DNA from: Candidatus Moraniibacteriota bacterium | GTDB taxonomy: Bacteria; Patescibacteriota; Minisyncoccia; Moranbacterales; GWC2-37-73 | Assembly: GCA_003507445.1 (NCBI GenBank) | Contig: DNVR01000019.1 | Coordinates: forward strand, 1,367-65,366 | Direction of reading: 5' to 3' | Length of the DNA stretch: 64,000 nt | In this document: positions 1 to 64,000 of the stretch, piece by piece | Layout of the letters: each line of letters begins with the position of its first letter | Position numbering within the stretch: position 1 is the first letter of the stretch | Notes under the pieces: generated by a model | The model's input: the letters and a program-made list of their open reading frames with translations, nothing else | What the model was told of the DNA's origin: nothing | Databases searched by the model: none | Program-made: the position numbers and the translations under genes

Positions 1-45
1 GATAACCTTGTCTACGACCGCGCTGGGAAAGTTGCTGGATACGCG

Positions 46-1623
46 ATGCCGTTTCTTAAGGGCTTTGATGTCCTTCTGAGTTACGGTGACCGAGCTTTTG
101 GGCAAGCGGTGCCCTATGATCAAAAAATGGGAATCTGCTTGGGGTTGCATGAGTCTTTACGACAAACGCACCCCCTCGGAGTTATTTTCGGAGACTTCAA
201 TGATCTCAACATTCTCGTAAGGGGATCCGAAGCATGGATCATTGATGTCGACAGTGCTCAGTTTGGATCGTATTTGTGCAGGGTGTTTACCGAGAAATTT
301 GTAGACCCACTGCTTTGCGATTCCACTGGCAAGCGTCCGATGCTCAATCGTCCATTCAACTCCGACTCAGACTGGTATGCCTTCGACGTCATGTTGATGG
401 CAACCTTGCTTTACGTTGGTCCCTACGGCGGAATTTTCAAGCCTGGGGACAAGAGCAAGCTTGTCCCTCATGACCAGCGACCACTCAAACGAATTACTGT
501 TTTTCATCCGGATGTAAAATATCCCAAACCTGCAGTGCATTGGAGGGTTCTGCCTGACGATCTATTGCAGCATTTTCACCAGCGATTTGAAAACGATGTT
601 AGAGGGCAAACCCCTCTTGCATTGCTGGAAAAAATGCGGTGGACAACGTGTTCCAACTGTGGAATTGAGCATGCCAGAGCAATGTGCCCGGAATGTTTCG
701 TTGCTCCACCAGCCGCCATCAAGGAGGTAACCGTCGTGCGTGGCATTGTCATTGCAAGCACAATATTCAAAACAAAAGGAGTCATCCTCCATGCTTCCTA
801 CCAGGAAGGTAACTTGCGGTGGCTCTACCATGAAAATGGAGAATATCGTCGCGAGGGTGGTGCAGTTGTTACGCAAGGAAAACTCGACCCGCAGGTGAGA
901 TATCGAATTAAGGACAAAAAAACCCTGATTGGCAAGGAAAACATCGTTGTTATCCTTAGCCCGGGAGAACAAATGGAACGTGTTGTTGTTGACATGTACG
1001 GCCAACTGCCTATCTTTGACAGCAACGACAAGTTTCACTACTGGTCACAAAACGGCCAGCTACGCCGCAACGATCCAATGGGTGAGGAATATATCGGAGA
1101 CGTGCTGCAAAACCAGACCTTGTTCTGGGTCGGGCCAACTTTTGGCTTTGGCTTTTACAGGGCGGGTGAAATTAGCATGGCATTCGTCTTCGACGCTCAA
1201 AGGAAACGCTCCCTTAATGACCAGGTAAATATTCAACCCATACGCGGACAACTAGTCGACGCCACATGCATTTTCAGTCCAAAGTATGCGTGGTTTTTTA
1301 CCACTAGTTCAGAGAGTGGCAAGCTGATGAATCGCTGCACATTGATTGAAGCAAGTGGCAAGGTTTTATCTACCGCTGAGACTGAAAAAGGCAGCGATCA
1401 CTGGTTAGGAAATATCAGAGGTTCTTGTGCTATTAACAAGTTCCTGCTGGTTCCAACTGATGAAGGTATCGTCAGAGTCGAAGAAGATAATTCGCAACTG
1501 ACTGAAGTAAAAAAATTCCCAGACACTGAGTCGTTTGTTGATTCAAGTTCATTCCTTTACCCTGGTGCTGATGGCTTGTACGTCATAAGGCGTCAGGAAA
1601 TAATCCGACTGAAATTAAGTTAG
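46..1623 (+). CDS. Protein-kinase-like-fold protein with a central CxxC...CxxC zinc ribbon. The reading frame is open to the window start, so the gene is probably 5'-truncated.
   Basis: The motifs FGDFNDLNILV / IIDVDSAQFG / DWYAFDVMLMATLL resemble kinase catalytic-loop, DFG and subdomain IX regions. The zinc ribbon reads CSNCGIEHARAMCPEC. There is no in-frame stop between nt 1 and 46. GC is about 55%. Confidence 0.4.
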   Translation: MPFLKGFDVLLSYGDRAFGQAVPYDQKMGICLGLHESLRQTHPLGVIFGDFNDLNILVRGSEAWIIDVDSAQFGSYLCRVFTEKFVDPLLCDSTGKRPMLNRPFNSDSDWYAFDVMLMATLLYVGPYGGIFKPGDKSKLVPHDQRPLKRITVFHPDVKYPKPAVHWRVLPDDLLQHFHQRFENDVRGQTPLALLEKMRWTTCSNCGIEHARAMCPECFVAPPAAIKEVTVVRGIVIASTIFKTKGVILHASYQEGNLRWLYHENGEYRREGGAVVTQGKLDPQVRYRIKDKKTLIGKENIVVILSPGEQMERVVVDMYGQLPIFDSNDKFHYWSQNGQLRRNDPMGEEYIGDVLQNQTLFWVGPTFGFGFYRAGEISMAFVFDAQRKRSLNDQVNIQPIRGQLVDATCIFSPKYAWFFTTSSESGKLMNRCTLIEASGKVLSTAETEKGSDHWLGNIRGSCAINKFLLVPTDEGIVRVEEDNSQLTEVKKFPDTESFVDSSSFLYPGADGLYVIRRQEIIRLKLS

Positions 1624-1731
1624 GAAAAGCAAACGACAAGGAGGTGGTATCTACAAATTAGTTTTGATGTTTTGTGGAGTATTTAATGTTTAGAAATTCA
1701 AACTCAAGCAGCACAAAAAAAGGAGAATACC

Positions 1732-2793
1732 ATGAGCCAGAGAAATCCCAGTAAGTATGAAACGATCATCCCTCCTCATTTCAATCCGGACAAAGTCGGC
1801 GAGGTTTGGAGGGTTGATTACAACGGCCTTGCCCCCGTCGCCCAGCAGTGGGCCGCGGCGCAGGACATCAAAGCCGCCGTCACCGATCGCATGCGGATCT
1901 GTCTGATGCCTATCGACGTCCAGAATACCTTCTGCATCCCCGGCTTCGAACTGTATGTCGGTGGGCAGAGCGGTACCGGAGCAATCGATGACAACAGGCG
2001 CCTGGCGGAATTCACTTACCGCTACCTCAAAATCCTGACGGCGATCACGCCCACACTCGACACCCACACCGCCATGCAGATCTTCCACCCCTTCTTCTGG
2101 ATCAATGAAAAGGGCGAACACCCGATTGGCGGAGCAACACTCATCTCCCTCGAGGACGTTCAAAAAGGCGTCTGGCGGGTAAATCCGGCAGTTGTCTTCA
2201 GCGTTACGGGCAACAAAGATATGTACCCGGCGCTCCAGGCACATGCACTTCACTACACGAAACGCCTGACCGAGGACGGCAAGTACGCTCTCATGATCTG
2301 GCCTTATCACGCGATGCTGGGAGGAATCGGGCATGCCCTGGTCTCCTCGTGCGAAGAAGCTTTCTTCTTCCACAACATTGCCCGCCGTAACCAGACTGGC
2401 TTCGAGATTAAAGGTGGCAACCCACTGACCGAAAACTACAGCGTGCTTCGTCCCGAAGTGCTCGACGGTCCGTCCGGCGCTCCCATCGCTTCGAAGAACT
2501 CCGTGTTCTTCAAGAAGCTCCTAGATTTCGACGCAATCATTATTGGCGGCCAGGCCAAGTCACATTGTGTGGCTTGGACAATCGACGACCTGTTGAATGA
2601 AATCAAGGCCAAGGATCCCAGACTGGCTCAGAAGGTGTATCTTCTCGAAGACTGCACCAGCCCGGTCGTGCTTCCTGGCATCATCGATTTCACCGACATG
2701 GCGAACACCGCCTTCAATCGTTTCCGGGATGAAGGGATGCACGTCGTCCGCTCCACCGATCCGATCGAGGAATGGCCGGGGATGAACCTCTAG
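1732..2793 (+). CDS. Isochorismatase-family cysteine hydrolase, atypically long at 353 aa.
   Basis: Has the Asp motif LMPIDVQNTFC and a catalytic-Cys context IIGGQAKSHCVAWTIDD typical of the isochorismatase/nicotinamidase fold. An RBS, AAGGAG, sits upstream of the ATG. Confidence 0.55.
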   Translation: MSQRNPSKYETIIPPHFNPDKVGEVWRVDYNGLAPVAQQWAAAQDIKAAVTDRMRICLMPIDVQNTFCIPGFELYVGGQSGTGAIDDNRRLAEFTYRYLKILTAITPTLDTHTAMQIFHPFFWINEKGEHPIGGATLISLEDVQKGVWRVNPAVVFSVTGNKDMYPALQAHALHYTKRLTEDGKYALMIWPYHAMLGGIGHALVSSCEEAFFFHNIARRNQTGFEIKGGNPLTENYSVLRPEVLDGPSGAPIASKNSVFFKKLLDFDAIIIGGQAKSHCVAWTIDDLLNEIKAKDPRLAQKVYLLEDCTSPVVLPGIIDFTDMANTAFNRFRDEGMHVVRSTDPIEEWPGMNL

Positions 2794-2835
2794 GTTAATC
2801 CAAACAAAAAACCACAACAGACAAGGAGAGAAGAC

Positions 2836-3711
2836 ATGAGCCAGACAGCACTTAACGCATTGTTCCAGAACGCAGCAGCAGACGGAGGACTTTCTCCGGC
2901 CGCCATGCAGGCACTCAATGTGAACGATATCGGAGCTCAAATCCAGGCAGGTCTCGGCGTTTCCGTCGACGACGTCCTGGCATCGGAAGTGGTCATCGTG
3001 ACCATGATGCCCGATGATTCCGGATCCATTCGTTTCGCCGGCAACACGCAGTTCGTGCGCGACGGCCACAACGCCGTCATTGATGCACTGAAAGATTCGA
3101 AACAGAAAAACGGCATCCTTATGCACACGCGTTATCTCAACGGTAACGTTCTGTTCCCCTACGTGAACATCGACCAGGCCGTGCGGATGGATTCCAGTAA
3201 CTACAACCCGAACCTCGGAACCCCGCTCTTCGACCAGACTCTCGTTTTGCTCGGCACCGTGCTGGCAAAAACGCAGGAGTTTGCGGACAACGGCATGCAT
3301 TGCCGGAGCGTTACCTGCCTGGTTACTGACGGCGACGACGAGCATTCGACTCGTGCCGATGCAAGGATGGTTCGCACCGTCGTCAGCGACATGCTGCAGA
3401 CGGAAAACCACATAATAGCCGGCCTCGGCATCGACGATGCCCCGGAAGAGTGCAGAAGCTGCGGTTGCAAAACGCTGCGCGAAACCGAGCTGACGGTCAA
3501 TACCTGTCCCAAGTGCGGAGCGGGTTTCCGTCGCACCAATTTCGAGAAAGTTTTTCTGGAGATGGGCCTGCTCAAAGAGTGGATCCTGACCCCGAAGAAC
3601 ACCCCGTCCGACATACGCAAAGCCTTCCAGATGTTCTCTCAGAGCGCAGTCCGCGCATCCCAGGGAGCGGCAAGCTTTTCGCAGACGGCCGTCGGCGGAT
3701 TCGGAAATTGA
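2836..3711 (+). CDS. VWA (von Willebrand factor A) domain protein with a MIDAS motif and a C-terminal zinc ribbon; possibly TerY-like.
   Basis: MIDAS motif DDSGS (VVIVTMMPDDSGSIRF). VWA core ...VTCLVTDGDDEHS. C-terminal CRSCGC...CPKCG. RBS AAGGAGAG upstream. Confidence 0.6.
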   Translation: MSQTALNALFQNAAADGGLSPAAMQALNVNDIGAQIQAGLGVSVDDVLASEVVIVTMMPDDSGSIRFAGNTQFVRDGHNAVIDALKDSKQKNGILMHTRYLNGNVLFPYVNIDQAVRMDSSNYNPNLGTPLFDQTLVLLGTVLAKTQEFADNGMHCRSVTCLVTDGDDEHSTRADARMVRTVVSDMLQTENHIIAGLGIDDAPEECRSCGCKTLRETELTVNTCPKCGAGFRRTNFEKVFLEMGLLKEWILTPKNTPSDIRKAFQMFSQSAVRASQGAASFSQTAVGGFGN

Positions 3712-3772
3712 TCCGAAAAAATGAAATGTATTTTATGAAGTGAAATGATATTGTGTCGCAACGCAAAATCCA

Positions 3773-3803
3773 AGGAGATAGGCAACCCTATCTCCTTTTT
3801 TTA
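3773..3803 (+). terminator. Rho-independent terminator after the VWA gene.
   Basis: Hairpin GGAGATAGG-caac-CCTATCTCC followed by a T7 run. Confidence 0.7.
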
Positions 3804-3925
3804 TTATTCATTTTTTCATGGAAATGATTGACAACGAATCCCGTGTATGATAGTTTTTAATATCAATTTTATTACATCGTATCAAAAATTGATGTTGTTA
3901 TTTCAACGACAAAAGGAGGGAGCCT

Positions 3926-4408
3926 ATGATATTCGACTTGTATGACGAGGGAGATGTGCGAATTGTTCGCGATGCATTCAAGGGAAAAATGGTTGGACTG
4001 ACATCAGGAAGCTTCGACATGTTTCATGTTGCACATGAGCAATATCTTCAATGCTGTCGCAGACATTGCGGGCATGAAGGCATTTTGATTGTAGGCGTGG
4101 ACTCGGATCACCTTATCCGGCAAAGAAAAGGCAAGAAGCGCCCCATAATTCCTGAGTCAGATCGTCTTCAGTCGGTTGCCGGTCGCAAGGGTGTGGCAGC
4201 AGCATTTATTCTCGGGACTGTCGATGACTTTGGTCGTGCGGCAGAAATCCTGGGAATAAAATTCATTTTCAAGAACCAGGAGTATGAAAAGATTGCCGTT
4301 CTTGGCGCTGAACTTCCCGGAGTTGAATTGGTCATTGTGCCAGACTTTCAACGAACGGAATCAACAACAGCACTGATTGAAAAGGTTTTAAAGACACACA
4401 CGAAGTAA
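3926..4408 (+). CDS. Cytidylyltransferase-like nucleotidyltransferase domain protein.
   Basis: GLTSGSFDMFHVAHEQYL matches the (H/T)xGH-type motif of the cytidylyltransferase family, as in glycerol-3-P cytidylyltransferase and RfaE domain II. RBS AAAAGGAGGGAG upstream. Confidence 0.55.
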   Translation: MIFDLYDEGDVRIVRDAFKGKMVGLTSGSFDMFHVAHEQYLQCCRRHCGHEGILIVGVDSDHLIRQRKGKKRPIIPESDRLQSVAGRKGVAAAFILGTVDDFGRAAEILGIKFIFKNQEYEKIAVLGAELPGVELVIVPDFQRTESTTALIEKVLKTHTK

Positions 4409-4437
4409 AAACATTTTTTGCTTACATGATGAAATCA

Positions 4438-4472
4438 AAGGCGCGCCCCGATTGGGAAACGCGCCTTTTTTA
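4438..4472 (+). terminator. Rho-independent terminator.
   Basis: Hairpin GGCGCGCC...GGCGCGCC followed by TTTTTT. Confidence 0.7.
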
Positions 4473-4545
4473 TTTGAAAAAAGCATTACTTAAAGCAATA
4501 TTACAAAAGATAACTATGGCGTAACACAGAGAGGGTACCATATAG

Positions 4546-4580
4546 TTGACAAAGTAATAATAAAGGAGTATTATGCCAAT
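4546..4580 (+). promoter_or_regulatory. Sigma-70-like promoter: TTGACA, 17 nt, TATTAT.
   Basis: Perfect -35 TTGACA with a 17-nt spacer and a TATTAT -10, upstream of ORF 4604. Confidence 0.5.
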
Positions 4581-4603
4581 ATAATCAAATAATACAAAAA
4601 AAT

Positions 4604-4981
4604 ATGTCAGAATTCAATTTTGAGCTATTTACCGGTCAAGGAAGCAAATTTAATGTTGCTGTAAGTATATCGAAACCGGGGATATTATCGTTTACTTCCG
4701 GAATGTACAAAAAATATGAACTTTATAACTACCGTGGGGCACAACTATTGTTTGATAAAGATAAAAAAGTAATAGCAATTAAGTTACACGAGGAACAATC
4801 TAAGGATATGTTCAGTTTGAGACACCGCAAAGATAATAAGGGTGGTTTTATAGCATCCAAATCATTCATATTTGCCTACGATATAGATAAAAATTTTGGA
4901 AAAAGATACCTACCAGAAGAAATTGAACATCCTGAATTGGGAAAGATGCTTATAGTTGATTTGAATAAGCTATTGAATTAA
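4604..4981 (+). CDS. Hypothetical protein, 125 aa.
   Basis: ORF with its own promoter; no recognisable motifs. Confidence 0.4.
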   Translation: MSEFNFELFTGQGSKFNVAVSISKPGILSFTSGMYKKYELYNYRGAQLLFDKDKKVIAIKLHEEQSKDMFSLRHRKDNKGGFIASKSFIFAYDIDKNFGKRYLPEEIEHPELGKMLIVDLNKLLN

Positions 4982-5282
4982 GAGTTCAAAAAAACAAAAA
5001 ACCTCCGGCGCCAACCGAAGATTTTGCTAAAAGCAAATCGTGCTTTTATTATATTCAAATTAGCATAGCGTTTTTAATCTGGCAAGCGGTTGTTGAAAAA
5101 ATAATATCAATAAAAAAATAATTTAAAAACTATGAATCAGAAATTGCCCATATAAAAAGATGCAAAATACGTGAATATTCTGCATCTTTCCTATAAGCAT
5201 ATAATGCTCTTGTTGCTATTAGTATTATATCAGGTTCTTGAATATTTACAACTTGTTATAATCATTAAATTTAATCAAAAAA

Positions 5283-6398
5283 ATGGATGTTGAAATTGAT
5301 TTTCTTCCGGTTGGTGAAAATTCACAGAGTGGTGATGCAATAATTTTGAGATACGGTAATCTCAATGGCTCAAGAAATGAATATAGTGTTGTTGTTATTG
5401 ATGCTGGTTTTAGGGAAACAGGTGAACAAGTAGTTCGCTACTTGGCAGATAATTATCAGACTGATCATGTTGACTTGATTGTATCAACTCATCCTGATAA
5501 TGATCATTCGGCTGGCATACTAGTTCTGTTGGAAAAAATAAGCGTAGGAAAAATTTGGATGCATAAACCGTGGAATCATACTGCAAATATATCTGAGTTA
5601 TTCAAACACCATGCGGTTTCTGATGCTGGTGTCGAAAGAACTATCAAGAAATCCTTGCAAACAGTCAAGACAATCGAACAACTTGCCGAAAAAATGGGCG
5701 TTGCAATTGTGGAACCATTTACAGGGCTTAGGGATGAGCAAGGAGGACTCTTGGTCTTGGGTCCAGATGAAGAATTCTATAAAAATGAGTTACTTCCAAA
5801 TTTTCGCTGTACGCCAGAACCAGTAGATAATTCTCTTGCAAAAATAATCAGCGACGAACTTAGAAAATTTACTGATTCTATAAAAGAATTTGTAGATGAA
5901 AAATGGGAAATTGAAACACTTGACCATGGCGGTACGACAAGTGCTGAAAATAATTCAAGTACGATATTGCATTTGAGTGTTGGCGAAGACCATTTTTTAT
6001 TTACGGGTGATGCTGGGCAGCCAGCGCTGGAGAGGGTTATCGTATTGCTTGATTCGTATAATTATGATTATTCGAAAATAAAGTTAAAGCAAGTCCCTCA
6101 TCACGGCAGTCACAGAAATGTCAATCCTCTCATCTTGGACAAATTAATTGGTCCTAAATTGCCCAAAGAGGAATCAGAAAAAGTTGTCAAATATGTAATT
6201 GTTTCAGTTTCAAAAGAGGAAAACGAAAAACATCCGTCAAAAATAGTTACGAATGCCTACAAGAGAAGAGGTGGACCTGTGTATACTACACGTGAGGGAT
6301 TTAAATATTATGGCAGTAATAATGCACCAAGAAGAAATGCATATGGTGCCGTTGCACCATTGCCATTCTTTGATAAGGTGGAAAAACATAACGATTAA
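5283..6398 (+). CDS. MBL-fold metallo-hydrolase, ComEC/Rec2-type beta-lactamase-like domain, standalone.
   Basis: HxHxDH motif STHPDNDHSAG; KQVPHHGSHRNVNP matches the ComEC-type MBL signature. Confidence 0.7.
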   Translation: MDVEIDFLPVGENSQSGDAIILRYGNLNGSRNEYSVVVIDAGFRETGEQVVRYLADNYQTDHVDLIVSTHPDNDHSAGILVLLEKISVGKIWMHKPWNHTANISELFKHHAVSDAGVERTIKKSLQTVKTIEQLAEKMGVAIVEPFTGLRDEQGGLLVLGPDEEFYKNELLPNFRCTPEPVDNSLAKIISDELRKFTDSIKEFVDEKWEIETLDHGGTTSAENNSSTILHLSVGEDHFLFTGDAGQPALERVIVLLDSYNYDYSKIKLKQVPHHGSHRNVNPLILDKLIGPKLPKEESEKVVKYVIVSVSKEENEKHPSKIVTNAYKRRGGPVYTTREGFKYYGSNNAPRRNAYGAVAPLPFFDKVEKHND

Positions 6399-6402
6399 AT
6401 TT

Positions 6403-7095
6403 ATGCTAAACAAATACAGTACTTACGCAAGATTTTTTCCTGCCGTGCTTTCCCTTATTCCAATATCATTGCTTTCACATTTTTATCTTTATGAAAAAAT
6501 TCCAAAGCTAATTGATTCAATCATTCTCACTAAAATAGCTGGTGATTTTTCTGTCCTTCTTATTTTTGTTTATTTTGTCATGCAGACATCGAGATATGTG
6601 AGCAAGAAATATTTTCAAGGTAATTATTTCAAGAACGAATCACATTTTCCGACCACGAATTATCTTTTGTGTTCTGACGCTACTTACTCAGAAGATTACA
6701 AACAGAAAATCAAAAATAAAGTTGCCACGGATTTCAGCATGACTTTCCTGGACGAGTTTTCTGAAAAAATGGATGAGGAGTCCGCACGAAAAAAAATTGT
6801 TGAAGCAGTTAATATGATAAGAAGTAAGGTGAAAAATGGGCGTTTGTTGTTGCAGCACAATATAGAATATGGATTCGTAAGAAATTTGCTTGGCGGACTT
6901 GCAATCTCGATACCCATTTCCGTGTTCAATGTGGTGTTGTTCATGTTCTTGGAAAATATTATCGCACTTGTTCTTTCATGCGTGTTGTTGTTGATTTTCT
7001 TAACTCTGTTCTGGTTCAGTGAGGATATCCTGATTTATTTTGCGCATAATTACGCAAAAGTGCTGTTTAACGAATTCCTTTCGGACGAAATGTAA
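6403..7095 (+). CDS. Integral membrane protein, translationally coupled to the MBL-fold gene.
   Basis: ATG lies 4 nt after the MBL stop. Several hydrophobic helices at the N- and C-termini. The upstream part of ORF 6253 overlaps the MBL gene out of frame. Confidence 0.45.
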   Translation: MLNKYSTYARFFPAVLSLIPISLLSHFYLYEKIPKLIDSIILTKIAGDFSVLLIFVYFVMQTSRYVSKKYFQGNYFKNESHFPTTNYLLCSDATYSEDYKQKIKNKVATDFSMTFLDEFSEKMDEESARKKIVEAVNMIRSKVKNGRLLLQHNIEYGFVRNLLGGLAISIPISVFNVVLFMFLENIIALVLSCVLLLIFLTLFWFSEDILIYFAHNYAKVLFNEFLSDEM

Positions 7096-7562
7096 GCACT
7101 GGAAATAGAGAGCGAAAATTTTTTCTTCGACTATTGCAAATCAAGCATGAGTAGCGATTTGTTTTCGGGTTCATCTAAAAAGAGTTGTAAAATAATAACA
7201 AAAGCATGCAAATATAGATCATGCCATCAAGGCGCGCACTCGATCAAGATTTGCTTTAACTGAGTCCCAATTGTTGGAAATTCCTTCAATAGAAAGGGCA
7301 AAATCGTTCACTGGTGCATCCTTGACTCCCGACCATGTGAAAAAATCCACCTTTTCGGTGGGTTTTTGCTTTTATGAAGTGAAAAATATTTAAGTGCTAT
7401 TTTTTGGAAAGTGTTTTTTACTAGTTTTCCTTTATTAAACCTTTAGTTTCTATAAGAAATTGGGTTAGAATTCAGGCGAGTGATATGTTGACCTAAATTT
7501 TAAATCATGTTATTTTTATATGTCCGCAGCGCGGCAAAATAAAGCTAAAAAGGAGGAGTACC

Positions 7563-8018
7563 TTGAAAAACGAAATCAACAATAAAGAGGCATCTGCAAA
7601 GCTTTTTAAGAATTTCACGAGGGCCAACAGGGAATTGGATGTTTATTTCCTGGCTATGGTTTTCTTTATGACCACGGATCAGGAAACCAAGAGTACATGG
7701 TTTTTCAAAACAGTGAAGAAAATCTACGAGCTTTCCATTAAGCATAATATGCCACGAGGGCATATTGAAGAGATTTATAGATGCTTGGCATTGAAAGCAA
7801 CTGGTCTGGATGAACTACTGTATACTCTCAGCAAGTTCGATAGTGATAATCCCAACACTCTCATAAAACCCAACCTTCAGAATAGAATCAGAAATATATG
7901 CGATGATCCTTGCGAGTTGCTGAAAATTTCACGCAAGTATATCACAGACGGCAACGTAGAATTTGTTGAATTCGTTACATCGTATGCTTCTGAGCTTATA
8001 GACGAGGAAATCCACTAA
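7563..8018 (+). CDS. Hypothetical protein, 151 aa, TTG start.
   Basis: Strong RBS AAAGGAGGAG 7 nt before the TTG; no recognisable motifs. Confidence 0.4.
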   Translation: MKNEINNKEASAKLFKNFTRANRELDVYFLAMVFFMTTDQETKSTWFFKTVKKIYELSIKHNMPRGHIEEIYRCLALKATGLDELLYTLSKFDSDNPNTLIKPNLQNRIRNICDDPCELLKISRKYITDGNVEFVEFVTSYASELIDEEIH

Positions 8019-8237
8019 GGAGAATCTCCAGAGTTAGAAAGGCAGCTTGAACAATTCGGCTGCCTTTTATTTTTTTATAAAAATCCTATTTAAGTTATTA
8101 TTTTCTCAAATCTGGAATATAAATATATTTATCTTTCTTTTGAAACACAGTTCTAACATCATCTACAGTCCGCTTTCATTTGTAAAAAAAATGATTATGT
8201 GCTTAAATTAAGCCATAAATATGAAATTATAAAAATT

Positions 8238-8459
8238 ATGGCTGAGGAAAAATACGTGCATAGTTATAAGGTTATGTATGAAAAAGACGCCAAGGACGGC
8301 ATTATTTATTTGGATAGTAAACTTGACAGAGAATATGCCAAAGTGTTTTTTGTATATGCAAAAGAAAACGGCACGGCACCTTTTGAAGATCAGGACGGGA
8401 AGAAATACGAGTTGTTATATGAAAAAGGGGTGTATATGTTGACCAGGAAGGGTTTTTAG
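8238..8459 (+). CDS. Small hypothetical protein.
   Basis: ORF only (MAEEKYVHSYK...). Confidence 0.25.
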   Translation: MAEEKYVHSYKVMYEKDAKDGIIYLDSKLDREYAKVFFVYAKENGTAPFEDQDGKKYELLYEKGVYMLTRKGF

Positions 8460-8467
8460 GAAAAATT

Positions 8468-8614
8468 CACCCCAGTTAAATAATTTTAAAAAATAGTAAT
8501 TTTTTAAAATTAAGATTTGGGATTTAGTTGAATACATCAAAATTGAGAAAAAAATATAACAAAATAAGGTGTTGCTATTTTAAGAATAGACCCAAATCTT
8601 ATTTAACGGGGTAA
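8468..8614. repeat. Palindromic element, long copy A, of the CACCCCAGTTAAATAA...TTATTTAACGGGGTAAA family; it abuts the nth start codon.
   Basis: Near-identical arms to the copy at 27530-27664. Outer inverted repeat CCCCAGTTAAATAA / TTATTTAACGGGG; inner inverted repeat AAGATTTGGG / CCCAAATCTT; internal palindrome AATTTTAAAAAATAGTAATTTTTTAAAATT. Confidence 0.75.
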
Positions 8615-9259
8615 ATGAGTTATCGCTTAAAAATTGATAATAGAAAAAAGATTGCCTTGGTCGTGGCTCGTGAGCTTCGAACGCTTTTTCCTGATGCAAA
8701 AATCGCACTTAATTTCAGCAATTCTTGGGAGCTTTTGGTAGCGGTTATTTTGAGCGCGCAGTGCACTGACAAAAAAGTGAATGAAGTAACTGAAAAACTT
8801 TTCAAGAAATACAAGACGCTGGATGATTATGTGAATGCTTCTCAGTTGGAATTTCAACAAGATATTTTTCAGACAGGTTTTTATCATAACAAAGCTAAAA
8901 ACATTTTAGCTACTGCCAAAATAATTAAAGAAAAATATAAAGGTAAGATTCCCTGTACAATGGAGGAATTGATTCAGTTGCCTGGAGTTGCTCGAAAAAC
9001 TGCTAATGTTGTGCTTGGGAGCGTTTGTGGTGTTTATGTGGGGATTGCAGTGGACACGCACGTCAGAAGACTTTCTAATTTGTTGGGACTTAGCCCTGAA
9101 AAAAATCCTGATAAGATTGAAAGAGATTTGATGCAGATTTTCCCTAAACAAGAATGGCCAAAAATAAGTTACCGCTTGATTGAATATGGCAGAAAATATT
9201 GCCCAGCGAAAAAACACAGTCATTCTGAATGTCCACTGACTAAAATTCTTAAAAATTAA
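8615..9259 (+). CDS. nth: Endonuclease III (DNA-(apurinic or apyrimidinic site) lyase).
   Basis: HhH-GPD motif LPGVARKTANVVL and the overall Nth fold pattern. Confidence 0.85.
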   Translation: MSYRLKIDNRKKIALVVARELRTLFPDAKIALNFSNSWELLVAVILSAQCTDKKVNEVTEKLFKKYKTLDDYVNASQLEFQQDIFQTGFYHNKAKNILATAKIIKEKYKGKIPCTMEELIQLPGVARKTANVVLGSVCGVYVGIAVDTHVRRLSNLLGLSPEKNPDKIERDLMQIFPKQEWPKISYRLIEYGRKYCPAKKHSHSECPLTKILKN

Positions 9260-9264
9260 AAAAT

Positions 9265-10389
9265 ATGCTTTCTTATATTGAAATTTCCAAAGAAAATTTG
9301 CTGCATAATTTCGAATTGATTCGAGGGTATATTCATCCTGAAGCAAAAGTTATTTGTGTTATAAAAGCCAATGCGTATGGGCATGGTCAAAATGAAGTTG
9401 CACAAATTCTTGAAAATTATGCTGATTATTTTCAAGTTGATGATGCTCAAGAATTAAAATTGCTGAGAGAAGTTTCTAAAAAGAAAATTTTAGTCCTGGG
9501 CTTTGTGGCTGAAAATGAAATAGAAGAGGCTTTGCGATTGGATGGGATTTTGGCTGTGTATGATTTGAAGCAAGTTGAAAAAATTAGTGAGATTGCAAAA
9601 AAGCTTAATAAAAATGCCATTATTCATATCAAAATAGACGCTTGTCTTGGAAGACAAGGCGTGCTCGTGGAGGATGCGCAAAAATTTGCTCAAGATATTT
9701 TGAAATTTGAAAATATTGAAGTGGATGGAATTTATTCTCATTTTGCAAACATTGAGGATACGAGCGATTTTTCACACGCGCAAAAACAAATCGATGCTTA
9801 TCGAAAAGCGCTGGAAATATTTTCCGAAGCTGGTTTTAAGGATGTAAAATCGCACATTTCTTCTACTGCCGGAACTTTGGTATATGAAAAAAATGAGTTG
9901 CAATCTTCTTTGGTAAGATTAGGTATTGGCCTGTATGGCTTGTGGCCATCTGTTGAATTGAAAAATAAATTTGAAAAAAATGATTTCAAGTTAAAACCTG
10001 CTTTGCGCTGGGTAACTCATATTGCGCAGGTTAAAACGCTTCCAGCGAATTATTCGATTGGATATGGGCTTACGTATATTACATCAAAAGAAATGAAGGT
10101 GGCGGTAATTCCACAAGGTTATAGCGATGGATATGACAGAGGACTTTCAAATGTTGGCGAAGTTTTGATAAAGGGCACTCGCTGTAAGATTTTGGGTCGC
10201 GTGGCGATGAATATGTTTGTGGTGGATGTTTCGCACCTTGCTGATGTTGCAGTTGAAGAAGAGGTTGTTTTGCTGGGAAAGCAAGGGGAGGAGGAAGTAA
10301 CAGCAGAAGAAATAGCTGAAAAAACAGGAACGATAAATTATGAAGTTGTGGCGAGAATTTCTGCTCTGCTGCAGCGCATCGTCTTGTAG
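9265..10389 (+). CDS. alr: Alanine racemase.
   Basis: PLP-binding motif VIKANAYGHG. Confidence 0.9.
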   Translation: MLSYIEISKENLLHNFELIRGYIHPEAKVICVIKANAYGHGQNEVAQILENYADYFQVDDAQELKLLREVSKKKILVLGFVAENEIEEALRLDGILAVYDLKQVEKISEIAKKLNKNAIIHIKIDACLGRQGVLVEDAQKFAQDILKFENIEVDGIYSHFANIEDTSDFSHAQKQIDAYRKALEIFSEAGFKDVKSHISSTAGTLVYEKNELQSSLVRLGIGLYGLWPSVELKNKFEKNDFKLKPALRWVTHIAQVKTLPANYSIGYGLTYITSKEMKVAVIPQGYSDGYDRGLSNVGEVLIKGTRCKILGRVAMNMFVVDVSHLADVAVEEEVVLLGKQGEEEVTAEEIAEKTGTINYEVVARISALLQRIVL

Positions 10390-10460
10390 GATAAATGCTT
10401 TTTTTTGAAAAGTTAAATCTAAATGTCGCGTATGTAAATATATGCGCGCTGAGATGAAAA

Positions 10461-11069
10461 ATGGAAAAAGAAAAAGAATTGAACATATACGCTGAAAAAA
10501 CTGATGAACAACTCGTCGCGCTAACGCTCAAAGACGAGAATTTTTATGCAATTTTGATTGAGCGATATGAAGAAAAACTTACGAGGTATATTTTGAGAAT
10601 TTCCGGAGGATCGAAAGAAGATGTCGAAGACACTTTGCAAGACGTCTTTATTAGCGCATATAAAAATCTTAATGATTTTGATCCTGATTTGAAATTTTCT
10701 TCTTGGATTTATCGCATCGCTCATAATAAAGTCATTAGTCATTTCAGAAAAATAACAGCGCGTCCAAAAACAGTGACATATGAAGGAGATGGGCAACTGC
10801 TTAATATTTTGGCTAGCGATCTTGATATTGCCAGAGATTTGGAAAGGAAATATACAGGAGAAGAAGTCAGGAGCATTCTTGAGGAGTTGGATGAAAAATA
10901 TAGGGAAGTTTTGGTTCTTAAGTTTTTGGAGGAAAAGGATTACAAGGAAATTTCTGATATTTTGGAAAAACCAATGGGAACAGTGGCAACACTTATAAAC
11001 AGGGCTAAAAAACAATTCAAAGAAAAATCACTGAGACGGGAAGCACAAACTCTAAAACCTAGAACCTAA
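10461..11069 (+). CDS. RNA polymerase sigma factor, sigma-70/ECF-like (regions 2 and 4).
   Basis: Region 2 DVFISAYKNLNDFDPDLKFSSWIYRIAHNKVISHFRK; region 4 YKEISDILEKPMGTVATLINRAKKQF. The C-terminal TLKPRT is encoded by an (AACCTAR)n heptamer array. Confidence 0.8.
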   Translation: MEKEKELNIYAEKTDEQLVALTLKDENFYAILIERYEEKLTRYILRISGGSKEDVEDTLQDVFISAYKNLNDFDPDLKFSSWIYRIAHNKVISHFRKITARPKTVTYEGDGQLLNILASDLDIARDLERKYTGEEVRSILEELDEKYREVLVLKFLEEKDYKEISDILEKPMGTVATLINRAKKQFKEKSLRREAQTLKPRT

Positions 11070-11086
11070 TACCTAAAACCTAAAAA
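11052..11086. repeat. (AACCTAR)n heptamer array, overlapping the sigma gene stop.
   Basis: CTAAAACCTAGAACCTAATACCTAAAACCTAA. Confidence 0.8.
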
Positions 11087-11087
11087 A

Positions 11088-11897
11088 ATGACAAAATTCA
11101 GTGAAAGTATTATTGGCAAAATCAAGTGCGAGCACATCGCTCCTGTTCCAAGGTGGCATTTTTTGCTTAAGGGTGGTGTTTTTTGGACACTCTTTGGATT
11201 TTCGATGATATTAGGAAGTCTTTCTTTTAGTGTTATTGTGCATATTGTGAGATCCGGAGATTTTGGAGTTTGCGATCATTTGCAAGGAAATTTAATAACT
11301 TCAGCCGTGATGCTCCTTCCTTATTTCTGGCTCGTTTTCCTAACCCTTTTTATAATAGTTGCTTATATTAACTGGAAATGTACCAAGAATGGATATCGCT
11401 TTAGAAGGCGTTGGATAATTTTAGTTGGGATATTGCTCAGTATCATTTTCGGCATTATTTTTTATGCCATTGGAATGGCAACAAAAGTTGATAATTTGAT
11501 GACCAAAACCATTCCTCTCTATGACATATCAAAACATAATGCACGTAAGGAGCTTTGGCTTCAACCTGAAAGTGGTTTGCTTATTGGAAAAATTATTGAA
11601 ATAGATGAGGTTGAAGAAAAAATTGTTCTTAAGGATGAAGAAGGAAGGGAATGGATTGTTGCGGACAGGGCTGTTGGTTGGGAGGATGATGACTTAGAAA
11701 GAAAGGGAAAGATTATTAAGGTTGTTGGCAAAAAAATAGGAGAATCTGAATTTGAAGCCAATGAAATTAGGAGATGTAATGATTGCCAAGACGATGAAGA
11801 TATGGGAGAAGTTGATGAAGAATTGGCGAAAAAAGAAGCTTCTAAGAATACCCATCGAAATATTATTATAGACGAGGAGGATTCAAGAGAAGAATAA
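11088..11897 (+). CDS. Membrane protein, putative anti-sigma factor partner of the upstream sigma gene.
   Basis: Immediately downstream of the ECF-like sigma gene. Has a cytoplasmic N-terminus, transmembrane helices and an acidic, Cys-containing C-terminus. Confidence 0.4.
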   Translation: MTKFSESIIGKIKCEHIAPVPRWHFLLKGGVFWTLFGFSMILGSLSFSVIVHIVRSGDFGVCDHLQGNLITSAVMLLPYFWLVFLTLFIIVAYINWKCTKNGYRFRRRWIILVGILLSIIFGIIFYAIGMATKVDNLMTKTIPLYDISKHNARKELWLQPESGLLIGKIIEIDEVEEKIVLKDEEGREWIVADRAVGWEDDDLERKGKIIKVVGKKIGESEFEANEIRRCNDCQDDEDMGEVDEELAKKEASKNTHRNIIIDEEDSREE

Positions 11898-11912
11898 GAT
11901 TGGTTTTTTTTC

Positions 11913-13088
11913 TTATTTTATCAATTCAGTTTTTTCTAATGCTTGCTTGATTAGTGTTGGAATGTCCAATTCTTTTTCTGCTTCTAAAACCTCCCAAAGT
12001 TTTGCTCGCGTTTCTGGTTTTTTGGGCATCAAACGAGTGCAGCAATCATCATGAGGTTGAATGGAAATATCGTAAGTGCCAATAGTCTTGGCTTTTTGCA
12101 TAATTTCTTCTTTGTCCACTCCGATTAGCGGTCTAAAAATTGGTAAAGTTGCAGCCTCGCTCACTGCTAAAATGTTTTCGAGTGTTTGCGAAGCTACTTG
12201 TCCGATTGAATCTCCCGTGATGAGTGCCAAGCACTTTTCTTTTTTAGCAAGAACTTCGGCAATGCGAATCATCATTCGGCGATAAAGAATTACGCGAAAT
12301 CTTTCCGGAGTTTTCATCATAATTTCTTTTTGCACGTCGGCAAATGGAATTAGATATAATCTGGTGGAGCTGCCAAATTTTTTAAGTTCTTGAGAAAGTG
12401 CGATTACTTTTTCTATGGAAGCTTTGGATGTGTATGGTGCGCTGTGAAAATGAGCATAGCGAAGTTGCACTCCGCGCCTGAGTATTTGAAAAGCGGCCAC
12501 GGGAGAATCAAATCCGCCAGAAAGCATCGCCATAGCTTTGTTTCCAGTGCCAACTGGCATCCCGCCAATCCCAGAAATTTTTTCAAGCGATACAAGTGCA
12601 AACTCATTAAGAATAAAAATTTTGCATTCGCAGTCGGGGTTTTTCATGCTGACCGATTTTTCTCCGTTCAATTTATCATAAATATATCCCCCAACTTCGC
12701 GATTGATTTCCTCTGAAGTCATTGGAAAATTTTTATTGGATCTTTGCGTTGTCACGCGGAAAGTTTCAAATTTTTCTTTGCTCATCATCTTCCAACAGAA
12801 AGTTTTTAAGGTCTCAATGTCTTGTGGAACACTGGTTGCGAAAGAAAAATTAGCAATACCAGGGGTATGCATCAGTGCGTTTTTAATCTCATTTGGATTT
12901 TTGAGACCATTCTCATTTAATTTAATCAAGATCCCACCAGACATTTTTTTAACATAGTCAAAACCACTCGGACAAAAATTGTTGAGTTGAGATTTGATAT
13001 TTTCAATCAATTGCTTCTCAAAGAAGTTGCGATTTCCGCCTTTGAGGGCAATTTCACCATAATGTATGAGAATGTGATCTTGTTTCAT
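11913..13088 (-). CDS. thiI: tRNA 4-thiouridine synthase / tRNA sulfurtransferase.
   Basis: THUMP-like N-terminus and PP-loop AMAMLSGGFDSPVAAF. Confidence 0.85.
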   Translation of the reverse strand: MKQDHILIHYGEIALKGGNRNFFEKQLIENIKSQLNNFCPSGFDYVKKMSGGILIKLNENGLKNPNEIKNALMHTPGIANFSFATSVPQDIETLKTFCWKMMSKEKFETFRVTTQRSNKNFPMTSEEINREVGGYIYDKLNGEKSVSMKNPDCECKIFILNEFALVSLEKISGIGGMPVGTGNKAMAMLSGGFDSPVAAFQILRRGVQLRYAHFHSAPYTSKASIEKVIALSQELKKFGSSTRLYLIPFADVQKEIMMKTPERFRVILYRRMMIRIAEVLAKKEKCLALITGDSIGQVASQTLENILAVSEAATLPIFRPLIGVDKEEIMQKAKTIGTYDISIQPHDDCCTRLMPKKPETRAKLWEVLEAEKELDIPTLIKQALEKTELIK

Positions 13089-13373
13089 AAACCTATTGAT
13101 AACACGAAAAAAGGCACAAGTAAAGAAGATACAGTCTTTTCAACTAAGGTTTAGATGTGCAAAAATCCTTTTTTGCTTACAGGTGCATTCTCAAATCGCT
13201 GCGAGGCAGTCAAGAGAGCGAAGCCGAGTGATCTTGACGGTCGAGGTAGATTTGATATTTGATTGGCTCATAGACAGGAGGCTAAAAATCTGCTATAATG
13301 GATATAGTTATTTGAAAAGACGGGTGCAAAGCCTGTCTTTTTGTCTTTTTATAAACCAATAACAAACAAAAAT

Positions 13374-13577
13374 ATGAATTTTGATCAACCATTCTTAGAA
13401 CCTGTCAAAAAGCCGATAAGCAGGAGGGAATTTTTGACGGGGGAATGGGATGACCAAGAAGAATCAAAAAAGAAATTAGCAGACGAATCAAAAGATGAGA
13501 TTGATAAGATTGTTGATGGTATAAAAGAAAAGGAAATTAGCCGCAGAAATTTATTGACTGGCAAATGGTTCAACTAA
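13374..13577 (+). CDS. Small protein with a duplicated ISRR(E/N)(F/L)LTG(E/K)W motif.
   Basis: Two copies of a Tat-like RRxFLTG motif, each without a following hydrophobic region. Confidence 0.3.
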   Translation: MNFDQPFLEPVKKPISRREFLTGEWDDQEESKKKLADESKDEIDKIVDGIKEKEISRRNLLTGKWFN

Positions 13578-13599
13578 AAAATAAGATTGCAAAGCTATT

Positions 13600-15144
13600 A
13601 TGGAAAAATTTGAATCCCATTTTGATGCTAGTGCAGAATTAAAAAATGTAAGACATTTGGATGATAATGAAAAGGAGTTGTCCAAGGAGGACAGATTGAA
13701 ATTGAGAAAAGAAAGACTCGAGGATATTAAAAAAAAATTGGCAGACCAAATGATAGGAATTGCACAAACGAATGCTGGACTTGAAAGTCTTGTTTTTTCA
13801 GGTGAGGAATTGACTATAGAAAAATTGAACGACTTTCTTGAAAAATCCATTTTAGTTCACAAACTTGCCCCCTGGCAGATTGAATATTACAAAAAAGCGA
13901 TTGAAAGGGTTGTCGAAAGAAACATCTTGGTGAATAGATTTTTTGCAGAAAATTGCGAAGGAAAAACAGATGAGGAATTTTTTGAATTTATTTTTGATAA
14001 AAAACCACACGGTAAAATTTTAATTGAAAAAGGAGCTCTTTGCCCAATAATAACTTGCTGTGAAGAAGATTTTTCATATATACGCTCACTTAATTTTGTA
14101 GAAAAAATGAACTCAGGCGATAATGGTGGCATAAATAGTAAACAGGTACAAAATATAGTTGGCGTAATGATGCGATTTTCTCCAGATGTTTATCCTAAAT
14201 TTGTCTCCTTCGGAAGCACGCTCGTTGTTGTAAAACTGCCCGGCAATACTGAAGAAAAAACTGCCGGAACTATTATTCACGAAGAAAAACACGTTCTGGA
14301 CAGGATGGTATTTTCAGATGAAAAGCGTAACATTGCTGAGAAAACACAGGCTGATCTGACGAAGATGGTGGAAGGCTTCAATGACATTTCCGATGAAGAG
14401 CTTGATCACTTAAGTCCCAAAGAGTTTGTTGAACGCTTTACAATCAAGCCTATCGAAAAGCAGCTAGATGGGTTGCGAAAAATTTCTGAAGAAATTGCCA
14501 GAGAAGAGATTCTTGCTTATTACAAGGAGGGTTTTAATGTAGATCATCTTTATGCAATTCTTTCTAGTTCGTATGAGGGAACTGGCTATGGCGTTATTGA
14601 CGAGATGACTATACGGGGATTTGAGCAACACCTTGAGACATTTTCAGGTGTCGAGCAAGAAAAGAAAATTGCATTGGAATTTTTTAAAGATATACATAAA
14701 AAAGAAGAACAAGATTATACTAAGCATCTGTCGAGGGGAATAGATGCGATAAGAAGACTTGAAAATATAGGAATTTCAAGAGGTGAAATTATTGGACTTT
14801 TTGAAACTGAGTCGCTTGCAAATTGGAATAAAATTTTTGAGAGAATAGAAAAAAGTGATGTGTATTCAAAAAAACGTAATATACATTCATTGGAACTGTA
14901 TCTAAAAAGCACTGAAGATAATATTGAAAGTCATAAAGAAATTATAGCTGAAGCATTGCAGCAATTAGAAGAACCCTCTGAGAGAAACCATCTTTACAGC
15001 TTTTGGCAAAATTATCACAAGCAAAAATATGCAACATATGAAGATGCTTTGAAATTTTTTCTTGAGTCCAACAAAAAGTATCTTGACGAGTCATTGGCAA
15101 GGAAAAGAGAATTGAAGCAGCAAATATCTGAGCTTGAAAAATAG
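13600..15144 (+). CDS. Hypothetical 514-aa protein with an HExxH motif; possible zincin-like metallopeptidase.
   Basis: HEEKH in TIIHEEKHVLD; coiled-coil-rich termini. Confidence 0.4.
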   Translation: MEKFESHFDASAELKNVRHLDDNEKELSKEDRLKLRKERLEDIKKKLADQMIGIAQTNAGLESLVFSGEELTIEKLNDFLEKSILVHKLAPWQIEYYKKAIERVVERNILVNRFFAENCEGKTDEEFFEFIFDKKPHGKILIEKGALCPIITCCEEDFSYIRSLNFVEKMNSGDNGGINSKQVQNIVGVMMRFSPDVYPKFVSFGSTLVVVKLPGNTEEKTAGTIIHEEKHVLDRMVFSDEKRNIAEKTQADLTKMVEGFNDISDEELDHLSPKEFVERFTIKPIEKQLDGLRKISEEIAREEILAYYKEGFNVDHLYAILSSSYEGTGYGVIDEMTIRGFEQHLETFSGVEQEKKIALEFFKDIHKKEEQDYTKHLSRGIDAIRRLENIGISRGEIIGLFETESLANWNKIFERIEKSDVYSKKRNIHSLELYLKSTEDNIESHKEIIAEALQQLEEPSERNHLYSFWQNYHKQKYATYEDALKFFLESNKKYLDESLARKRELKQQISELEK

Positions 15145-15499
15145 CAGCTGCTTGAGAAAAATTCCAGACACGTTTTTAATTTTAGTGATTTCAGCTCTGA
15201 TTGCAACAGGACTTGAAAAAATTGATTCTTGCATTATGTGGGGGTATATTGAACTGATTTAATAAACCAGTTTTTTATATGCAGAAAAGGTTAGATGAAG
15301 TCGTAGAAAAATTTAAAAGTAGTTAAATAACTCTCGAAGCATACTGGGCTATTTGTGATTTTGCAAAAATAATTGAAACACGTTCTAAATTTGTTGAAGA
15401 AGCTGTATTGTTGCCTTCTTTTTTATTGCCTAAATTAAGTATTTACTGTACGATTTACTTTATGAACTTTTAACTTTAGAATTTTACGAACTTAAATTT

Positions 15500-16552
15500 A
15501 TGGCTTTACAAATAGGAATTGTGGGGTTGCCAAATGTGGGGAAATCAACCCTTTTTAAGGCATTAACGGAAAATCCAGTAGAAATTAGCAATTATCCATT
15601 TTGCACTATTGAACCTAATGTTGGTGTGGTAAAGGTGCCAGATGAGCGCTTGGATAAACTGTCGATAATGTCAGAAACAGAAAAAATCGTGCCAGCAGTG
15701 GTGGAATTTGTGGATATCGCTGGAATTGTGAAGGGGGCATCTGAGGGAGAAGGTTTGGGCAACAAATTTTTGGCTAATATTAGGGAAGTTGACGCAATTG
15801 CTCAAGTTGTGCGAGTTTTTGAAAATTCTAATATTACTCACGTGCATAACAAAGTTGACCCTCTTGAAGACATCGAAATCATCAATACTGAGCTTATTTT
15901 GGCAGATCTTGAAACCGTGACAAAAAGAATGGAAAAATTGGCCAAAGATGCACGTGGAAATGATAAAGAGGCTCAATTCAAGCTTATCATAGCGGAAAAA
16001 ATTAAAAATACCTTAGAAAAAGGTCTTTTGGCTAATATGACAGACATTGATTTTGAGGACCAAAACACCAAAATTGCCGTGCGAGAGCTGCAATTGCTCA
16101 CAATGAAGCCATTTTTGTATGTCTATAATGTTTCTGATGTTAATGAAAAATTGCCGGATATTTTGGAAAACAGAAGGCACGTTAAGTTGGACATTAAAAT
16201 TGAGGAAGAATTGATTGAGATGAGTGAGGAGGAAAAGGCTGAAATGGAGCTAACTTCCCACATTAATGATTTGATTGTTGAGGCGTACGACTTGTTGGGG
16301 CTGCAAACATTTATCACTACTGGAAAAATTGAAACAAGAGCTTGGACAATAAAAAAAGGTGCTACGGCGCCCGAAGCAGGCGCTGCAATTCACACTGATT
16401 TTCAAGAAAAATTCATTCGAGCCGATGTTATTATGTGGGACAAACTACTCGAAATCGGTTCCTGGGGTAAGGCTAAAGAATTAGGCGCGGTTAAAACTGT
16501 TGGCAGGGATTATGTGATGACAGATGGGGAGGTAGTAGAATTTAAAGTTTAA
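15500..16552 (+). CDS. ychF: Ribosome-binding ATPase YchF (Obg-family GTPase).
   Basis: G1 motif [14 protein letters not shown] and a C-terminal TGS domain. Confidence 0.9.
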
Positions 16553-16572
16553 TCGCCAGCTGGCGATTAAAC
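16553..16572. terminator. Palindromic terminator AATCGCCAGCTGGCGATT.
   Basis: Perfect hairpin immediately after the ychF stop. The same CGCCAGCTGGCG palindrome recurs at 28812-28827. Confidence 0.55.
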
Positions 16573-16777
16573 TTTAAATTAATTTCCAAATCCCAAATCC
16601 CAATTTCCAAACAATAAGTTTCTTACTTTCTTAAAAGTGCTAGCGCAAGCTAGTCTTTTTGTATTTTTGGTATATGTTTTATGTTCCATGCTTTATGACT
16701 CTTTACTGTTTTATGTTATATGATTTTGTGATATAATTGTGATAAGAATGAAACTGCTAAATATCTTATAAAATATA

Positions 16778-17758
16778 ATGATAAATTTAAAACAAAGAAT
16801 TTACGATGAGCTGAATTTAAAAAAACAAGCTGATGAGCTCGGGGTTAAAGTTTGGCAAGCGCCTAGTTTTTTGTTTATTGTGATGGGTTTTATTATTGTT
16901 GTTGCGATGACGGCGGTGTATGTTGTGTCTATAAATTATGATTATCCTGAGATTGTGGTAATCAGTGAATCTTTGGTGGTTGTTTTGCTTTTTACGATCG
17001 GGAGTTTTATTATCAGAACTGTGGAAGAAGTGGCCAAAGCAAACAAAATGAAAACAGAATTTGTTTCAATTGCTTCACATCAACTTAAAACTCCTATTTC
17101 TGAAATGAAATGGCAAATAGAGTTGTTGTTGATAAAATTTTCCACAGGACTCAGCGTTAAACAAACTGAAATAGTAAATGAAATTGCGCATTCAAGTGAA
17201 AAAATGGGAAGACTTGTTAATGATTTGTTGGATGTGGCTAGAATTGATCAGGGACAGTTGGCACTTGCCAAGGAAGAAATTAATTTTTGTGATTTGGTTG
17301 ATGATTCAGTTCAGTCGCAAAAGATTTTTGCTAAAGCCAGAAATATTGATTTGGCAACATCTTGCAATGTGGACAAGTTGATGGTGCTTGTCGATAAGAG
17401 ACGACTCTCTGTTGTGCTTGATAATCTTATTTCTAATGCGATTAAATATATTGATGGCAATGGTAAGGTGGAGGTTGTCGTTGAAAATGCTGATGGTTTT
17501 GCTCAAGTTTGCGTTAGGGATGATGGCGTGGGTATTCCAAAAAATGAACAAGATAATATTGCTAAGAAATTTTTTCGTAGCAATAATTCAATTAAAAATA
17601 GAACTGATGGAACTGGGCTTGGATTATATATAGCCAAAAATATCGTAGAGCAATCAGGTGGAAAGTTGTGGTTTAAATCAATTGAAAATGTTGGTAGTGA
17701 ATTTTATTTCTCAATTCCATTGGTTGATAATGAAAAAAATAATTTAAATTTTAAATAA
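16778..17758 (+). CDS. Sensor histidine kinase (HisKA plus HATPase_c domains).
   Basis: H-box SIASHQLKTPIS; G-boxes DDGVGIP and GTGLGLYIAK; N-terminal transmembrane helices. Confidence 0.8.
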   Translation: MINLKQRIYDELNLKKQADELGVKVWQAPSFLFIVMGFIIVVAMTAVYVVSINYDYPEIVVISESLVVVLLFTIGSFIIRTVEEVAKANKMKTEFVSIASHQLKTPISEMKWQIELLLIKFSTGLSVKQTEIVNEIAHSSEKMGRLVNDLLDVARIDQGQLALAKEEINFCDLVDDSVQSQKIFAKARNIDLATSCNVDKLMVLVDKRRLSVVLDNLISNAIKYIDGNGKVEVVVENADGFAQVCVRDDGVGIPKNEQDNIAKKFFRSNNSIKNRTDGTGLGLYIAKNIVEQSGGKLWFKSIENVGSEFYFSIPLVDNEKNNLNFK

Positions 17759-17814
17759 AAATAATGTTCTTGATCGGTTCGAAAATATTTTCGTGTCGGT
17801 TGTGAGAAAAGTTT

Positions 17815-18186
17815 ATGGCAAAGTTATTGATTATTGAAGATGATCTTGTTCTGCAAAAAGCCCTTAGTGAATATCTCACCTCTGAAGGTTTTGAGGTTGA
17901 ATGTGCAGAAGATGGGGAAATTGGCGCCAAGTTGGCCTTAACTGGAAAACCAGATTTGATTTTGCTGGATATTGTTTTGCCAAAAAAAGATGGATATGCA
18001 GTGCTTGCAGAAGTGCGAGCAGATGAAAATTCAAAGAATATCCCTATAGTGCTGCTAACAAATCTCGGAAGTATTTCTGATGTTGAAAAGGCTTTGGAAT
18101 TGGGCGCAACGACTTATCTTGTAAAAGCTGATTATAAATTGGAAGAAGTTACTGCCAAAGTTAAAGAACTCTTGCATATCAAATAG
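17815..18186 (+). CDS. Single-domain response regulator (CheY-like receiver only).
   Basis: LLIIEDD...DLILLDIVLPKKDG...K motif set; no output domain. Confidence 0.8.
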   Translation: MAKLLIIEDDLVLQKALSEYLTSEGFEVECAEDGEIGAKLALTGKPDLILLDIVLPKKDGYAVLAEVRADENSKNIPIVLLTNLGSISDVEKALELGATTYLVKADYKLEEVTAKVKELLHIK

Positions 18187-18244
18187 CATAGGCTATAAAC
18201 GTACAAAAGGCGTACAAAAATACAAAAATACAAAAATACAAAAA

Positions 18245-18287
18245 CCCCAGTTAAATAGTGAGGGTTACCGTAATTTAACGGGGTAAA
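18245..18287. repeat. Short palindromic element of the same family (CCCCAGTTAAATAG...TAATTTAACGGGGTAAAC), upstream of pilB.
   Basis: Shares both arms with the long copies. Confidence 0.65.
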
Positions 18288-18310
18288 CAAAAATAAAAAA
18301 CAGAAATCCC

Positions 18311-20059
18311 ATGCGAATTGAAAACAAACAGTTGAAGGATTTTCTTTTGGATTCCAGCTTGTTGGATGCTGGAATTATAGAAGAGAATTTTAAAATTTCT
18401 TCGGAGACCAATCAAAAATTGGGAGATTTGTTGGTGGAAAAAAAGTTAATGAATGAAATTGAACTTCAGAAACTGTATTCATATATTTTAGGCATTCCGT
18501 TTGTTAATTTGGAAAAAGAAACCATCACGACGGATATCCTGCAAATTATTCCAGAGCCTATTGCAAAAAAATATGGGATTATTGCTTTTGAAAAAAACGG
18601 TAATGATTTGAAAGTTGCAATGAAAAATCCTGAGGATTTGCAAACCATTGATTTTATTAGAAAAAAAACAGGATTGAAAATTATTCCTTGTCTTACAAAC
18701 GAGGAAAGTATTAAAGCAATTCTCAAGCAATACGAAAAAAGTTTGAAAGCTGAATTTGGTGATATTATCAATAAAAATGCTGATGATGTCACTGTTGGAA
18801 ATGACGCGGAAAGTTTGGAAAAAATTGCACAAGATTTGCCAATAATCAAAATCGTGGACACCTTGCTTAAGCACGCCATTTTGCAATCTGCTAGTGATAT
18901 TCACATTGAACCAGGGGAAAAAGAAGTTCGTGTGAGATATCGTATTGATGGTGTTCTTCATGATGCGATGACACTTCCAAGACAGGTTTTGGAGGGGCTT
19001 GTTGCTCGTATTAAGGTTTTGTCCAATCTTAAATTGGATGAACATCGGTTGCCACAAGATGGACGTTTTAAGATTGAAAAAGAAGGATATAAAATTTCTT
19101 TTCGTGTTAGTATGTTGCCAGTTTTTGAAGGAGAAAAAATCGTAATGCGTTTGTTGGACGAAACATCCAAGGGACTAACTCTTGAAAAAATGGGGCTTAG
19201 CGGTAATGCTTTGGAGGTCGTGCATAAACATATTAAGCGTCCTAATGGGATGGTGTTAGTAACAGGACCAACTGGATCTGGAAAAACGACAACATTGTAT
19301 ACGATTATGGACATTTTAAATACTACAGAAGTTAACATTAGTACGGTTGAGGATCCAGTTGAATATCGCATGACCAGAGTTAATCAAACTCAAACCAATG
19401 CTAAAATAGGAATGACATTTGCAGCAGCACTTCGCAGTCTTTTGCGTCAAGATCCGGACATCATAATGGTGGGAGAAATTCGCGATGGAGAAACAATGCA
19501 AATTGCAGTGGAAGCTGCGATGACAGGACATCTTGTGCTTTCAACTTTACATACTAACAGCGCAGCAGGAACACTCCCTCGTCTTTTAGATATGGGCGCG
19601 GAAGCTTTCTTGGTCGCTTCAACGGTAAATGTTGTTATTGGCCAAAGACTTGTGCGAAAATTATGCAATGAATGTAAGACCCCTTATACGCTCGACGAAA
19701 AGGAAGTGAAAACACTTGGTGCTAATTTTGATATGGCTGCTATTTTGGAAATGCTTAAAAAAACACCCGAATTGGGGGAAATTGTCAATGCAAAAAGCAC
19801 TTGGAAAAATTTGAATTTTTATCATGCTAAAGGTTGCGAGCAATGCAATAATGAAGGGTATCATGGACGTTTGGGAATTTATGAAGTATTGGAAATGGAT
19901 GAGACAATTGGAAAATTGATAACCTCTAATGCTTCATCTGATGATATAGAAAAAAAAGCCAGAGAAAATGGGATGCGTACGATGGGAGAGGATGGTTTTA
20001 TAAAAGCAATCCAAGGAATCACTTCAATTGAAGAAGTGATGAGAGTAACGAAGGAATAG
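18311..20059 (+). CDS. pilB: Type IV pilus assembly ATPase PilB/GspE.
   Basis: N-terminal GSPII_E_N-like domain and Walker A VTGPTGSGKTTTLY. Confidence 0.9.
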   Translation: MRIENKQLKDFLLDSSLLDAGIIEENFKISSETNQKLGDLLVEKKLMNEIELQKLYSYILGIPFVNLEKETITTDILQIIPEPIAKKYGIIAFEKNGNDLKVAMKNPEDLQTIDFIRKKTGLKIIPCLTNEESIKAILKQYEKSLKAEFGDIINKNADDVTVGNDAESLEKIAQDLPIIKIVDTLLKHAILQSASDIHIEPGEKEVRVRYRIDGVLHDAMTLPRQVLEGLVARIKVLSNLKLDEHRLPQDGRFKIEKEGYKISFRVSMLPVFEGEKIVMRLLDETSKGLTLEKMGLSGNALEVVHKHIKRPNGMVLVTGPTGSGKTTTLYTIMDILNTTEVNISTVEDPVEYRMTRVNQTQTNAKIGMTFAAALRSLLRQDPDIIMVGEIRDGETMQIAVEAAMTGHLVLSTLHTNSAAGTLPRLLDMGAEAFLVASTVNVVIGQRLVRKLCNECKTPYTLDEKEVKTLGANFDMAAILEMLKKTPELGEIVNAKSTWKNLNFYHAKGCEQCNNEGYHGRLGIYEVLEMDETIGKLITSNASSDDIEKKARENGMRTMGEDGFIKAIQGITSIEEVMRVTKE

Positions 20060-20185
20060 TTTAAGGCAATGTCAAATTAAAAATTAAAAATATCAAATCC
20101 AGGACGATGCCCGTATGATTTCTTGATATTTAACATTTGACATTCATTTGAAATTTGGAATTTAAAATTTGAAATTTTTTAGATT

Positions 20186-21409
20186 ATGCCTAAATATATT
20201 TATACAGCTAAGAGTTATAGCGGCGAAACCAAAGGCGGGGAAGCTGTAGCTCAAGATGAAAAAAATCTCGCGCAACAATTGCGCAGCGAGGGCTTTTTGG
20301 TTACTTCAATATCTCTTGTGAAAGAAGTTGATGCCAACAGTGTTAGTGTGAAATTTTTAGACAGATTTCAAAGTGTGCCGCTTAAGGAAAAAATGGTTTT
20401 TGCTAGAAATTTAAGTATTATGGTTGCTTCGGGATTAACTGTTTCTCGCGCAGTGAACAATCTGGCTTTGCAAACTCAAAACAAAACATTTAGAAAAATT
20501 TTGTTGGAAATATATGAAGAAATTCAAAGCGGAAAAGCATTGAGTGAGGGATTGGCCAAGTTTCCTAATATTTTCGGCGAGTTGTTTGTTAATATGGTTA
20601 AGGTTGGAGAAACTGCTGGTAATTTGGATGAAGTTTTGAAAATAGTTGCTGTTCAGTTGGAAAAAGAACATGATTTGAAGAGCAAGGTTAAAGGTGCGAT
20701 GATTTATCCTGCTGTAATTTTGGCAGTGATGGTTATTATTGGAATAATAATGTTGACATTTGTTTTGCCAAAATTGTTGAGCGTGTTTAAGGATATGGAT
20801 GCTGAATTGCCTGTTATGACGCAAATGATTGTTAATCTTAGCAATTTGCTAAGAAATAATGGACTTTTGGTGGCTATTGTTTTTGTTGCGGTTACTCTTT
20901 TTCTACAATATTTCTTGAGACAACCCTTGGGCAAAAAAACCTTAAGCTGGGTTTCTATCAAATTTCCAATTTTTAGTCCGCTTGTTAAACAAGTAAACTG
21001 CGCACGTTTTGCTAGGATTTATAGTTCACTTTTGAAAAGTGGAGTTGGCAGCGTTGAAGCGCTTAAAATAATTTCACATACGCTTACCAATTATTATTAT
21101 CAAAATGCACTGCTGGGAAGTATTGAGGATATTCAAAAAGGTGTTGCGCTTAGTAAGGTGCTTTCCGATAATCAGGATATTTTTCCAATTTTGGTATCCC
21201 AAATTGTGCAGGTTGGAGAAGAAACCGGAAAAACAGAAACCGTGCTTTTGCAATTGGCAGAATTTTATGAAGACGAAGTTGATCAGATTACTAAAAATTT
21301 ATCAGCTGTTATCGAACCACTTTTGATGGTTGTTATTGGTAGCGCTGTTGGTTTTTTTGCAGTAGCAATGTTACAACCGATGTATAGTATGATGGACAGT
21401 GTTAAGTAA
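20186..21409 (+). CDS. pilC: Type IV pilus / T2SS platform protein PilC/GspF.
   Basis: Duplicated GspF-like domains with polytopic membrane topology. Confidence 0.85.
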   Translation: MPKYIYTAKSYSGETKGGEAVAQDEKNLAQQLRSEGFLVTSISLVKEVDANSVSVKFLDRFQSVPLKEKMVFARNLSIMVASGLTVSRAVNNLALQTQNKTFRKILLEIYEEIQSGKALSEGLAKFPNIFGELFVNMVKVGETAGNLDEVLKIVAVQLEKEHDLKSKVKGAMIYPAVILAVMVIIGIIMLTFVLPKLLSVFKDMDAELPVMTQMIVNLSNLLRNNGLLVAIVFVAVTLFLQYFLRQPLGKKTLSWVSIKFPIFSPLVKQVNCARFARIYSSLLKSGVGSVEALKIISHTLTNYYYQNALLGSIEDIQKGVALSKVLSDNQDIFPILVSQIVQVGEETGKTETVLLQLAEFYEDEVDQITKNLSAVIEPLLMVVIGSAVGFFAVAMLQPMYSMMDSVK

Positions 21410-21421
21410 ATTTAAAATAAA

Positions 21422-22777
21422 GTGAAAATTTTTAGAAAAATAAAAAAAGTAAAAGAAGGCTTCTCATTGATAGAGGTTTTAATCGTGATGTTTATTGCTG
21501 CGGTTGCTTTTACGTCTTTTTATACTGTAGCTACATTTGGTACAAAATATATTATTGAATCAAAAAACAGATTAGCTGCTGTCGCATTTTTAAATGAAAG
21601 AATGGAGATCGTTAGAAATCTAGAATATAGTGATGTTGGGATGGAGGGAAGTATTGATGTTGATGGTATTCTTCCACAGGAAACTGATGCGATTGCAAAT
21701 GGACGCTCATATCATATTTCTAATTCAGTTGCATATATTGATGATCCCTTGGATGGTGTATGGCCAGCAGATACAATTCAGAATGATTACAAAATTGTCA
21801 GAGTAGTCGTTTCCTGGAATGATAGTAATGGGCAACTGCAAAGCGTGTCTTCATCGTCACGTTTTGTGCCACCTGGACTTGAAACTAGTGTGGGCGGTTC
21901 TCCTCTTTCAATTAATGTTATTGATGGCACAACGCTACTTCCTATCTCGCAAGCAACTGTTCATATAACAAATAATACGATGTCTCCTCCAATTGATGAT
22001 ACGATACAAACTGATACTAATGGGCACATTATGCTACCCGTCGCTAAAATATCCAATGATACCCATCTGTCAATCACAAAAACTGGTTATGAAACAATTG
22101 AGACTATGGATTCTTCGCCAACGTTCGTTCCTATCTATGGGCACGTTAATGTTATTGAGGGTTTTCTTAATACCTATAATTATTTGCAAAACAAATTGGG
22201 AGATCTTATTGTAAAAACTGCTGATTATCAAGGTAATCCAGTGGGCGATCTCGGGTTTACTATAGGTGGAGGAAAGGTTATCGGGCACGATGAAGTTGAA
22301 GTTGAAATTTTTAGTATGGCAAACGAAACAGGCACAACAAATGCGACTACTGGAGAAAAAGAATATTCCGATATAAGTTCGGGAAATTATTCCATTTTGA
22401 TGAGCCCTGATGATCAGTATGAGTTTATAGATTATGACCCATCTGTTTCTCTTGCTTTTCTTGTTCCTGACAGTATTACAACACATACGCTTCGCGTGGC
22501 TGATAAAAATATTAGCGCATTATTTTTGACAATTGTCGATATAGAAGATATGGCACCAATTGCAAATGCTAAAGTGACATTAACTGACGGAGGAACCGAT
22601 ATTTTTACTGAAAAATTAAGCTCATTAAGAGGTGTTGTTTTTTATCCTGATGATGCGGCAACTTTGGAAAATAAAGAATATACATTAAAAGTTGAAGCTG
22701 ATGGATACAATCAAGACACTAAAACAATAAATATTTCCAACCTGACTCACATTGGAGTGAGTTTAACAAAATTATAG
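21422..22777 (+). CDS. Prepilin-type N-terminal cleavage/methylation domain protein (large pilin-like protein).
   Basis: KEGFSLIEVLIVMFIAAVAF class III signal; GTG start. Confidence 0.7.
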   Translation: MKIFRKIKKVKEGFSLIEVLIVMFIAAVAFTSFYTVATFGTKYIIESKNRLAAVAFLNERMEIVRNLEYSDVGMEGSIDVDGILPQETDAIANGRSYHISNSVAYIDDPLDGVWPADTIQNDYKIVRVVVSWNDSNGQLQSVSSSSRFVPPGLETSVGGSPLSINVIDGTTLLPISQATVHITNNTMSPPIDDTIQTDTNGHIMLPVAKISNDTHLSITKTGYETIETMDSSPTFVPIYGHVNVIEGFLNTYNYLQNKLGDLIVKTADYQGNPVGDLGFTIGGGKVIGHDEVEVEIFSMANETGTTNATTGEKEYSDISSGNYSILMSPDDQYEFIDYDPSVSLAFLVPDSITTHTLRVADKNISALFLTIVDIEDMAPIANAKVTLTDGGTDIFTEKLSSLRGVVFYPDDAATLENKEYTLKVEADGYNQDTKTINISNLTHIGVSLTKL

Positions 22778-22778
22778 G

Positions 22779-23417
22779 ATGCAAAAAAGAAAAAAAAATT
22801 TGAAAAGCGGGTTTACTTTGGTAGAAACACTTATTGCAATCGCTCTTTTTTTGTTGGGTACGCAAGCGACAGTGCTTGTTTTCGCCAAAACAATGAAGAG
22901 TAAGGCGTACACCTTGGAAATGGGCAGGTCATCTTTCGTTGTTTCGCGTTCTATGGGAGATCTGACTCAATATCTCAGGCGAGCCAGACAATCAGACGCG
23001 GGATCGTATCCTATTATTTCAGCTGATGATAATGATTTGGTGGTGTATTCTGATTATGATAAGGATGGTGATACTGAAAGATTGCATATTTATTTGACGG
23101 ATAATAAAGTTTATATGGGAGTTAGAAATCCATCTGATAGTTTTCCTGTAACCTATGCATCAGGTGACGCAGAAACTTTTCAATTGGCTGACCATATTAT
23201 TAACTCAACTGATGATGCAATGTTTTCATATTATGACAGTGCATATACTGGCGAATCTGATGATCCGCCGGTTGACACTCCAGCAGATGTTTCAGAAATT
23301 CGTTTGGTAAAAATATTTTTAAAAATTAATATCGATCCAAACAGAGCGCCAGACAATATTCAACAGGAAACTTTTGTAGAACTTAGAAATTTAAATGATT
23401 ATGATAGAATTCATTAA
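22779..23417 (+). CDS. Pseudopilin / minor pilin.
   Basis: KSGFTLVETLIAIALFLLG prepilin signal. Confidence 0.7.
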   Translation: MQKRKKNLKSGFTLVETLIAIALFLLGTQATVLVFAKTMKSKAYTLEMGRSSFVVSRSMGDLTQYLRRARQSDAGSYPIISADDNDLVVYSDYDKDGDTERLHIYLTDNKVYMGVRNPSDSFPVTYASGDAETFQLADHIINSTDDAMFSYYDSAYTGESDDPPVDTPADVSEIRLVKIFLKINIDPNRAPDNIQQETFVELRNLNDYDRIH

Positions 23418-23423
23418 TTTTTT

Positions 23424-24953
23424 ATGATTAATTTTAGATTTAAAAAAAACCAATTAAATAATTTGCCTACGGCAGAATTTAACGGGGTAAATACAAAAAG
23501 GGGAAGTGCTTTGGCTATGGCCTTGGTAATGATTGTTATTGTTGCAATCACTTTAACTTCACTTCTTGGATATATTTCATCTCAAATAAGATATAGCAAG
23601 GACAGGGTTGAGCGCGAGCGAGCCTTTCAGGTCGCTGAAGCTGGAGCTTATTATTATAGGTGGTATTTGGCGCATCAAGTTTCAGGAAAAACTGCGGCTC
23701 AAATTGAGGATTTTTGGCAAAATGGAAATCCTATTGGAGTTACTGATCCATATTCTGGAACATTTAATGATTCAGAAAATATGCCTGTTGGAGAATATGA
23801 ATTAAATGTTGATCCTCCAGAAGATGGTTCAACAATTGTGACTGTCACATCAACAGGTTGGACAAATAATAAGCCAAATATTAAACGCACTGTGCAGGTG
23901 AGATTTCGCAGACCTTCTTGGAGTGAGTATACTTTCTTATCTAACAGTTTTTTAAATTTCGGAAATCAATCGACGGTGTATGGAAAAATTCATTCTAACG
24001 ACGGAATTCGTTTTGATGGACTAGCTTATAACGTTGTTAGTTCTGCCAAAGCAAGATTTAACGACCCATCTATTGGTGGGAGTTCTCTGGATTTCGGAGT
24101 TCATACAACAGTAACTCCTGCAGATGATCTTGCTCCCGCATATCCTTGGCCGTCAGGAACCGTTCCTGTTCGAAGTGACATTTTTATGGGAGGTAGGGAG
24201 TTTCCTGTTCCCGAAGTTAGTTTTTCTGGTGTTGCTACTGATCTTGATAATATGAAAGCTCAAGCGCAGGCAGGCAGCGGTCAGTATTTTTCTGCTATAG
24301 CAACAAGTAATGGTAAGGCAGGGGGGAGAAGAGTTATTTTAAAAGTTGACGGGACTTATGATATTTGCGCAATAAGCAAAGCCAATGAAACAAATCATAG
24401 TATTTCAAAATATTGGAAAAATGATATGAGTGGAACTTGCGACACTTGCAGTGGAGCTTGCGCAACAAATTACCCAATCGTTAATAATGGGTTAATTTTT
24501 GTGGAAGATAATATTTGGGTTGAGGGTTCCATAAACAATAAAAGATTAACAATTGCTGCCGCTAATTTGTCTGGAGGATCAAATCAAGCAGATATTTATA
24601 TTGGAATAGGCAATGATAATTTGCGACTTGCTGCTTATGATTGCGCTAATATGCTCGGGCTGGTGGCACAAAGGGATATACGAGTTCTTAGTTATTGCCC
24701 AGAGGATTTCATTGTGGATGCTGCTTTGCTTGCTCAAACAGGTCTTGTGGGTATTGTTAATGGCACATCGGGAGTAAAAAACTCACTGACGTTTAATGGT
24801 GCGATATCATCATATTTGCAAACATTCTTTTTTAATGGAGTTAGCGGCTTTGATGACAGAACTTATAACTTCAACAATAAACTTTTAGATTGTCCACCGC
24901 CGTATTTTCCAACTGGCACGGAATACGCAATAGATCTTTGGGATGAGTTATAA
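23424..24953 (+). CDS. PilX-like minor pilin; true start uncertain.
   Basis: RGSALAMALVMIVIVAITL resembles the PilX_N domain. The first ~90 nt overlap a diverged copy of the TTTAACGGGGTAAA element, so an alternative TTG start near 23511 is possible. Confidence 0.5.
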   Translation: MINFRFKKNQLNNLPTAEFNGVNTKRGSALAMALVMIVIVAITLTSLLGYISSQIRYSKDRVERERAFQVAEAGAYYYRWYLAHQVSGKTAAQIEDFWQNGNPIGVTDPYSGTFNDSENMPVGEYELNVDPPEDGSTIVTVTSTGWTNNKPNIKRTVQVRFRRPSWSEYTFLSNSFLNFGNQSTVYGKIHSNDGIRFDGLAYNVVSSAKARFNDPSIGGSSLDFGVHTTVTPADDLAPAYPWPSGTVPVRSDIFMGGREFPVPEVSFSGVATDLDNMKAQAQAGSGQYFSAIATSNGKAGGRRVILKVDGTYDICAISKANETNHSISKYWKNDMSGTCDTCSGACATNYPIVNNGLIFVEDNIWVEGSINNKRLTIAAANLSGGSNQADIYIGIGNDNLRLAAYDCANMLGLVAQRDIRVLSYCPEDFIVDAALLAQTGLVGIVNGTSGVKNSLTFNGAISSYLQTFFFNGVSGFDDRTYNFNNKLLDCPPPYFPTGTEYAIDLWDEL

Positions 24954-25133
24954 AAACACAAAATAATTGTAGAAGAAAACAGAAAAACGCAGAACTAAAA
25001 TTATGAATTATTGATAAAATAGTGTAGAATTAAAAAATACAAAATAAATAAACAAATATAAAAATAGTAATAAGAATTTTGTAGCGGGCGTATTTTATGT
25101 TGTATGCTACATGATTCATGCTATATGAATTAA

Positions 25134-26225
25134 ATGTCTTTTCTTAATAAAAAAATATTTAATGACAGTCTTGATGTTTTTGGATTGGATTTGAGTGATT
25201 TGTCTGTCAAAATTGTTAATCTTGAAAGTGATGGCACATCTGAATATGTGGCAAGTTATGCTACAGTAATGCTTGCCAATGGCGCTATCGTTGATGGGGA
25301 GATTCAACAAAAAGATCAAGTTGTGGCTGCAATAAAAAAGGCAGTTGAAATTGCTGGACCTGAAAAAATAAAAACCAAAAAGGTAATCTGTTCTTTGCCT
25401 GAAACGAAAGCATTCTTACGCATCGTTTCAATTCCTCAAATGAGTGACGATGAGCTTAATGAGGCGGTAAAATGGGAAATGGAAGCTAATATCCCGCTTA
25501 CGCTTGATCAAGTTTATTATGATTGGCAGGTAATTCCAGCGGAACTTCTTTTTGAGAAAAATAAGGTAAATTTATTAGTAGTGGCAATTGCTAAAGCTGC
25601 TGTTGATCAAACGATAGAAGTTTTGGAATTGGCAGGTCTTGAACCCGTTGGTTTGGAAATAGAATCAATAGCTCAAGCAAGAAGTTTGCTTTTGGAAAAA
25701 AATGAAAAGGAAACAATATTAATTGTGGATATTGGAGATAGGCGAACGAGCTTTTCTGTTACTAAGGGCGGTGTGCCGTGTTTTACTTCGAGTATTCCTC
25801 TTTGTGGACAATCATTGACCGATGTTATTTCAAAAGGGATGAATATTGGCTTTGAGGAAGCAGAAAAAATTAAACTTTCCTATGGTATTGGGGATGATTT
25901 TAAAAATGATACTCTTTTCAAATCAGTAAAGCCAGTTTTGGAAAATTTTTCTCAAGAGATAGAACGCTCCATTGATTTTTTTGTAACAGGACTTAAATAT
26001 TCCGACAGCATTGATAAAATAATAATCTGTGGTGGTGGAGCAAACACAAAGGGCATCGTGCCGTATTTATCGAAAAAATTAGGCAGAGAAATTCAACTTG
26101 GAAATCCATGGATAAATATGAATCTTGGTAAAAATTTGCCAATAATTGAAAAAGGGCACTCGTTGCAGTTTTCAACAGCGGTAGGACTCGCTCTTAAAGG
26201 ATTACATTATGAAGATATATCTTGA
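25134..26225 (+). CDS. pilM: Type IV pilus assembly protein PilM (actin-like ATPase).
   Basis: N-terminal FGLDLSDLSVKIV motif typical of PilM; actin-fold phosphate motifs. Confidence 0.8.
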   Translation: MSFLNKKIFNDSLDVFGLDLSDLSVKIVNLESDGTSEYVASYATVMLANGAIVDGEIQQKDQVVAAIKKAVEIAGPEKIKTKKVICSLPETKAFLRIVSIPQMSDDELNEAVKWEMEANIPLTLDQVYYDWQVIPAELLFEKNKVNLLVVAIAKAAVDQTIEVLELAGLEPVGLEIESIAQARSLLLEKNEKETILIVDIGDRRTSFSVTKGGVPCFTSSIPLCGQSLTDVISKGMNIGFEEAEKIKLSYGIGDDFKNDTLFKSVKPVLENFSQEIERSIDFFVTGLKYSDSIDKIIICGGGANTKGIVPYLSKKLGREIQLGNPWINMNLGKNLPIIEKGHSLQFSTAVGLALKGLHYEDIS

Positions 26226-26772
26226 TTTATTGCCAAAACAAAGAAAAACAGAATTAAAACGAAAAAAACTATTTCGTAGAATTTTGCGTGAGGAATTTTT
26301 GTTTTTGCTCCCGATAATTTTGTTTATTATAATTTTGTTTAATATTTTTTATTTGCTTTCTATTGAGCGCAATGCTTCTTTGGCTGCAAAATCAGCAGCT
26401 GAGTCGCAAGATAAATATCAAGAACTTAGCTTGTATGAAGAAAAATTTAAACAAGTTAATGAGAATGCTTCAAAATTAGTGAAAATTCAAGAAGGTCATT
26501 TTTATTGGGCGGAAATTTTTAACAAACTGAGTGCTGCCACGCCAGAAGAAATTGCAGTTACAGATTTTTCAACAAAAGATCGCAATGTATATCTTGTTGG
26601 AAAAGCCAAAAGCCGCGATGTGCTTTTGGAATTTAAGGATGAACTCGAAAAGAACGAATGCTACGAAAATATAAATGTTCCACTATCTAATCTTGTTGTG
26701 AAGAATGATATTGTTTTTCAAATGGATTTCTTAATAAAAATGGATTGTCTAAAGAAAACCCTAGTTAAATAG
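26209..26772 (+). CDS. pilN: PilN-like pilus assembly protein.
   Basis: LLPKQRK...transmembrane...coiled-coil layout; overlaps the pilM stop. Confidence 0.6.
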   Translation: MKIYLDLLPKQRKTELKRKKLFRRILREEFLFLLPIILFIIILFNIFYLLSIERNASLAAKSAAESQDKYQELSLYEEKFKQVNENASKLVKIQEGHFYWAEIFNKLSAATPEEIAVTDFSTKDRNVYLVGKAKSRDVLLEFKDELEKNECYENINVPLSNLVVKNDIVFQMDFLIKMDCLKKTLVK

Positions 26773-26830
26773 TGCGGGGTACCGCCCTATTGAATAAAAA
26801 AGTTCAACAGGGTAAACAATTTAACGGGGC
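26759..26830. repeat. Short palindromic element (CCCTAGTTAAATAGTGCGGGGTACCG...TTTAACGGGGCGAG) spanning the pilN stop and the pilO start.
   Basis: Arms match the family; it supplies the pilN C-terminal codons. Confidence 0.6.
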
Positions 26831-26838
26831 GAGAAATA

Positions 26839-27516
26839 ATGAAGAATTTTTTACACAAACAACGTGAAATTATCGCAATACTGGCTTATGTGGCAGTTGT
26901 TGTTGGTATTGTTTACTTTGCCATTTTTCCCTTACTTGGTCGTATAAATAGTATTAATGATGAGATTCAGCAAGAAACAATGAAACAAGAAAGTGTGAAG
27001 CTGCATATTGAACAACTTCCAAAAATACAAAAACAATATGAAGCATTGCAAGCAAGCGGAGATTTGATGGATGTGCTTTTGAATAAAGACAAAGCGGTTG
27101 TTTTGATAGAGAGACTTGAAAAGTTAGCTGATAGTACCGGCAATGAAATAACAATTGCGGTGCAACAGGAAACTGCGCCTGTTAAAAAAACTCAAACAAA
27201 AACAGCAACAGCTGCCGCTGTCGAGGATACCCTTGTTGCGAATCTGCCAAGCGCTGATTATCTTGAAATGAAAATAAGTCTAAATGGAAGTTATAACTCA
27301 ATCATTGAATTTATTGATTTGCTCGAAAAATTTGAATACTACGCTGATATTATTGAAATTAAAATCAATAAAGAAGAAGCGAATGTTTCAACTGTGAATA
27401 GCGCAACTGTTGGAATGTTTTCACGATCGTCATCTGTCACAAGCAAACAACCTGAAAAATCCTTAAAAAGGGGAGAGCTAGCAGCTTCTTTGGGGGTGGT
27501 ATTTTATACGAATTAA
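26839..27516 (+). CDS. PilO-like pilus assembly protein.
   Basis: Single N-terminal transmembrane helix plus coiled coil, positioned after pilN. Confidence 0.45.
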   Translation: MKNFLHKQREIIAILAYVAVVVGIVYFAIFPLLGRINSINDEIQQETMKQESVKLHIEQLPKIQKQYEALQASGDLMDVLLNKDKAVVLIERLEKLADSTGNEITIAVQQETAPVKKTQTKTATAAAVEDTLVANLPSADYLEMKISLNGSYNSIIEFIDLLEKFEYYADIIEIKINKEEANVSTVNSATVGMFSRSSSVTSKQPEKSLKRGELAASLGVVFYTN

Positions 27517-27529
27517 TAATAAGAGAATT

Positions 27530-27664
27530 CACCCTGTTAAATAATTTTAAAAAATAGTAATTTTTTAAAATTAAGATTTGGAATAATAAGGTGAAAAAAT
27601 AAGAATTAATTTAAATAAGCTGGTGCTCTTTATTGAAGAGTCCAAATCTTATTTAACAGGGTAA
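27530..27664. repeat. Palindromic element, long copy B; it abuts the start codon of ORF 27665.
   Basis: CACCCTGTTAAATAATTTTAAAAAATAGTAATTTTTTAAAATTAAGATTTGG...CCAAATCTTATTTAACAGGGTAAA. Confidence 0.75.
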
Positions 27665-27985
27665 ATGCAATTTGATTTTAAAAAATTAACAACGAACAAT
27701 GGGCAGCTTTTTTCTACGGTTGTAATTTTTTGGCAAAAAATTTATAAAACGGTATTCTTTGTTTTTTTGACAATAGTGATTTTATTGAGTGTTTATGTAT
27801 GGCAAAGGAGCTTATCAGGAGGACAATGGAGCGCGGAAAAAAAACAGGAATTTTTGGATGCACAAAATAAAGGTGTGGTTTTCAAGGAGAGCGTTTTTAA
27901 CAAGGCACTTTCAGACGTCGAGATGCGAAAACAAGAAAACGTTAGCGAAAGTAAAGGGATAAAGGATATTTTTAAAGATTACTAG
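27665..27985 (+). CDS. Small membrane protein, last gene of the pilus cluster.
   Basis: One transmembrane helix, VVIFWQKIYKTVFFVFLTIVILLSV. Confidence 0.4.
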   Translation: MQFDFKKLTTNNGQLFSTVVIFWQKIYKTVFFVFLTIVILLSVYVWQRSLSGGQWSAEKKQEFLDAQNKGVVFKESVFNKALSDVEMRKQENVSESKGIKDIFKDY

Positions 27986-28020
27986 GACTTTATTATTGGA
28001 AAAACTCTCAGCAAAAATTA

Positions 28021-28045
28021 AAAACCATCTAACGATGGTTTTTAA
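28021..28045 (+). terminator. Terminator hairpin.
   Basis: AAACCATCT-aac-GATGGTTTTT. Confidence 0.5.
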
Positions 28046-28053
28046 AATATTTG

Positions 28054-28128
28054 TGCGCCTTGAGAGATTCGAACTCCCGACCTATTGTTCCGAAGACAAT
28101 CGCTCTATCCAGCTGAGCTAAAGGCGCA
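28054..28128 (-). tRNA. tRNA-Arg(TCG).
   Basis: Cloverleaf by hand: acceptor GCGCCTT/AAGGCGC, anticodon loop CTTCGGA. Confidence 0.7.
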
Positions 28129-28160
28129 AAATGTCTCGAATTTTTTGTGAAATATGTGCT

Positions 28161-28234
28161 GGGCGAGTACTGGGAATCGAACCCAGATTCTCGGTACCAC
28201 AAACCGATGTCTTAGCCGCTAGACGATACCCGCC
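28161..28234 (-). tRNA. tRNA-His(GTG).
   Basis: Extra 5' G pairing with discriminator C; anticodon loop TTGTGGT. Confidence 0.75.
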
Positions 28235-28302
28235 ATATTTAAATAAAAAAACTTCTTTTTGTTTAGAAATTAGAAATTAAAAATTAAAAATTTCTCAACA
28301 TG

Positions 28303-28374
28303 TACCCTCAGCAGGAATCGAACCTACATAACAAGCTTAGAAGGCTTGTGTTCTATCCATTGAACTATGAGGGC
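28303..28374 (-). tRNA. tRNA-Arg(TCT).
   Basis: Anticodon stem CAAGC/GCTTG, loop CTTCTAA, T-loop TTCGATT. Confidence 0.7.
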
Positions 28375-28438
28375 ATATTAATTCCCTGCAAGGGAACTGG
28401 TGGGTTATGCAGGATTTTCACCCCGTCACTAACCTTTG

Positions 28439-28511
28439 TGCGTCCAGTAGGATTCGAACCTACGACCGTCGGCTTAAGAGGCCGCTGCTCTACCAACTGA
28501 GCTATAGACGC
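28439..28511 (-). tRNA. tRNA-Lys(CTT).
   Basis: GCGTCTATAGCTCAGTTGGTAGAGC...CTCTTAA...GGTTCGAATCC...TGGACGCA. Confidence 0.75.
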
Positions 28512-28515
28512 ATAT

Positions 28516-28782
28516 TTATTTTTCTAGTTCTTTTATCTTGTTTCTTATAAATTCTCTACCACGGAAGCTTTTCAGTTGTTTTTCTCTGTCCATTGCTTCT
28601 TTCCTTGTTTCAAATTTTTCATTATAAACCAGTTTCCATTCGCCCTTATTTTTGCTTGTATACGAGGTATTTTTATTTTTCAGTATGCCGTTATGTCTCA
28701 ATAACCTTGTTTTTATGTCGTTTGTTTGGCCTATGTAAATTTTTTCATTCAAGCTATTTTTTATAGCGTATGCAAAGTACAT
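28516..28782 (-). CDS. GIY-YIG (URI) nuclease domain protein, UPF0213/YhbQ-like, 89 aa.
   Basis: YFAYAIKN...KIYIGQTNDIKTRLLRHN...WKLVYNEKFETRKEAMDREKQLK. The longer ORF-track N-terminus (to 28863) would translate a tRNA-like fragment, so it is probably not coding. Confidence 0.65.
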   Translation of the reverse strand: MYFAYAIKNSLNEKIYIGQTNDIKTRLLRHNGILKNKNTSYTSKNKGEWKLVYNEKFETRKEAMDREKQLKSFRGREFIRNKIKELEK

Positions 28783-28794
28783 ATTTTTATAGTT

Positions 28795-28850
28795 GACCGT
28801 CGGCTTAAGAGTTCGCCAGCTGGCGAATCTACCAACTGAGCTAATAACCC
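28795..28850 (-). pseudogene. Chimeric tRNA-Lys(CUU)-like 5' fragment.
   Basis: GGGTTATTAGCTCAGTTGGTAGA + palindrome TTCGCCAGCTGGCGAA + CTCTTAAGCCGACGGTC. Identical to tRNA-Lys except that the anticodon-stem 5' strand is replaced by the palindrome. No T-arm or acceptor 3' strand. Confidence 0.5.
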
Positions 28851-28920
28851 AATTTTTTAACAACTAGCCAAGTATATCAGCTTTCTTACACTTAGTCAAT
28901 CCACATATTTAATATCTTGG

Positions 28921-30246
28921 TTAGTTTTTTTCAGCGGCTCTTGCAATATCACGCAATGTTTTTTTGTATGCTTTCCACTCATCTTCGGACCAATTTGATG
29001 GTTTGGCACTGAGGGTCGGTCCACCCGGATGTGGATATTTATAAGGCGATCCGTATGAACTGTTAAAGACATCTGTGATAAATTCACTGCCATCACTTTT
29101 GAAAACATGTTGAGTGAAGTGTGCTTTGAGTGAGCCATCAGGTTGTCTGTCTGTGGTATATGGTCCATCGACTGTAACTTTTCTCCCATCATCAGTGCCA
29201 TAAAAGCTAAAAGTAAGTTGAGTACCTTCTATTCTTGCTTGAATTAATATGTGATTTGGAGTGTTATTAAGAAATCTTAAGTCTGGATTAGGAACATATA
29301 CCGTAGCATCCATTCCTTGTGGATTGTAATATGAAACTGGATAAGCGTGATTTCTACGCGCTGTTATTTTTAAGCCAGAATAAATGGCCGCCCTAAAAGC
29401 TGTTGAAGAAACTTGGCAAATTCCTCCACCAAATTCAGGCTCCGTTACACCTTGTTTAATTACAAGTTCAGGAAGATAACCATGCTCAGCATCAACCTCG
29501 CCAAGATTTTTCACAAATGAAAATTCCTCTCCTGGTTTAATAAGCAGACCATTAAATCTTTGAGTTGCAACTTTAATGTTGAAAACTCGATTGCCAGGAG
29601 ACCCTTTAAAATTAGAAGTTCCTTCGCCGATAAGAGATGAGATTCCAAGATCATTAACATCTCCATAGTTTGTGTCGGATTTTTTTATGTCAAAAGGCAG
29701 CGCTATGATCTGCTCAGTTTTGAAATTGTATTTATTTAAAGCATCTGTGATAACTTCGAGACTTTTTTCTATGTTGAGAGTTATTCCTTTTTGAGATTCT
29801 GAAAAAGTGACAACTTTGCCATTTTCCACTTTAAATTTTGCATCTATCGGATCTTTATTTACTTTTCTCGCCAAATCTTCAAGGTAGGATTGAATAGTTT
29901 GTGTGTCTATGTTTGGCTGAGAGGATAATTGCAGGTGTTGGCGCTGAATTTTGGTGAGTGTGAGTTCACAAAAAAGTTTGTTAACCGGACAAAATGAAGA
30001 ATTTTCAAATTCTCCTTTTGCGCTTGGTGAAAGTGAAAAAGAAGTGGTATAAAAAACCCACTTATTAAGCAGATCATCCGACACAACTTCCGAATATTGA
30101 TCAACAGAAAGTGTTGTGGTTGGAACGCTGGCTATTTTTGTTACAGCTTGGTCTTCGGCAGCTGAAACTGCACAGCCAATTGTAAGAAAAATTACGATTA
30201 AAAATGCTATATAAGAATATTTACGCATAAGTTTAGCATACTGCAA
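28921..30246 (-). CDS. VanW-family protein (YoaR-like), with signal/transmembrane anchor.
   Basis: VanW core FGGGICQVSSTAFRAAIYSGL. Confidence 0.75.
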   Translation of the reverse strand: MQYAKLMRKYSYIAFLIVIFLTIGCAVSAAEDQAVTKIASVPTTTLSVDQYSEVVSDDLLNKWVFYTTSFSLSPSAKGEFENSSFCPVNKLFCELTLTKIQRQHLQLSSQPNIDTQTIQSYLEDLARKVNKDPIDAKFKVENGKVVTFSESQKGITLNIEKSLEVITDALNKYNFKTEQIIALPFDIKKSDTNYGDVNDLGISSLIGEGTSNFKGSPGNRVFNIKVATQRFNGLLIKPGEEFSFVKNLGEVDAEHGYLPELVIKQGVTEPEFGGGICQVSSTAFRAAIYSGLKITARRNHAYPVSYYNPQGMDATVYVPNPDLRFLNNTPNHILIQARIEGTQLTFSFYGTDDGRKVTVDGPYTTDRQPDGSLKAHFTQHVFKSDGSEFITDVFNSSYGSPYKYPHPGGPTLSAKPSNWSEDEWKAYKKTLRDIARAAEKN

Positions 30247-30273
30247 AATTTGGAATATAACAAGAGTAAAGGC

Positions 30274-30390
30274 AGGTTTTAGGTTCTAGGTATTAGTCTC
30301 TAGAATTTTTTATTAATTAAATAAAAAAGAAGACAACCTGTCTTCTTTTTTATATAAACCTAGCACCTAGAACCTAATACCTGGAACCTG
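30274..30390. repeat. Two inverted (AACCTAR)n heptamer arrays flanking the hsp20 terminator.
   Basis: AGGTTTTAGGTTCTAGGTATTAG ... CCTAGCACCTAGAACCTAATACCTGGAACCTG. Confidence 0.75.
30323..30352. terminator. Bidirectional terminator hairpin, serving hsp20 on the minus strand.
   Basis: AAGAAGACA-acc-TGTCTTCTT flanked by A and T runs. Confidence 0.6.
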
Positions 30391-30393
30391 TCT

Positions 30394-30903
30394 TTAGAAT
30401 CCGCGAACTTGAATACGTTTAATTTTTGTTGTGTCTGCTTTTGGTAGACGGATAGTTAAGATGCCATTTTTAAGTGATGCTTCTGCTTTGTCAGAAATGA
30501 TATCGACAGGAAGAACAACAGAGCGTGAGAAATGACCCCAATAACATTCTTGGTAATAATAGTTTTCGCCGTTTACAATTTCTTCGTTCTTTCTTTCTCC
30601 CTTGATGGTTACCATATCGTTGTTAATCGAAACATCCAAATCTTCAGGCTTCACACCTGCAATGGTTGATTTGATAACAATTTCGGTGTCAGTTTGGTAT
30701 ACATCAATTGTGAGCTGACCTTCTGCGTCAGAAGAAAAATTTTCTTCCTCCACAAAAACAGAGCGTTGAGGTTGAGCGTTCATAATCATTTCAGTTTCTT
30801 CCTCTTCGGCATAGATAGGCATAGTCGATTCTCTTCGCTCGTCTGGCTCAATTGATGTTGCTCCAGTTACGCGCTCAAAAAATGATTTTTTTGTTTTCAA
30901 CAT
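30394..30903 (-). CDS. Hsp20/alpha-crystallin small heat-shock protein.
   Basis: GILTIRLPK...IKRIQVRGF C-terminal signature. Confidence 0.85.
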   Translation of the reverse strand: MLKTKKSFFERVTGATSIEPDERRESTMPIYAEEEETEMIMNAQPQRSVFVEEENFSSDAEGQLTIDVYQTDTEIVIKSTIAGVKPEDLDVSINNDMVTIKGERKNEEIVNGENYYYQECYWGHFSRSVVLPVDIISDKAEASLKNGILTIRLPKADTTKIKRIQVRGF

Positions 30904-31022
30904 AATAAATTTTATGTAAACCCTTGATCAAAATGACCACTGATTTCCCCCTGTTTAAAAATTAAGTTATATGAATATTATATGATGATTTTCAGTCCCG
31001 CGCAAGACCCGTCACTCAAGAG

Positions 31023-31598
31023 CTACGAGTTAAGTTTTTTGTTGATCCTGATGAAATTTATAATATTAATAAGAATCAAAAGTCCAAGTAAGGCAAAAAT
31101 TGCGTAATTTAAGATAGGCGTGCGATTTAGGATTAAAAGGTTATATGCGCTATGGAAAAAAACGACTAGCATTATGGCTTGGATAGCCGTGCTTAGCCTT
31201 TTTGGGTTTTTTATTGCAGTGATATATCCAATAAGACCGGCAGTTCCAATGTGGATGGTTGCAATTTCAGCTAAAAACTTAACATCAGGAATAATACCTG
31301 TTGCTATTATTAAAATCAGTTCAACTGAAAAAAATCCAAGACCAACCAAAAATGAATTTGTAAGATATGATCTTCCAAGAGACAACATTTCTATTCGCCT
31401 GGAAATTACAATATATTTAAAAACTTCTTCCACAAAAACCCCGATGATAATAAACTGGGGGATTATAAAAAGCTCCAAAAAAGAAATGTTAGATGGCTGG
31501 CTGGATCGCATTGAAAAACCGATAAAAATTATTAGCTCCACAATAAGCGCGCCCAATGCTGCGATTATTCCCCAGAAAAATGATTCAAGTTTATGCAT
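31023..31598 (-). CDS. CPBP-family intramembrane glutamic endopeptidase (CAAX protease-like).
   Basis: Motifs EEVFKYIVISRR (EExxxR) and FFHSAYN (HxxxN) in a polytopic membrane protein. The overlapping plus-strand ORF 31120-31683 is rejected. Confidence 0.65.
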   Translation of the reverse strand: MHKLESFFWGIIAALGALIVELIIFIGFSMRSSQPSNISFLELFIIPQFIIIGVFVEEVFKYIVISRRIEMLSLGRSYLTNSFLVGLGFFSVELILIIATGIIPDVKFLAEIATIHIGTAGLIGYITAIKNPKRLSTAIQAIMLVVFFHSAYNLLILNRTPILNYAIFALLGLLILINIINFIRINKKLNS

Positions 31599-31654
31599 AG
31601 AACCAATACTAAACTACGAAATTAATACGAATCTACAAAGATCATTTTTGATGT

Positions 31655-34267
31655 TTATTGCAAAGATGCTAAATGCTTTTTGAGCTCAGCTAATTCAACT
31701 TGTTTTTTGGCTAGAGTTTCTTTTTGTTGAGAAATCACTTGCTCAGGAGCCTTGGACACAAATTCCTTGTTGCCAAGTCTTGCTGCTGAGCCAGCGATAA
31801 ATTTTTCAAGGTTAGCTATTTCTTTTTCAGCTTTGTTTTTTTCTTTTTCAACATCAACAAGACCATCAAGCGGAATTTTTATGATACATTCTCCCACAAC
31901 TCTCTGAATGAAATCGCCAATAAGTATCTCGTTAAATTTGATAACAGAAACTCCTGCTGATTTTTTTATAAAATCTGCGTTGTTTGATATTACTTTTTTG
32001 GATAATTCAGAAGTTGTTTCTACCCAAAGTTCTATTTTTTTGGCGGATTCTATGTTTTTTTCTTTTCTGACATTTCGTATTGTTTTGTTGAGTGATAATA
32101 CAAATGGAAAATATGAAGAGGTTTTTGCCTGCTTGTTTTCTTCGTAAGCTGGCCATTCAGAAATCATCAGCAATTCCTTCTCTCCTGCCAAAGTCCAAAT
32201 GTGTTCCGTCACGAATGGAATAAAAGGATGCCACAATTTGAGCAATTTGTCTAAAACATATCCCAGCATCTTGTCGTTTTTTTCTATTTTTTGAGCTTCA
32301 ATATATCCATCTGCAAATGAATTCCAAGTGAAAGTTTTTAATAAATCAGCTGCAACAGAGATTTGTTTGCTTTCAAATAGTTGATTTGTTTTTCCGATTA
32401 ATTCGTTTAAGCTGTCAGTAATCCAGCGGTCTGCTTCAGAGTTTATATCTTCCTTCGAAATTTCTTCAACTAATTTGAAATTTTCTTGTGAGAGGCAATA
32501 GCGCGAAATGTTCCAAAGTTTGTTGGCAAAATTTCTGAAGGTTTCAATTTTTTCTTCGTATAGACGTGAGTTTTGACCAGGAGCAGAGTCCATAATAAGG
32601 CTCATACGCAATGCATCGGCGCCAAATTTTTCAATAACAGTGAGTGGATCAATCCCATTTCCTCTTGATTTGGAAAATTTGTGTCCATCTTTGTCCAGCA
32701 CTAGTCCAGTGAAAAATAAATTTTTAAAAGGTATTTTTCCTGTCGTATAAAGACTCATCATTATCATTCGCGATGACCAGAAGAATAGAAGATCGCGTCC
32801 CATAACCATTGTGTTTGTTGGATAAAAAGTTTCAAAATCTTTTTCTTTTGATTTTAGTGTAGTGTAAGCCCATTGCCCAGAGGTAAACCAAGTATCAAAA
32901 GTATTTTCATCTCGAGTTAATTTTTTTCCTTGGCAATGAGGACAAGTAGTTGGTTTTTCAAGTGAAACAATATATTTTTCTTGACCGCAATTTTCGCAAT
33001 ACCAAACAGGGAATTGTGGTCCCCACCAAATTTGGCGAGAAATGCACCAGTCGCGCATATTATCAAACCAGTCGATGAGAATTTTTTGAAAATTATTTGG
33101 AAAAATTTCAATTTCATTTTTTTTGATAGCTTCAATCGCTTTCTTTTTTAATGAAAAGTTTTTAGCATCAACATTAATAAACCACTGACTTGAAGTCAAA
33201 GGTTCAATGATGGTTTTGCAACGTTCGCAAATTGAAACGCTGTGCGTCATTTCCTCAATTTTTTCTAGTAAGTTTAATTTTTCTAAATCTTTGACAATTT
33301 CTTCTCTTGCTTCATGTGTGGTAAGTCCTGCATATTTTCCGCCAAGTTCTGTGATCAGTGATTTTTCATCAATAATTTGAATTTCATCTAGTTTGTGATC
33401 CTTGCCGATTTCCCAGTCGAGAGGATCGTGTGAGGGTGTGATTTTTACAGCCCCAGTTCCAAAAGATAAATCAATGCGCTTGTCTGCAATGATTGGGATG
33501 ATTGTGTTTTGCAATGGCAGGACAACATTTTTTCCAACTAATTTTAAATAGCGTTTGTCTTTGGGGTTAACTGCCACTGCAGTGTCTCCCAACATTGTTT
33601 CAGGACGCGTGGTTGCAACTGTAATAAATTCGTTTGAATTTTCAATTGGATATTTGATAAAATATAATTTCCCAGGAGTTTCCTTGTGCAGAACTTCCAC
33701 ATCAGAAAGAGCAGTGCCGCAGCGCGGGCACCAATTGATGATTCTTTTACCTTTATAAATCAAACCGTCTTCGTGCATTTTCACAAAAGTTTCAAGTGCG
33801 GTTTTGAGCACATCAGGGTCAAGCGTGAATTTTTCTCGTGACCAATCAGCAGAGATGCCAATCTTTTTTTCTTGGCTACGCATATAGTTGGCGCGATCAA
33901 TACAAAAGGCATAAGTTTTTTTGTAAAAATCTTCTCGTCCAATTTCTTGGCGAGAAAGTCCAAGTTCGGCTTGCAATTTTTTTTCAAAAACAACTTGAGT
34001 TTGAATCCCAGCATGATCTTTCCCAGGCAAAAGTAAAGTTTTTTTGCCGTTCATTCGAGCGTAGCGACCAAAAATATCCATCACAGTGTATCCACTGGCA
34101 TGCCCGATGTGCAGTTCGCCGTTAGCATTTGGTGGTGGAAGAATGTTGCAATAGTTCCCACTCGTATTTTTCAGATTTTCCGGCGCAAAAAAACCGCTCT
34201 TTTCCCAGCGCGCATAAATTTCATTCTCAACTTTTTGCGGTTCATATATTTTTGGAAGTTCTTTCAT
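31655..34267 (-). CDS. valS: Valine--tRNA ligase.
   Basis: HIGH motif PNANGELHIGHA, KMSKS motif KFSKSRGN, C-terminal coiled coil. Confidence 0.95.
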   Translation of the reverse strand: MKELPKIYEPQKVENEIYARWEKSGFFAPENLKNTSGNYCNILPPPNANGELHIGHASGYTVMDIFGRYARMNGKKTLLLPGKDHAGIQTQVVFEKKLQAELGLSRQEIGREDFYKKTYAFCIDRANYMRSQEKKIGISADWSREKFTLDPDVLKTALETFVKMHEDGLIYKGKRIINWCPRCGTALSDVEVLHKETPGKLYFIKYPIENSNEFITVATTRPETMLGDTAVAVNPKDKRYLKLVGKNVVLPLQNTIIPIIADKRIDLSFGTGAVKITPSHDPLDWEIGKDHKLDEIQIIDEKSLITELGGKYAGLTTHEAREEIVKDLEKLNLLEKIEEMTHSVSICERCKTIIEPLTSSQWFINVDAKNFSLKKKAIEAIKKNEIEIFPNNFQKILIDWFDNMRDWCISRQIWWGPQFPVWYCENCGQEKYIVSLEKPTTCPHCQGKKLTRDENTFDTWFTSGQWAYTTLKSKEKDFETFYPTNTMVMGRDLLFFWSSRMIMMSLYTTGKIPFKNLFFTGLVLDKDGHKFSKSRGNGIDPLTVIEKFGADALRMSLIMDSAPGQNSRLYEEKIETFRNFANKLWNISRYCLSQENFKLVEEISKEDINSEADRWITDSLNELIGKTNQLFESKQISVAADLLKTFTWNSFADGYIEAQKIEKNDKMLGYVLDKLLKLWHPFIPFVTEHIWTLAGEKELLMISEWPAYEENKQAKTSSYFPFVLSLNKTIRNVRKEKNIESAKKIELWVETTSELSKKVISNNADFIKKSAGVSVIKFNEILIGDFIQRVVGECIIKIPLDGLVDVEKEKNKAEKEIANLEKFIAGSAARLGNKEFVSKAPEQVISQQKETLAKKQVELAELKKHLASLQ

Positions 34268-34376
34268 GTTTTTTCTTTATATAAAAGCTTTAATATGTAT
34301 CTATCTTAGCAGGATAAGGGATATTTTTCAAGAATGTAAATGCGGAAAGGGCGATTGTGATACAATCGCCCTTTTT

Positions 34377-34700
34377 TTAGGGTTGCGTTAATTCCTCAAT
34401 TATCGCATCTCTTAGCTCCTGCGAAAGTGAGGACTTTTGAATTTGCAACACAAATAATTCAATGTCTTTTCCGAGAGTCTCCGTTATGAATGTTGACAGG
34501 AGAATTTGAGGTTGCAAATCTTTGCTGTCGGAAAATATTTCTCCGAGCTGTTGAATGTAATGGCCTGTAGCATTCATTGCTACATCTTTCTTAAATATGC
34601 CAGCACATTCATTGATGGATCTGATTAGTGAGGGATCTCCATTAGTAACCACATAGACTTGATAAAGCATTCTTGCAATCGTGCTCATTTTAGGTCTCAT
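34377..34700 (-). CDS. Hypothetical protein, 107 aa.
   Basis: ORF only. Confidence 0.3.
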   Translation of the reverse strand: MRPKMSTIARMLYQVYVVTNGDPSLIRSINECAGIFKKDVAMNATGHYIQQLGEIFSDSKDLQPQILLSTFITETLGKDIELFVLQIQKSSLSQELRDAIIEELTQP

Positions 34701-34760
34701 GTCGACCCTCCTTTTAAGTTGCTAGTATCATGGTATATCTATATCTATCTTTGCACATAT

Positions 34761-35927
34761 CTATTTCATTTTCAAGTTGGCAGCTGGCTGAATTGTTTTC
34801 CAACCATCAAGAGCCTTTTTCTTTTGCACTTCTGACATTTTTTCCCAGCGAAAAGATGTTGCAGCTGCAATCATGGCAGCATTGTCGCCAGTCAGATTGG
34901 TATTTGGTATTTGGTATTTGGTATTTGGCAGAGATTGTTGAATTGCGATTTGCAATTGCTCGCGAAGTTCGGTGTTGGCGCTGACGCCTCCGGCCAGTAA
35001 AATTGTTTTAGGATTGTAAAGCTCAGCAGCTTTCAAGGTTTTTGCAATAAGAACATCTATACAGGCTTGTTGAAATTCGTGGCAAACTTCGGCAATATAT
35101 TTTTTATTTTTCAATAAATCAGGATTCTTTTTCGTTTCATATAAAACAGCAGTCTTGAGCCCAGAAAAAGAAAAATTAAAATTTTTCTTGTGCAGCATCG
35201 GACGAGGGAATTTTATTTCATATTTTGAATTACTTTCAACTTTCAACTTTCGACTTTTAACTTGTGTCGCACATCGTGCGACAGCTGGACCACCTGGGTA
35301 ACCTATATTTAAAATGCGGGCGACCTTGTCAAAAGCTTCTCCAACTGCATCATCCACGGTTTGTCCGATTATTTCATATTGCAAATGATCTTTCATTAAA
35401 ATAAGTTGTGTATGACCGCCCGATACGACCAAGCATAAAATTGGGAAATTAATTTTTGGTGATTTTCGATTTTCGATTTTCGATTTTCGATTGGTTATTT
35501 TTGGATTTTCAATCGCCAATCGTAATTCGTCATTTGACAATTGTTTTATGAAATTGGCGTAGATGTGTCCCTCAATATGATGAATTCCAATTAGGGGCTT
35601 TTCCCAGAGATAGGAGAGGGTTTTGGCATAGTTAACCCCCACTAGAAGTGCAGGAATAAGCCCAGGACCACTTGTGACACTGATTGCATCCAACTGGCTT
35701 GGCGTTATTTGCGCCTCTTCCAGAGCCATTTTCAGAAGCTTGGGGAAGTTTTTGAGGTGTTCTCTGGCTGCAAGATTTGGCACAACTCCGCCCCATTTGG
35801 CATGTAATTTTACTTGAGATGAAACTTGGTTTGTAAGAACCCTGAGCCCCTTTTTTGAACTGCACAAAATAGCGATAGCTGTTTCATCGCAGGAGGTTTC
35901 TATGGAAAGTATTAGGGTATTTGACAT
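34761..35927 (-). CDS. tsaD: tRNA N6-adenosine threonylcarbamoyltransferase TsaD (Kae1 family), carrying three in-frame heptamer-repeat insertions.
   Basis: LSIETSCDETAIAI, VSGGHTQL and DNAAMIA match TsaD. Insert peptides NPKITNRKSKIENRKSPKIN, KSRKLKVESNSKYEIK and LPNTKYQIPNTN are encoded by 7-nt tandem repeats. Start taken at MSNTLIL; the ORF track offers an earlier Met at 35960. Confidence 0.85.
   Translation of the reverse strand: MSNTLILSIETSCDETAIAILCSSKKGLRVLTNQVSSQVKLHAKWGGVVPNLAAREHLKNFPKLLKMALEEAQITPSQLDAISVTSGPGLIPALLVGVNYAKTLSYLWEKPLIGIHHIEGHIYANFIKQLSNDELRLAIENPKITNRKSKIENRKSPKINFPILCLVVSGGHTQLILMKDHLQYEIIGQTVDDAVGEAFDKVARILNIGYPGGPAVARCATQVKSRKLKVESNSKYEIKFPRPMLHKKNFNFSFSGLKTAVLYETKKNPDLLKNKKYIAEVCHEFQQACIDVLIAKTLKAAELYNPKTILLAGGVSANTELREQLQIAIQQSLPNTKYQIPNTNLTGDNAAMIAAATSFRWEKMSEVQKKKALDGWKTIQPAANLKMK
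34898..34922. repeat. Heptamer tandem repeat (TTGGTAT)n inside the tsaD CDS.
   Basis: 3.5 copies, in frame. Confidence 0.9.
35233..35263. repeat. Heptamer tandem repeat (CTTTCAA/CTTTCGA)n inside the tsaD CDS.
   Basis: About 4 copies, in frame. Confidence 0.85.
35461..35492. repeat. Heptamer tandem repeat (GATTTTC)n inside the tsaD CDS.
   Basis: 4.5 perfect copies, in frame overall. Confidence 0.9.
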
Positions 35928-36032
35928 AAGTATGGTATTATTGTAGTATTCAACTTCCAATTAATGGCTTTGGGACACAATAATTTTCAGACGTTTCGCG
36001 TAGTAGTAATAATCGTTAAGCGATTTTACCAT

Positions 36033-36806
36033 ATGGCAACGAAAATGAAAAGCCTAATCAAAAAGCCGATTTTGCGCAGCACTGCGCTTTTGCAAGGCGC
36101 TGCCAAACAACCAATTCTCTTTAGACGTAAGAACGATTTGTCCTGGAAAAATTCTGATTCGCAGACAATTCTGAAAGAAGTTTTGGTGCAACAAGACAGC
36201 CCAATTTTTTTCAGAAGAAATGCTGATTTGGATCGCTTGAAAGATTTGAGCGACAATGATCTTATCGTTGTTATCCGCGCGCAAAACAGGGAAGCATACA
36301 AGGAACTTTTTGCTCGTTATCAAAAAAAACTCTTCGTCTATATTTTTCATTTGGTTGGAAACAGAGATGAAACTGAGGATATTTTGCAGAATGTTTTTTC
36401 CAAGACATATAAAAGCATTGAACATTTTGATACTGCACGAAAATTTTCTTCTTGGATATATCGTATCGCGCACAACGAGTCAGTGAATTTTTTGAAAAGA
36501 AAAAGCAAGAGATATACAGTTTCTTGGGATGACATTTCAACAAGCAAGGACAAATTGGACACAGCAACAAATGAAGAGCGACCTGAAGAAAAAATGGAGC
36601 ATCAAGAAATCGTGAAAGAAATAGACTACGCTTTGAAAAAAATTCCTGCAAGGTATCAAAAAGTTTTGCAGATGCGATATTTTGACGAATATTCTTACGA
36701 AGAAATTGGAAAAATTCTCAAAAAACCCGTTAACACAGTCGGAACACTCATCAATAGAGCCAAAAAGAAGCTGCTTGAAGTGGTGCAGGAAGAAGAGCGA
36801 AAATAG
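36033..36806 (+). CDS. RNA polymerase sigma factor, sigma-70/ECF-like, with N-terminal extension.
   Basis: Region 2 ILQNVFSKTYKSIEHFDTARKFSSWIYRIAHNESVNFLKR; region 4 YEEIGKILKKPVNTVGTLINRAKKKL. Divergent from tsaD. Confidence 0.75.
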   Translation: MATKMKSLIKKPILRSTALLQGAAKQPILFRRKNDLSWKNSDSQTILKEVLVQQDSPIFFRRNADLDRLKDLSDNDLIVVIRAQNREAYKELFARYQKKLFVYIFHLVGNRDETEDILQNVFSKTYKSIEHFDTARKFSSWIYRIAHNESVNFLKRKSKRYTVSWDDISTSKDKLDTATNEERPEEKMEHQEIVKEIDYALKKIPARYQKVLQMRYFDEYSYEEIGKILKKPVNTVGTLINRAKKKLLEVVQEEERK

Positions 36807-36893
36807 TTAAACTATTGATTTATTTTTTGTTTGTGTTAAACTATCCACTGTTACTGTTTTAAAGGCTTTTTGAGCTTTTTTTATTTAAATAAT

Positions 36894-36965
36894 GGCGCCA
36901 TCGTCTAGTGGTTAGGACACCAGGTTTTCATCCTGGTAACAGGGGTCCGATTCCCCTTGGCGCTA
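36894..36965 (+). tRNA. tRNA-Glu(TTC).
   Basis: GGCGCCATCGTCTAGTGGTTAGGAC...CCAGGTTTTCATCCTGG...GGGGTCCGATTCCCCTTGGCGCTA. Confidence 0.8.
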
Positions 36966-36974
36966 CACTCTTCA

Positions 36975-37003
36975 AAAAGAGGCTTGTAAAGCCTCTTTTT
37001 TGT
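36975..37003 (+). terminator. Terminator after tRNA-Glu.
   Basis: AGAGGCTT-gta-AAGCCTCT followed by TTTTTT. Confidence 0.7.
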
Positions 37004-37102
37004 ATTGACTAATTAGCCAAAATATGCTATTCTTATGCGTTGTACCTGAACAAAAGAATATTCAATTCACATATTCCAAACAACCACGAAAAGGAGAATG
37101 TC

Positions 37103-37843
37103 ATGGACAAAAAATTAGTGGAAAAGAGAAATTCTTTCATTACAGTAGCGGTTGAAAATGCATCCCTTCAAGCACTTGTTGCACTCGTGCTTGCGCCTGC
37201 CACAATGGCGCAGAAAGTCGACAATGAAATCAAGAAAAGGATTTCTGAAGACGGAAACGATTGCAAGGAAATTCCTCACTGGATTAAACTTTTCACTTCG
37301 ATGGGTTCAACACTTGCAGACACGCACACGAAAGATTTCTTCAAGGTTCTTCACGATAGTGACTATGCCTTCTCCATGATTGACCTGAAAAACTTTCTGT
37401 TTGCCTTCGGCATCGGAAGGAGCCACAGCGACAAGGTCAACAAGCTTTTCCTTCAGCACGAACACACCAGCGAAAGTGATATACTCGAAGTTATCGACAA
37501 ACTTTCGCCCATGAGCCGTGAGTATTTTTTCAAGAAATACCTGCCCGAAGGACGACTTTCAAGACTTGGTTATGCTCACTGCATGAAGTACCGAGAAATT
37601 GGCAGTGACGCTATGAAAAGTTTCGAAAGTATATCCAGTGAAAATGATGACATGGAAGAGTTGAAGAAGCACATGCTCGCAGCTCTCTGCAACAGGGACA
37701 TCCACGAGAATGTCTTCGATTTCATGCTCACACTGAAAATGCTTTCGCGGGAGGAAGTGACTGCTCTCTCCGAGCAAGACGGTATGAAACAGCTCGCGAA
37801 ACGCGCTCTAAAAAACAATTTGGAACCTCGTGAAGAGGATTAG
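37103..37843 (+). CDS. Hypothetical protein, 247 aa, first gene of the tRNA-Glu islet.
   Basis: RBS AAAGGAGAA before the ATG; GC about 45%; no recognisable motifs. Confidence 0.45.
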   Translation: MDKKLVEKRNSFITVAVENASLQALVALVLAPATMAQKVDNEIKKRISEDGNDCKEIPHWIKLFTSMGSTLADTHTKDFFKVLHDSDYAFSMIDLKNFLFAFGIGRSHSDKVNKLFLQHEHTSESDILEVIDKLSPMSREYFFKKYLPEGRLSRLGYAHCMKYREIGSDAMKSFESISSENDDMEELKKHMLAALCNRDIHENVFDFMLTLKMLSREEVTALSEQDGMKQLAKRALKNNLEPREED

Positions 37844-37857
37844 AAAGGGAGAGCATT

Positions 37858-38541
37858 ATGGAAAATAATCTTAAAGGATATGTGAAATTTACCCATGCCA
37901 TTATTGGCAAATATTCCGATGAAGACATGCTTCCCATAAGGGAGCACGACATCCACGCTATCGAAGAACTTCTATCCTCACGGCTCGGAGAAAAACACAT
38001 CAAGGTTTTACACATGAGCTTCGGACTTGATGGGCAGGAAGCAACACGGGCAGAAATTGCAGATATACTAAACATCTCGCAAAGTCGCGTAGGTCAGCTT
38101 GAAGAAAAAGCTTTGCGAATTCTTCGGCATCCTGCGAACAGCAATGTTTTCAAAAAGCTCTACAGGTCTCATTTGGAAGCAATAATAGCGCGTCAAAGAA
38201 AGGATTTGACAGAGGCATACAGCTCGCGAGATAGTGTCGAGAAAGAGCTGAACAAAACAAGGATGCTCAAGCAGTTGAATGAGGAAGCTCTATTTTGTAC
38301 AAACAGGGAGGTGTGGAAATCGCTTGTCCGCGACATGCACGAATACATCATAGAGGACATTCCGCATTTTTCCGTAAGAACCCAGAGATGTCTGAAAGAA
38401 AATAACATCATAAAGGTTCGGGATTTAGTTCGCAAGACAGAAGAAGACTTGCGCTCATTCCCACAGTTTGGAGCCAAGAGCTTCAATGAAGTGAAGGACT
38501 TCCTTTACCATGCTGGTCTTGAACTTTCAAAAGAAGAATAA
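37858..38541 (+). CDS. Fusion protein: sigma-70 region 4.2-like HTH at the N-terminus plus an RNAP alpha-subunit C-terminal-domain (alphaCTD)-like HhH domain at the C-terminus.
   Basis: N-terminal LGEKHIKVLHMSFGLDGQEATRAEIADILNISQSRVGQLEEKALRILRHP aligns to sigma-70 region 4.2 (...KVLRMRFG...RERIRQIEAKALRKLRHP). C-terminal SVRTQRCLKENNIIKVRDLVRKTEEDLRSFPQFGAKSFNEVKDFLYHAGLEL aligns to E. coli alphaCTD ([52 protein letters not shown]) at about 23/51 identities, including R265, G296, K298 and S299 equivalents. No sigma region 2. Confidence 0.6.
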   Translation: MENNLKGYVKFTHAIIGKYSDEDMLPIREHDIHAIEELLSSRLGEKHIKVLHMSFGLDGQEATRAEIADILNISQSRVGQLEEKALRILRHPANSNVFKKLYRSHLEAIIARQRKDLTEAYSSRDSVEKELNKTRMLKQLNEEALFCTNREVWKSLVRDMHEYIIEDIPHFSVRTQRCLKENNIIKVRDLVRKTEEDLRSFPQFGAKSFNEVKDFLYHAGLELSKEE

Positions 38542-38573
38542 ATGCATCAAACGGTTGCTTCAATAGAAGCTAC

Positions 38574-38601
38574 GACGACCCACCTAGAGGTCGTCTTTTT
38601 T
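38574..38601 (+). terminator. Terminator.
   Basis: GACGACC-cacctaga-GGTCGTC followed by TTTTTTT. Confidence 0.65.
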
Positions 38602-38607
38602 TATGTT

Positions 38608-38776
38608 CCATTCTTCACTGGCAGATGCAAAATACTCGTTTCAAGCATAAACTTCTGCAGTTTCAATTCTATTTCTAAACAAAGCCCACTCTTTTAACTC
38701 TTGAATTAAAGGGTTCCAAGAATTTCTAACTTGGGCTACACTCATAAAAAAGAGGTTATTTGAGGCCTCTTTTTTG
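38608..38776. repeat. ~170-bp repeat, copy 1; its 3' ~45 bp duplicate the tRNA-Glu 3' end plus terminator.
   Basis: CCATTCTTCACTGGCAGATGC...CTTGGGCTACACTCATAAAAAAGAGG...CCTCTTTTTTG. Matches 39627-39797 (about 75%) and TTGGCGCTACACTCTTCAAAAAGAGG... at 36957-37003. Confidence 0.7.
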
Positions 38777-38834
38777 TTTTGTCTCATTTTAGCTGGAATT
38801 TTTAACTGTTTGATGTTAACTTTATATTACAATT

Positions 38835-39599
38835 ATGAAGAATTTTATTATTTCGCCAATTGCAAAAAAAATTATAGTCCGCTTTAGCAATAAGTGCGTC
38901 ATCCTGCCATTGGATATTCAGGATAAGGTTGATGCTTATTGGGATGAACTTATCAAGAGTGGAAAAAATTATAAACGAGGAGAGGTTTTCACTGTGACAA
39001 AAAAAGAGGAATTTGAAGACCGTATTGATATTTTGGTTGAAAAAACTGATTATGCACATTACCTTTATTGTCAGAATATTGATGCTCTTGGAGAAAATGG
39101 AGTGCATATTATTCATACTGCGGCATTAGTGGAAACATCAGACGAAAAGATTATTTTTGGCAAGATGGGGAATCAAACTTCTCGCAGTGAAATACATCAG
39201 CTCTGTGGTGGTGGCATTGATAACAATGACTTGCGAGATGATATTTTTGACTTGAATCATAATATAAAAAAGGAACTCGAAGAAGAACTGGGCATCAATA
39301 TTGATGACAGTAAGCGAATTGAAACATTTGGACTTGCTTATTTTAAGGAGGGTGGTCCAACTAATAAGATGACCGTTACATATAAAGTAAAACTCAATGA
39401 AACAAGTGAGGAATTTATGGAAAAATACAATGAGTTTGTTTTGTATTTGAAGAAAAACAACAAACTGCCTGAGTTTGGAGATATTATTATCTTGAATAAA
39501 GATAAAAAATCTCTTAATGATTTTTTTAACAAAAATGATATTAGACTTGATGAATACATGAGACCCCTGTTTGAATATATTAGTAAACATAGCTTTTAG
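38835..39599 (+). CDS. Putative NUDIX-family hydrolase.
   Basis: Nudix-box-like GGGIDNNDLRDDIFDLNHNIKKELEEELGINI (Gx5Ex7-like...ELEEELG). Confidence 0.4.
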   Translation: MKNFIISPIAKKIIVRFSNKCVILPLDIQDKVDAYWDELIKSGKNYKRGEVFTVTKKEEFEDRIDILVEKTDYAHYLYCQNIDALGENGVHIIHTAALVETSDEKIIFGKMGNQTSRSEIHQLCGGGIDNNDLRDDIFDLNHNIKKELEEELGINIDDSKRIETFGLAYFKEGGPTNKMTVTYKVKLNETSEEFMEKYNEFVLYLKKNNKLPEFGDIIILNKDKKSLNDFFNKNDIRLDEYMRPLFEYISKHSF

Positions 39600-39626
39600 C
39601 TCAACCTTAAGTATTTTGCATAAATT

Positions 39627-39797
39627 CCATTCCTCACTGGCAGATATAGAATACTCATTTCAAGAATAAACATCGGCAGTTTCTAATTGTTTTCTGAATA
39701 TAGCCCATTCATTAAGCTCTTTAATAATAGGGTTCCAGTTCAACCTAACTTGGGCTACAAACAAAGAAATCTCCGCTTTAATGAGGGGATTTTTTGT
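39627..39797. repeat. ~170-bp repeat, copy 2.
   Basis: CCATTCCTCACTGGCAGATAT...CTTGGGCTACAAACAAAG...GAGGGGATTTTTTG. Confidence 0.7.
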
Positions 39798-39926
39798 TTG
39801 TCTTGCACCAAGAGTGGAATCGGACGGGTATTTTAAATAAAAAAAGGAGACCGCGTTAAGCAATCCCCGAAATGTTGTGAGCCCCATATTATGCCACAAC
39901 AAACACTTTGTGTGATGCCGATGGGG

Positions 39927-40457
39927 CTAGGCTTTCTTTGAAAATTTAACAGGGATGAGTTCCCCTGCACCGAGACGAAAATTTTTGTTGCCAATTATTT
40001 TCATCTCGACTCTTGGGTCAACTAGGCGTTGCAAACGCGCACAAGCGACGATAATATTTGCAAAAAAACTTGAAAACCCAAGTTGTGTTCCAACTGAGAA
40101 AATATAATCATTAAATTCTCGTTGAAACATAATCTTTTGAAAAACATTGAGATGATATTCTCGAGAAATAGTAAACCGAGACAACTCAACACAATTCAGT
40201 GGCAGGTTGCTGTGTTGTGGGAAAAGAAAATCCTCAACAGGCAACCTTGCTCTTCTGCGATCGATAAGACGACAGCCTCCAATAACTTGCTTGTCATACA
40301 TAATAATGTAGTGGCAGCAGTTGTTGGCGTCATATTTGTCTTTCTCTAATCGCTCCTCATTTTCTGGCTCTGCCTGCATCTCTTCAACATAGCGCTCATA
40401 ACGTATGCGAAAATATGCATTAATCATCGCCGGATCGTTTGTTAGAATAAATTGCAT
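39927..40457 (-). CDS. GNAT-fold N-acyltransferase (autoinducer-synthase/N-acyl amino acid synthase-like).
   Basis: YIIMYDKQVIGGCRLIDRR...CVELSRFTISREY pattern; GC about 45%. Confidence 0.4.
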   Translation of the reverse strand: MQFILTNDPAMINAYFRIRYERYVEEMQAEPENEERLEKDKYDANNCCHYIIMYDKQVIGGCRLIDRRRARLPVEDFLFPQHSNLPLNCVELSRFTISREYHLNVFQKIMFQREFNDYIFSVGTQLGFSSFFANIIVACARLQRLVDPRVEMKIIGNKNFRLGAGELIPVKFSKKA

Positions 40458-40630
40458 ATCAGCCTCCTTTTTTGAGTTTGCCTGACGGCAAACTTTTTAT
40501 AGGTGTAGGTGGCTGGTTACCCCTTTTTTAAGGTAACAAAACAGCATACTCCTATTTTGGGAATTTGTCAATAGCAAGCATTATTGATAAATCCTTGAAT
40601 AAAAGAGGTATTTAAGATATAATTAGGGAT

Positions 40631-41221
40631 ATGGAACAAACAGGACAATACATTTTTGAATTCTTGCGGCACTATGGCTATTGGGCAATGTTGCCTTTGA
40701 TGATTGTTGAAGGGCCAGTGGCGACTATTATTGCTGCGATGCTGGCGTCACTTGGCGCTTTTGCGTGGCCGGTGGTTTTGCTATTTTCAATTTTGGGGGA
40801 TATTATCGGAGACGTGCTTTTGTATGGAGCGGGGTATAAATGGGGAATTGGATTTGTGCGTGGATTTGGAAAATATATGGGAATCACGGAAAGTTTGGTT
40901 TTGAGGATGGAAAAATATTTTGAGGCTCACGGTGGTAAAACAATTTTTGCAGTCAAATCAACCACAGGGCTTTGTTGGGCAACCTTTGCAGCAGCTGGAA
41001 TTGTGAAAATGGATTTCAAAAAATTTGTGAAATATTCAATTCTTGGTGGTTTTGTTTGGAGTGGAACCTTGGTTGCAATGGGATATTTCTATGGTTATCT
41101 TTGGAAAGAAATGAAACAATATATCAGCTGGATTGGCTGGATCATTGCTGCTGTGGCAATCGTTTCTTTTATTGTCATCACGCTTTATAAAAAGAAACAG
41201 TCAGGGAAGTTTGTGGAGTAG
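40631..41221 (+). CDS. DedA/VTT-family membrane protein.
   Basis: GDIIGDVLLYGAGYKWG signature. Confidence 0.8.
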   Translation: MEQTGQYIFEFLRHYGYWAMLPLMIVEGPVATIIAAMLASLGAFAWPVVLLFSILGDIIGDVLLYGAGYKWGIGFVRGFGKYMGITESLVLRMEKYFEAHGGKTIFAVKSTTGLCWATFAAAGIVKMDFKKFVKYSILGGFVWSGTLVAMGYFYGYLWKEMKQYISWIGWIIAAVAIVSFIVITLYKKKQSGKFVE

Positions 41222-41290
41222 GAATTTTTCAAAAAAGACAGAATAATGCTTTAAGATTGTATTATGCGTTAGGAATTAAAAACCTCATGT

Positions 41291-42037
41291 ATGACAGTCT
41301 TTTTTATTTTCCCTCATCCTGACGATGAAACGATTTTTGCTGGCGGAGTGATTCTGCGCCATCTTACTAATGGCGACAAAGTTGTTTGGGTTTGCGCCAG
41401 TTTTGGCGAGAGAGGAGGAGAGGCCACAAAAAGATCCCCAAAAAATTTTTATGAAATGTTCAGACTCGCGGGAAAATTTCCAATCTTATTGTTTGCACAA
41501 AAAGCTGTTGTTTATTGGTTGGGTATTTTCAGGAAGCCCAGTACAAGACTTGCTGAAACAAGAAAGAGAGAGGCAAAAGAAATTGCTGATAGGCTTGGAG
41601 TGAAAGATTTGATTTTCATGGAAATTTCAGATATGCGTTTTGGATGGAACAAGAAAAAAATTATTGAAAATCTGAAAAAATATATTAATGAAATGAAGCC
41701 GGATATTATTTATACGATGTTCTCCGATGGAATAACGGGACATCCTGATCATGTCGCACTTTCGAGTTGCGTTGTTCAGATTGTGCGTGAGGCCGAGGCG
41801 GCAGGGCCCAAATTATTTCTCACAACATTTTCAAATGAGATTATAGATAAATATAAGCTTCCACTTTTTGGAATGCCTGAAAAAAATATTTCCAAAATAG
41901 TTAAACTTTCACCTGTGGAACTTGCAAAGAAAAAACAATTAATCTCCCTTTATGCCAGTCAATCATATCTTTGGAAAATTTTCCTTGAAAAATATCCTGA
42001 AATTTTAGCAGTGGAATTTCTTGTTGAATATTGTTAA
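41291..42037 (+). CDS. PIG-L/LmbE-family N-acetylglucosaminyl deacetylase.
   Basis: FPHPDDETIFAGG and GHPDHVA motifs. Confidence 0.7.
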   Translation: MTVFFIFPHPDDETIFAGGVILRHLTNGDKVVWVCASFGERGGEATKRSPKNFYEMFRLAGKFPILLFAQKAVVYWLGIFRKPSTRLAETRKREAKEIADRLGVKDLIFMEISDMRFGWNKKKIIENLKKYINEMKPDIIYTMFSDGITGHPDHVALSSCVVQIVREAEAAGPKLFLTTFSNEIIDKYKLPLFGMPEKNISKIVKLSPVELAKKKQLISLYASQSYLWKIFLEKYPEILAVEFLVEYC

Positions 42038-42120
42038 TGAGCAGTACCATTGACTTTTTGCAGAATTAATTGTATTGTTTATCGTTCTTTTACATATCTA
42101 ATTTCAAGGGAGGATACACA

Positions 42121-43089
42121 ATGAAGATATTACTTTCGGATTGGCATCTGGCTCCTTTTCGGGTTGAGAAGTTTTTGACTCAAAAAAGGAATTTTATTGA
42201 AATAATTATCCAATATTTCGCAAAGAAATTTGAGGATAAAGAAAAAGAGGCAAAAATGCTTGAAAGCATCCGGCTTGTTGTAAAGAAGGAAAATATCAAA
42301 GTCGGATATTTCAACGGCGATTTTATGGAATCACGAAGAACTGAACGGGGCATGAACACAACGGAGGATTTGGAAAAGGCACTTGAATTGAAAGCATACA
42401 TCATGAAAAAACTCGGTTTGATATTGGCTTTTTTTAATCTTGGGAATCATGAATCTGGGTATGACTTGCCACTTTGCACTGATGCAGAGAAAGGTATTAA
42501 CTGGCAGGCCATAAAAAACTTCCTTGTTTTTACGGAAGCAGAAGAATTATATTGCTCATTTTATGAAGATAATTCCAAGCTTATTTTCGTGCCGTACATT
42601 TTTTCCGAAGAAAAGGCTCGCGACTTTGATCTTGATGCCGAGAAGAAAATATTTTTAGGCAGAATGAGAGAAGATCTCAAGGAAGATATTCCCACAATTT
42701 TATTGGTTCATGATCCTGATTCATTTGATGATGTTGAGTTGCTTGGATTGATTCGGGAAAATCGTGAAAAAATAAAATTTATATTCTTCGGACACTATCA
42801 TTCTTGGATAAACTTGTTTTTCATGAGAATCATGGTCAATGTTTATGGTAGAATTCTTCTTTTTCCTTTTAGGTGCTTTGTGGATCTGTTCTTCTTTGCG
42901 CTTACAAAGGGAGATGTACATATTGTCAGAGAATTGGGTATATATTTTCGAAAACGAAAAAATATACCAACGATCATAAGAGAATTGGGAGCCGTGCTTA
43001 TTCCTGCACCAACTGGTACGGTTGGTATCGGAGGCGGGTATTTGGTTCTTGACCTCGGAAAAGGAACATATGAAAAGAAAAAAATATGA
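42121..43089 (+). CDS. Calcineurin-like metallophosphoesterase.
   Basis: LVHDPDS and FFGHYHS motifs. RBS AAGGGAGGA before the internal ATG at 42121, so the ORF-track start at 42070 is probably too early. Confidence 0.55.
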   Translation: MKILLSDWHLAPFRVEKFLTQKRNFIEIIIQYFAKKFEDKEKEAKMLESIRLVVKKENIKVGYFNGDFMESRRTERGMNTTEDLEKALELKAYIMKKLGLILAFFNLGNHESGYDLPLCTDAEKGINWQAIKNFLVFTEAEELYCSFYEDNSKLIFVPYIFSEEKARDFDLDAEKKIFLGRMREDLKEDIPTILLVHDPDSFDDVELLGLIRENREKIKFIFFGHYHSWINLFFMRIMVNVYGRILLFPFRCFVDLFFFALTKGDVHIVRELGIYFRKRKNIPTIIRELGAVLIPAPTGTVGIGGGYLVLDLGKGTYEKKKI

Positions 43090-43216
43090 AAGGAGGCCAG
43101 AGTTAATCATGGCATAGTGATTGTCTGTAAATAATGCATTCGGGGATGCTCTATGGAGTGGCCCCTTTTTTTCTTGCAAAAAAGCTTGATTAAGCGTAAA
43201 ATCAAGAAATAATATT

Positions 43217-44059
43217 ATGGTGAGAAGACTTGTAAAATTTGCAGGAAAGGCCATGGGAAAGGCAAAAAGTGTGCTTTTTGCGGATCCAAGGCTTTTATAC
43301 AAAGAAGAACGGCATCTTGTGAATCAGCCGTTTTTTTTCGTGGGCAATAATGGTAAAGGAATTTTGCTTGTGCATGGTTGGACATCAACGCCATATGAAG
43401 TGCGAAGATTGGGAAAATATCTCAATGAAAATGGCTACACGGTCTTGGGAATTCAACTTGCTGGACACGGAAGTGTGCCAAAAGATTTGGAAGGAATAAA
43501 ATGGCAAGATTGGATTTTGGATATTGAAAATGGTTATGCGGAATTGAAAAAAACTTGCGAGAAGGTGTATGTCGGAGGGACTTCAATCGGTGCAAATCTG
43601 GCGATGGAGTTTGCCAAAAAAGAAAAAAACATCGCAGGATTGATTTTAATGGCCACGCCGTATAGATTGAGATACGAAGAGATTGTTGTGTCTTTTGCAA
43701 AAACATTAAAAATGTTTAAGAAATATCACAAAAAATATTATCCTCCGACTTTTGGTGTTTCAACCACCATTACAAGATTGATTTCATATCAGTCTTATCC
43801 AATTTCTAGTTCACTAGAAACTTTTTCCTTAATTAAGGATTCAAGAAAGAATCTGGAGCTGATAACTCAGCCTATTCTTATTATGCAATCAACACACGAT
43901 CACATTGTTCAAAAAAATAGCTTGGAAAATATTTATAAGAAAGTTGGCTCTGAAATAAAAAAGAAAAAATATATTGAAAAAGCATATCATACTTTCATTT
44001 CGGATATTAAAAACGAGCACGTGTTTAGGGATATATTGGAGTTTTTAGAAGTAAATTAA
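43217..44059 (+). CDS. Alpha/beta-hydrolase (esterase/lipase).
   Basis: HGWTSTP, then a GTSIG nucleophile elbow, then a late His. Confidence 0.6.
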   Translation: MVRRLVKFAGKAMGKAKSVLFADPRLLYKEERHLVNQPFFFVGNNGKGILLVHGWTSTPYEVRRLGKYLNENGYTVLGIQLAGHGSVPKDLEGIKWQDWILDIENGYAELKKTCEKVYVGGTSIGANLAMEFAKKEKNIAGLILMATPYRLRYEEIVVSFAKTLKMFKKYHKKYYPPTFGVSTTITRLISYQSYPISSSLETFSLIKDSRKNLELITQPILIMQSTHDHIVQKNSLENIYKKVGSEIKKKKYIEKAYHTFISDIKNEHVFRDILEFLEVN

Positions 44060-44099
44060 GATTTTTGACGCAGGTTGTCTTGTGTTTTCGTTGCTATTT

Positions 44100-44215
44100 T
44101 CAAATTTCCAATATCAAATTACTAATTTCTAATCAATGTCCAATTTCCCAATTCCCAAATTTTTGACATTTTGATATTAGAATTTTATTGGAAATTAGAT
44201 ATTAGAAATTAGAAA
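44100..44215. repeat. AT-rich heptamer-based inverted repeat cluster of the (AAATTAG / TTTCCAA) family.
   Basis: ...CCAATATCAAATTACTAATTTCTAAT...ATTAGATATTAGAAATTAGAAATTGAG. Related arrays at 16583-16612, 20061-20180, 28266-28291 and 61236-61330. Confidence 0.6.
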
Positions 44216-44270
44216 TTGAGAAACATATTGAATCTCTCAAATATTATTTTTATTGATGGCTTAAAGTATT

Positions 44271-45479
44271 ATGAACATCGCTATCTTCACTAATAATTAC
44301 CTCCCTAATCCTTTTGGCGTTTCGATGTCGATTGAAAGTTTTCGCAGGGAATTTGAAAAACTCGGCCACACGGTGTATATTTTTGCCCCTGATTTTAAGG
44401 ATTATGTTGATGAAAATAAGAATGTTTTCAGATATCCTGCCTTGGATTTGAAATTTAAAAATATTCGTTTTCCAATTGCAATTCCATATTCCTACCGTAT
44501 CGATAGGATTTTGGAAAGTTTAGAAATTGATGTGATTCATTCTCAACATCCAAATTTGTTGGGATGGCAAGCAAGAAGATGGGCAAAGAAAAAAAATGTG
44601 CCGCTTATTTTCACGTGGCACACATTGTATGATCAATACGCACATTTTGCACCTTTTATTCCCAGAAAATTGGCTGCTTGGTGGACGATTAAAAACGCCG
44701 TGAAATACGCAAACAGGTGCGATCAGATTATTGTGCCAACCAAATCAGTCAAAAAAATAATAACTGATTGGGGAGTGCGAAATGAAAATATTCAAGCAGT
44801 TGCGACAGGTGTTGAAGAAAGTTTTTTTCAAAATACTGATAGGGTTGGAACGAGAAAAAAGTTTGGTATTGAAGATGATGAAGTGGCGCTGCTGCTTCTT
44901 TCCAGATTAACAACAGAAAAAAATGTTGAATTTTTGGTGCGAGCAGTTATTAAAATTTTGAAAAAAAATGAAAAAATTTACCCTGTTAAATCCGCGATAG
45001 ATCGCGGTGCGGAGCAATTTAACAGGGTGAAGTTTATTTTAGCTGGGGAAGGACAAGAATTGCCAAAACTTAAAAAAATGATTGTTAATGCTGGATTGAT
45101 AAATAAAGTTGTTTTTTCAGGGATTGTGCAAAGAGAAATTACAAAAAATATTTTCGCAGCTGCTGATATTTTTGTGTATGCTTCAAAATCAGAAACACAG
45201 GGGATGATTTTAACTGAGGCAATGTGCTTGGGTCTTCCTGTTGTAGCTGTGGCAGCAACAGGTGCGATAGACATTGTTGGCAATCAAATCACTGGATTAT
45301 TGGTAAAGGAAAATGAAGATGAATTTGCAAGTGCTGTTGAAAGATTGATAAATGATGTGGAACTCAGAAAGCGATTTTCAGAAAATGCCGAAAAAATTGC
45401 CAAAGAAAATTACACAGCTCCTATTTGTGCTCAAAAAATGCTAGAGATTTATCAAAAAAATATTGGAACAAAAAAATGA
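44271..45479 (+). CDS. Glycosyltransferase family 1 (GT4).
   Basis: N-terminal MNIAIFTNNYLPNPFGVS and C-terminal ETQGMILTEAMCLGLPVVA. Confidence 0.8.
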   Translation: MNIAIFTNNYLPNPFGVSMSIESFRREFEKLGHTVYIFAPDFKDYVDENKNVFRYPALDLKFKNIRFPIAIPYSYRIDRILESLEIDVIHSQHPNLLGWQARRWAKKKNVPLIFTWHTLYDQYAHFAPFIPRKLAAWWTIKNAVKYANRCDQIIVPTKSVKKIITDWGVRNENIQAVATGVEESFFQNTDRVGTRKKFGIEDDEVALLLLSRLTTEKNVEFLVRAVIKILKKNEKIYPVKSAIDRGAEQFNRVKFILAGEGQELPKLKKMIVNAGLINKVVFSGIVQREITKNIFAAADIFVYASKSETQGMILTEAMCLGLPVVAVAATGAIDIVGNQITGLLVKENEDEFASAVERLINDVELRKRFSENAEKIAKENYTAPICAQKMLEIYQKNIGTKK

Positions 45480-46018
45480 TTCTAGGCAAAAATTTTTATA
45501 AGCAAAACACTTTGGATGTTGCTAAGAAATTGTTGGGCTGTGTTTTGGTTCGCAGGATTGGAAAAAAAGAAATTCGCGCTGTTATCACTGATGTGGAAGC
45601 ATATATGGGTGAGGATGATTTGGCGAATCACGCCTCTAAAGGCAGGACGCCAAGAACTGAAATTATGTATGGAGCAGCTGGTCATTCGTACGTGTATCTT
45701 GTATATGGAATGTACAATGTGCTCAATATTATTACTGAGAAAAAAGATTTTCCTGCTGCAGTTATGATTAGAGGGATAAAAATAGAAGGTGTTGATTACA
45801 AAAAAACCAATGGACCAGGAAAACTTTGCCGACAATTGCAGATAGATCGCAAACTTAATGGGTGGGATGTGACGAAAGGGGAATTGTTATGGATCGAGCG
45901 TGGCAAGAAGGTTGTTGATGTGATAGAAAGCAAGAGAATCGGCATTGATTATGCCAAACATTGCAAGGATTATCTTTGGAGATTTACTCTCCCAGAATAT
46001 GCTGGGAAGAAAAAGTAA
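45476..46018 (+). CDS. mpg: DNA-3-methyladenine glycosylase (Mpg/AAG family).
   Basis: ITDVEAYMGEDDLANHASKGRTPRTEIMYGAAGHSYVYLVYGMYNVLNI. The ATG overlaps the preceding stop (ATGA). Confidence 0.8.
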   Translation: MILGKNFYKQNTLDVAKKLLGCVLVRRIGKKEIRAVITDVEAYMGEDDLANHASKGRTPRTEIMYGAAGHSYVYLVYGMYNVLNIITEKKDFPAAVMIRGIKIEGVDYKKTNGPGKLCRQLQIDRKLNGWDVTKGELLWIERGKKVVDVIESKRIGIDYAKHCKDYLWRFTLPEYAGKKK

Positions 46019-46106
46019 ACTCGCTGTGTAGTAATAGTTGCGTTGCTAAAAATTAATTAATAAAAATATCTGCAGTGCGTATTTTTTGATACATGCTTCA
46101 TGATAT

Positions 46107-46712
46107 ATGCTATATGATATGGTTTACGAAGCAAAAAAATTTGATCATCTGCTGGGTTTGGATGGTTTTTCAGATGAACTACTTAAAAATCATTTCACCT
46201 TGTATGAAGGTTATGTGGCAAATACAAACAAGGCGGTTGATACAATTGTAAATCTTTTGGATCAAGATAAGACGGCCACGCCGGAATATGCAGAGGTTAT
46301 GCGCAGATTCGGTTGGGAGTTTAATGGGATGCGACTCCATGAATTGTATTTTGAAAATATGATGAAAGGTGGTTCGACATTAGAAAAGGAAAGTGAACTT
46401 GGCAAAAAAATTGTTCAGCAGTTTGGTTCGCTTGAAAGATGGGAAAAGCATTTTCGTGCAACTGGTGCAATGCGGGGAATCGGTTGGGTCGTGCTATATC
46501 AAGATGATGTTACCGGTACGATGTATAACGTGTGGATTAATGAACATAACGAAGGGCATATGACTGGCGCAACACCACTTTTAGTTATGGATGTTTTTGA
46601 ACATTCCTATATGATTCAATATGGCCTAAAAAAAGTTGATTACATCGAAGCGTTTTTTAAAAACATCTGCTGGCACGTTGTCAGCGCAAGGTTTGCACAG
46701 GCGAATGCGTAG
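46107..46712 (+). CDS. Fe/Mn superoxide-dismutase-fold protein with one metal ligand substituted.
   Basis: C-terminal LVMDVFEHSYMIQY matches SOD DVWEHAYY; GWVVL...VWINEHN also matches. The N-terminal KHH ligand region is replaced (TLYEGYVANTN). The start may instead be the ATG at 46119. Confidence 0.6.
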   Translation: MLYDMVYEAKKFDHLLGLDGFSDELLKNHFTLYEGYVANTNKAVDTIVNLLDQDKTATPEYAEVMRRFGWEFNGMRLHELYFENMMKGGSTLEKESELGKKIVQQFGSLERWEKHFRATGAMRGIGWVVLYQDDVTGTMYNVWINEHNEGHMTGATPLLVMDVFEHSYMIQYGLKKVDYIEAFFKNICWHVVSARFAQANA

Positions 46713-46834
46713 ATGTTCTTAGAAATTTGTAATAAAAAATCTCCAGGATAGATCTGGAGATTTTTTAACTTATGAGTCCATTGTACAAGGATGCTTGAAC
46801 TGGGTTTATAAAAAAATATTATTTAATTCAATGC

Positions 46835-47374
46835 TTAATTTTGAATAATTTCTTCAACTGCTCTTGCTACATGCTCATTCCAATCATGTCCAGCTTCAAC
46901 TTCGATAATTTTAAAATTATTAACTTTCAAAATTTCAACATTTTTCTTATCACAAAAATAATCATCATGCTTGCCTCGAATTATAATAATATTTTCTTTT
47001 GGAATTTTTTTCATTTGCTCAAGAACATCAACTTCAAGTAATAATAGAATTTGTTTAAAAGTATGCAACCAATATTTCACCGGAGCTGCTTTCCTAATTT
47101 CAAATCCCTCAAAAATTAAAAAACGTATCCAATTTACAAAATGCAGCAAGAAGCATCTTCTCTTAATCAATGGATTTATAAAAATAAATTTATAATCATT
47201 TCCGACATTTAAATTAAGAATATGGTTAGCGCCTAAACTATGACCGATAAAACATTTTGTATTTATTGGAATCTCATTATGATCATTTATCCAAATATCC
47301 AATCCATTATAGCTTTTATAATTTTTGACACATTGGATTGTTCCGGGAACCAAACATACATTATATTTACTCAT
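46835..47374 (-). CDS. Small alpha/beta-hydrolase-like serine hydrolase.
   Basis: GHSLG nucleophile motif; late HD. Confidence 0.45.
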   Translation of the reverse strand: MSKYNVCLVPGTIQCVKNYKSYNGLDIWINDHNEIPINTKCFIGHSLGANHILNLNVGNDYKFIFINPLIKRRCFLLHFVNWIRFLIFEGFEIRKAAPVKYWLHTFKQILLLLEVDVLEQMKKIPKENIIIIRGKHDDYFCDKKNVEILKVNNFKIIEVEAGHDWNEHVARAVEEIIQN

Positions 47375-47597
47375 AGTTGATTATTATTTAATATCATTAT
47401 TGTTATTTTAACACAATTTATCCGCATTTTTCAGTCACACAAAAAACGGCTCTGTAAAAACGTTTCTTATAAATTTGAGCCCCTTGCGTAATGACGTTCG
47501 AACTGGGTTTATGCAAAAGTGTTTTATAATTAATTATAAATAAAAAAAACGGCTCCTCACTTTGCAGTGAAGAGCCTAATTACATTTTACGGATCTA

Positions 47598-47795
47598 TTA
47601 TTTATAGCCATATTTTTTAAGGAAAGCATTTGAAGCCACTAAGGCAACAACAGCAATCCAAAACATTCTCCAACTTATGGGTTGGATGAGATTTGAGAAA
47701 CCGTCGTAAAGGCCACATATAAGCAATGTTCCTAAAGCGAGTAAGGACAGTACCATAATAATGGCCGCCAGAGTAATTGAAACTTTTTTCATCAT
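47598..47795 (-). CDS. Small membrane protein, 65 aa.
   Basis: RBS AAAAAGGAGAA before the ATG; two transmembrane helices. Confidence 0.45.
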   Translation of the reverse strand: MMKKVSITLAAIIMVLSLLALGTLLICGLYDGFSNLIQPISWRMFWIAVVALVASNAFLKKYGYK

Positions 47796-47834
47796 GAATA
47801 TTCTCCTTTTTAACTGCCTTTTTGGTTATTGGTA

Positions 47835-48665
47835 TCAGCGCCATTCTTTCATTTCTATTATGAAATTCTTTCTTGCTCTGTAATAATCCTCGGAGTGTTT
47901 ACTCTCTCCTTCCACGTTGAGAACTGATTCAATCTCCTCAATGCCAGCATAGGGAATCAAACCAGCTTCAAGCATATGACGAAGATCAGTTATATCATAA
48001 TTCCTCATTGATCGCAGCTTGTAGTAGGCTGTCTTGAGAGGACTTGCAACATTTAGTACGCTGCCTTGAAATTCTACAACCTCAGAATAAAACCAACGTG
48101 CTGGCAATACTTTTTTGCCCCAACTTAATGGATTTCCAAGCTCGTTTCTTCTGATGATATGGACATTAATGAAGCTCAGTGGCTTATCTTTTTGAATTAA
48201 GCCATTTTCATCAACGGCAATAATCCAGAAAAGGTAAGTTTCAGCCGTTGAAAATTCTTCCCAGTCAACACGTTTCATGAACATTGTTTCTCGACTCTGA
48301 ACTCCAAGCGTGACGAACAGGCCGTAACCTTTTCTCTCAATCCACTCTTGCAAACTTTTCAACTGAAACTCTTCTACTGCTAAATCAAGATCTCTATGCT
48401 CTCCAATGAAATCACCTAGCAAAATAGAAACACTAAGGCCACCATCAACTATCCAACTTAACCCAGAACAGTCAAAAAGTTTTTCCAGCTCGCATAACAT
48501 TGTGATGATCTGAAGTCTCCTTTCCTTCGTTAAGGCTACCCTAGTTCCATCTTCCAGGATTTTCTTTTTTTCAAAACCACCGTCGGTTTTAAAAGGGAAA
48601 GGTTGAAAGATGTTTTCTTTCGGGCAAAGATTCTCTTCAAAAAGACAACCATGTAATCCTTTCAT
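47835..48665 (-). CDS. Pol-beta-superfamily nucleotidyltransferase, resembling antibiotic (aminoglycoside/lincosamide) nucleotidyltransferases.
   Basis: WIVDGGLSVSILLGDFIGEHRDLDLAV (hGS...DhD motif); GC about 45%. Confidence 0.45.
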   Translation of the reverse strand: MKGLHGCLFEENLCPKENIFQPFPFKTDGGFEKKKILEDGTRVALTKERRLQIITMLCELEKLFDCSGLSWIVDGGLSVSILLGDFIGEHRDLDLAVEEFQLKSLQEWIERKGYGLFVTLGVQSRETMFMKRVDWEEFSTAETYLFWIIAVDENGLIQKDKPLSFINVHIIRRNELGNPLSWGKKVLPARWFYSEVVEFQGSVLNVASPLKTAYYKLRSMRNYDITDLRHMLEAGLIPYAGIEEIESVLNVEGESKHSEDYYRARKNFIIEMKEWR

Positions 48666-49036
48666 GTCTTACTCCTTTGTGTAATTCCTGATTGAGATTA
48701 TAAATCACATTGTGATTGTTTTTAAAAGAATATAATACACTATCAACAAATGAAAAGAATGTCAATATTAACAAACAAAAAACAGCTCAACAGAGCTGTT
48801 TTTTGATTATTTTGAGCGGGTAGGGTTGGAATTCCGCGTCGTTTGTTCGTCGACACTCACAAACTCCTTGTCCGCGGCAGAGCTGAATGCTCGTATTCCT
48901 CGCATTCATCTACGCACGCTGCGAAAATCTCCTGTTGAAGATTTTCTAGCTCACTTCTGCCGGTTCGATTCCCACTATTTCAATTATAATAAAACAAAAC
49001 AAGGTCCCAAAAAGGACCTTGTTTTGTTTTATTTTG

Positions 49037-49108
49037 AGCGGGTAGGGGGAATCGAACCCCCCTCCTCAGCTTGGAAGGCTGATATAATAGCCACTATACG
49101 ACACCCGC
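49037..49108 (-). tRNA. tRNA-Trp(CCA).
   Basis: GCGGGTGTCGTATAGTGGC...CAGCCTTCCAAGCTG...GGGGGTTCGATTCCCCCTACCCGCT. Confidence 0.7.
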
Positions 49109-49283
49109 CTTCGTTACACTTCGGCGGGCAAGCCCGCACGACGCAACTCTTTTCGAACTCTTACTATTATATATAAAAATAAAGTTTTGTCTAGGGCTGT
49201 GGGCGAGTTTAAGAATTTAAAGCCCCTTTTTTCTTTTTTTGATTTATGTTAGGATGTTTAAGTAATTTTTAACAGTTTAAACT

Positions 49284-49799
49284 ATGGAAAATAAAAAAGT
49301 TCTTGTGATGCTGATAGTGATTGTTGCGATTGTGTTGGGATATATGCTTTTTGCTAGCAAGTCCGCAAGCGCTCCTGTGACAAAAACTGAAACCGAAAAA
49401 GTAGCGTTGCAAGAAACCAAAAAGGCAACACAATCAACAATAACTAATCAATCTAATGAGACAAAAAAACCTATGGAATTAGAAATCAAAACAACTCAAG
49501 AGGGAACTGGCGATCGTGTGGTAAGATCAGGCGATAACATTGCCGTTCACTACACTGGAAAACTGACTGATGGAACCAAATTTGATTCAAGTGTGGATCG
49601 AGGGACTCCTTTTGAATTTCAAATTGGACAAGGAATGGTAATTGCCGGTTGGGAACAAGGTCTTTTGGGAATGAAAGTTGGCGAAAAACGAACACTAACA
49701 ATTCCATCTGAAATGGGATATGGAGCGCGAGGAGCAGGCGCAGTCATTCCGCCAAATGCAACCCTTGTTTTTGATGTGGAATTGATTTCGATCAAATAG
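49284..49799 (+). CDS. FKBP-type peptidyl-prolyl cis-trans isomerase with N-terminal membrane anchor.
   Basis: [16 protein letters not shown]...[22 protein letters not shown]...[11 protein letters not shown]. Confidence 0.85.
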
Positions 49800-49825
49800 T
49801 TTTCAAAAACCAAATAAAAACAGTA

Positions 49826-49858
49826 AAAGAATCTTCCTTTTTTTGGGAAGATTTTTTA
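49826..49858 (+). terminator. Terminator after the FKBP gene.
   Basis: GAATCTTCC-tttttttg-GGAAGATT followed by TTTTT. Confidence 0.6.
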
Positions 49859-49962
49859 CTTTGCCTTTTTCCTTTTGAGGCACGCTTCGCAATCGAAGAA
49901 CTATGATCGCTCGCTAAGAGTTTGCTGTCGCTCTCTGTTGCCTCAAAAGGAAAAAGGTAAAG
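49859..49962. repeat. ~104-bp element bounded by 24-bp inverted repeats (CTTTGCCTTTTTCCTTTTGAGGCA / TGCCTCAAAAGGAAAAAGGTAAAG).
   Basis: 23/24 complementary termini enclosing a GC-richer core with a CTTCG-caat-CGAAG hairpin. Confidence 0.6.
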
Positions 49963-50030
49963 TAAAAATTTCAAAAACTTTGTTTCGCGTGTAGCTCAAT
50001 AAAGTAATATATATCTACGTATTTAGATTA

Positions 50031-51260
50031 TTGCAAATTTTTCAAATATGCTATATTATAGATAGCTTTAAGTGCAATTTCGATTCAGAATTTAAGCTGA
50101 TTGCTGTAAATATAAAGAGAATGCTTTTTCAAGAGAAAAAAACAGAAACATCATACAAAAATAACAAAAATGATGTTATTTTATATCGCGATTTAAACAA
50201 AAGGGAGGAAATTGTTTCCCCCAGTTTTGATATGGAGAAAAAAACATACAAAAAGATTTTGAAAATATTTTTTATTGATCATTTTCATCTTCTTTTTAAA
50301 TCAGCAGCTCTTAATCATTTGCGTATTCAGCAGTGTAAGAACAAATCTAAGGTAGGAGATGTTTGCAATTTTAATTTCGATTCATATTCTCAACTTAAGC
50401 GTTATCAAAAAAAAGTCAGATTGTTTACTTTTAGCACATCTTTCACTGCGGCGCTGATTTTTGTTGTAGTGGCTGGTTTTCAATTGGTTGATATTCGGCA
50501 GGGGAAAAGTGCAACTTTTGGATGGCTGCAAACAGATTGGAGTGGTGGAGCAGACGTTGTGGCAACTGCTAATCACACAACAAATCAAAATGGTTGGACT
50601 AAGTTTTTTTCTAAAGATGCTGATGTAGATACAAGTAGTGGAGAAATGAAAATTGCTGGTGTGCCTGATTCCTTTGTGACAACTTCAGACACAGATTTTA
50701 ACGCTTTTGCAAAAACACAATCCTTTGTTAGTGGAACAGGTGCGGCAGGAATAATTTATGCTCAAAAACCTGATGGTGGAAGTTGTACTACGAACACAGA
50801 GTGCGCAAATGATTGGTGCAATGTAAATGTTTGTGCCAATCCTTGGACAATTGGCCCTTGCGCTGGATTTGCAGTATATAAAGAAGATAGTGGATCTCTA
50901 ACAAATCCTGGTACCTGGACTTGGAAAACAGCTAATACTGATTGCACTGCCCCTCAATGCTCACCTGTTGATGGTTATGACAGTTTGGTTGCAGATAATA
51001 ATGTTGATTTTTCTCTTTATCCTGCACGCAATGCTTGTAAAGCTCTGGGTGGTCGCTTGCCAACCAGAAATGAACTTTTGTGTATTTATAGCAATAAAGC
51101 GAGCTATGTTGGTGCGTTTAATACCAGTGGTGCTTTGTACCAAGCTTCCCAGGAAGCTGGTGTGGACAGAATATTGTACGTTAGAATGAGTGATGGCTTT
51201 TCAAATCTAGCAGGAGTTCAATATAAAACTAGTTGGAACAGAGTTAGATGTATAAAATAA
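50031..51260 (+). CDS. Membrane-anchored Cys-rich extracellular protein with a C-terminal C-type-lectin-like/DUF1566-like domain; start uncertain.
   Basis: Transmembrane helix LFTFSTSFTAALIFVVVAGF; C-terminal ARNACKALGGRLPTRNELLCIY motif. A later in-frame Met is a plausible start. Confidence 0.45.
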   Translation: MQIFQICYIIDSFKCNFDSEFKLIAVNIKRMLFQEKKTETSYKNNKNDVILYRDLNKREEIVSPSFDMEKKTYKKILKIFFIDHFHLLFKSAALNHLRIQQCKNKSKVGDVCNFNFDSYSQLKRYQKKVRLFTFSTSFTAALIFVVVAGFQLVDIRQGKSATFGWLQTDWSGGADVVATANHTTNQNGWTKFFSKDADVDTSSGEMKIAGVPDSFVTTSDTDFNAFAKTQSFVSGTGAAGIIYAQKPDGGSCTTNTECANDWCNVNVCANPWTIGPCAGFAVYKEDSGSLTNPGTWTWKTANTDCTAPQCSPVDGYDSLVADNNVDFSLYPARNACKALGGRLPTRNELLCIYSNKASYVGAFNTSGALYQASQEAGVDRILYVRMSDGFSNLAGVQYKTSWNRVRCIK

Positions 51261-51272
51261 AAGCAGTATAAA

Positions 51273-54200
51273 ATGTTTTTGAAAAATAAATTAAAATTAA
51301 AATTGTTTTTGTCCGCAGTATTTTTTTGCAGCGCTCTTTTTGTTTTCTCAATTGAAGATGCTAAAGCATACACATATTCGGCTAGCGCAATTTCTCCTGT
51401 AAAAACATATGCTTCGCAAGTTTCTTTTGGCACAATTTCTTGGACTGAAGTTTCTTCCGCGACTGGTATAAGTCCGCGACCAGCAAATTCTTTGATTGCG
51501 ATGGAGGTGCGAGCTGGAAATTCTGTTGTTCCTGATGAAACCTGGACTAATGGTGGAAATTGGACAGCTGTTACTAACGGACAAAGCCTATCTTTTCTTA
51601 GTGGTAATCAATATCTTCAATATCAAACCATTTTTTCCTATGACGACTTAAGCAATATGCCGGGGATTTCTGATGTGACAATAGCTTCAACAGCTTATCC
51701 TGTTGGTGTTTATAATCTCGTTAGTTCTCCATATGACTCTAATGATGTAGCCAATCTGTTGGCAGAAATAAAATGGAATGAGAATGTTCCAGTTGGCGCA
51801 AATGTTAAATTTCAGATGCGCAGTGCTCCTGATAATGCTGGTGCTCCAAATTGGGCAGCTGGCAGCGGTTGGTGTGGACCGTTAAACTGTGCCGCTACAA
51901 CGGCTGACGCTGATTATGCAACTGATTTTTATGAAAACACGCCAACAGGAGAAAGTTCAAACCCTGTTCACATAACAGGAAACAATGATCAATGGATTCA
52001 ATATATCGCTTGGCTGGAAAATGATAGCACAGCTATTACCCCAATTCTTTCAGATGTCACATTGACGTATGTTGTTAATATTCCACCTCAAGTGCAAAGC
52101 GTGAGCGCAATTCAAAATTCTGATGGTACGGTAACGGTAAATTATGAAATAAAAGATCCGGACACGAGCACTGGAATTTTAAATGGATCACTGGACACTT
52201 TTCTTGAATATTGCACAGCATCTTGTGATAGTCCTGGAAGTGAAACTTGGACCAACACTAGCGCACTGACTGGCAACTGGGGATTGTTAGTGGTTCAAGA
52301 AGAAAGTTTCACTGCATATTCCCTTGTTTGGACTCCTAAAACAGATTATTCAAATCAATATAATGCTAATATGAAAGTTCGTGTTGGCGTGAATGATAAT
52401 GAAGCTGCCAACAATGTGGCTTATGGAGAATCTAATGGTTTTATTTTGGATACTAAAAACCCAACCAATGTTGGAGTTGTTATTGATCACACCAAGTCTT
52501 CAAATAATCTGACACTTACCACACCTGCTGACGATTCACTTTATCAAATCGCATATTCCAATTATTCAGACTTTAGAGATGCATCTTTCGAGGATTTTCC
52601 TGTGGATAATGAAAAAACATATAGCACCTTAACTTCTGATCCTGCTACTGTGTATGTTCGAGTGAAAGATGAAAAAAATAATTATACCGACATTAGCGCA
52701 ACCACTCCAACGCAACCGAGTCATATTGTTTATTACGACACTTCAAATGAGGCTTCAAATGAATATCGCGAATTCGTTGCTTGGGACGCTGTGCCAGCTG
52801 AACAAGTCGGTAGCGGTTTTGCAAGTTACGATATTTATCGCGCGGAAAGATTGGAATCTGATAGTACTGCCACGCCAAGTTTTAGTTATTTGGATTCTAT
52901 TGCTGATCGCAGTACCAACTTTTTTACTGATTTGAATTTGGATAATAGTAAACATTATTATTATAAAGTTTTTGTTAAAGATGTTGCTGGAAATATTTCT
53001 CAATATTCTTCAGTTGTTGATGACAATCCAAATGGTCAAGGAGGATCAGATCAGACGCCGCCAACTTTGTCGAATGTAACTGTCTCAAATATTAACACTA
53101 CTAGCGCAACCATAACTTGGAACACTGATGAACTTTCAGATTCGAGTGTGGGTTATAGTGAAGACGTTGCATATCTGCCAGAAAGAGGACTGGCTTCAAT
53201 GGTTACGGCTCACGAAATCGTGCTTACCAATCTTGACCCAGGAACAACTTATAATATTCGTGTTAAGTCTCATGACAGTGTTGGAAATCTTGGGCAGAAT
53301 GACAAAGATAATCCTGGCTCGACTTCTATTCCAAATTTTACTTTTGAAACTTTGCCAGGACCTGCAATTTCAGGTGTCACCGTTCCTAATATTTCAAACA
53401 ATCAAGCCACAATAGACTGGAAAACTAGCACGGATTCTTCAAGCTACGTTGTTTATTCCGACACTATTTCTGGTGGGGCACTTGTAAATCCAAAGGAGTT
53501 TGGGACACCAGAACTTGTGGGCAGCCCTGTTGATGGAAAATATTCTCATTCTCAAACCATCACAACTTATAGCGACCTGCCGCTGGTGCCAAACACGAGA
53601 TATTATTTCTATGTAAAATCTGTCGACGGCGATGGGAATGTTTCTATTGATAACAATGCCAGTATGTTTTATGAACTTCTTACCACTGAAGACAATGATC
53701 CTCCAATAATATCCGATATTGAAACACCACTGATAACAAAAGATGGGGTTATCGTTTCTTGGACAACCAACGAGCCAGCCACAAGTAAAGTTTCTTATTC
53801 CACTACAAGCAGCGGTCCATATAGCGAGGTTGTGGAAGTGCTTACCTACGATCGTAGTCATTATGTGATATTGGGAGATCTTGATTCGGACAAGGATTAT
53901 TATTTCAAAGTGACTTCTGTGGATATAAATAATAATTCTAAAACAACAGAAGATCAGGAAACATTTAAAACGTTGAAAAATGTTGAATTTCAACATGATC
54001 CAATTTCTGCAATTACTTTTGCAGATCCAAATCCATCGATAATTACTGACACAGTAGCTGTCATTTCATTTAATACGGATCAAAACGCCAACTGTTTTGT
54101 TGAATATGGAACTGTGTCGGAAAATCTTGTTGCTGTGCCTGCAAAAGAGGGCGATGATATTTTTAATAGAGGACACAACATTCAAATCGATGGTCTTATT

Positions 54201-55535
54201 TTTCAAACAAAATATTATTACAAAGTTACTTGCGAAGATAATCTTGGCAATGTGATTTCTTCTAGCGAAAATGATTTTACGACCAAAGAAAAAAATTACA
54301 CATTGACGGGCATAGAGGATTTGATAGATTCAACAGTTCCAACAATTTCCAATGTTAAAGTCGCTGATATTAGCGGTGAAAGTGCCACTATAAGTTGGGA
54401 TAGCAATGAAAAAGCCAATAGCACGGTGAGATATGGAATTGCTGATGTTTCCGAGGTTGCTGCCAGTGATAGCGTCGTTAATAGTAGCAAGGATAATTAT
54501 GTAACTTCGCATTCAGTTGTGCTTGGTGGTCTTATTCCTGCTACCAGATATGTCTTTATTGTTTCATCTATTGATAAATCTGGTAATATTGCTCAATCAT
54601 CGCAAGACAATTTCACTACATCTTCGCCATCTTCCATTTCTTTTATAAAAGCGCAATCAAAAGAACTGGGACAGGCAACAATCACTTGGAAAACCAGCGC
54701 GGAAACAACTTCAACAGTGGAATATGGTTTGTCTACAAGTTATGGAGAGAAAAAAGAATCCACCTCTCTTACCAATGATCACTCGCTGAATCTCTCGGGT
54801 CTTAATCAAGGAAACACATATCACTTCAGGGTCAAAGGAAAAGATAAGGATGGAAAATTTTATGCTTCTTCTGATCAAACTTTTGATCCCAAATCGCCTC
54901 CTGTGATTGAAAATATTATCATAGATGAAATAACTGAGCACAGCGCAACCGTTTCTTTTTCTACCAATGTTCCAACTGATGCTACAGTGGCTTATCAAGA
55001 TGCGCAAAATAATGATAACTCAGGAACTCAAGGCGATCCTGATCTTACTATTGATCACAAGGTAAAGCTTATTGGATTAAATTCCGGAACAACATATCGC
55101 ACCACAATTAATGTCAGAGATGAACAAGGAACGCAATCAGTTCAAGTTGCCAAGGATATAATAACCAGCAGTGATGAAAATGCCCCGAAAATTGATAATG
55201 TTAAAACTGACAGTGCACTAACGCAATCAGACAAAGTGCAAGCAATTATTTCTTGGAAGACTGACGAACAAGCAACTTCGAGTATTTTGTATAAAGAGGG
55301 TAGAAATGGTGAAGAAAAAGAGCTTAAAATCACTGACAATTTGACCACGGGGCACATTGGCGTTATCACGGTTTTCAAGCCAGGGACAGTATACAATTTC
55401 AAAGTAAAATCTATCGATGCTTCTGGCAATGTCGCTGTTTCCAATGATTTCGCACTTCTTACACCAAGGAAAAAAGAAAATATCATTCAAATTATCATCG
55501 CAAACTTCACAGAAATTTTTGGATGGGCAAGATAA
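51273..55535 (+). CDS. Giant (1420 aa) secreted surface protein built of about 10 fibronectin-type-III-like repeats.
   Basis: Signal peptide MFLKNKLKLKLFLSAVFFCSALFVFS. Recurring module PxISNVxV.NI..xSATISW.T.E.A.S.V.YG...Y......LV..HS..L..L.P.TTY.F.V.S.D..GN. Confidence 0.7.
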   Translation: MFLKNKLKLKLFLSAVFFCSALFVFSIEDAKAYTYSASAISPVKTYASQVSFGTISWTEVSSATGISPRPANSLIAMEVRAGNSVVPDETWTNGGNWTAVTNGQSLSFLSGNQYLQYQTIFSYDDLSNMPGISDVTIASTAYPVGVYNLVSSPYDSNDVANLLAEIKWNENVPVGANVKFQMRSAPDNAGAPNWAAGSGWCGPLNCAATTADADYATDFYENTPTGESSNPVHITGNNDQWIQYIAWLENDSTAITPILSDVTLTYVVNIPPQVQSVSAIQNSDGTVTVNYEIKDPDTSTGILNGSLDTFLEYCTASCDSPGSETWTNTSALTGNWGLLVVQEESFTAYSLVWTPKTDYSNQYNANMKVRVGVNDNEAANNVAYGESNGFILDTKNPTNVGVVIDHTKSSNNLTLTTPADDSLYQIAYSNYSDFRDASFEDFPVDNEKTYSTLTSDPATVYVRVKDEKNNYTDISATTPTQPSHIVYYDTSNEASNEYREFVAWDAVPAEQVGSGFASYDIYRAERLESDSTATPSFSYLDSIADRSTNFFTDLNLDNSKHYYYKVFVKDVAGNISQYSSVVDDNPNGQGGSDQTPPTLSNVTVSNINTTSATITWNTDELSDSSVGYSEDVAYLPERGLASMVTAHEIVLTNLDPGTTYNIRVKSHDSVGNLGQNDKDNPGSTSIPNFTFETLPGPAISGVTVPNISNNQATIDWKTSTDSSSYVVYSDTISGGALVNPKEFGTPELVGSPVDGKYSHSQTITTYSDLPLVPNTRYYFYVKSVDGDGNVSIDNNASMFYELLTTEDNDPPIISDIETPLITKDGVIVSWTTNEPATSKVSYSTTSSGPYSEVVEVLTYDRSHYVILGDLDSDKDYYFKVTSVDINNNSKTTEDQETFKTLKNVEFQHDPISAITFADPNPSIITDTVAVISFNTDQNANCFVEYGTVSENLVAVPAKEGDDIFNRGHNIQIDGLIFQTKYYYKVTCEDNLGNVISSSENDFTTKEKNYTLTGIEDLIDSTVPTISNVKVADISGESATISWDSNEKANSTVRYGIADVSEVAASDSVVNSSKDNYVTSHSVVLGGLIPATRYVFIVSSIDKSGNIAQSSQDNFTTSSPSSISFIKAQSKELGQATITWKTSAETTSTVEYGLSTSYGEKKESTSLTNDHSLNLSGLNQGNTYHFRVKGKDKDGKFYASSDQTFDPKSPPVIENIIIDEITEHSATVSFSTNVPTDATVAYQDAQNNDNSGTQGDPDLTIDHKVKLIGLNSGTTYRTTINVRDEQGTQSVQVAKDIITSSDENAPKIDNVKTDSALTQSDKVQAIISWKTDEQATSSILYKEGRNGEEKELKITDNLTTGHIGVITVFKPGTVYNFKVKSIDASGNVAVSNDFALLTPRKKENIIQIIIANFTEIFGWAR

Positions 55536-55667
55536 TTTGAAAATCAAAATGCAAAGAACAAAAAAATTCTCATTAACTTGAGAATTTTTTGTTGTATTTC
55601 CACCCCTTTTGTCTTTTTTAAAAATATGCAATAATATTTAAGGTAAATTATTAAGAAAATATTTTAT

Positions 55668-56015
55668 ATGCGAATAATCGATGAAGAAGTTAAGAAAACA
55701 CAGGAGATTTTTAAGGTGTTAGAATTAACATCAGCGCAGATAAAAGAGCATACTGAAAAAATAAAAAATGCATTATTGATGGATATGGTTGCAGAAGCTT
55801 TTGCAGAAAAAGGTCAAATGATGGAAGATGCAAATTTTACACAAGACGACGTTGAAGATTTTTTGACTGATAATTATGAAGAAGGGGAGATTGCAGAAAT
55901 TTTAAGCAGGGTTTCGCGCGATGTGATTGTGGAATATTTTTCAAAAATATTAAAAGGTGCTGCTGAAGATAAAATTGAAAAAGTAAATGAGATTTTGACG
56001 GCAAAGTTTGAATAG
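55668..56015 (+). CDS. Hypothetical acidic protein, 115 aa.
   Basis: ORF only. Confidence 0.35.
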   Translation: MRIIDEEVKKTQEIFKVLELTSAQIKEHTEKIKNALLMDMVAEAFAEKGQMMEDANFTQDDVEDFLTDNYEEGEIAEILSRVSRDVIVEYFSKILKGAAEDKIEKVNEILTAKFE

Positions 56016-56208
56016 CATTTCAATTTTCGTATTTTTGAAAAAGATGTATAATGGGTGGGTATTTAAATGGGTATTTAATTTGTTAATAATTGTAATAATA
56101 TGATTTTGTATAATAAATTTGCAGGTATTGAACCAGAAGAGGATGAAGACGACGAAGATTGTGGCGACTTCGGTTGTTAGATAGAAGGAAAATAAAAAAT
56201 TGTTTTTA

Positions 56209-56238
56209 AACCACCTTGTTTTATGAGGTGGTTTTTTG
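56209..56238 (+). terminator. Terminator.
   Basis: AAACCACCT-tgttttatg-AGGTGGTTTTTTG. Confidence 0.6.
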
Positions 56239-56278
56239 TTGAGAAAGATTATTGTGTGTCTTAACGTATTGCATAATG

Positions 56279-56340
56279 ATACCCTCAGGGGGTATTTGAC
56301 AAGAAATACTGTGTGGGTGTAATATACCCCTAGAGGGTAT
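56279..56340 (+). promoter_or_regulatory. gdhA promoter (TTGACA, 18 nt, TAATAT) bracketed by two 17-bp palindromes of the form ATACCC-N5-GGGTAT.
   Basis: ATACCCTCAGGGGGTAT (56279-56295) lies immediately 5' of the -35. ATACCCCTAGAGGGTAT (56324-56340) overlaps the -10. Extra GGGTATTTAA half-site repeats at 56056-56078. Confidence 0.55.
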
Positions 56341-56405
56341 TGCTGCACAAGGCGGAATTTTAAATTTCCAAATAATAAGGAAGATAACTTTTAATAAAAA
56401 ATAAT

Positions 56406-57644
56406 ATGAAAAATGATGCATTTGCAAGTGCGATGAGCCAACTTGAGCAAGTTCAGAAACTTATAAAAATAGATAAAAATATTTTTGCACAACTTCAAAG
56501 CCCGCAAAGAATTTTGGAAGTTTCAATTCCAGTTAAGATGGATAATGGTAATATTCAAGTTTTTACAGGTTATCGAAGTCAGTTTAATGATGCGCGAGGA
56601 CCCTTTAAGGGCGGAATAAGATTTCATCAGGATGTGAATGTTTCAGAAATAAAAGCACTCAGCGCATGGATGACTTGGAAAACTGCCGTGGTCGGAATTC
56701 CTCTTGGTGGCGGAAAAGGCGGCGTGATTGTTGATCCAAAAAAACTTTCTGAAAATGAATTGGAAAAACTTTCACGTGGATATGTGCAGGCTATTTTTAA
56801 ATTTATTGGACCTAATTTGGATATACCAGCTCCTGATATGTATACTGATCCCAAAATTATGGGTTGGATGCTGGATGAATATGAAAAATTAGCTGGTTTT
56901 CATATCCCAGGGGTAATAACTGGGAAACCTCTTTCTATCGGAGGCAGCAATGTTAGGGGTTATTCTACTGCACAAGGAGCTTTTTATGTTTTGAAAGAGG
57001 CTGTGAAAAAAATGGGAATTCGAAAAGATGCAACTGTTGCCATTGAAGGTTTTGGTAATGCTGGGGCTCATTTGGCTCAGATTTTGCAAAAAAATGGTTT
57101 TAGAATTGTTGCGCTTAGCGATTCAAAAGGGATGATTGTAAATTATATGGGACTAGATGTTGAGCAGGTAAAAAAGTATAAAGAAAAAACAGGAAGTGTG
57201 GTTGGATATCCTGGTGCTGAAAAAATTAAACATTCACATATCATTGCACAAGAAGTTGACATCTTGATTCCTTCCGCATTAGAAAATTCAATAACTGTAG
57301 ACAATGTTAAAACAGTAAAAGCAAAATTAATAATAGAAGTGGCCAATGGACCCATAACTCCTGGGGCGGATGCGATTTTGGCAAAGAGAAATATTATGAT
57401 TGTGCCAGATATTTTGGCTAATGCTGGAGGAGTAGTTGTGAGTTATTTGGAACAAGTTCAAAATGCATACGGATATTATTGGAGTGAGGAAAAAGTTTTG
57501 AAAAAATTAGAGCAAATTATGAAGGAATCGTTCGCATATGTTTGGGAACAAAAAATGAAACATAATACCACAGTCAGAATGGGTGCGTATGTGTTGGCCA
57601 TTAATCGTGTATCACGGGCAATGGTTGATCGGGGTAGGATGTAA
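56406..57644 (+). CDS. gdhA: NAD(P)-specific glutamate dehydrogenase.
   Basis: GGGKGG catalytic lysine motif IPLGGGKGGV; GFGNAG Rossmann motif. Confidence 0.9.
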   Translation: MKNDAFASAMSQLEQVQKLIKIDKNIFAQLQSPQRILEVSIPVKMDNGNIQVFTGYRSQFNDARGPFKGGIRFHQDVNVSEIKALSAWMTWKTAVVGIPLGGGKGGVIVDPKKLSENELEKLSRGYVQAIFKFIGPNLDIPAPDMYTDPKIMGWMLDEYEKLAGFHIPGVITGKPLSIGGSNVRGYSTAQGAFYVLKEAVKKMGIRKDATVAIEGFGNAGAHLAQILQKNGFRIVALSDSKGMIVNYMGLDVEQVKKYKEKTGSVVGYPGAEKIKHSHIIAQEVDILIPSALENSITVDNVKTVKAKLIIEVANGPITPGADAILAKRNIMIVPDILANAGGVVVSYLEQVQNAYGYYWSEEKVLKKLEQIMKESFAYVWEQKMKHNTTVRMGAYVLAINRVSRAMVDRGRM

Positions 57645-57760
57645 AAATTTTGAATTTGGTTTTTTATCAAAAAATCGTCAATTAATGGCGGTTTTTTGCT
57701 CTATGCAACAAGTGAAGAAAGTTGTATGTTTGATGTAGTAGTAGTTATATCGTTAAAATT

Positions 57761-59929
57761 ATGAAAAAGAAGGCTATCAAAAAGAACAAATCTCGATTTC
57801 ACTATCCTAAGCAAGTTGTGCTGGGGATTATTGACGCTGGCTTGGTAATGTTGATTGCTGGGATCTGTTTTGTGGCTTGGGTGTATTATTCCGCGACTCC
57901 TGCAGCGAGCCAGTTGGCAGAAAGAAAAATTTCCGAAACCTCGGTTTTGTATGATCGAAGTGGCGAATATGCTTTATATAAATTGTATGGCGAGGAAAAT
58001 AGGAAAATAGTCTCGCACAGTGAGATTCCAGATGTTGTGCGAAATGCGACGATTGCAACTGAGGATGCCAATTTTTATCGTCATATCGGTGTTGATCCGC
58101 TTGCAATATTAAGAGCGGTTAAAATTAATTTTGAAAATAATGGCATAAGACAGGGAGCATCAACCATCACCCAACAACTTGCTCGAAGCGCTTTTCTTAC
58201 TTCGGAGCGAACAATGAAGCGCAAGTTTTTGGAAGCAGTTTTTGCTTTGAAGATTGAACGACACTACAGCAAAGATGAAATTCTTGATCAATATTTAAAC
58301 CAAGTGCCATATGGTTCGAATGCCTATGGAATTGAAACCGCCAGCAGGACATATTTTGACAAAGCCGCTAAGGATTTAACATTGGATGAAGCAGCTTTTT
58401 TGGCTGCACTTCCAAAAGCACCGTCATATTATTCTCCGTACAGCACACATAAGGGGGAGCTTGCATATCGTCAAAAGAAAATTCTTGAGCGCATTTCTGA
58501 GCTTGAACTTGCCTCGCAGGAAGACGTGACCAATGCGCTTGCAATCGACACATTTTCAAAAGTAAAACCTTTGGTCAATCCTATCGTCGCACCTCATTTT
58601 GTGTTCTTTGTCTTGGAACAGCTTGAAAAAAAATATGGCAAAGAGTTTTTGCAAACAGGTGGACTTAAAATTTATACAACGCTTGATTACGAATTGCAAA
58701 AAATGGGAGAGGATGTTGTTGAGCGAGGAGCTGAAAAAAATATAGCCAGAGGAGCAACCAATGCGGCACTGGTAGCGGTCAATCCAAAAGATGGAGAAAT
58801 TTTGGCGATGATTGGAAGTAAAGATTTTTATAACAAGGCTATTGATGGAGAAGTAAACATTGCTACAACCTTGCAACAACCAGGATCTTCATTCAAGCCT
58901 TTTGCATATGCCACCGCATTTGAAAAAGGTTATCAGCCGGAAACAAAAATTCTTGATGCGCCGACAAATTTTGGGCCAGACGGAAGTGGTCGAAATTATG
59001 TTCCGAGAAATTATGACGGAAAATTTCATGGACTTTTGAGTATGCGCGAAGCGTTGGCACAGTCGCTTAATATTCCAGCTATCAAAACTTTGTATCTTGC
59101 AGGAATTGATAGCACGATTGAATTAGCTCATCGACTTGGCATCACAACGCTTAATGATCGCAATCGTTATGGTTTGTCTTTGGTAATTGGTGGCGGAGAT
59201 GTGAAATTGGTGGATATGGTCAGTGCCTTTTCTGTTTTTGCTAACGACGGTGTGCGCAATCCTTCACACAGCGTAATTAAAATAGTTGATAGTAAAGAAA
59301 AAACAATTGAACAAGCGGAGTACAATCCAATTCGAGTGCTTGATGTTCAGATTGCACGCAAGATTGATTCAATACTTTCAGACAATAAAGCTCGCACTCC
59401 AATTTTTGGACCAAGAAGTCCGCTTATACTTGCAGATGGAAGACCAGTGGCTGCCAAAACGGGAACGACACAGGAATTTCGCGATGCTTGGACTGTTGGG
59501 TTCACTCCGCAAATCGCAGTTGGTGTGTGGGCAGGAAACAACGATAATCGTCCTATGAAAGCTGGCTCTGACGGAGTTTTCGTGGCAGCGCCAATCTGGA
59601 ATGAATTTATGACCAAGGCGCTTGCAAATCAACCTAGAGAAACTTTCATTGCATATGACACTTATCAGCAAAACAATGATCCGACAAAAATTGCTGAAGG
59701 CGATTCAACAAATCAAGATGTGAGAATGAAAATAACTTATTATAACAATAAGACCGGAAAAAAGATTTCTGAGGAAAAAGCAAAAAAAATAGATCCTAAA
59801 AAAGTTGATAAGAGGGTTGAATATATTATCGTCAATGACCCAAGCATTATCCCACCAAAAAATTCAGTCAGTGTCGCAATGCCTTCGCCAACTGACCCTA
59901 TGTATAAAAATTGGACAATGCAGCCTTGA
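57761..59929 (+). CDS. Class A penicillin-binding protein (transglycosylase plus transpeptidase).
   Basis: GT51 motifs ATEDANFYRHIGVD and RGASTITQQLAR; transpeptidase SSFKPF, SLN, KTGT. Confidence 0.9.
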   Translation: MKKKAIKKNKSRFHYPKQVVLGIIDAGLVMLIAGICFVAWVYYSATPAASQLAERKISETSVLYDRSGEYALYKLYGEENRKIVSHSEIPDVVRNATIATEDANFYRHIGVDPLAILRAVKINFENNGIRQGASTITQQLARSAFLTSERTMKRKFLEAVFALKIERHYSKDEILDQYLNQVPYGSNAYGIETASRTYFDKAAKDLTLDEAAFLAALPKAPSYYSPYSTHKGELAYRQKKILERISELELASQEDVTNALAIDTFSKVKPLVNPIVAPHFVFFVLEQLEKKYGKEFLQTGGLKIYTTLDYELQKMGEDVVERGAEKNIARGATNAALVAVNPKDGEILAMIGSKDFYNKAIDGEVNIATTLQQPGSSFKPFAYATAFEKGYQPETKILDAPTNFGPDGSGRNYVPRNYDGKFHGLLSMREALAQSLNIPAIKTLYLAGIDSTIELAHRLGITTLNDRNRYGLSLVIGGGDVKLVDMVSAFSVFANDGVRNPSHSVIKIVDSKEKTIEQAEYNPIRVLDVQIARKIDSILSDNKARTPIFGPRSPLILADGRPVAAKTGTTQEFRDAWTVGFTPQIAVGVWAGNNDNRPMKAGSDGVFVAAPIWNEFMTKALANQPRETFIAYDTYQQNNDPTKIAEGDSTNQDVRMKITYYNNKTGKKISEEKAKKIDPKKVDKRVEYIIVNDPSIIPPKNSVSVAMPSPTDPMYKNWTMQP

Positions 59930-59940
59930 GTATTAAATTA

Positions 59941-59976
59941 AAAAAACAGTCTTACGCAAAACTTATTTGCGTAAGA
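59941..59976. terminator. Bidirectional terminator.
   Basis: CAGTCTTACGCAAA-actta-TTTGCGTAAGACCG. Confidence 0.6.
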
Positions 59977-59990
59977 CCGTGAATGATAGT

Positions 59991-60332
59991 TCATGCAATT
60001 GCAAGAAATATAGCTCCAGCGCTAAGTGGAACAATGGCTGGAATCAATCCCTGCATTCCATATTTGTATGATGCAAGGCATAAGAAAAAAATAAAGCAGC
60101 CCAATGCCAGTGACAAAATACTGTTGTTGCCAGTGGAAAGAAATGCGACAATTTTTTTCAATGGATTATTTTCAAGAACTCTGAAGACATGTGGGATTAG
60201 CAAGATGATGATAAAAGATATTATCAAGACATCCGTCGTGGTCGTCTTTTTTTGCAATTCGTTAAAGAAAATCCCGAAACTTATTTGGACTTCTTCTGAC
60301 CACTCAAATGGTGCAAAAAAATTTACATTCAT
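59991..60332 (-). CDS. Small integral membrane protein, 113 aa.
   Basis: RBS CCAGGAGGT before the ATG on the minus strand. The overlapping plus-strand ORF 59983-60336 is rejected. Confidence 0.5.
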   Translation of the reverse strand: MNVNFFAPFEWSEEVQISFGIFFNELQKKTTTTDVLIISFIIILLIPHVFRVLENNPLKKIVAFLSTGNNSILSLALGCFIFFLCLASYKYGMQGLIPAIVPLSAGAIFLAIA

Positions 60333-60439
60333 GTGAACCTCCTGGGATTCTATTGCAAAGCAATAGATAATTTGAACAACTCAAAACATCTTACTACAAA
60401 AAAATGCATTTGTCAAGCTGGGTGGCTTTGTGCTAGTGT

Positions 60440-61231
60440 GTGGTTATGAATAGACGAAATATTATAATTATCAGTGTTTTGTGCTTATTGGCTGTCCCTA
60501 GCCTTTATTTTGGCCTGAAAAAAGTGCAAGAATACAAAAAAACAGTTCAAATAAGCGTGACTGATTTGCAGGAAAACAATGACAATCAACAAATTGAAGA
60601 GGAAGAGAAATCAATTGAAAAAGCTGTTAATAATGACAATGCAGAAGTTGTTGAAAATCAAGAAAAAGAAATTGCAGCGCCAAAAGTTCCAGAAAAAGTA
60701 ATAGAAGAAAAGAGGGTTGAACCAAAAAAAACAAATCCGCCAGCTGAAGAAGAAACAAAAGTAGAAGCAGGAAAAATTGTCGACAAATTAATTTCGTGGG
60801 GCTTTACAAAATCTTCCGGAAGAACAATAGATACCGTTATTGTTCATTCATCTTATGATGCACTTGGAGACGACCCGTATAGTGTTTCTGGAATTATTGC
60901 TGAATACAAGCAATACAATGTTTCTGCGCACTATTTGATTGCGCGCGATGGCACCGCTTATCGTTTGGTAACGGATCAAAACATCGCTTGGCACGCAGGT
61001 GTTAGCAAAGTTCCGGATGGACGAACAAACGTAAATGATTTTTCAATTGGTATAGAGATGATCAACACAAAAGATGGGAAATATACTGATGATCAATATT
61101 CTGCATTGAATTCTTTGATTGCAACATTGAAGAAAAAATATAAAATAAAATATATTCTTGGCCACAATGAAATCGCCCCCGACAGAAAGACTGATCCGTG
61201 GGGAATTGATTGGAATAAAGTTAATCGATAA
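60440..61231 (+). CDS. N-acetylmuramoyl-L-alanine amidase (Amidase_2/PGRP family) with N-terminal anchor.
   Basis: AHYLIARDGT...AWHAG...NDFSIGIEMIN...ILGHNE. Confidence 0.75.
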   Translation: MVMNRRNIIIISVLCLLAVPSLYFGLKKVQEYKKTVQISVTDLQENNDNQQIEEEEKSIEKAVNNDNAEVVENQEKEIAAPKVPEKVIEEKRVEPKKTNPPAEEETKVEAGKIVDKLISWGFTKSSGRTIDTVIVHSSYDALGDDPYSVSGIIAEYKQYNVSAHYLIARDGTAYRLVTDQNIAWHAGVSKVPDGRTNVNDFSIGIEMINTKDGKYTDDQYSALNSLIATLKKKYKIKYILGHNEIAPDRKTDPWGIDWNKVNR

Positions 61232-61353
61232 TAAATTCCAAATTAAAAATTAAAAATTTCAAATAAATTCCAAATGATTAAATTTTAAAAATTGGGCATT
61301 GGAAATTTGGTATTCATTTGATATTTGTTATTTGGACTTTGAAATTAAATACT

Positions 61354-61614
61354 ATGATTCTGCAAATATCTTTAGATGGTAATGACATAAAATTGACATT
61401 AAAAGATGGTCGAAAGATTGTTGATGAATTGTCGTGGAATGATGAATATACCTTGAGTGAAAAACTGCTGCCAAACATTGATGAGCTGCTTAGAAAAAAT
61501 AAAATTTCCAAAAGCAAAATAGAAAAAGTGACCACAAAAATTAGTAAAACTTCCGGCGTGACCAGCGCACGAATAGTGAGGACAATTGCAGCAGCCTGGA
61601 ACCTGGGAAATTAG
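61354..61614 (+). CDS. tsaB: TsaB (YeaZ)-like protein, N-terminal domain only (truncated/minimal).
   Basis: MILQISLDGNDIKLTL...LLPNIDELL...KISKTSGVTSARIVRTIAAAWNL parallels the TsaB N-terminus (...GPGSFTGLRIG...A.G). Only about 86 aa. Confidence 0.5.
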   Translation: MILQISLDGNDIKLTLKDGRKIVDELSWNDEYTLSEKLLPNIDELLRKNKISKSKIEKVTTKISKTSGVTSARIVRTIAAAWNLGN

Positions 61615-61744
61615 CTTATTAGGCTTTATCTTCTTAGGTGACATGAAGTTTTTTTATCTGGAATTTTCTAAAAAGCTAAAAAGCTAATGCCTAAAAAGCT
61701 GTTTGATTGGACAAGTAGTGAAATTTATGCTATACTTAAATGGT

Positions 61745-61828
61745 AATAGAGGACGGGTGCAAACCCCATTAGAAATGAATCAAATTGATAATTTCTAACG
61801 GGGCAAGACCTCGTCCTCTTTCTTTTTA
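61745..61828 (+). ncRNA. Candidate structured 5'-leader / cis-regulatory RNA, with a promoter-like TTGGAC, 18 nt, TATACT just upstream.
   Basis: Nested hairpins: outer AGAGGACG/CGTCCTCT, an inner 13-bp stem CCCCAUUAGAAAU/AUUUCUAACGGGG, a small GGGUGCAAACCC hairpin, then a U-run; it lies 15 nt before the ATG of ORF 61843. Confidence 0.3.
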
Positions 61829-61842
61829 ATAAATGAAAATCC

Positions 61843-62145
61843 ATGACAACAAAACAAAATAAAAAAGAAACAAAAAGCACTGACTGGAAAGGTTTAGTGC
61901 AAGGCTTTGTGGGTAATATGCTGGAACAGCTGAGTGAAAACGTTACAACTCGAGTTCATGTTTGGACAAAACAAATGAAACGCAGAGCAGTTGGAGGAGT
62001 TGTGATGCTACTTGGCGCAACATATTTTCTAACTGGTTTGTCTGATTATACCGGTAGTTTTTTTGGAGAAAATTTCCCTGGATTCGGATATTTACTTGTT
62101 GGAGCATCGGCACTATTGATAGGATATTTTGTTAGTAGGAAATAA
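61843..62145 (+). CDS. Small membrane protein, 100 aa.
   Basis: Two C-terminal transmembrane helices. Confidence 0.45.
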   Translation: MTTKQNKKETKSTDWKGLVQGFVGNMLEQLSENVTTRVHVWTKQMKRRAVGGVVMLLGATYFLTGLSDYTGSFFGENFPGFGYLLVGASALLIGYFVSRK

Positions 62146-62184
62146 TTTTTTTAATTCATTTTTAATTAAATAATAAAAAACAAA

Positions 62185-62439
62185 ATGAACAAGAAACAAA
62201 TCAAGAAGGTCGTGAAAAAAAATGTGGAAAAAGCACAAGCATCAGGAGCTGAACTTCAAAAGATGGCTCTTAAGGAATATGACAAAATTAAAAAACAAAT
62301 GGACGCAACTTCAAAAAAAGTTGAAGTCTATGTGAAAAAGAATCCAGCCAAAGCTGCTGCAATTTCTGCCGGCATCGGTATGGCTCTTGGCGCAGTTGCT
62401 GGAATTCTGGCTGCTGGAGGAAAAAAGAAGAAGAAATAA
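62185..62439 (+). CDS. DUF883 (ElaB/YqjD/YgaM)-like membrane-anchored protein.
   Basis: C-terminal VEVYVKKNPAKAAAISAGIGMALGAVAGILAAGGKKKKK matches the family's ENPW...G.G...G C-terminal anchor. Confidence 0.55.
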   Translation: MNKKQIKKVVKKNVEKAQASGAELQKMALKEYDKIKKQMDATSKKVEVYVKKNPAKAAAISAGIGMALGAVAGILAAGGKKKKK

Positions 62440-62656
62440 CCTGTCGCTCACGAGCGACGGGTTAAACCAGTCAGTCGAGACTGACAGGTTAATCTTCATA
62501 TAATATACAGATAGCTAACAAATTGAAAAATCCTGCTCTTGTTGAGTGGGATTTTTCTTATTGTAATATAATATTCCATCACACATATGCCAAAACTATG
62601 CGGTCGTCGAGTTTTGGTATATAGAAATAAGCTCTGAATTTTATTTGAATTTTAAA

Positions 62657-62686
62657 AGCCTGCTCCATTCGGGGCAGGCTTTCGTG
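62657..62686 (-). terminator. Terminator of purN (minus strand).
   Basis: GCCTGC-tccattcgggg-CAGGC, with a T-run on the minus strand. Confidence 0.55.
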
Positions 62687-62703
62687 CTGTGTTAGTAGCA
62701 ATG

Positions 62704-63342
62704 TTATCGCGGGTTGAATTTTTTAGGTGCAAGAATGCGGACAACTCTCGAATCATTTGTAAGGCGCAGTCTATGCTGCGCAAAAAGTTTTATAGCTTCT
62801 GAATATATGACGTGTTCTTTTTTTAGAATGCGTGCACTGAGAGAATCTTCGTCATCATTATCAAGCACTGGTACAATCGCTTGAATAATTATAGAACCTG
62901 TATCAACTTTTCCTTTATCAACAAAGTGTACGGTGCATCCAGAATATTTGACTCCATACTCGAGTGCTTGAAGTTGAGCATGAAGACCTGGAAAAGATGG
63001 CAGGAGTGATGGGTGAATGTTCATGATGGCATTTGGAAAGGCGTCTATTAAAACATCATCAATAATCCTCATATAACCAGCCAAAACAACAAGTTGAACC
63101 CCGTGCAACTTGAGCACTTCAATAATTGCTTTGTTGTAACTCTTTTTACCGGCATACTCTTTGGGATTAAGATAGAAAGTTGGAATTCCTCTTTTTCGCG
63201 CAATTTCTATGACTGGTGCATTTTCAATATCACTTATGACGCAGACTACTCTTGCCTGCAAAATGCCACTGTTGCAATTGTCGTCGATAGCTACAAAATT
63301 GCTACCCCTGCCTGATGCCAATACGCCTAATTGTAATTTCAT
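62704..63342 (-). CDS. purN: Phosphoribosylglycinamide formyltransferase.
   Basis: ASGRGSNF, VLAGYMRII and NIHPSLLPSFPG motifs. Confidence 0.8.
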   Translation of the reverse strand: MKLQLGVLASGRGSNFVAIDDNCNSGILQARVVCVISDIENAPVIEIARKRGIPTFYLNPKEYAGKKSYNKAIIEVLKLHGVQLVVLAGYMRIIDDVLIDAFPNAIMNIHPSLLPSFPGLHAQLQALEYGVKYSGCTVHFVDKGKVDTGSIIIQAIVPVLDNDDEDSLSARILKKEHVIYSEAIKLFAQHRLRLTNDSRVVRILAPKKFNPR

Positions 63343-63483
63343 GTCGTGTTTCTCCTCTCAGGTTTATTTTGATGTAAAAAAGCAAGTGTTTTTATATTTG
63401 TGAGTTTAATCTAGCGGTAAACCTGTATTTAGTCAATGCTTATAGCGCTTGAAGGGATTTTTAGAAACTAAGAAGCATAAATC

Positions 63484-63512
63484 TAAAACCTAGAACCTAG
63501 AACCTAAAACCT
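63484..63512. repeat. (AACCTAR)n heptamer array upstream of purN.
   Basis: TAAAACCTAGAACCTAGAACCTAAAACCTG. Confidence 0.8.
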
Positions 63513-63786
63513 GTGCTATTGACACTTTTTCGTATCTGTGTTAACTTACTTGTACATTCTAGCTTTAGGAAAGAACTTCTACTTTTTGCATTGTTTTTGG
63601 GTGAAAACAGCGCACAAACTTTTTGTCAAATTAAAGTGTTAAAATGCTTTAAAATGACACTTTTTGTCAAAGGATAAATGACTAAAAACATACAACTTAA
63701 TTAAATAGTCTTAACCAAAAACTCGCTGCGAGCTTTTCGTTTTTGCGTCGAAAAGAACTAGTGAGAGTTGTTTTTATGGTAAAAGA

Positions 63787-64000
63787 GAAGAAAGCACTAA
63801 AGGTGAAGGAGACTTATGCGTCTACCTCATCCCTGTCTAAAAGAAAGTTTTTCAAAAAGCAGTTGATGGTGTCGTTGCCTAATCTGATTGAAGCTCAGAT
63901 CGACGCGTATCAGTGGTTTTTGGATAGAGGTCTTCGGGAATTGTTCGATGAAATCAACCCAATTAGTGATTTCACTGGAAAAGATTTAGAGCTTTCGCTC
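63787..64000 (+). CDS. rpoB: DNA-directed RNA polymerase beta subunit, N-terminal fragment (runs off the window).
   Basis: ...[51 protein letters not shown] matches the conserved RpoB N-terminus. Confidence 0.8.

Follow-up and report, generated by a model that had tools for sequence, protein, structure and literature searches.

A foreign gene block at the start of the window

The window, a stretch of 64,000 nucleotides from a Candidatus Moraniibacteriota genome, begins, as the first-pass annotation had described, with three co-directional genes that fill positions 1-3711. The first of them, ORF1, is open at the window start, with the 5' part of the gene lying outside. The features of the block are collected in Table 1.

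Table 1. Genes and other features of the block; positions are those of the window unless locus L001 is named.
Feature	Position	Strand	Size	Evidence or remark
PP2C phosphatase gene	L001 338-1210			Directly 5' of the kinase gene, just outside the window; Pfam PP2C_2, 2.9e-16
Predicted YegI/TerY-P-type Ser/Thr kinase (ORF1)	1..1623	+	C-terminal 540 of 626 aa	Full gene on L001, 1227-3107
Long-form nicotinamidase-like cysteine hydrolase (ORF2)	1732..2793	+	353 aa	AF2 model, Foldseek, hhalign, invariant residues
vWA-domain protein (ORF3)	2836..3711	+	291 aa	N-terminal helical extension; alignment motifs, AF2 model, Foldseek, BFVD
Terminator-like hairpin	3772-3797, T-run to 3806	+	11-bp stem, 4-nt loop	3' of the vWA gene
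Small HIGH-superfamily nucleotidyltransferase	3926..4408	+	160 aa	Strong Shine-Dalgarno; accessory fifth gene of the island

The GC content of the three genes is 47-57%, compared with 36% in the remaining 59.5 kb. The foreign composition reported in the first-pass annotation is thus confirmed, but not its uniform value of about 55%: the ORF1 part has 47-50%, ORF2 56.0% (GC3 71%) and ORF3 57.0% (GC3 70%). The nucleotidyltransferase gene has 46%. The spacers between the island genes have about 31% GC, and the GC3 of host genes is 28-33%.

The terminator that had been placed at 3773-3803 is present as a hairpin, which is followed by TTTTTATTAT. The block does not end near position 3720, as had been thought, because the nucleotidyltransferase gene belongs to it: the closest relatives (L091-L093 and L096) have a homologue 3' of their vWA gene. 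This protein is matched by Pfam CTP_transf_like (2.7e-7), by NCBIfam cyt_tran_rel above the cutoff and by NCBIfam RfaE domain II at 2e-17, which is under the curated cutoff.

The module was also expected to continue upstream, and it does so for about 1.15 kb, with the 5' end of the kinase gene and a PP2C gene whose metal-binding Asp motifs are conserved. This was seen on locus L001, which is identical to the window across 13,711 bases with 0 mismatches. The hydrolase therefore does not replace the phosphatase, as the first-pass annotation had proposed; the triad of kinase, phosphatase and vWA protein is complete and the hydrolase is an inserted fourth gene. An IS481-like transposase fragment was found 200 bp upstream, and the PP2C gene sits behind it. 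The unit is thus PP2C-kinase-nicotinamidase-vWA with an appended nucleotidyltransferase.

We rejected the reading of the block as an assembly chimera or contaminant contig end, which is hardly credible: the GC shift is abrupt and public short-read contigs all end about 230-340 bp 5' of the PP2C gene, but this break coincides with the IS481-like repeat, the intergenic spacers of the island are AT-rich like the host, and five independent assemblies from different samples and pipelines (ENA, JGI, Logan) all pass from GC-rich to AT-rich sequence at an identical junction, with identical CPR-type genes downstream.

Domains and catalytic residues of the cassette proteins

All motifs named in the first-pass annotation are present and invariant across homologues. 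Within the window, ORF1 encodes the kinase C-lobe and then a Cys4 Zn ribbon (about 649-696); a domain of about 300 aa forms the C-terminus. The catalytic D is encoded at 193-195, the N at 208-210 and the DxD motif at 244-252. In full-length numbering, the invariant residues are the G-loop, the Lys, D151, N156 and D168/D170 of the kinase and C303/C306/C315/C318 of the ribbon. Pfam Pkinase matches 13 of the 35 kinase family members. Aligned to E. coli YegI with hhalign, the family profile gives a probability of 97.9% (E 6e-13), with an alignment that spans both kinase and ribbon, and its matches in the PDB are weak but, apart from the Nop10 ribbon, nearly all to protein kinases. By these comparisons ORF1 is predicted to be a Ser/Thr kinase of the YegI type that bears a Cys4 ribbon, in agreement with the kinase-like fold suggested earlier. 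The kinase fold is also used by small-molecule kinases, so that a protein as its substrate stays putative.

For ORF2 the earlier assignment to the isochorismatase-family cysteine hydrolases is upheld by structure. In the sequence searches no Pfam or NCBIfam family was found at E<1, the Isochorismatase model (Pfam: PF00857) included, and the family profile had no match among PDB sequences. The AlphaFold (AF2) model of ORF2 has a pLDDT of 91.6, and its best 16 Foldseek matches in the PDB are all nicotinamidases or pyrazinamidases, with 2wta at the top (1.8e-10) and target TM-scores of 0.49-0.77, mostly 0.66-0.77. The candidate triad D62 (1915-1917), K227 (2410-2412) and C279 (2566-2568) is invariant in 116 sequences of the family. 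K227 and C279 align with the motifs HKGENPLVDSYS and GLATDYCV of E. coli PncA by hhalign, and D62 is placed solely by the IDVQNTF motif. The candidate metal ligands are D110, H112, H119 and H193; the first three are invariant in the family and were matched to the DxH...H motif of PncA by eye, and H193 lies in a WPYH motif that hhalign aligns with WPDH of PncA. Judged from the model, ORF2 is a predicted long-form nicotinamidase of the PncA fold with an intact candidate triad.

The MIDAS motif of ORF3, D60-x-S62-x-S64 (3013-3027) with T129 and D165, is invariant across homologues. The AF2 model has a pLDDT of 90.9; Foldseek matches it in the PDB to PTMP1, ITIH1, MDN1-MIDAS, CMG2 and integrin I domains, and in BFVD to VWFA proteins (best 2.9e-12). 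The protein, which is 100% identical to one Candidatus Moranbacteria protein, is thus modelled as a vWA protein whose MIDAS motif is intact. The Zn ribbon that the first-pass annotation had coupled to this domain is not a family trait: the alignment shows it as a lineage-specific insert of about 30 residues (about 3439-3534) that only a minority of homologues have. The C-terminal tail, by contrast, is conserved and Ser/Gln-rich and ends in GGFG. A likeness of ORF3 to TerY is not demonstrable by sequence comparison, since the PADLOC TerY models gave no match (YegL itself reaches only 0.032 on the TerY model) and hhalign with YegL gave a probability of 26% (E 7e-4).

Gene order, distribution and transfer of the cassette

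PP2C, kinase, nicotinamidase and vWA genes were found together in 14 of the 15 loci retrieved with the kinase, including versions that are merely 27% identical, and the order kinase-nicotinamidase-vWA is conserved across phyla down to this identity. When the nicotinamidase is used for retrieval, about 17 of 80 species genomes have all four genes in unchanged order. The pattern is nested: the nicotinamidase also occurs alone or beside PncB, and nicotinamidase and vWA protein also occur as a pair; a kinase gene standing apart from the others was not seen. The family sizes agree with this, with at least 8000 clusters for the nicotinamidase, 2339 for the vWA protein and 1796 for the kinase.

The cassette is very widespread: with identities of 50-70%, it occurs in Cyanobacteria, CPR bacteria, DPANN archaea, many further phyla and huge phages. 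Between unrelated phyla and archaea the identity is 62-69% and does not follow the phylogeny. Together with the GC and GC3 contrast and the IS481-like fragment this points to horizontal transfer; the foreign origin and the link to TerY-P systems, both proposed in the first-pass annotation, are supported, the latter by the presence of PP2C, YegI-type kinase and vWA protein.

NAD salvage genes and NrtR in the neighbourhood of related cassettes

In relatives, the genes around the cassette encode PncB, NadD-like proteins, NAD kinase, ADP-ribosylglycohydrolases, which in some cases lie within the cassette, and NrtR. In the nearest relative of the island (81-88% identity), a NadD-like gene, PncB and NAD kinase come next, and in L008 the genes for NAD kinase, PncB and PRPP synthetase follow the cassette. 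L101, L103, L105, L109 and L110 have PncB adjoining the cassette, and in L022, L042, L091 and L101, among others, it lies directly beside the nicotinamidase. The genome segment of the window itself has no NrtR gene, NrtR box, PncB, NadD or NAD kinase, so its salvage context is taken from the relatives.

NrtR lies divergently upstream of the cassette in 10 loci and was also detected in L094. The palindrome AGTGT-N7-ACACT occurs 19 times in the loci of the relatives, with 1.75 occurrences expected, and the sites are located directly 5' of the PP2C, nicotinamidase or nadD-like gene. The published NrtR core is GT-N7-AC in a 21-bp palindrome (Rodionov et al. 2008, PMC2330246), which the sites fit; they may be described as NrtR-box-like.

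The adjacent PncB in relatives and the candidate metal and triad residues, which are specific to nicotinamidases, favour nicotinamide as the substrate of ORF2, which would convert it to nicotinate. Nicotinamidase catalyses the first step of Preiss-Handler NAD+ salvage, from nicotinamide to nicotinic acid.

A proposed switch on nicotinamide clearance

We consider it somewhat better than even (roughly 55%) that a TerY-P-type triad has captured a nicotinamidase, and that the window contains, as this block, the 3' three-quarters of an operon that was acquired horizontally and gates nicotinamide clearance and NAD+ salvage. Its most likely function would be that of a phospho-switch on these two processes, probably in NAD-centred conflict.

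In such a switch, the vWA protein would use either the MIDAS face or the tail to bind the nicotinamidase and would hold the enzyme in one activity state. Kinase and PP2C would reversibly phosphorylate the vWA protein or the nicotinamidase itself, with the conserved Ser-rich tail of the vWA protein as a candidate site, and the phosphorylation state would start or stop the clearance of nicotinamide. NrtR would, in most hosts, additionally block transcription until ADP-ribose releases the block. ADP-ribose is a co-product of NAD+ cleavage. The cassette may thereby set when nicotinamide from NAD+ cleavage becomes nicotinate and, via PncB and NadD, NAD+ again, and such switching would matter in stress and in NAD-centred conflict between phage and host. 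This role would also account for the presence of the cassette both in cells with minimal genomes and in huge phages.

A wider proposal, which we put forward tentatively, sees in the cassette an NAD+-conflict module, not recognised before, of cells (including CPR and DPANN) and huge phages, in which a TerY-P-type switch would respond to NAD+ cleavage by toggling a nicotinamidase of its own. It would in this way set the intracellular level of nicotinamide and hence NADase immunity and NAD+ reconstitution. If true, this would be the first defined enzymatic output for the long-enigmatic TerY-P triad.

Alternative explanations

The cassette could belong to the TerY-P class of anti-phage defence systems. 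The triad would sense infection, and the nicotinamidase would destroy nicotinamide and so starve the NAD+-reconstitution enzymes of phages (NAMPT or NARP-type), or would free host NADase effectors from inhibition by nicotinamide. The three domains are those by which PMC11090510 defines TerY-P, and the same paper reports that TerY-P-like modules can provide defence on their own (Gao 2020). The cassette is mobile, patchily distributed and located beside an IS element, the island adjoins a candidate defence gene encoding an MBL protein (PADLOC PDC-M48B, 3.9e-86), and control by an ADP-ribose-responsive NrtR suits induction upon NAD+ cleavage. We nevertheless judge this rather unlikely. None of the four cassette proteins matches a PADLOC TerY-P model at E<1, the conservation of 60-70% across phyla is unusually high for a defence system, and several cyanobacterial loci have the four genes or the nicotinamidase-vWA pair among housekeeping genes; huge phages also have the cassette, which suits counter-defence at least equally well.

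Counter-defence is at the centre of a second and more improbable explanation: a phage-derived module would rebuild NAD+ from nicotinamide via nicotinate after host NADase immunity, and the window would contain what a mobile element or prophage has left behind. Divergent nicotinamidase-vWA-kinase sets, some of them with PP2C, were indeed found in GenBank 'uncultured phage' genomes of 462-595 kb, in one faecal phage fragment and in 15 contigs listed in IMG/VR (PncB is adjacent in 5 of the 15), and NAD+ reconstitution by phages is, as outlined in a preprint (bioRxiv 10.1101/2024.02.11.579819), an established strategy. The majority of copies, however, are in cellular genomes, some in conserved chromosomal synteny, and a look at the surroundings of the window copy showed no structural genes of phages. 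The need for kinase, phosphatase and vWA protein is also left unexplained.

It is very unlikely that two unrelated neighbours are combined here, a housekeeping nicotinamidase and an ordinary kinase/phosphatase/vWA triad with another target; in a variant, the hydrolase would have a substrate other than nicotinamide, such as a peptide or the tail of the vWA protein. In most loci of Nostocales and Microcoleus the nicotinamidase stands alone, so the enzyme can do without the switch, no gene fusion joining it to the vWA protein or the kinase was found, and its enzyme family escapes Pfam. On the other hand, the nicotinamidase accompanies the kinase in 14 of the 15 kinase-retrieved loci, the gene order is kept across phyla, and the PncB adjacency and the catalytic residues point to nicotinamide.

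Comparison with known systems

The TerY-P triad combines a vWA protein, a PP2C and a Ser/Thr kinase-Zn ribbon protein (Anantharaman, Iyer and Aravind 2012, according to PMC11090510). Like this triad, and like E. coli YegI-PphC-YegL, the cassette has a stand-alone MIDAS vWA protein, an adjacent PP2C and a kinase that is C-terminally fused to a Zn ribbon. The triad has three genes, whereas the cassette adds the nicotinamidase between kinase and vWA protein, and its vWA protein is not demonstrably like TerY or YegL. The neighbours differ as well, with Ter, restriction and CoCoNuT genes around TerY-P and NAD salvage, NrtR and ADP-ribosylglycohydrolase genes around the cassette. A kinase/phosphatase/vWA trio carrying a nicotinamidase was not found in the searchable literature. 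The TerY-P-like anti-phage system of Gao et al. (2020) shares the domain logic of vWA protein, phosphatase and kinase, but has no nicotinamidase, and its kinase has an OB fold in place of the Zn ribbon, as described in PMC11090510.

NrtR-controlled pncA-pncB operons (PMC2330246) resemble the relatives of the cassette in the nicotinamidase beside PncB, the NrtR gene and the upstream GT-N7-AC palindrome. Unlike the PncA of these operons, the cassette nicotinamidase is a long form of 345-355 aa outside PF00857, and it is surrounded by a kinase/phosphatase/vWA module that is not listed in the NrtR paper.

Iyer et al. (2022, PMC9503650, section 3.8) predicted that ARG-centric systems regulated by Nudix transcription factors counter viral ADP-ribosylation. 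As in relatives of the cassette, an NrtR-type Nudix regulator, an ADP-ribosylglycohydrolase, a phosphatase and a vWA 'chaperone' are found in one neighbourhood. Nicotinamidase and PP2C are both unmentioned in that paper. In contrast to the ARG-centric systems, the glycohydrolase is optional in the cassette and absent from the window, and the core consists of PP2C, kinase, nicotinamidase and vWA protein.

The pathways NARP1 and NARP2 (10.1101/2024.02.11.579819) and the NAD synthesis genes of jumbo phages (PMC7824862, a survey in which the cassette is unmentioned) likewise represent NAD+ salvage on mobile elements and large phages amid NAD-depleting immunity. These pathways take nicotinamide directly (NAMPT, Namat), whereas the cassette would deamidate it first and adds a signalling triad.

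A TerY-P triad with an embedded predicted nicotinamidase

The GC-rich start of the window belongs to a TerY-P triad, composed of a vWA protein, a PP2C phosphatase and a Ser/Thr kinase with a Zn ribbon, with an embedded predicted nicotinamidase. The three co-directional genes described in the first-pass annotation are present, of which ORF1 is truncated by the window start. The window region is also found on five public contigs that differ in sample and pipeline. One of the five, L001, overlaps the window start and is identical to the window across 13,711 bases, with window position 1 at L001 position 1485. A Candidatus Moranbacteria genome (483,584-bp contig) encodes a protein with 100% identity to ORF3.

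On the public contigs the full-length kinase has 626 amino acids and a 290 amino acid PP2C phosphatase (Pfam PP2C_2, 2.9e-16) is encoded directly 5' of it, outside the window. Members of the PP2C family retain the metal-binding Asp motifs. It had been proposed that the cysteine hydrolase takes the place of the PP2C phosphatase, which is wrong. The upstream flank, suggested as the place to look for a PP2C/FHA partner or an integrase, holds the PP2C gene and, about 200 bp further upstream, the 3' end of an IS481-like transposase gene. The only database matches of this fragment are IS481-family transposases, and they are weak because only 44 residues are available. No second copy of this IS was found within the 64-kb window.

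The alternative that the block is an assembly chimera is excluded by the five public contigs. All five stop inside the IS481-like element. This accounts for their common end and speaks for a repeat and against a mis-join.

Coordinates and composition of the features in the window and the comparison loci
Feature	Sequence	Position	Composition
ORF1, kinase (3' part)	window	1-1623 (+)	GC 47-50%
ORF2, nicotinamidase-like	window	1732-2793 (+)	GC 56.0%, GC3 71%
ORF3, vWA	window	2836-3711 (+)	GC 57.0%, GC3 70%
Hairpin followed by T-run, 3' of ORF3	window	3772-3797	
Small nucleotidyltransferase gene	window	3926-4408	GC 46%
125 amino acid ORF	window	4604-4981	GC 32%, host-like
Metallo-beta-lactamase-fold protein	window	5283-6398	
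Predicted membrane ORF	window	6253-7095	
IS481-like transposase gene, 3' end	L001	2-136 (~1.35-1.48 kb upstream of window position 1)	GC 32%, host-like
Conserved ~310 amino acid gene	L091	8160-9119	
Conserved ~310 amino acid gene	L092	8168-9073	
Nicotinamidase homologue with extra N-terminal domain	L010	1909-3666	
Nicotinamidase homologue with extra N-terminal domain	L096	9858-11636	
Two ADP-ribosylglycohydrolase genes around OGFr_N gene	L123	1-1990	

Composition of the island

The foreign composition of the block holds, while the uniform GC content of about 55% initially ascribed to it does not, as the kinase part is lower. Spacers in the island, that is the cassette copy together with the small nucleotidyltransferase gene, have about 31% GC, the other 59.5 kb of the window average 36%, and host genes have a GC3 of 28-33%. 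The terminator placed at 3773-3803 was recovered as a hairpin. Within the island the nicotinamidase and vWA genes have 56-57% GC versus 46-47% in the PP2C and kinase genes, a difference of about 10 points. The relatives in L094 and L091 show the same step between the gene pairs. The spacers are AT-rich. Codon constraints may underlie this mosaic, or the two gene pairs may differ in their histories.

The nucleotidyltransferase gene was considered as native and rejected, since its homologue sits after the vWA gene in relatives. The 125 amino acid ORF has no family match; it follows the nucleotidyltransferase gene in all five contigs of the window organism and is missing from related islands.

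Domains of the cassette proteins

Pfam, NCBIfam and PADLOC scans gave nothing useful for ORF2 or ORF3, and neither had a match in single-sequence and profile HMM searches of the PDB sequences, so that fold prediction was required. The predicted fold of ORF2 (pLDDT 91.6) has nicotinamidases as all of its best 16 PDB matches. D62, K227 and C279 are invariant among 116 sequences, and the WPxH metal-ligand, catalytic Lys and catalytic Cys motifs align with those of E. coli PncA in hhalign. The earlier assignment to the isochorismatase-family cysteine hydrolases is thereby borne out, in a protein that exceeds the classical PncA by about 150 residues.

In some nicotinamidase homologues (~583 amino acids; P0003, P0026, P0036, P0038 and P0051) the N-terminus is extended by a further conserved domain of about 235 residues (GLCGRIIRGKK...GDGYTY...). 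We considered it as a separate cassette gene and rejected this. Neither Pfam nor NCBIfam recognises the domain, and none of the fetched loci encodes it as a free-standing protein. The long-form nicotinamidase has remote homologues (27-31% identity; plasmid matches H5-H14) in Vibrio and Variovorax, encoded on megaplasmids or chromids of 0.8-1.3 Mb. The Vibrio parahaemolyticus match falls under features annotated as 'hypothetical protein' and 'RNA ligase family protein'.

The structural matches of the ORF3 model (pLDDT 90.9) are vWA/MIDAS domains from the PDB and, from BFVD, viral VWFA proteins. D60xS62xS64, T129 and D165 are invariant in the family, in agreement with the proposed vWA domain with MIDAS motif. 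The proposed Zn ribbon is present as a Cys4 ribbon, although this insert occurs in a minority of homologues only; most have 260-265 amino acids and lack it.

Direct Pfam and NCBIfam scans of the kinase gave only weak kinase-type matches (TCAD9, RIO1, LanL, Bud32 and Kdo kinase). In the alignment of 35 homologues the G-loop, Lys, catalytic Asp, Asn, DxD and four Cys are invariant, and 13 of the 35 match Pfam Pkinase (best 3.2e-7). The single-sequence search of the kinase against the PDB gave weak matches only. Those of the kinase profile are also each weak and are nearly all protein kinases, plus the Nop10 ribbon. Against E. coli YegI the profile alignment spans both kinase and ribbon with 97.9% probability (E 6e-13). 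The kinase fold and Cys4 ribbon read from ORF1 are thus confirmed, and by sequence comparison the cassette kinase is homologous to YegI.

Distribution and conserved gene order

The four cassette genes travel as one unit. At least 8000 clusters make up the nicotinamidase family, compared with 2339 for vWA and 1796 for the kinase. A species-level scan with one genome each found at least 595 nicotinamidase relatives. The best 80 of these are 61-72% identical, most of them 62-69%, and come from Cyanobacteria, Actinomycetota, Gemmatimonadota, Nitrospirae, Bacteroidota, Spirochaetes, CPR lineages, Methylomirabilota and one Woesearchaeota archaeon. With such identities across these phyla, nicotinamidase identity does not track phylogeny.

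The neighbours show a nested pattern. Nostocales and Microcoleus have the nicotinamidase by itself, at a conserved syntenic site. Elsewhere it is found with the vWA gene as a two-gene pair, and about 17 of the best 80 loci show the full order PP2C-kinase-nicotinamidase-vWA. Retrieval with the kinase from IMG/VR gave 15 loci on putatively viral contigs of 42-545 kb. All four genes are present in 14 of them, some in versions only 27% identical, and the 15th is a decayed remnant. Divergent nicotinamidase-vWA-kinase sets are further found in GenBank 'uncultured phage' genomes (462-595 kb) and, together with PP2C, on a faecal phage fragment. The near-identical spread of the cassette over Cyanobacteria, ultra-small symbionts, archaea and huge phages suggests that it is under strong selection and has often been transferred.

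NAD+ and ADP-ribose genes around the cassette

In the island most similar to that of the window (vWA 81%, kinase 83%, nicotinamidase 88% identical), the small nucleotidyltransferase gene is followed by genes for a NadD-like adenylyltransferase (TIGR00482, 2.7e-21), PncB, a ~310 amino acid protein and NAD kinase. NrtR, an NrtR box, PncB, NadD and NAD kinase were sought in the window and not found; the window copy looks like a truncated form of this operon. The conserved ~310 amino acid gene between PncB and NAD kinase has no family match and could be an overlooked salvage step, e.g. a NadE replacement.

PncB (NCBIfam PRK08662, 8.6e-157) adjoins the nicotinamidase in Bacteroidota and Gemmatimonadales loci and the cassette in five putatively viral loci, and an Aminicenantes contig has NAD kinase, PncB and PRPP synthetase by the cassette. 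In 10 loci NrtR (Nudix plus NrtR winged helix, 1.9e-28) is encoded 5' of PP2C and divergently from it; L094 likewise has NrtR upstream. The palindrome AGTGT-N7-ACACT was found 19 times in the fetched loci versus 1.75 in shuffles, placed directly upstream of the PP2C, nicotinamidase or nadD-like gene. The published NrtR motif is a 21-bp palindrome with the core GT-N7-AC, and ADP-ribose reportedly frees NrtR from DNA (PMC2330246). The palindrome found here fits this motif as a candidate NrtR box.

ADP-ribosylglycohydrolases (2e-37) lie between PP2C and kinase in Pseudanabaena-type and Kovacikia loci. On the Kovacikia minuta chromosome (L123) two of these genes surround a small OGFr_N-domain gene directly 5' of the cassette kinase, and Uma2-family endonuclease genes are inserted about the nicotinamidase.

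In the window, the metallo-beta-lactamase-fold protein matches the PADLOC candidate defence family PDC-M48B (3.9e-86), and more weakly LmuA, Avs1a and DRT-MBL, which makes it a candidate defence gene about 1.5 kb from the island. The predicted membrane ORF follows and overlaps it.

Proposed working

All four cassette proteins are complete and apparently active, and their neighbourhoods are those of NAD salvage and ADP-ribose regulation. The vWA protein may bind and control the nicotinamidase, as suggested by the nesting (enzyme, enzyme with vWA, all four genes) and by the usual view of TerY-P, in which a phosphorylation switch works around a vWA protein (PMC11090510). Kinase and phosphatase would set its state, perhaps via the conserved Ser/Gln-rich tail, and the gated conversion of nicotinamide to nicotinate would feed PncB-dependent NAD+ resynthesis. 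Cleavage of NAD+ yields two products, nicotinamide and ADP-ribose. The module is therefore in a position to respond when NAD+ is cleaved in stress or infection. Host defence, phage counter-defence and plain homeostasis are rival readings of its role.

Comparison with known systems

TerY-P triads are widespread and, to our knowledge, have no known output or mechanism. Here the triad is tied to a single enzyme that is simple to assay, which provides a testable output and makes the switch directly testable. The cassette would add a regulated nicotinamide-to-nicotinate step to NAD+-centred immunity and counter-immunity, and two large families of proteins annotated as 'hypothetical' or generic 'isochorismatase' gain names.

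The PADLOC TerY-P models do not match the cassette proteins; they also miss E. coli YegI, PphC and YegL and are therefore uninformative. In a search of mostly open-access literature, no paper that brings a nicotinamidase or isochorismatase together with TerY-P, vWA, anti-phage or NrtR themes was seen to describe the cassette.

The trio agrees with the TerY-P domain definition used here, taken from PMC11090510, which also reports a TerY-P-like module as protective against phage. The TerY-P link made initially is upheld by the vWA, PP2C and kinase with Zn ribbon occurring together and by the homology to YegI. The cassette differs from every description in the searched literature by its obligatory fourth gene and its NAD context. 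ARG-centric systems (PMC9503650) resemble the cassette loci in having NrtR-type regulators, glycohydrolases, phosphatases and a vWA 'chaperone' but, unlike the cassette, have neither nicotinamidase nor PP2C.

Follow-up and report, generated by a model that had tools for sequence, protein, structure and literature searches.

The window considered here, by which we mean the whole 64-kb stretch of DNA from Candidatus Moraniibacteriota, contains six copies of one short palindromic element (E1 to E6), which lie beside or within nth, pilB, pilN, pilO, a PilX-like gene, a small ORF behind pilO and a gene for a GT4-family glycosyltransferase (Table 1). Neither a relaxed-arm search of the window nor a covariance model applied afterwards returned any further copy. 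The initial annotation had placed two long copies upstream of nth and of ORF 27665, plus shorter ones at pilB, at pilN/pilO and in the PilX-like gene, and all five are present at those places. It had overlooked E6, which has the highest covariance-model score in the window (48 bits), as well as a lone right arm that may be either a remnant or a chance occurrence of the motif. The copy that it had described as a single element at pilN/pilO does exist there, but it consists of two elements, one nested in the other.

Table 1. Copies of the element and related features in the 64-kb window.
Feature	Position	Strand	Context and remarks
E1, long copy	8466-8614	+	3' end directly abuts the nth ATG (8615)
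E3, short single-hairpin copy	18245-18287	+	23 nt 5' of the pilB ATG (18311)
E5, copy with degenerate left arm AACCAATTAAAT	23448-23491	+	In frame, at the 5' end of the PilX-like ORF 23424-24953
E4, outer short copy	26758-26833	+	Contains the pilN stop TAG 26770-26772; 5 nt before the pilO ATG (26839)
Second element nested in E4, 32 nt	26785-26816	+	Variant arms CCCTATTGAAT / GTTCAACAGGGTAAA (sequence, fold)
E2, long copy	27528-27664	+	3' of the pilO stop; directly abuts the ATG of ORF 27665-27985
Lone right-arm motif ATTTAACAGGG, no partner	39944-39954	+	Motif search
E6, two-hairpin copy	44977-45031	+	In frame within the GT4-family glycosyltransferase ORF 44271-45479

All six copies fold into an outer stem that closes on one or two inner hairpins. 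In E1, the arms TTCACCCC(A)GTTAAAT and ATTTAACGGGGTAA enclose an inner hairpin A (8482-8511) and a long inner hairpin with the stem AAGATTTGGG/CCCAAATCTT, and the whole folds as a three-way junction, with a predicted RNA energy of -35.9 kcal/mol (z -5.2; z -6.95 when folded as DNA). The stems that had been proposed for the long copies are real, and that of the long inner hairpin reads AAGATTTGGA/TCCAAATCTT in E2, with both sides changed; the supposed perfect palindrome of 30 bp is, on the other hand, a 13-bp stem with a 4-nt loop, AATTTTAAAAAAT-AGTA-ATTTTTTAAAATT. Among the short copies, E3 has a bulged A in its 5' arm, and the stop codon of pilN arises in E4 at the junction of left arm and interior (GTTAAA-TAG). 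The string TTTAACRGGG occurs nine times in the window against 0.24 expected from dinucleotide shuffles, and strict settings detect three sets of paired arms, where 20 shuffled sequences give 0-1. Public contigs of this same genome often terminate inside E1, as is expected of a repeat. The PilO protein of the window is 100% identical to an NCBI protein assigned to Candidatus Moranbacteria.

Further copies were looked for beyond the window and many were found, in keeping with the family that the initial annotation had supposed. When one genome per species (species representatives) was scanned with exact arms (ACCCNGTTAAAT, a gap of 10-40 nt, ATTTAACNGGG), at least 118 loci were detected in other genomes. 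By record title, the matches listed comprise 44 loci from Patescibacteria, 29 of Desulfobacterota type, 9 from WOR-3/Stahlbacteria, 6 each from Omnitrophota and Bacteroidota and 5 from Proteobacteria, the other 19 being from Cloacimonadota (3), Bdellovibrionales (2), other phyla (3) or unclassified (11); these proportions are only indicative, as the labels are those of metagenome-assembled genome (MAG) bins, in which misbinned contigs are possible. Chance alone would yield about eight matches to the arm pattern in the same collection, by rough arithmetic with uniform composition. That the matches are not due to chance follows from the conservation of positions outside the searched pattern, namely T at -4 (98/126), T at -3 (99/126) and A at +3 (106/127 copies listed), while the sequence is random beyond five positions from the arms. 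The full arm consensus is (R)TTY-ACCC-N-GTTAAAT ... ATTTAAC-N-GGGT-RAA(Y). Conserved arms had been recognised from the start, yet they extend further than noted, forming terminal inverted repeats of 15-16 nt, TTYACCCNGTTAAAT / ATTTAACNGGGTRAA, in the 127 non-identical copies listed. Several copies are present per genome or MAG, some of them in tandem. Variant arms with paired changes (GTTAGAA/TTCTAAC, GTTAGAT/ATCTAAC, GTTAGAG/CTCTAAC and GTTAAGT/ACTTAAC) reveal a wider superfamily fitting GTTRRRY/RYYYAAC. Carriage by phages was rejected, since only 6 matches were found among 2.9 million viral contigs. The 46-nt core shared by E1 and E2 has a single exact match in metagenome contigs, which is the orthologous nth site of a relative. 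A literature search with arm-sequence strings, and for palindromic elements or MITEs in Patescibacteria/CPR, in a collection covering less than all journals, returned no description of the element, and the family is thus apparently undescribed.

Between the arms, the sequence is free and only the pairing is kept, in the form of one or two short hairpins or one long one. All 126 distinct copies listed fold into one or two inner hairpins, and all 13 inner-hairpin base pairs have changed on both sides when 26 two-hairpin copies are compared in one orientation. In these 26 sequences, which were picked for folding into two hairpins, the paired fraction of cells is 90.7%, which none of 500 shuffles reached; the fraction is 78.6% in the shuffles and 34-48% in slid controls. 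Every base at the junction is paired, and the sole conserved sequence is the fully paired stem, although a single bulged base occurs in one arm of some copies. The inner loops are 3 nt long and closed by C-G in 41 of 62 cases, a form taken by very stable DNA mini-hairpins, d(GCGAAGC) among them, rather than by typical functional RNA loops. Compensatory changes, one of the checks named in the initial annotation, are many and also separate orthologous copies. In the long copies at nth, the P3 stem changes from AAGATTTGGG/CCCAAATCTT to AAGATTCGGG/CCCGAATCTT by paired substitutions, and covariation extends to inner hairpin A and to one pair of the outer arms (G-C to A-T).

Such compensatory changes speak for a cis-regulatory RNA, that is, a structured leader or an intercistronic mRNA element controlling the translation or stability of nth, pilB, pilO and other downstream genes, an explanation that the initial annotation had offered. 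They are, however, equally expected for a hairpin DNA element and do not discriminate between the two readings. Position is the other argument in its favour: in the window, four of the six copies stop 0-23 nt short of a start codon, E1 and E2 bury the stretch immediately 5' of the AUG in a fold of -36 kcal/mol, and several copies outside the window adjoin rplJ/rplL; moreover, the left arm GTTGGAT found at the E3 site in the relatives L129 and L130 pairs only via G-U on the sense strand. Against it, the sense RNA is less stable than the antisense RNA in 31 of the 45 copies with a clear direction of transcription (mean difference +0.9 kcal/mol, Wilcoxon p=0.017), G-U pairs are fewer on the sense strand (33) than on the antisense strand (47), so that no strand-specific structure emerges, the covariance model scores both strands, and no unpaired nucleotide is conserved. 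Searches against Rfam 15, run with gathering scores on the window and on 18 loci and with E<=10 on a stretch with two copies, returned only tRNAs and noise, so that no family matched either. Finally, copies lie in frame in unrelated enzymes and beside unrelated genes with no fixed association with orthologues, and the same genes are without the element in close relatives. On these grounds, a regulatory RNA is very unlikely.

The distribution of the copies points in the same direction. Among the 128 copies listed, 111 are intergenic, mostly within housekeeping operons, and 17 lie inside ORFs; as the distance to the next ORF also varies widely, proximity to a start codon, which had been regarded as a trait of the family, does not hold outside the window. 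The genes flanking those intergenic copies that were checked are complete and are unrelated housekeeping genes, for example rplA/rplJ, tig, rplI and recA, and in prfB-ftsE-ftsX both gaps carry one copy each. In some copies elsewhere, it is the TAA of the left arm that terminates the preceding gene. The orientation of copies relative to transcription (16 versus 7) is not decisive.

At least 10 of the 17 copy-bearing ORFs have confident Pfam domains; they include GatA amidase, ComEC, DNA polymerase I (PolA), KsgA, triosephosphate isomerase (TIM), LeuRS, an O-antigen ligase (Wzy), a methyltransferase and glycosyltransferases. Of 15 in-ORF copies that were detailed, 13 use a common frame, in which all 13 lengths are multiples of three and the copies would be translated as a loop peptide, (V/I)H-P-V-K-S ... 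F-N-(G/R)-V; the remaining two, E5 of the window and L113, are read in the other open frame of the left arm. That the frame is so uniform is explained by the stops of the arms themselves, with TAA in one frame of each arm and a GGG-TRA stop in another, which leave one phase open, and copies that break the frame or carry stops would go unseen inside intact ORFs. In the window, E6 encodes I-YPVKSAIDRGAEQFNR-V and E5 encodes ...QLNNLPTAEFNGV.... The AlphaFold model of the E6 glycosyltransferase is confident overall (pLDDT 89.5), and the inserted residues fall in its sole stretch below 50, a loop of residues 237-249. The TIM copy, for its part, corresponds to an insertion of 19 residues relative to the solved Thermotoga TIM 1b9b. 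Removal of the copies in the manner of an intron was considered and rejected, since in-ORF copies are in frame and stop-free and the genes flanking "intergenic" copies are complete and unrelated.

Comparison with relatives demonstrates that copies have been added at new sites, be it between the genes of operons, at gene ends, inside other copies or inside genes. Empty orthologous sites are found for E6, E4, E2 and E5 in relatives at 81-93% protein identity. At E6, the nearest orthologues (P0001, 86% identical, and P0002, 81%) are without exactly 17 aa, or 51 nt, the empty junction reading GAAAAAAYMAAATTT and the filled one GAAAAAAT[TTACCC...GGGT]GAAGTTT, and a homologous copy occupies the site in a 75%-identical orthologue. 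In a neighbour-joining tree of 61 orthologues of this glycosyltransferase, the insertion has a patchy distribution, turning up at about six separate points, and one clade carries decayed versions of it. The E4 site is empty in L129, where pilN and pilO overlap at TAATG, and holds a simple element of 44 nt in L130; the window has that element plus the nested 32-nt one, which is also found in L137 and is absent from the otherwise identical element of L130. A break of synteny at E4 in L137 is possibly an assembly chimera and was excluded from the evidence. The E2 site of L129 is empty, with a gap of 12 nt where the window has an insertion of 136 nt, and that of L130 and L137 is occupied by an unrelated palindromic element.

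Copies also change once in place. At E5, L129 is filled and L130 is without 33 nt (11 codons) bounded by a TAAAT/TAAAY direct repeat, the remainder resembling a solo left arm, which suggests deletion by slippage between short direct repeats. The E3 site is filled in all three relatives with differing interiors, that of L129 and L130 being associated with the aforementioned GTTGGAT arm; the window interior resembles E4, which suggests an exchange between copies. The central part of E2 is, by eye, closer to the nth copy of L141 than E1 is. Upstream of nth, the E1 site is filled in three species (that of the window, L140 and L141), with stem changes on both sides, and empty in L142 and L143, which are of equal relatedness. 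An empty site may reflect either loss or lack of gain. A comparison of k-mers across boundaries of 0-8 in the 127 copies listed gave no consistent signal of a target-site duplication; individual sites are compatible with one of 0-5 nt, in an ambiguous manner, as their flanks are A/T runs, and the direct repeats around WOR-3 copies belong to a larger composite repeat and are not duplications. Of the two readings offered initially, a MITE or a cis-regulatory RNA, the former thus stands in so far as the copies are multiple, dispersed and polymorphic among close relatives.

One variant of the MITE reading is that the element, while mobile, is kept for a promoter, a ribosome-binding site or a start codon that it donates. 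E1, E2 and the copy in L141 do abut the start codon as ...GGGTAA directly followed by ATG, GGGG stands 4-5 nt before the ATG, and the consensus right flank, TRAAY, would give an ATG with just a G added, so that a ribosome-binding site or start context donated by E1 and E2, in which ...ACGGGGTAA abuts the ATG, appears possible from sequence. Donation of a promoter, as had been proposed, found no support, since no σ70-like or other promoter-like site (nor a terminator-like one) rises above chance inside E1 or E2. Furthermore, nth and ORF 27665 keep the same ATG in relatives without the element, the putative ribosome-binding site is base-paired in the stem, and the distance to start codons is variable family-wide. 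Retention for expression signals is therefore most improbable.

What might move the copies is not apparent from their surroundings. No transposase or recombinase is encoded in the window, whose one nuclease-like small ORF (28516-28863) encodes a stand-alone GIY-YIG protein, and tblastn with IS608 TnpA, E. coli RAYT, XerD and IntI1 gave no match in 1.03 Mb around copies, a weak test given that the queries were approximate. An autonomous version with the same arms was not seen either, about 1 Mb of loci containing no gene between paired arms; the one distant arm pair (L014 5477/7075) has no transposase-like ORF between its arms, and other unpaired arms belong to degenerate or long copies.

A partner supplied by the host has been weighed on the basis of the boxes. 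The inner boxes, with every variant, match GTTRRRY / RYYYAAC, the core and inverse-core consensus of integron attC sites, and TGTTAAAT is identical to the outer 8 nt of the E. coli XerD arm of dif, TTATGTTAAAT, two resemblances that serve as leads. The copies could accordingly be attC- or Xer/dif-style sites on which a conserved tyrosine recombinase acts in their folded single-stranded form, with spread or persistence through this host enzyme. As in attC, sequence is conserved only in the 7-nt boxes and structure in a variable interior, one arm bears a single bulged base in part of the copies, and the same boxes occur across phyla; insertion into or beside other copies would also fit, and attC itself acts as a folded single strand. 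Nevertheless, the order of the boxes is inverted with respect to attC (GTTRRRY...RYYYAAC instead of RYYYAAC...GTTRRRY), the outer RTTYACC/GGTRAAY only approximate R boxes, with a spacing of 2 nt, and the copies are solitary, residing in housekeeping operons and genes with no cassette arrays and, within the reach of the approximate queries, no integrase- or XerD-like gene nearby. A dif site proper was rejected as a candidate, full dif-like patterns being at chance level in the window and absent from the loci. A host-recognised site of this kind is consequently judged unlikely.

Taken together, the copies are probably a non-autonomous mobile hairpin element acting at the DNA level, a dispersed palindrome akin to MITEs and to Rickettsia palindromic elements (RPEs). 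Its anatomy is a near-invariant inverted-repeat stem of 15-16 nt closing on one or two small GC-rich hairpins or on a large one, so that a single strand folds into a T-shaped three-way junction without unpaired junction bases. Movement would proceed via this folded single-stranded form, and a nuclease or recombinase acting in trans, encoded elsewhere than beside the copies, would recognise the invariant stem; we infer this from four features, namely that target duplication is not clearly seen, that sites are filled or empty, that the interior preserves pairing and that distant phyla have the arms in common. Interiors can, as far as sequence comparison tells, be swapped between copies. With respect to neighbouring genes, the copies would be passengers, which does not preclude side effects: E1 and E2 place a start codon at the foot of a hairpin of roughly -36 kcal/mol, E4 breaks the stop-start overlap of pilN and pilO, and all three may alter the expression of their neighbours, a consequence that their position makes likely. 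That the insertion recurs at one exact site in glycosyltransferase orthologues, and that E1 is kept at nth with compensatory changes, could also be due to retention by selection rather than to neutrality.

A bolder form of the mobile-hairpin reading may also be entertained, although we regard it as rather doubtful: the element could be a pan-bacterial "micro-cassette", a T-shaped single-stranded DNA hairpin with attC/dif-like GTTRRRY boxes that is moved and precisely excised by a conserved enzyme reading its stem, be it a Xer-type recombinase of the host or a nuclease so far unrecognised. This would explain the identical arms in distant phyla, the lack of target duplication and the piling of copies into one another.

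Among known systems, the closest likeness to the mobile hairpin proposed here is found in the RPEs, which are also small palindromes lying between genes and, in frame, within genes, where they are translated as an extra peptide; they are dispersed and non-autonomous, and no enzyme is known to mobilise them. However, RPEs measure about 100-150 bp, are confined to Rickettsia and close relatives and are not known to share sequence similarity with the present family, which is mostly 44-75 nt long and combines near-invariant 15-nt arms across phyla with a free interior of mini-hairpins. The family is hence an analogue of the RPEs and not a member, its hosts being Patescibacteria and other phyla.

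Classical MITEs, such as the Correia/NEMIS elements of Neisseria and ERIC, resemble the family in being small, numerous, bounded by terminal inverted repeats and co-transcribed with neighbours, and in having size variants due to internal insertions or deletions. In contrast, a duplicated TA target, an IHF site and pieces of a promoter are typical of Correia elements, whereas no consistent target duplication emerged in the present family, no promoter was found in E1 or E2, and no parent insertion sequence with the same ends was found in about 1 Mb of loci. The definition of a MITE applies only in part, covering the inverted repeats and the dispersed, polymorphic copies.

Another comparison concerns the REP, BIME and REPIN elements associated with RAYT, short hairpin repeats that also occupy operon gaps; these known repeats leave no target duplication and are thought to move as single-stranded hairpins handled by an HUH (Y1) enzyme. 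Their defining feature, according to PMC3733652, is that one end of the palindrome carries a conserved GTAG or CGTC tetranucleotide. No such tag occurs in the present arm consensus; REPs are species-specific and extragenic, whereas the present family shares its arms across phyla and enters genes; and no RAYT-like gene was matched near its copies in the same 1.03 Mb, with the approximate query already mentioned. In outline, the fold also recalls the T-shaped terminal repeat of adeno-associated virus, a stem with two small hairpins that is read by an HUH nuclease. For this repeat, as for the hairpins of organelle genomes, the likeness is one of form only, with no sequence relation and with other hosts or, in the viral case, a replication origin. 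The organelle hairpins, namely the GC clusters of yeast mitochondria, the double-hairpin elements of fungi and the repetitive hairpin-forming elements of sponges (PMC2800124), are short mobile hairpins that invade both intergenic and coding DNA.

The family is unusual in that its arms are near-invariant across phyla, its fold is T-shaped and it has colonised essential genes of reduced genomes. Small bacterial repeats are normally lineage-specific, yet these 15-nt arms are common to Patescibacteria, Desulfobacterota, WOR-3, Omnitrophota and Bacteroidota, which points to a conserved recognition partner that phyletic correlation could identify. In practical terms, the element is a cause of contig breaks and of mis-called gene starts and ends, and its filled and empty sites are usable as strain-level population markers in groundwater metagenomes. 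Finally, the genomes of Patescibacteria are regarded as streamlined and poor in mobile DNA, and here an element colonises their operons and writes loops of 11-20 residues into TIM, GatA, DNA polymerase I, LeuRS and glycosyltransferases, whereby it would be a source of both protein and regulatory variation.

The gap that follows pilO, where the window carries E2, a long copy of the hairpin family with the inverted arms GTTAAAT/ATTTAAC, holds a distinct palindromic element, about 138 nt long, in two close relatives (L130 and L137); hairpin elements have therefore landed in this gap repeatedly. Upstream of nth, the gene preceded by the copy E1 in the window, three Moranbacteria relatives (L141, L142 and L143) have a conserved small hairpin motif, GTGCTTAGATTAAAGCATAA, approximately 20–45 nt 5' of the gene. 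The window nth is without this motif, and its upstream gene is not the same as in those relatives.

Outside this lineage, the element is also found embedded in a larger structure. At seven loci of WOR-3/Stahlbacteria (L024, L027, L032, L043, L085, L092 and L110) it sits within a composite repeat with outer inverted repeats AACCACAGAG/CCTCTGTGGTT, in which it is adjoined by a second copy, of the related type with the variant arms GTTAGAT/ATCTAAC.

Several other repeats and hairpins are present in the window (see table). A shared motif directly precedes the start codons of both pilM and the superoxide dismutase gene, and may represent a common promoter or leader. Short periodic tracts, built of the heptamers AACCTAG/AACCTAA and of AAATT-type repeats, recur in intergenic positions 3' of genes, and a fourfold run of TACAAAAA (18216–18249) is found just 5' of E3, the copy before pilB. 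A large inverted repeat lies 3' of the FKBP gene and is unrelated in sequence to the family to which E1–E6 belong, a direct repeat is located close to a GNAT acetyltransferase gene, and the tRNA cluster adjoins a stand-alone GIY-YIG nuclease ORF of 115 aa. Finally, the first 3750 nt of the window have a GC content of 50%, compared with about 35% across the remainder, and no Pfam match was found for the three ORFs encoded there; this part looks like foreign DNA.

Positions of the features discussed, in window coordinates unless a locus is named
Feature	Position	Description
Palindromic element at E2 site	L130:10690-10830; L137:1515-1560	ends TTACGCATTTCGAAACATTTCTTTTTTGGCC... / ...GCCAAAAAAGAAATTGTTGAGAAAATGCGTAA
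Shared motif	25060-25128; 46049-46117	~50 nt; GCGTATTTT.TG.T..ATGCT.CATGAT..ATGCTATATGA
Short periodic tracts	11048-11081; 30356-30389; 63479-63512; also 20068-20176; 28268-28298; 61234-61346	
Inverted repeat (large hairpin)	49853-49968	30-nt arms, 97% complementary, 56 nt apart
Direct repeat	38606-38718; 39625-39737	113 nt; 80% identical; copies 1 kb apart
tRNA genes; GIY-YIG ORF	28053-28511 and 28516-28863 (minus strand)	four tRNAs (Arg, His, Arg, Lys)
ORFs of GC-richer part	46-1623; 1732-2793; 2836-3711	within 1-3750

Regarding the family as a whole, copy length is divisible by three in about half of the distinct copies (62/126) among the matches listed by the genome scan, an exact-arm search of one genome per species, as opposed to the one third expected; this figure is our own tally from the length table of those copies. 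The excess may stem from a few abundant subfamilies, or frame-neutral lengths may survive better.

What the first reader, a model, noticed from the sequence alone, without database searches (positions are those of the whole stretch)
34761..35927. Heptanucleotide tandem repeats are pervasive, including three in-frame arrays inserted into loops of the essential tsaD gene.
Seven-nt-period arrays occur at many intergenic sites. (AACCTAR)n is at 11052-11086, 30274-30296, 30358-30390 and 63484-63512. (CCAAATC)n is at 16583-16612. (AAATTAR)n is at 28266-28291, 44100-44215 and 61236-61330. An 8-nt (TACAAAAA)4 array is at 18213-18245. Three distinct heptamer arrays also lie inside the tsaD ORF: GATTTTC x4.5 at 35461-35492, CTTTCRA x4 at 35233-35263, and TTGGTAT x3.5 at 34898-34922. 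Each is arranged so the frame is preserved and encodes insert peptides (ITNRKSKIENRKSPKIN; KSRKLKVESNSKYEIK; LPNTKYQIPNTN) absent from canonical TsaD. One array also encodes the C-terminus of the sigma factor at 10461-11069. Seven is not a multiple of three, so expansion or contraction by one unit would frameshift tsaD. This resembles contingency loci, or a genome-specific invasive micro-repeat that has been domesticated into surface loops.
Basis: seen in the sequence. Interest (0 to 1): 0.6.

Follow-up and report, generated by a model that had tools for sequence, protein, structure and literature searches.

The report
Seven-base repeats built into tsaD
In this ultra-small (Moranbacteria/CPR) bacterium and dozens of its relatives, short tandem repeats of seven DNA letters are unusually common and form part of the coding sequence of the essential tRNA-modifying enzyme TsaD. 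This suggests that simple DNA "stutter" can build and keep remodelling pieces of a conserved protein; it is not an on/off switch.

Summary
The three heptamer arrays in tsaD (minus strand, 34761-35927) are real. Each is 32 nt, or 4.6 copies, and two are perfect. Period-7 arrays are enriched in the window: 16 found against 2.6 expected from shuffles.

The phenomenon is not specific to this genome.
- In 64 distinct Moranbacteria-like tsaD genes I found 156 period-7 arrays, and no more than 11 of any other period apart from 14.
- All of them lie in the same three or four variable sites.
- Density is 210 per 100 kb in tsaD, 8 in neighbouring coding DNA and 68 in intergenic DNA.
- Other Patescibacteria show a weaker version; non-CPR bacteria show none.

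Arrays 1 and 2 lie in poorly modelled loops that are hypervariable in length. Array 3 is not an insert. It encodes a fixed-length core segment, including a confidently modelled beta-strand.

At fixed-length positions, different species carry perfect arrays with different units, which indicates concerted evolution. One DNA module occurs at two sites in different reading frames.

The best explanation is lineage-biased slippage seeded by conserved codons and filtered for reading frame and absence of stop codons. Phase variation is not supported. This is a new variant of the known heptameric simple repeats. Why the unit is seven bases, and why tsaD is the hot spot, remain open.

The parts
34761..35927 (-). 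tsaD coding sequence (388 aa; t6A37 tRNA threonylcarbamoyltransferase)
   Evidence: Pfam PF00814 at E=5.8e-85. Solved TsaD structures at E about 1e-73. The AF2 model matches E. coli/Salmonella TsaD with target-normalised TM-score 0.88 and rmsd 2.2 A. Homologs start at MSNT..., the ATG at 35927.
35461..35492 (-). Array 1: sense-strand (GAAAATC)4.6, perfect; encodes residues about 146-156 (RKSKIENRKSP) in hypervariable site 1
   Evidence: TRF. pLDDT is below 50 over residues 131-156. The unit has no stop codon in any frame. Relatives carry (ATTGAAA)n at the same position, where the TGA frame is patched by TGC/TGT.
35457..35543 (-). Site 1 insert (residues about 129-157), between the HxxxH helix ...YANFI and strand FPILCLVVSGGHT; a run of about 12 heptamer-phased units, decayed upstream and perfect downstream
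   Evidence: Printing the sequence in heptamer register shows conserved AATTTC in both flanks, 105 nt (15 units) apart. The segment has no counterpart in solved TsaDs. It is 7-60 aa long in 64 relatives.
35232..35263 (-). Array 2: sense-strand (AAAGTTG)-type x4.6, 88% matches; encodes residues about 222-232 (VKSRKLKVESN) in hypervariable site 2
   Evidence: TRF. The one copy that would read TGA in frame is CGA instead. pLDDT is below 50 over residues 227-232. Site 2 is 17-65 aa long in relatives.
34897..34928 (-). Array 3: sense-strand (ATACCAA)4.6, perfect; encodes residues 334-344 (PNTKYQIPNTN), a fixed-length core segment rather than an insert
   Evidence: The segment is the same length in 63 of 64 relatives and includes invariant Y338 and P341. 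It is modelled as strand E337-339 with high pLDDT. Other species carry (CCAGATA), (CCTACCA) or (ATACATG) arrays at the same position.
11047..11085 (+). Intergenic/edge array (AAACCTA)5.4; supplies the last codons and the stop of sigma-factor ORF 10461-11069, and ends 3 nt before the next ORF
30273..30389 (-). Inverted pair of heptamer arrays, 30273-30303 and 30357-30389, enclosing a terminator-like hairpin at 30317-30357; lies between the HSP20 and VanW-like genes
   Evidence: Arms are 24 nt and 88% complementary. RNA fold gives -47.1 kcal/mol, z=-6.15. The same architecture is found at the orthologous spacer in L081, L082 and L085, with different units.
44103..44217 (+). Long imperfect hairpin whose arms are heptamer-like arrays in opposite orientation (AATTTCY / RGAAATT)
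   Evidence: Arms are 57 nt and 72% complementary. Fold z=-3.0. TRF rows at 44140-44162 and 44187-44223.
16586..16611 (+). Intergenic array (CCAAATC)3.7, directly after a perfect palindrome with 21-nt arms at 16539-16580
20146..20177 (+). Intergenic array (ATTTGAA)4.6, 9 nt upstream of ORF 20186
28263..28292 (+). Intergenic array (TTAGAAA/TTAAAAA)4.3
61233..61264 (+). Intergenic array (AAATTMM)4.6, starting 2 nt after ORF 60440-61231
63479..63512 (+). Intergenic array (AAACCTA)4.9

Best explanation
These are heptanucleotide simple-sequence repeats. I infer that they arise from a mutational bias toward 7-nt tandem duplication (slipped-strand or template-switch events). The bias is strong in Moranbacteria-like genomes and weaker across Patescibacteria.

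In intergenic DNA the arrays accumulate freely, often next to terminators and as inverted pairs. In coding DNA they survive only where three conditions hold: the net length change keeps the reading frame, the unit has no stop codon in any of the three frames (all three are read within 21 nt), and the protein tolerates the resulting 7-aa-periodic, Lys/Asn/Ile/Ser-rich peptide.

tsaD is the hot spot because conserved codons next to its variable segments are themselves 7-nt proto-repeats. ANF is GCC-AAT-TTC, NFP is AAT-TTC-CCA, and Y-Q-I-P is TAC-CAA-ATA-CCA. Once established, an array is repeatedly re-homogenised (concerted evolution). Species therefore carry perfect arrays with different units at the same position, even where length is fixed.

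The arrays now encode two flexible, positively charged loops and one core strand-and-turn of a working enzyme.

Shown: the enrichment, the positions, frame and stop filtering, unit turnover, and structural location.
Inferred: the slippage mechanism, the seeding, and homogenisation without length change.
For: - Period 7 is enriched in the window: 16 rows against 2.6 in shuffles.
- Relatives show 54.9 period-7 arrays per 100 kb, against 7.5 in mixed bacteria; other periods are unchanged.
- 64 distinct tsaD genes hold 156 period-7 and 27 period-14 arrays, and no more than 11 of any other period. All lie in 3 main variable sites plus 1 minor one, and none in the conserved core.
- Density per 100 kb is 210 in tsaD, 8.2 in other coding DNA and 68 in intergenic DNA.
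- Stop rule: all 35 perfect arrays have stop-free units, and all 32 arrays whose consensus unit contains a stop are imperfect. In window array 2 the copy in the TGA frame reads CGA.
- Unit turnover at fixed length, site 3: the window has a perfect (CCAAATA) array, L113 a perfect (CCAGATA) array, and L119 a mixture of the two along the array.
- Unit turnover at fixed length, site 2: at the 19-aa length there are perfect ATTCGAA, TTCAAAA, TTCAAAG and GTTCAAA arrays in different species.
- Seeds: the two flanking AATTTC motifs of site 1 are in heptamer register, and TACCAAATACCA comes from the conserved Y-x-I-P.
- In valS, relatives carry a (CAACTCA)4.6 array that adds exactly 7 aa (21 nt) relative to the window.
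- Heptameric simple repeats are a recognised over-represented class in some bacteria, and polymerase slippage has been proposed as the cause (Mrazek et al. 2007, as summarised in PMC4679880 and PMC4692102).
Against: - No direct evidence for slippage. No copy-number polymorphism was seen between near-identical contigs.
- Simple slippage by one unit shifts the frame. How arrays are born and homogenised at constant length in an essential gene is therefore unexplained.
- The perfect (AATTTCC)4.3 array is identical in three species with 32-52% four-fold divergence. The same module also occurs at two sites in different frames. This conservation at the DNA level could instead mean selection on the nucleic acid, or copy-and-paste.
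- Array lengths cluster at 29-34 nt, which a pure birth-and-death slippage model does not predict.
- The 'other coding' comparison covers only the neighbours of tsaD.
Confidence: 0.6

Rival explanations
1. The arrays are a functional nucleic-acid element kept by selection on the DNA or mRNA. Examples would be a platform for a protein that binds 7-nt-periodic single strands, a translational pausing tract, or an A-rich, ANN-codon-rich tract that couples tsaD translation to t6A status. On this view the peptides are a by-product.
For: - Conservation at the DNA level beyond synonymous saturation: (AATTTCC)4.3 is perfect in L081, L082 and L085 despite 32-52% four-fold divergence.
- The same module, with its ACAAATTC tail, is used in two reading frames at two sites.
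- tsaD is 25 times denser in arrays than neighbouring genes, and this holds across Patescibacteria.
- Arrays have 50% ANN codons against 33% elsewhere in tsaD, with 48% A and 7% G.
- Intergenic arrays form conserved hairpins in which the units change between species while the two arms stay complementary.
Against: - Units at one site differ widely between species, which argues against a sequence-specific reader.
- The three window arrays are not complementary to one another.
- A-richness and ANN-richness are expected for any low-complexity sense strand in an AT-rich genome.
- ANN-dependence would give positive rather than homeostatic feedback.
- No candidate binding partner was identified.
Confidence: 0.17
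2. The arrays are discrete miniature mobile or copy-paste elements of about 30-40 nt, inserted in frame into permissive sites, in the manner of Rickettsia palindromic elements.
For: - Array lengths have a sharp mode at 29-34 nt: 115 of 217 coding arrays.
- An identical module, (C)AATTTCC x4.3 plus ACAAATTC, preceded by GCG/GCGC, occurs at site 1 in some species and at site 2 in others, and at both in L128.
- Related units occur in intergenic arrays in the window (44103-44217, 61233-61264).
- A second class of true micro-insertions, GC-rich double hairpins, does occupy the same sites in relatives.
Against: - There is no common consensus across arrays: more than 40 distinct units.
- No terminal inverted repeats or target duplications were seen.
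- The AATTTCC module is almost confined to tsaD: 29 hits inside tsaD against 3 loose hits in about 400 kb outside it.
- Both sites are bounded by conserved F-P codons that can seed the same unit.
- Array 3 replaces sequence without changing length.
Confidence: 0.13
3. The arrays are a contingency locus: heptamer copy number changes at high frequency and switches tsaD on and off, or produces truncated or split forms, within populations.
For: - A one-unit change shifts the frame (arithmetic).
- One natural allele (L168) has a 16-nt deletion inside a site-2 array. It splits tsaD into two ORFs that overlap by ATGA, and otherwise differs from L171 by only 1 SNP.
- Two contigs (L169, L170) break at an array and continue into another gene.
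- Heptamer repeats do drive phase variation of the H. influenzae HMW adhesins (PMC8262952, listed).
Against: - The arrays have only about 4.6 units, and the gene is universal and housekeeping.
- None of 87 loci has HSPs in more than one reading frame.
- No array indels appear between contigs that differ by 0-4 SNPs.
- Cluster members keep their length.
- The arrays are stable over 5-14% core protein divergence.
- The L168 deletion is not a multiple of 7 and could be a rare variant or an assembly error.
Confidence: 0.05
4. The arrays are assembly or sequencing artefacts.
For: The window is presumably a metagenome assembly, and the reads were not available.
Against: - At 32 nt the arrays are shorter than typical assembly k-mers.
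- The ORF is intact, and the array-encoded segment includes conserved residues.
- Homologous arrays occur in more than 60 assemblies from NCBI, JGI and ENA projects.
Confidence: 0.02

Closest known systems
Over-represented heptameric simple sequence repeats of prokaryotes (long SSRs of Mrazek, Guo & Shah 2007, as summarised in PMC4679880 and PMC4692102)
   Same: Tandem 7-nt units that are over-represented relative to other unit lengths, are densest in intergenic DNA near gene ends, and have a proposed origin in polymerase slippage.
   Different: That class was described in large or GC-rich genomes (Burkholderia, Xanthomonas, cyanobacteria, actinobacteria) and as depleted in coding DNA. Here the genome is small and AT-rich (CPR), and the strongest arrays lie in frame inside an essential enzyme gene.
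GGGAATC / GGGGAYT heptamer repeats of Xanthomonas and Nostoc (Rehm et al. 2015, PMC4692102)
   Same: Heptamer arrays with a marked preference for about four units, some in inverted pairs, lying within about 50 bp of ORF starts or stops.
   Different: Those have one dominant G-rich unit, interpreted as forming G-quadruplexes, and are under-represented in ORFs. Here there are many A/T-rich units with 7% G that cannot form G4, yet the same preference for about 4.5 units.
TAACTGA direct repeats of marine Beggiatoaceae and cyanobacteria (MacGregor 2015, PMC4679880), and cyanobacterial STRR heptanucleotide repeats (Mazel et al. 1990; from my own knowledge)
   Same: Dispersed intergenic heptamer arrays of 2-6 copies just upstream of start codons. 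The paper also notes that reading through such arrays gives a 7-aa repeat and is limited by stop codons.
   Different: Those have a single favoured unit per genome and rarely lie inside ORFs. Concerted unit turnover inside a conserved enzyme was not described.
Phase-variable contingency loci with 7-bp repeats (H. influenzae hmw promoters; PMC8262952)
   Same: Heptamer unit; the copy number could in principle change expression.
   Different: Those have long, strain-variable tracts in promoters of surface adhesin genes. Here the tracts are short, stable and in a housekeeping ORF.
Rickettsia palindromic elements inserted in frame in protein genes (Ogata et al. 2000; from my own knowledge)
   Same: Non-coding-type repeated DNA that has become part of functional proteins at permissive surface sites.
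   Different: RPEs are dispersed palindromic elements of about 100-150 bp with a consensus sequence. The window's arrays are local tandem heptamers with no consensus. The GC-rich double hairpins seen in relatives resemble RPEs more closely.

Membership tests
Heptameric simple sequence repeats (long SSR class) | Head-to-tail tandem copies of a 7-nt unit, at least 3 copies | tested here: met
   TRF gives 16 period-7 rows in the window, with the three tsaD arrays at 4.6 copies each. The two perfect runs were confirmed independently.
Heptameric simple sequence repeats (long SSR class) | Over-represented relative to chance and to other unit lengths | tested here: met
   16 rows against 2.6 in shuffles. 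In relatives, 54.9 per 100 kb for period 7 against 4-12 per 100 kb for the neighbouring periods 6 and 8-14, and lower still for 4, 5 and 15.
Heptameric simple sequence repeats (long SSR class) | Predominantly intergenic, depleted in ORFs | tested here: inconclusive
   This holds outside tsaD: 8.2 per 100 kb in coding DNA against 68 in intergenic DNA. It is violated by tsaD itself, at 210 per 100 kb.
Heptameric simple sequence repeats (long SSR class) | One favoured unit sequence per genome (as in STRR, GGGAATC, TAACTGA) | tested here: not met
   There are more than 40 canonical units. The most common (AAAATTC, AAATTGG, AAATTTC) account for only a minority.
Contingency locus / SSR phase variation | Copy number differs between closely related strains or within populations | tested here: not met
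   L082, L083 and L084 are identical. L085, L086 and L087 differ by 2-4 SNPs with no array indel. Full-length members of 90% clusters keep their length. None of 87 loci has HSPs in more than one reading frame. The one exception is a 16-nt deletion in L168. No same-species contig of the window was found, so the window's own population was not tested.
Contingency locus / SSR phase variation | A tract long enough for high slippage rates, in a dispensable (usually surface or host-interaction) gene | tested here: not met
   The arrays have 4.6 units and the gene is the universal t6A enzyme TsaD. That the gene is essential comes from general knowledge of t6A and was not tested here.
TsaD/Kae1/Qri7 (the host gene) | Match to the family profile, the ASKHA fold, and the metal and nucleotide motifs (HxxxH; GDNAAM) | tested here: met
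   PF00814 at E=5.8e-85. HHIEGH and TGDNAAMIA are invariant in the alignment. The AF2 model has pTM 0.83 and matches 4ydu/3zet with target-normalised TM-score 0.88.
In-frame selfish palindromic/mobile micro-elements (RPE-like) | Dispersed copies that share a consensus and can form a hairpin | tested here: not met
   The tsaD arrays have different units and no self-complementarity. The AATTTCC module is nearly confined to tsaD. The GC-hairpin motif of relatives is absent from the window, apart from one loose hit at 3686-3698.

The most novel reading that the evidence does not exclude
Across Patescibacteria, heptanucleotide arrays are a self-renewing class of sequence that is actively homogenised at constant length. 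In tsaD they are kept by selection on the DNA or mRNA rather than on the peptide. One possibility is an A-rich, ANN-codon-rich tract that makes synthesis of the t6A enzyme sensitive to its own product. Another is a platform for a binding factor with 7-nt periodicity. On this reading, a universal enzyme carries a conserved nucleic-acid element, read in all three frames, that also supplies a core beta-strand.
Probability: 0.1. Interest if true: 0.8.

Novelty: new variant of a known kind. Interest (0 to 1): 0.55.

Why it matters
Repeats whose unit is not a multiple of three are expected to be excluded from coding DNA. Here they are the densest feature of an essential, universally conserved gene across a large uncultured radiation.

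This offers a concrete, testable source for the lineage-specific protein insertions typical of CPR bacteria. It is also a natural example of new protein segments, two loops and even a core strand, being written by a DNA repeat that is read in all three frames.

The data show concerted evolution of very short arrays at constant length, for which no simple mechanism exists. They also show that the preference for about four units reported for G-rich heptamers occurs in arrays that cannot form G-quadruplexes.

The practical consequence is modest. tsaD lengths and annotations in CPR genomes vary for this reason, and the arrays could serve as strain markers.

Tried and rejected
1. A search for the same species, to test copy-number polymorphism, failed. 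The protein search found at best 76-82% identity and the metagenome scan at best 75%, so the window's own population could not be examined.
I reused those loci as a control set, split into CPR-labelled and non-CPR loci.
3. The idea that coding arrays change only in 21-nt (3-unit) steps is only suggestive. Array lengths cluster at 29-34 nt with a few at 51-63 nt, and valS shows an exact 21-nt gain. But indels between close tsaD pairs are of mixed sizes, with 21 nt only one of several peaks. The excess of site-1 lengths that are multiples of 21 nt (18 of 64, p=0.003) disappears when each length is counted once.
4. A strict lag-7 window scan (at least 25 of 28 matches) found only the two perfect arrays and was too insensitive for a census.
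5. I looked for RNA pairing between the tsaD arrays and rejected it: the units are not complementary.
6. I considered a G-quadruplex explanation and rejected it: the arrays are 7% G.
7. ANN-codon enrichment (50% against 33%) is real but follows from the A-rich composition. I did not take it as evidence of regulation.
Full report
**Observation.** The minus-strand ORF 34761-35927 (ATG at 35927, 388 aa) is TsaD. It matches Pfam PF00814 at E=5.8e-85 and solved bacterial TsaDs at E of about 1e-73. Tandem Repeats Finder reports three period-7 arrays inside it, each 32 nt or 4.6 copies:
- 35461-35492, GATTTTC, 100% matches.
- 35232-35263, ACTTTCA, 88% matches.
- 34897-34928, TTGGTAT, 100% matches.

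An independent exact-run scan shows that the two perfect arrays are the only perfect heptamer arrays of at least 3 copies in the window. The window (37% GC) has 16 period-7 rows, against a mean of 2.6 and a maximum of 6 in 30 local dinucleotide-preserving shuffles. Periods 14 and 21 are also raised. The array at 11047-11085 provides the last codons and the stop of the sigma-factor ORF. In the window, arrays outside tsaD are essentially intergenic.

**Organism and relatives.** The best protein hits are Candidatus Moranbacteria / Parcubacteria TsaDs at 76-82% identity, with lengths from 351 to 490 aa. Contigs encoding three of them conserve the gene order sigma factor, tsaD, small ORF, valS, HSP20, VanW, PilN/M. 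A metagenome scan gave 80 more related loci, none from the same species.

**The phenomenon is lineage-wide and centred on tsaD.**
- Period-7 arrays occur at 54.9 per 100 kb in the Moranbacteria-like loci and at 7.5 per 100 kb in a mixed bacterial control set. Other periods are similar in the two sets.
- In 64 distinct tsaD coding sequences there are 156 period-7 and 27 period-14 rows, and no more than 11 rows for any other period. 57 of the 64 genes carry at least one array.
- Mapped onto the protein alignment, every array falls into one of three variable segments or a minor fourth. None falls in the conserved core.
- Density per 100 kb is 210 in tsaD, 8.2 in the other coding DNA of the same loci, and 68 in intergenic DNA.
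- Among the control loci, 8 of 21 labelled as CPR groups (Saccharibacteria, Nomurabacteria, Harrisonbacteria and others) have a heptamer array in tsaD at the same sites. That is 39 per 100 kb in tsaD and 11.8 in their flanks. The 58 non-CPR loci show no excess, at 3.6 and 4.9 per 100 kb.

**Where the arrays sit in the protein.**
- Array 1 (residues about 146-156) lies in site 1, the link between the HxxxH helix (...HIEGHIYANFI) and the strand FPILCLVVSGGHT. Solved TsaDs have no counterpart for residues 129-156. Relatives have 7-60 aa here. AlphaFold gives pLDDT below 50 for residues 131-156.
- Array 2 (residues about 222-232) lies in site 2, before FPRPM. The window has about 11 extra residues relative to solved structures. 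Relatives have 17-65 aa. pLDDT is below 50 for residues 227-232.
- Array 3 (residues 334-344, PNTKYQIPNTN) is not an insert. The segment has the same length in 63 of 64 relatives and contains invariant Y338 and P341. It is modelled as strand E337-339 at high confidence.
- The model as a whole superposes on E. coli and Salmonella TsaD with target-normalised TM-score 0.88 and rmsd 2.2 A.

**Signs of selection on the arrays.** Seven is congruent to 1 modulo 3, so three consecutive units are read in all three frames and give a 7-aa repeat. Accordingly, all 35 perfect arrays of at least 3.3 copies have units with no stop codon in any frame. All 32 arrays whose consensus unit contains a stop are imperfect.
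- In window array 2, the single copy that would read TGA in frame is CGA.
- In relatives, the (ATTGAAA)n array at the end of site 1 is patched with TGC or TGT, giving IENCELKIEN. The window has the stop-free variant (ATCGAAA)n in every copy.

**Concerted evolution.** At site 3, where length is fixed, the units differ between species:
- The window has four perfect CCAAATA units.
- L113 has four perfect CCAGATA units.
- L119 has two of each in a gradient along the array.
- L081, L082 and L111 carry CCTACCA; L109 and L122 carry ATACATG.

Among array-bearing species, unit identity within an array is 0.88 on average, while identity between orthologous units in different species is 0.71. At the minimal 19-aa form of site 2, different species carry perfect ATTCGAA, TTCAAAA, TTCAAAG or GTTCAAA arrays. 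All encode a [FY]-x-[ILV] pattern with 7-aa spacing.

The perfect (AATTTCC)4.3 array is identical in L081, L082 and L085, although their four-fold degenerate sites differ by 32-52%. The same module, with its ACAAATTC tail, occurs at site 1 in frame 2 (ISNFQFPISKQIQ) in about a dozen species. It occurs at site 2 in frame 0 (NFQFPISNFQTNS) in others, and at both sites in L128. The conservation is therefore at the DNA level, not the peptide level. The module is rare outside tsaD in the DNA I hold.

**Seeds.** Written in heptamer register, site 1 of the window is a continuous run of about 15 units, decayed upstream and perfect downstream. It is bounded by AATTTC in the conserved codons of ANF (GCC AAT TTC) and NFP (AAT TTC CCA), 105 nt apart. 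The conserved Y-Q-I-P of site 3 is TAC CAA ATA CCA, which is itself 1.7 copies of TACCAAA. Site 2 also ends in F-P codons. This gives a simple reason why the same units recur at these places and why tsaD is a hot spot. It remains an inference.

**Against phase variation.**
- No tsaD among 87 loci has HSPs in more than one reading frame.
- Contigs from different samples that differ by 0-4 SNPs have no array indels.
- Full-length members of ten 90%-identity clusters nearly always share one length.
- The arrays are unchanged between L081 and L082, which are 95% identical in the protein core.

The exceptions:
- L168 has a 16-nt deletion inside the (ACAAAAT)n array of site 2. It splits tsaD into two ORFs overlapping by ATGA, and otherwise differs from L171 by only 1 SNP.
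- L169 and L170 diverge at an (AATTTCC) array and continue into a FemAB gene.

These exceptions show that the arrays are fragile places or assembly break-points. They do not show that the arrays are switches.

**Comparison with known systems.** Heptameric simple repeats are a recognised over-represented class in some prokaryotes, with polymerase slippage proposed as the cause (Mrazek et al. 2007, as summarised in PMC4679880 and PMC4692102). Specific families include:
- the cyanobacterial STRRs;
- GGGAATC in Xanthomonas and Nostoc, with a preference for four units, inverted pairs and positions near ORF ends;
- TAACTGA in Beggiatoaceae.

All of these are described as mainly intergenic and as having one favoured unit. 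The present case shares the period, the copy number of about 4.5, the inverted pairs and the positions at gene ends. It differs in having many AT-rich units, in occurring in CPR genomes, and above all in its in-frame concentration in an essential enzyme with unit turnover. Full-text searches found no paper that links heptamer repeats with Patescibacteria. That library is incomplete.

**Verdict.** One of its three "inserts" is actually core sequence. The contingency-locus reading is not supported.

The best explanation, at about 0.6, is a lineage-biased process of 7-nt tandem duplication. It is seeded by conserved codons, filtered by reading frame, stop codons and structural tolerance, and followed by homogenisation. 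The main rivals are selection on the nucleic acid and copy-paste of a discrete module.

Three things are unexplained:
- why the unit is seven bases;
- how arrays are homogenised without changing length in an essential gene;
- why array lengths cluster at 29-34 nt.

Noticed in passing
window 30273-30389 (minus-strand transcript); orthologous spacers L081 15141-15235, L082 15588-15768, L085 15809-15941: The spacer between HSP20 and the VanW-like gene holds two heptamer arrays in inverted orientation, (AGGTTYT)n and (ARAACCT)n, which form an outer stem around a terminator-like hairpin. Fold z is -6.2 in the window and -11.1 in L081. The architecture is conserved in four species. L082 and L085 use different units (AGGAATT/AGGAGTT), yet the two arms stay complementary.
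   Followed up: partly
Its 57-nt arms, 72% complementary, are heptamer-like arrays in opposite orientation (fold z -3.0). The tract at 61233-61334 looks similar but folds no better than shuffles (z -0.8).
   Followed up: partly
L143 (TsaD residues 130 and 211), L146, L117, L165, L171, L142, L152; L085 valS near residue 30: Relatives carry a second kind of in-frame micro-insertion in the same TsaD sites and in ValRS. These are GC-rich tandem mini-hairpins such as CCGCCaaaGGCGG-aTCAGCCtctGGCTGA, encoding ...PKADQPLAEK.... Some are inserted in the middle of a heptamer array (L165, L171). They resemble REP/RPE-type selfish elements. The window lacks them, apart from one loose match at 3686-3698.
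   Followed up: partly
L168 795-2008; L169 209-934; L170 1132-1857 (same study as L171): These are natural tsaD variants broken at heptamer arrays. L168 has a 16-nt deletion that leaves two ORFs whose stop and start overlap (ATGA at the conserved PRPMM). L169 and L170 are two contigs in which tsaD ends at the (AATTTCC) array and a FemAB gene follows. I could not tell real rearrangement from assembly chimera.
   Followed up: partly
L081 12559-12590, L082 12990-13020, L085 13147-13178; corresponds to window valS (31655-34267) around residue 430: Relatives have a (CAACTCA)4.6 array in valS that adds exactly 7 aa. In L081 and L085 it replaces the first CxxC of the zinc knuckle that the window retains (CENCG...CPHC), and the second Cys pair is lost as well. 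In L082 the array sits between two retained cysteines.
   Followed up: partly
all period-7 arrays in window and L081-L167: Array lengths have a sharp mode at 29-34 nt (4.3-4.9 copies): 115 of 217 coding arrays. A preference for four units was reported for G-rich heptamers in Xanthomonas and Nostoc and attributed to G-quadruplex formation. These arrays are 7% G, so the preference may be a general property of heptamer repeats.
   Followed up: partly
window 18213-18244: A perfect (TACAAAAA)4 octamer array lies 27 nt after ORF 17815-18186. It is immediately followed by a GC-clamped hairpin (ccccagttaaat...atttaacgggg). It is the only strong array in the window that is not a heptamer.
   Followed up: no
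window 16539-16611: A perfect palindrome with 21-nt arms (16539-16580) overlaps the stop of ORF 15500-16552. It is followed within 6 nt by the (CCAAATC) array. This is another case of a heptamer array abutting a terminator-like structure.
   Followed up: no
window 34377-34700 (minus strand): A 107-aa ORF between tsaD and valS has no Pfam match. An ORF of similar size is present at the same position in L082 (107 aa) and L085 (122 aa), but no such ORF is called in L081.
   Followed up: no
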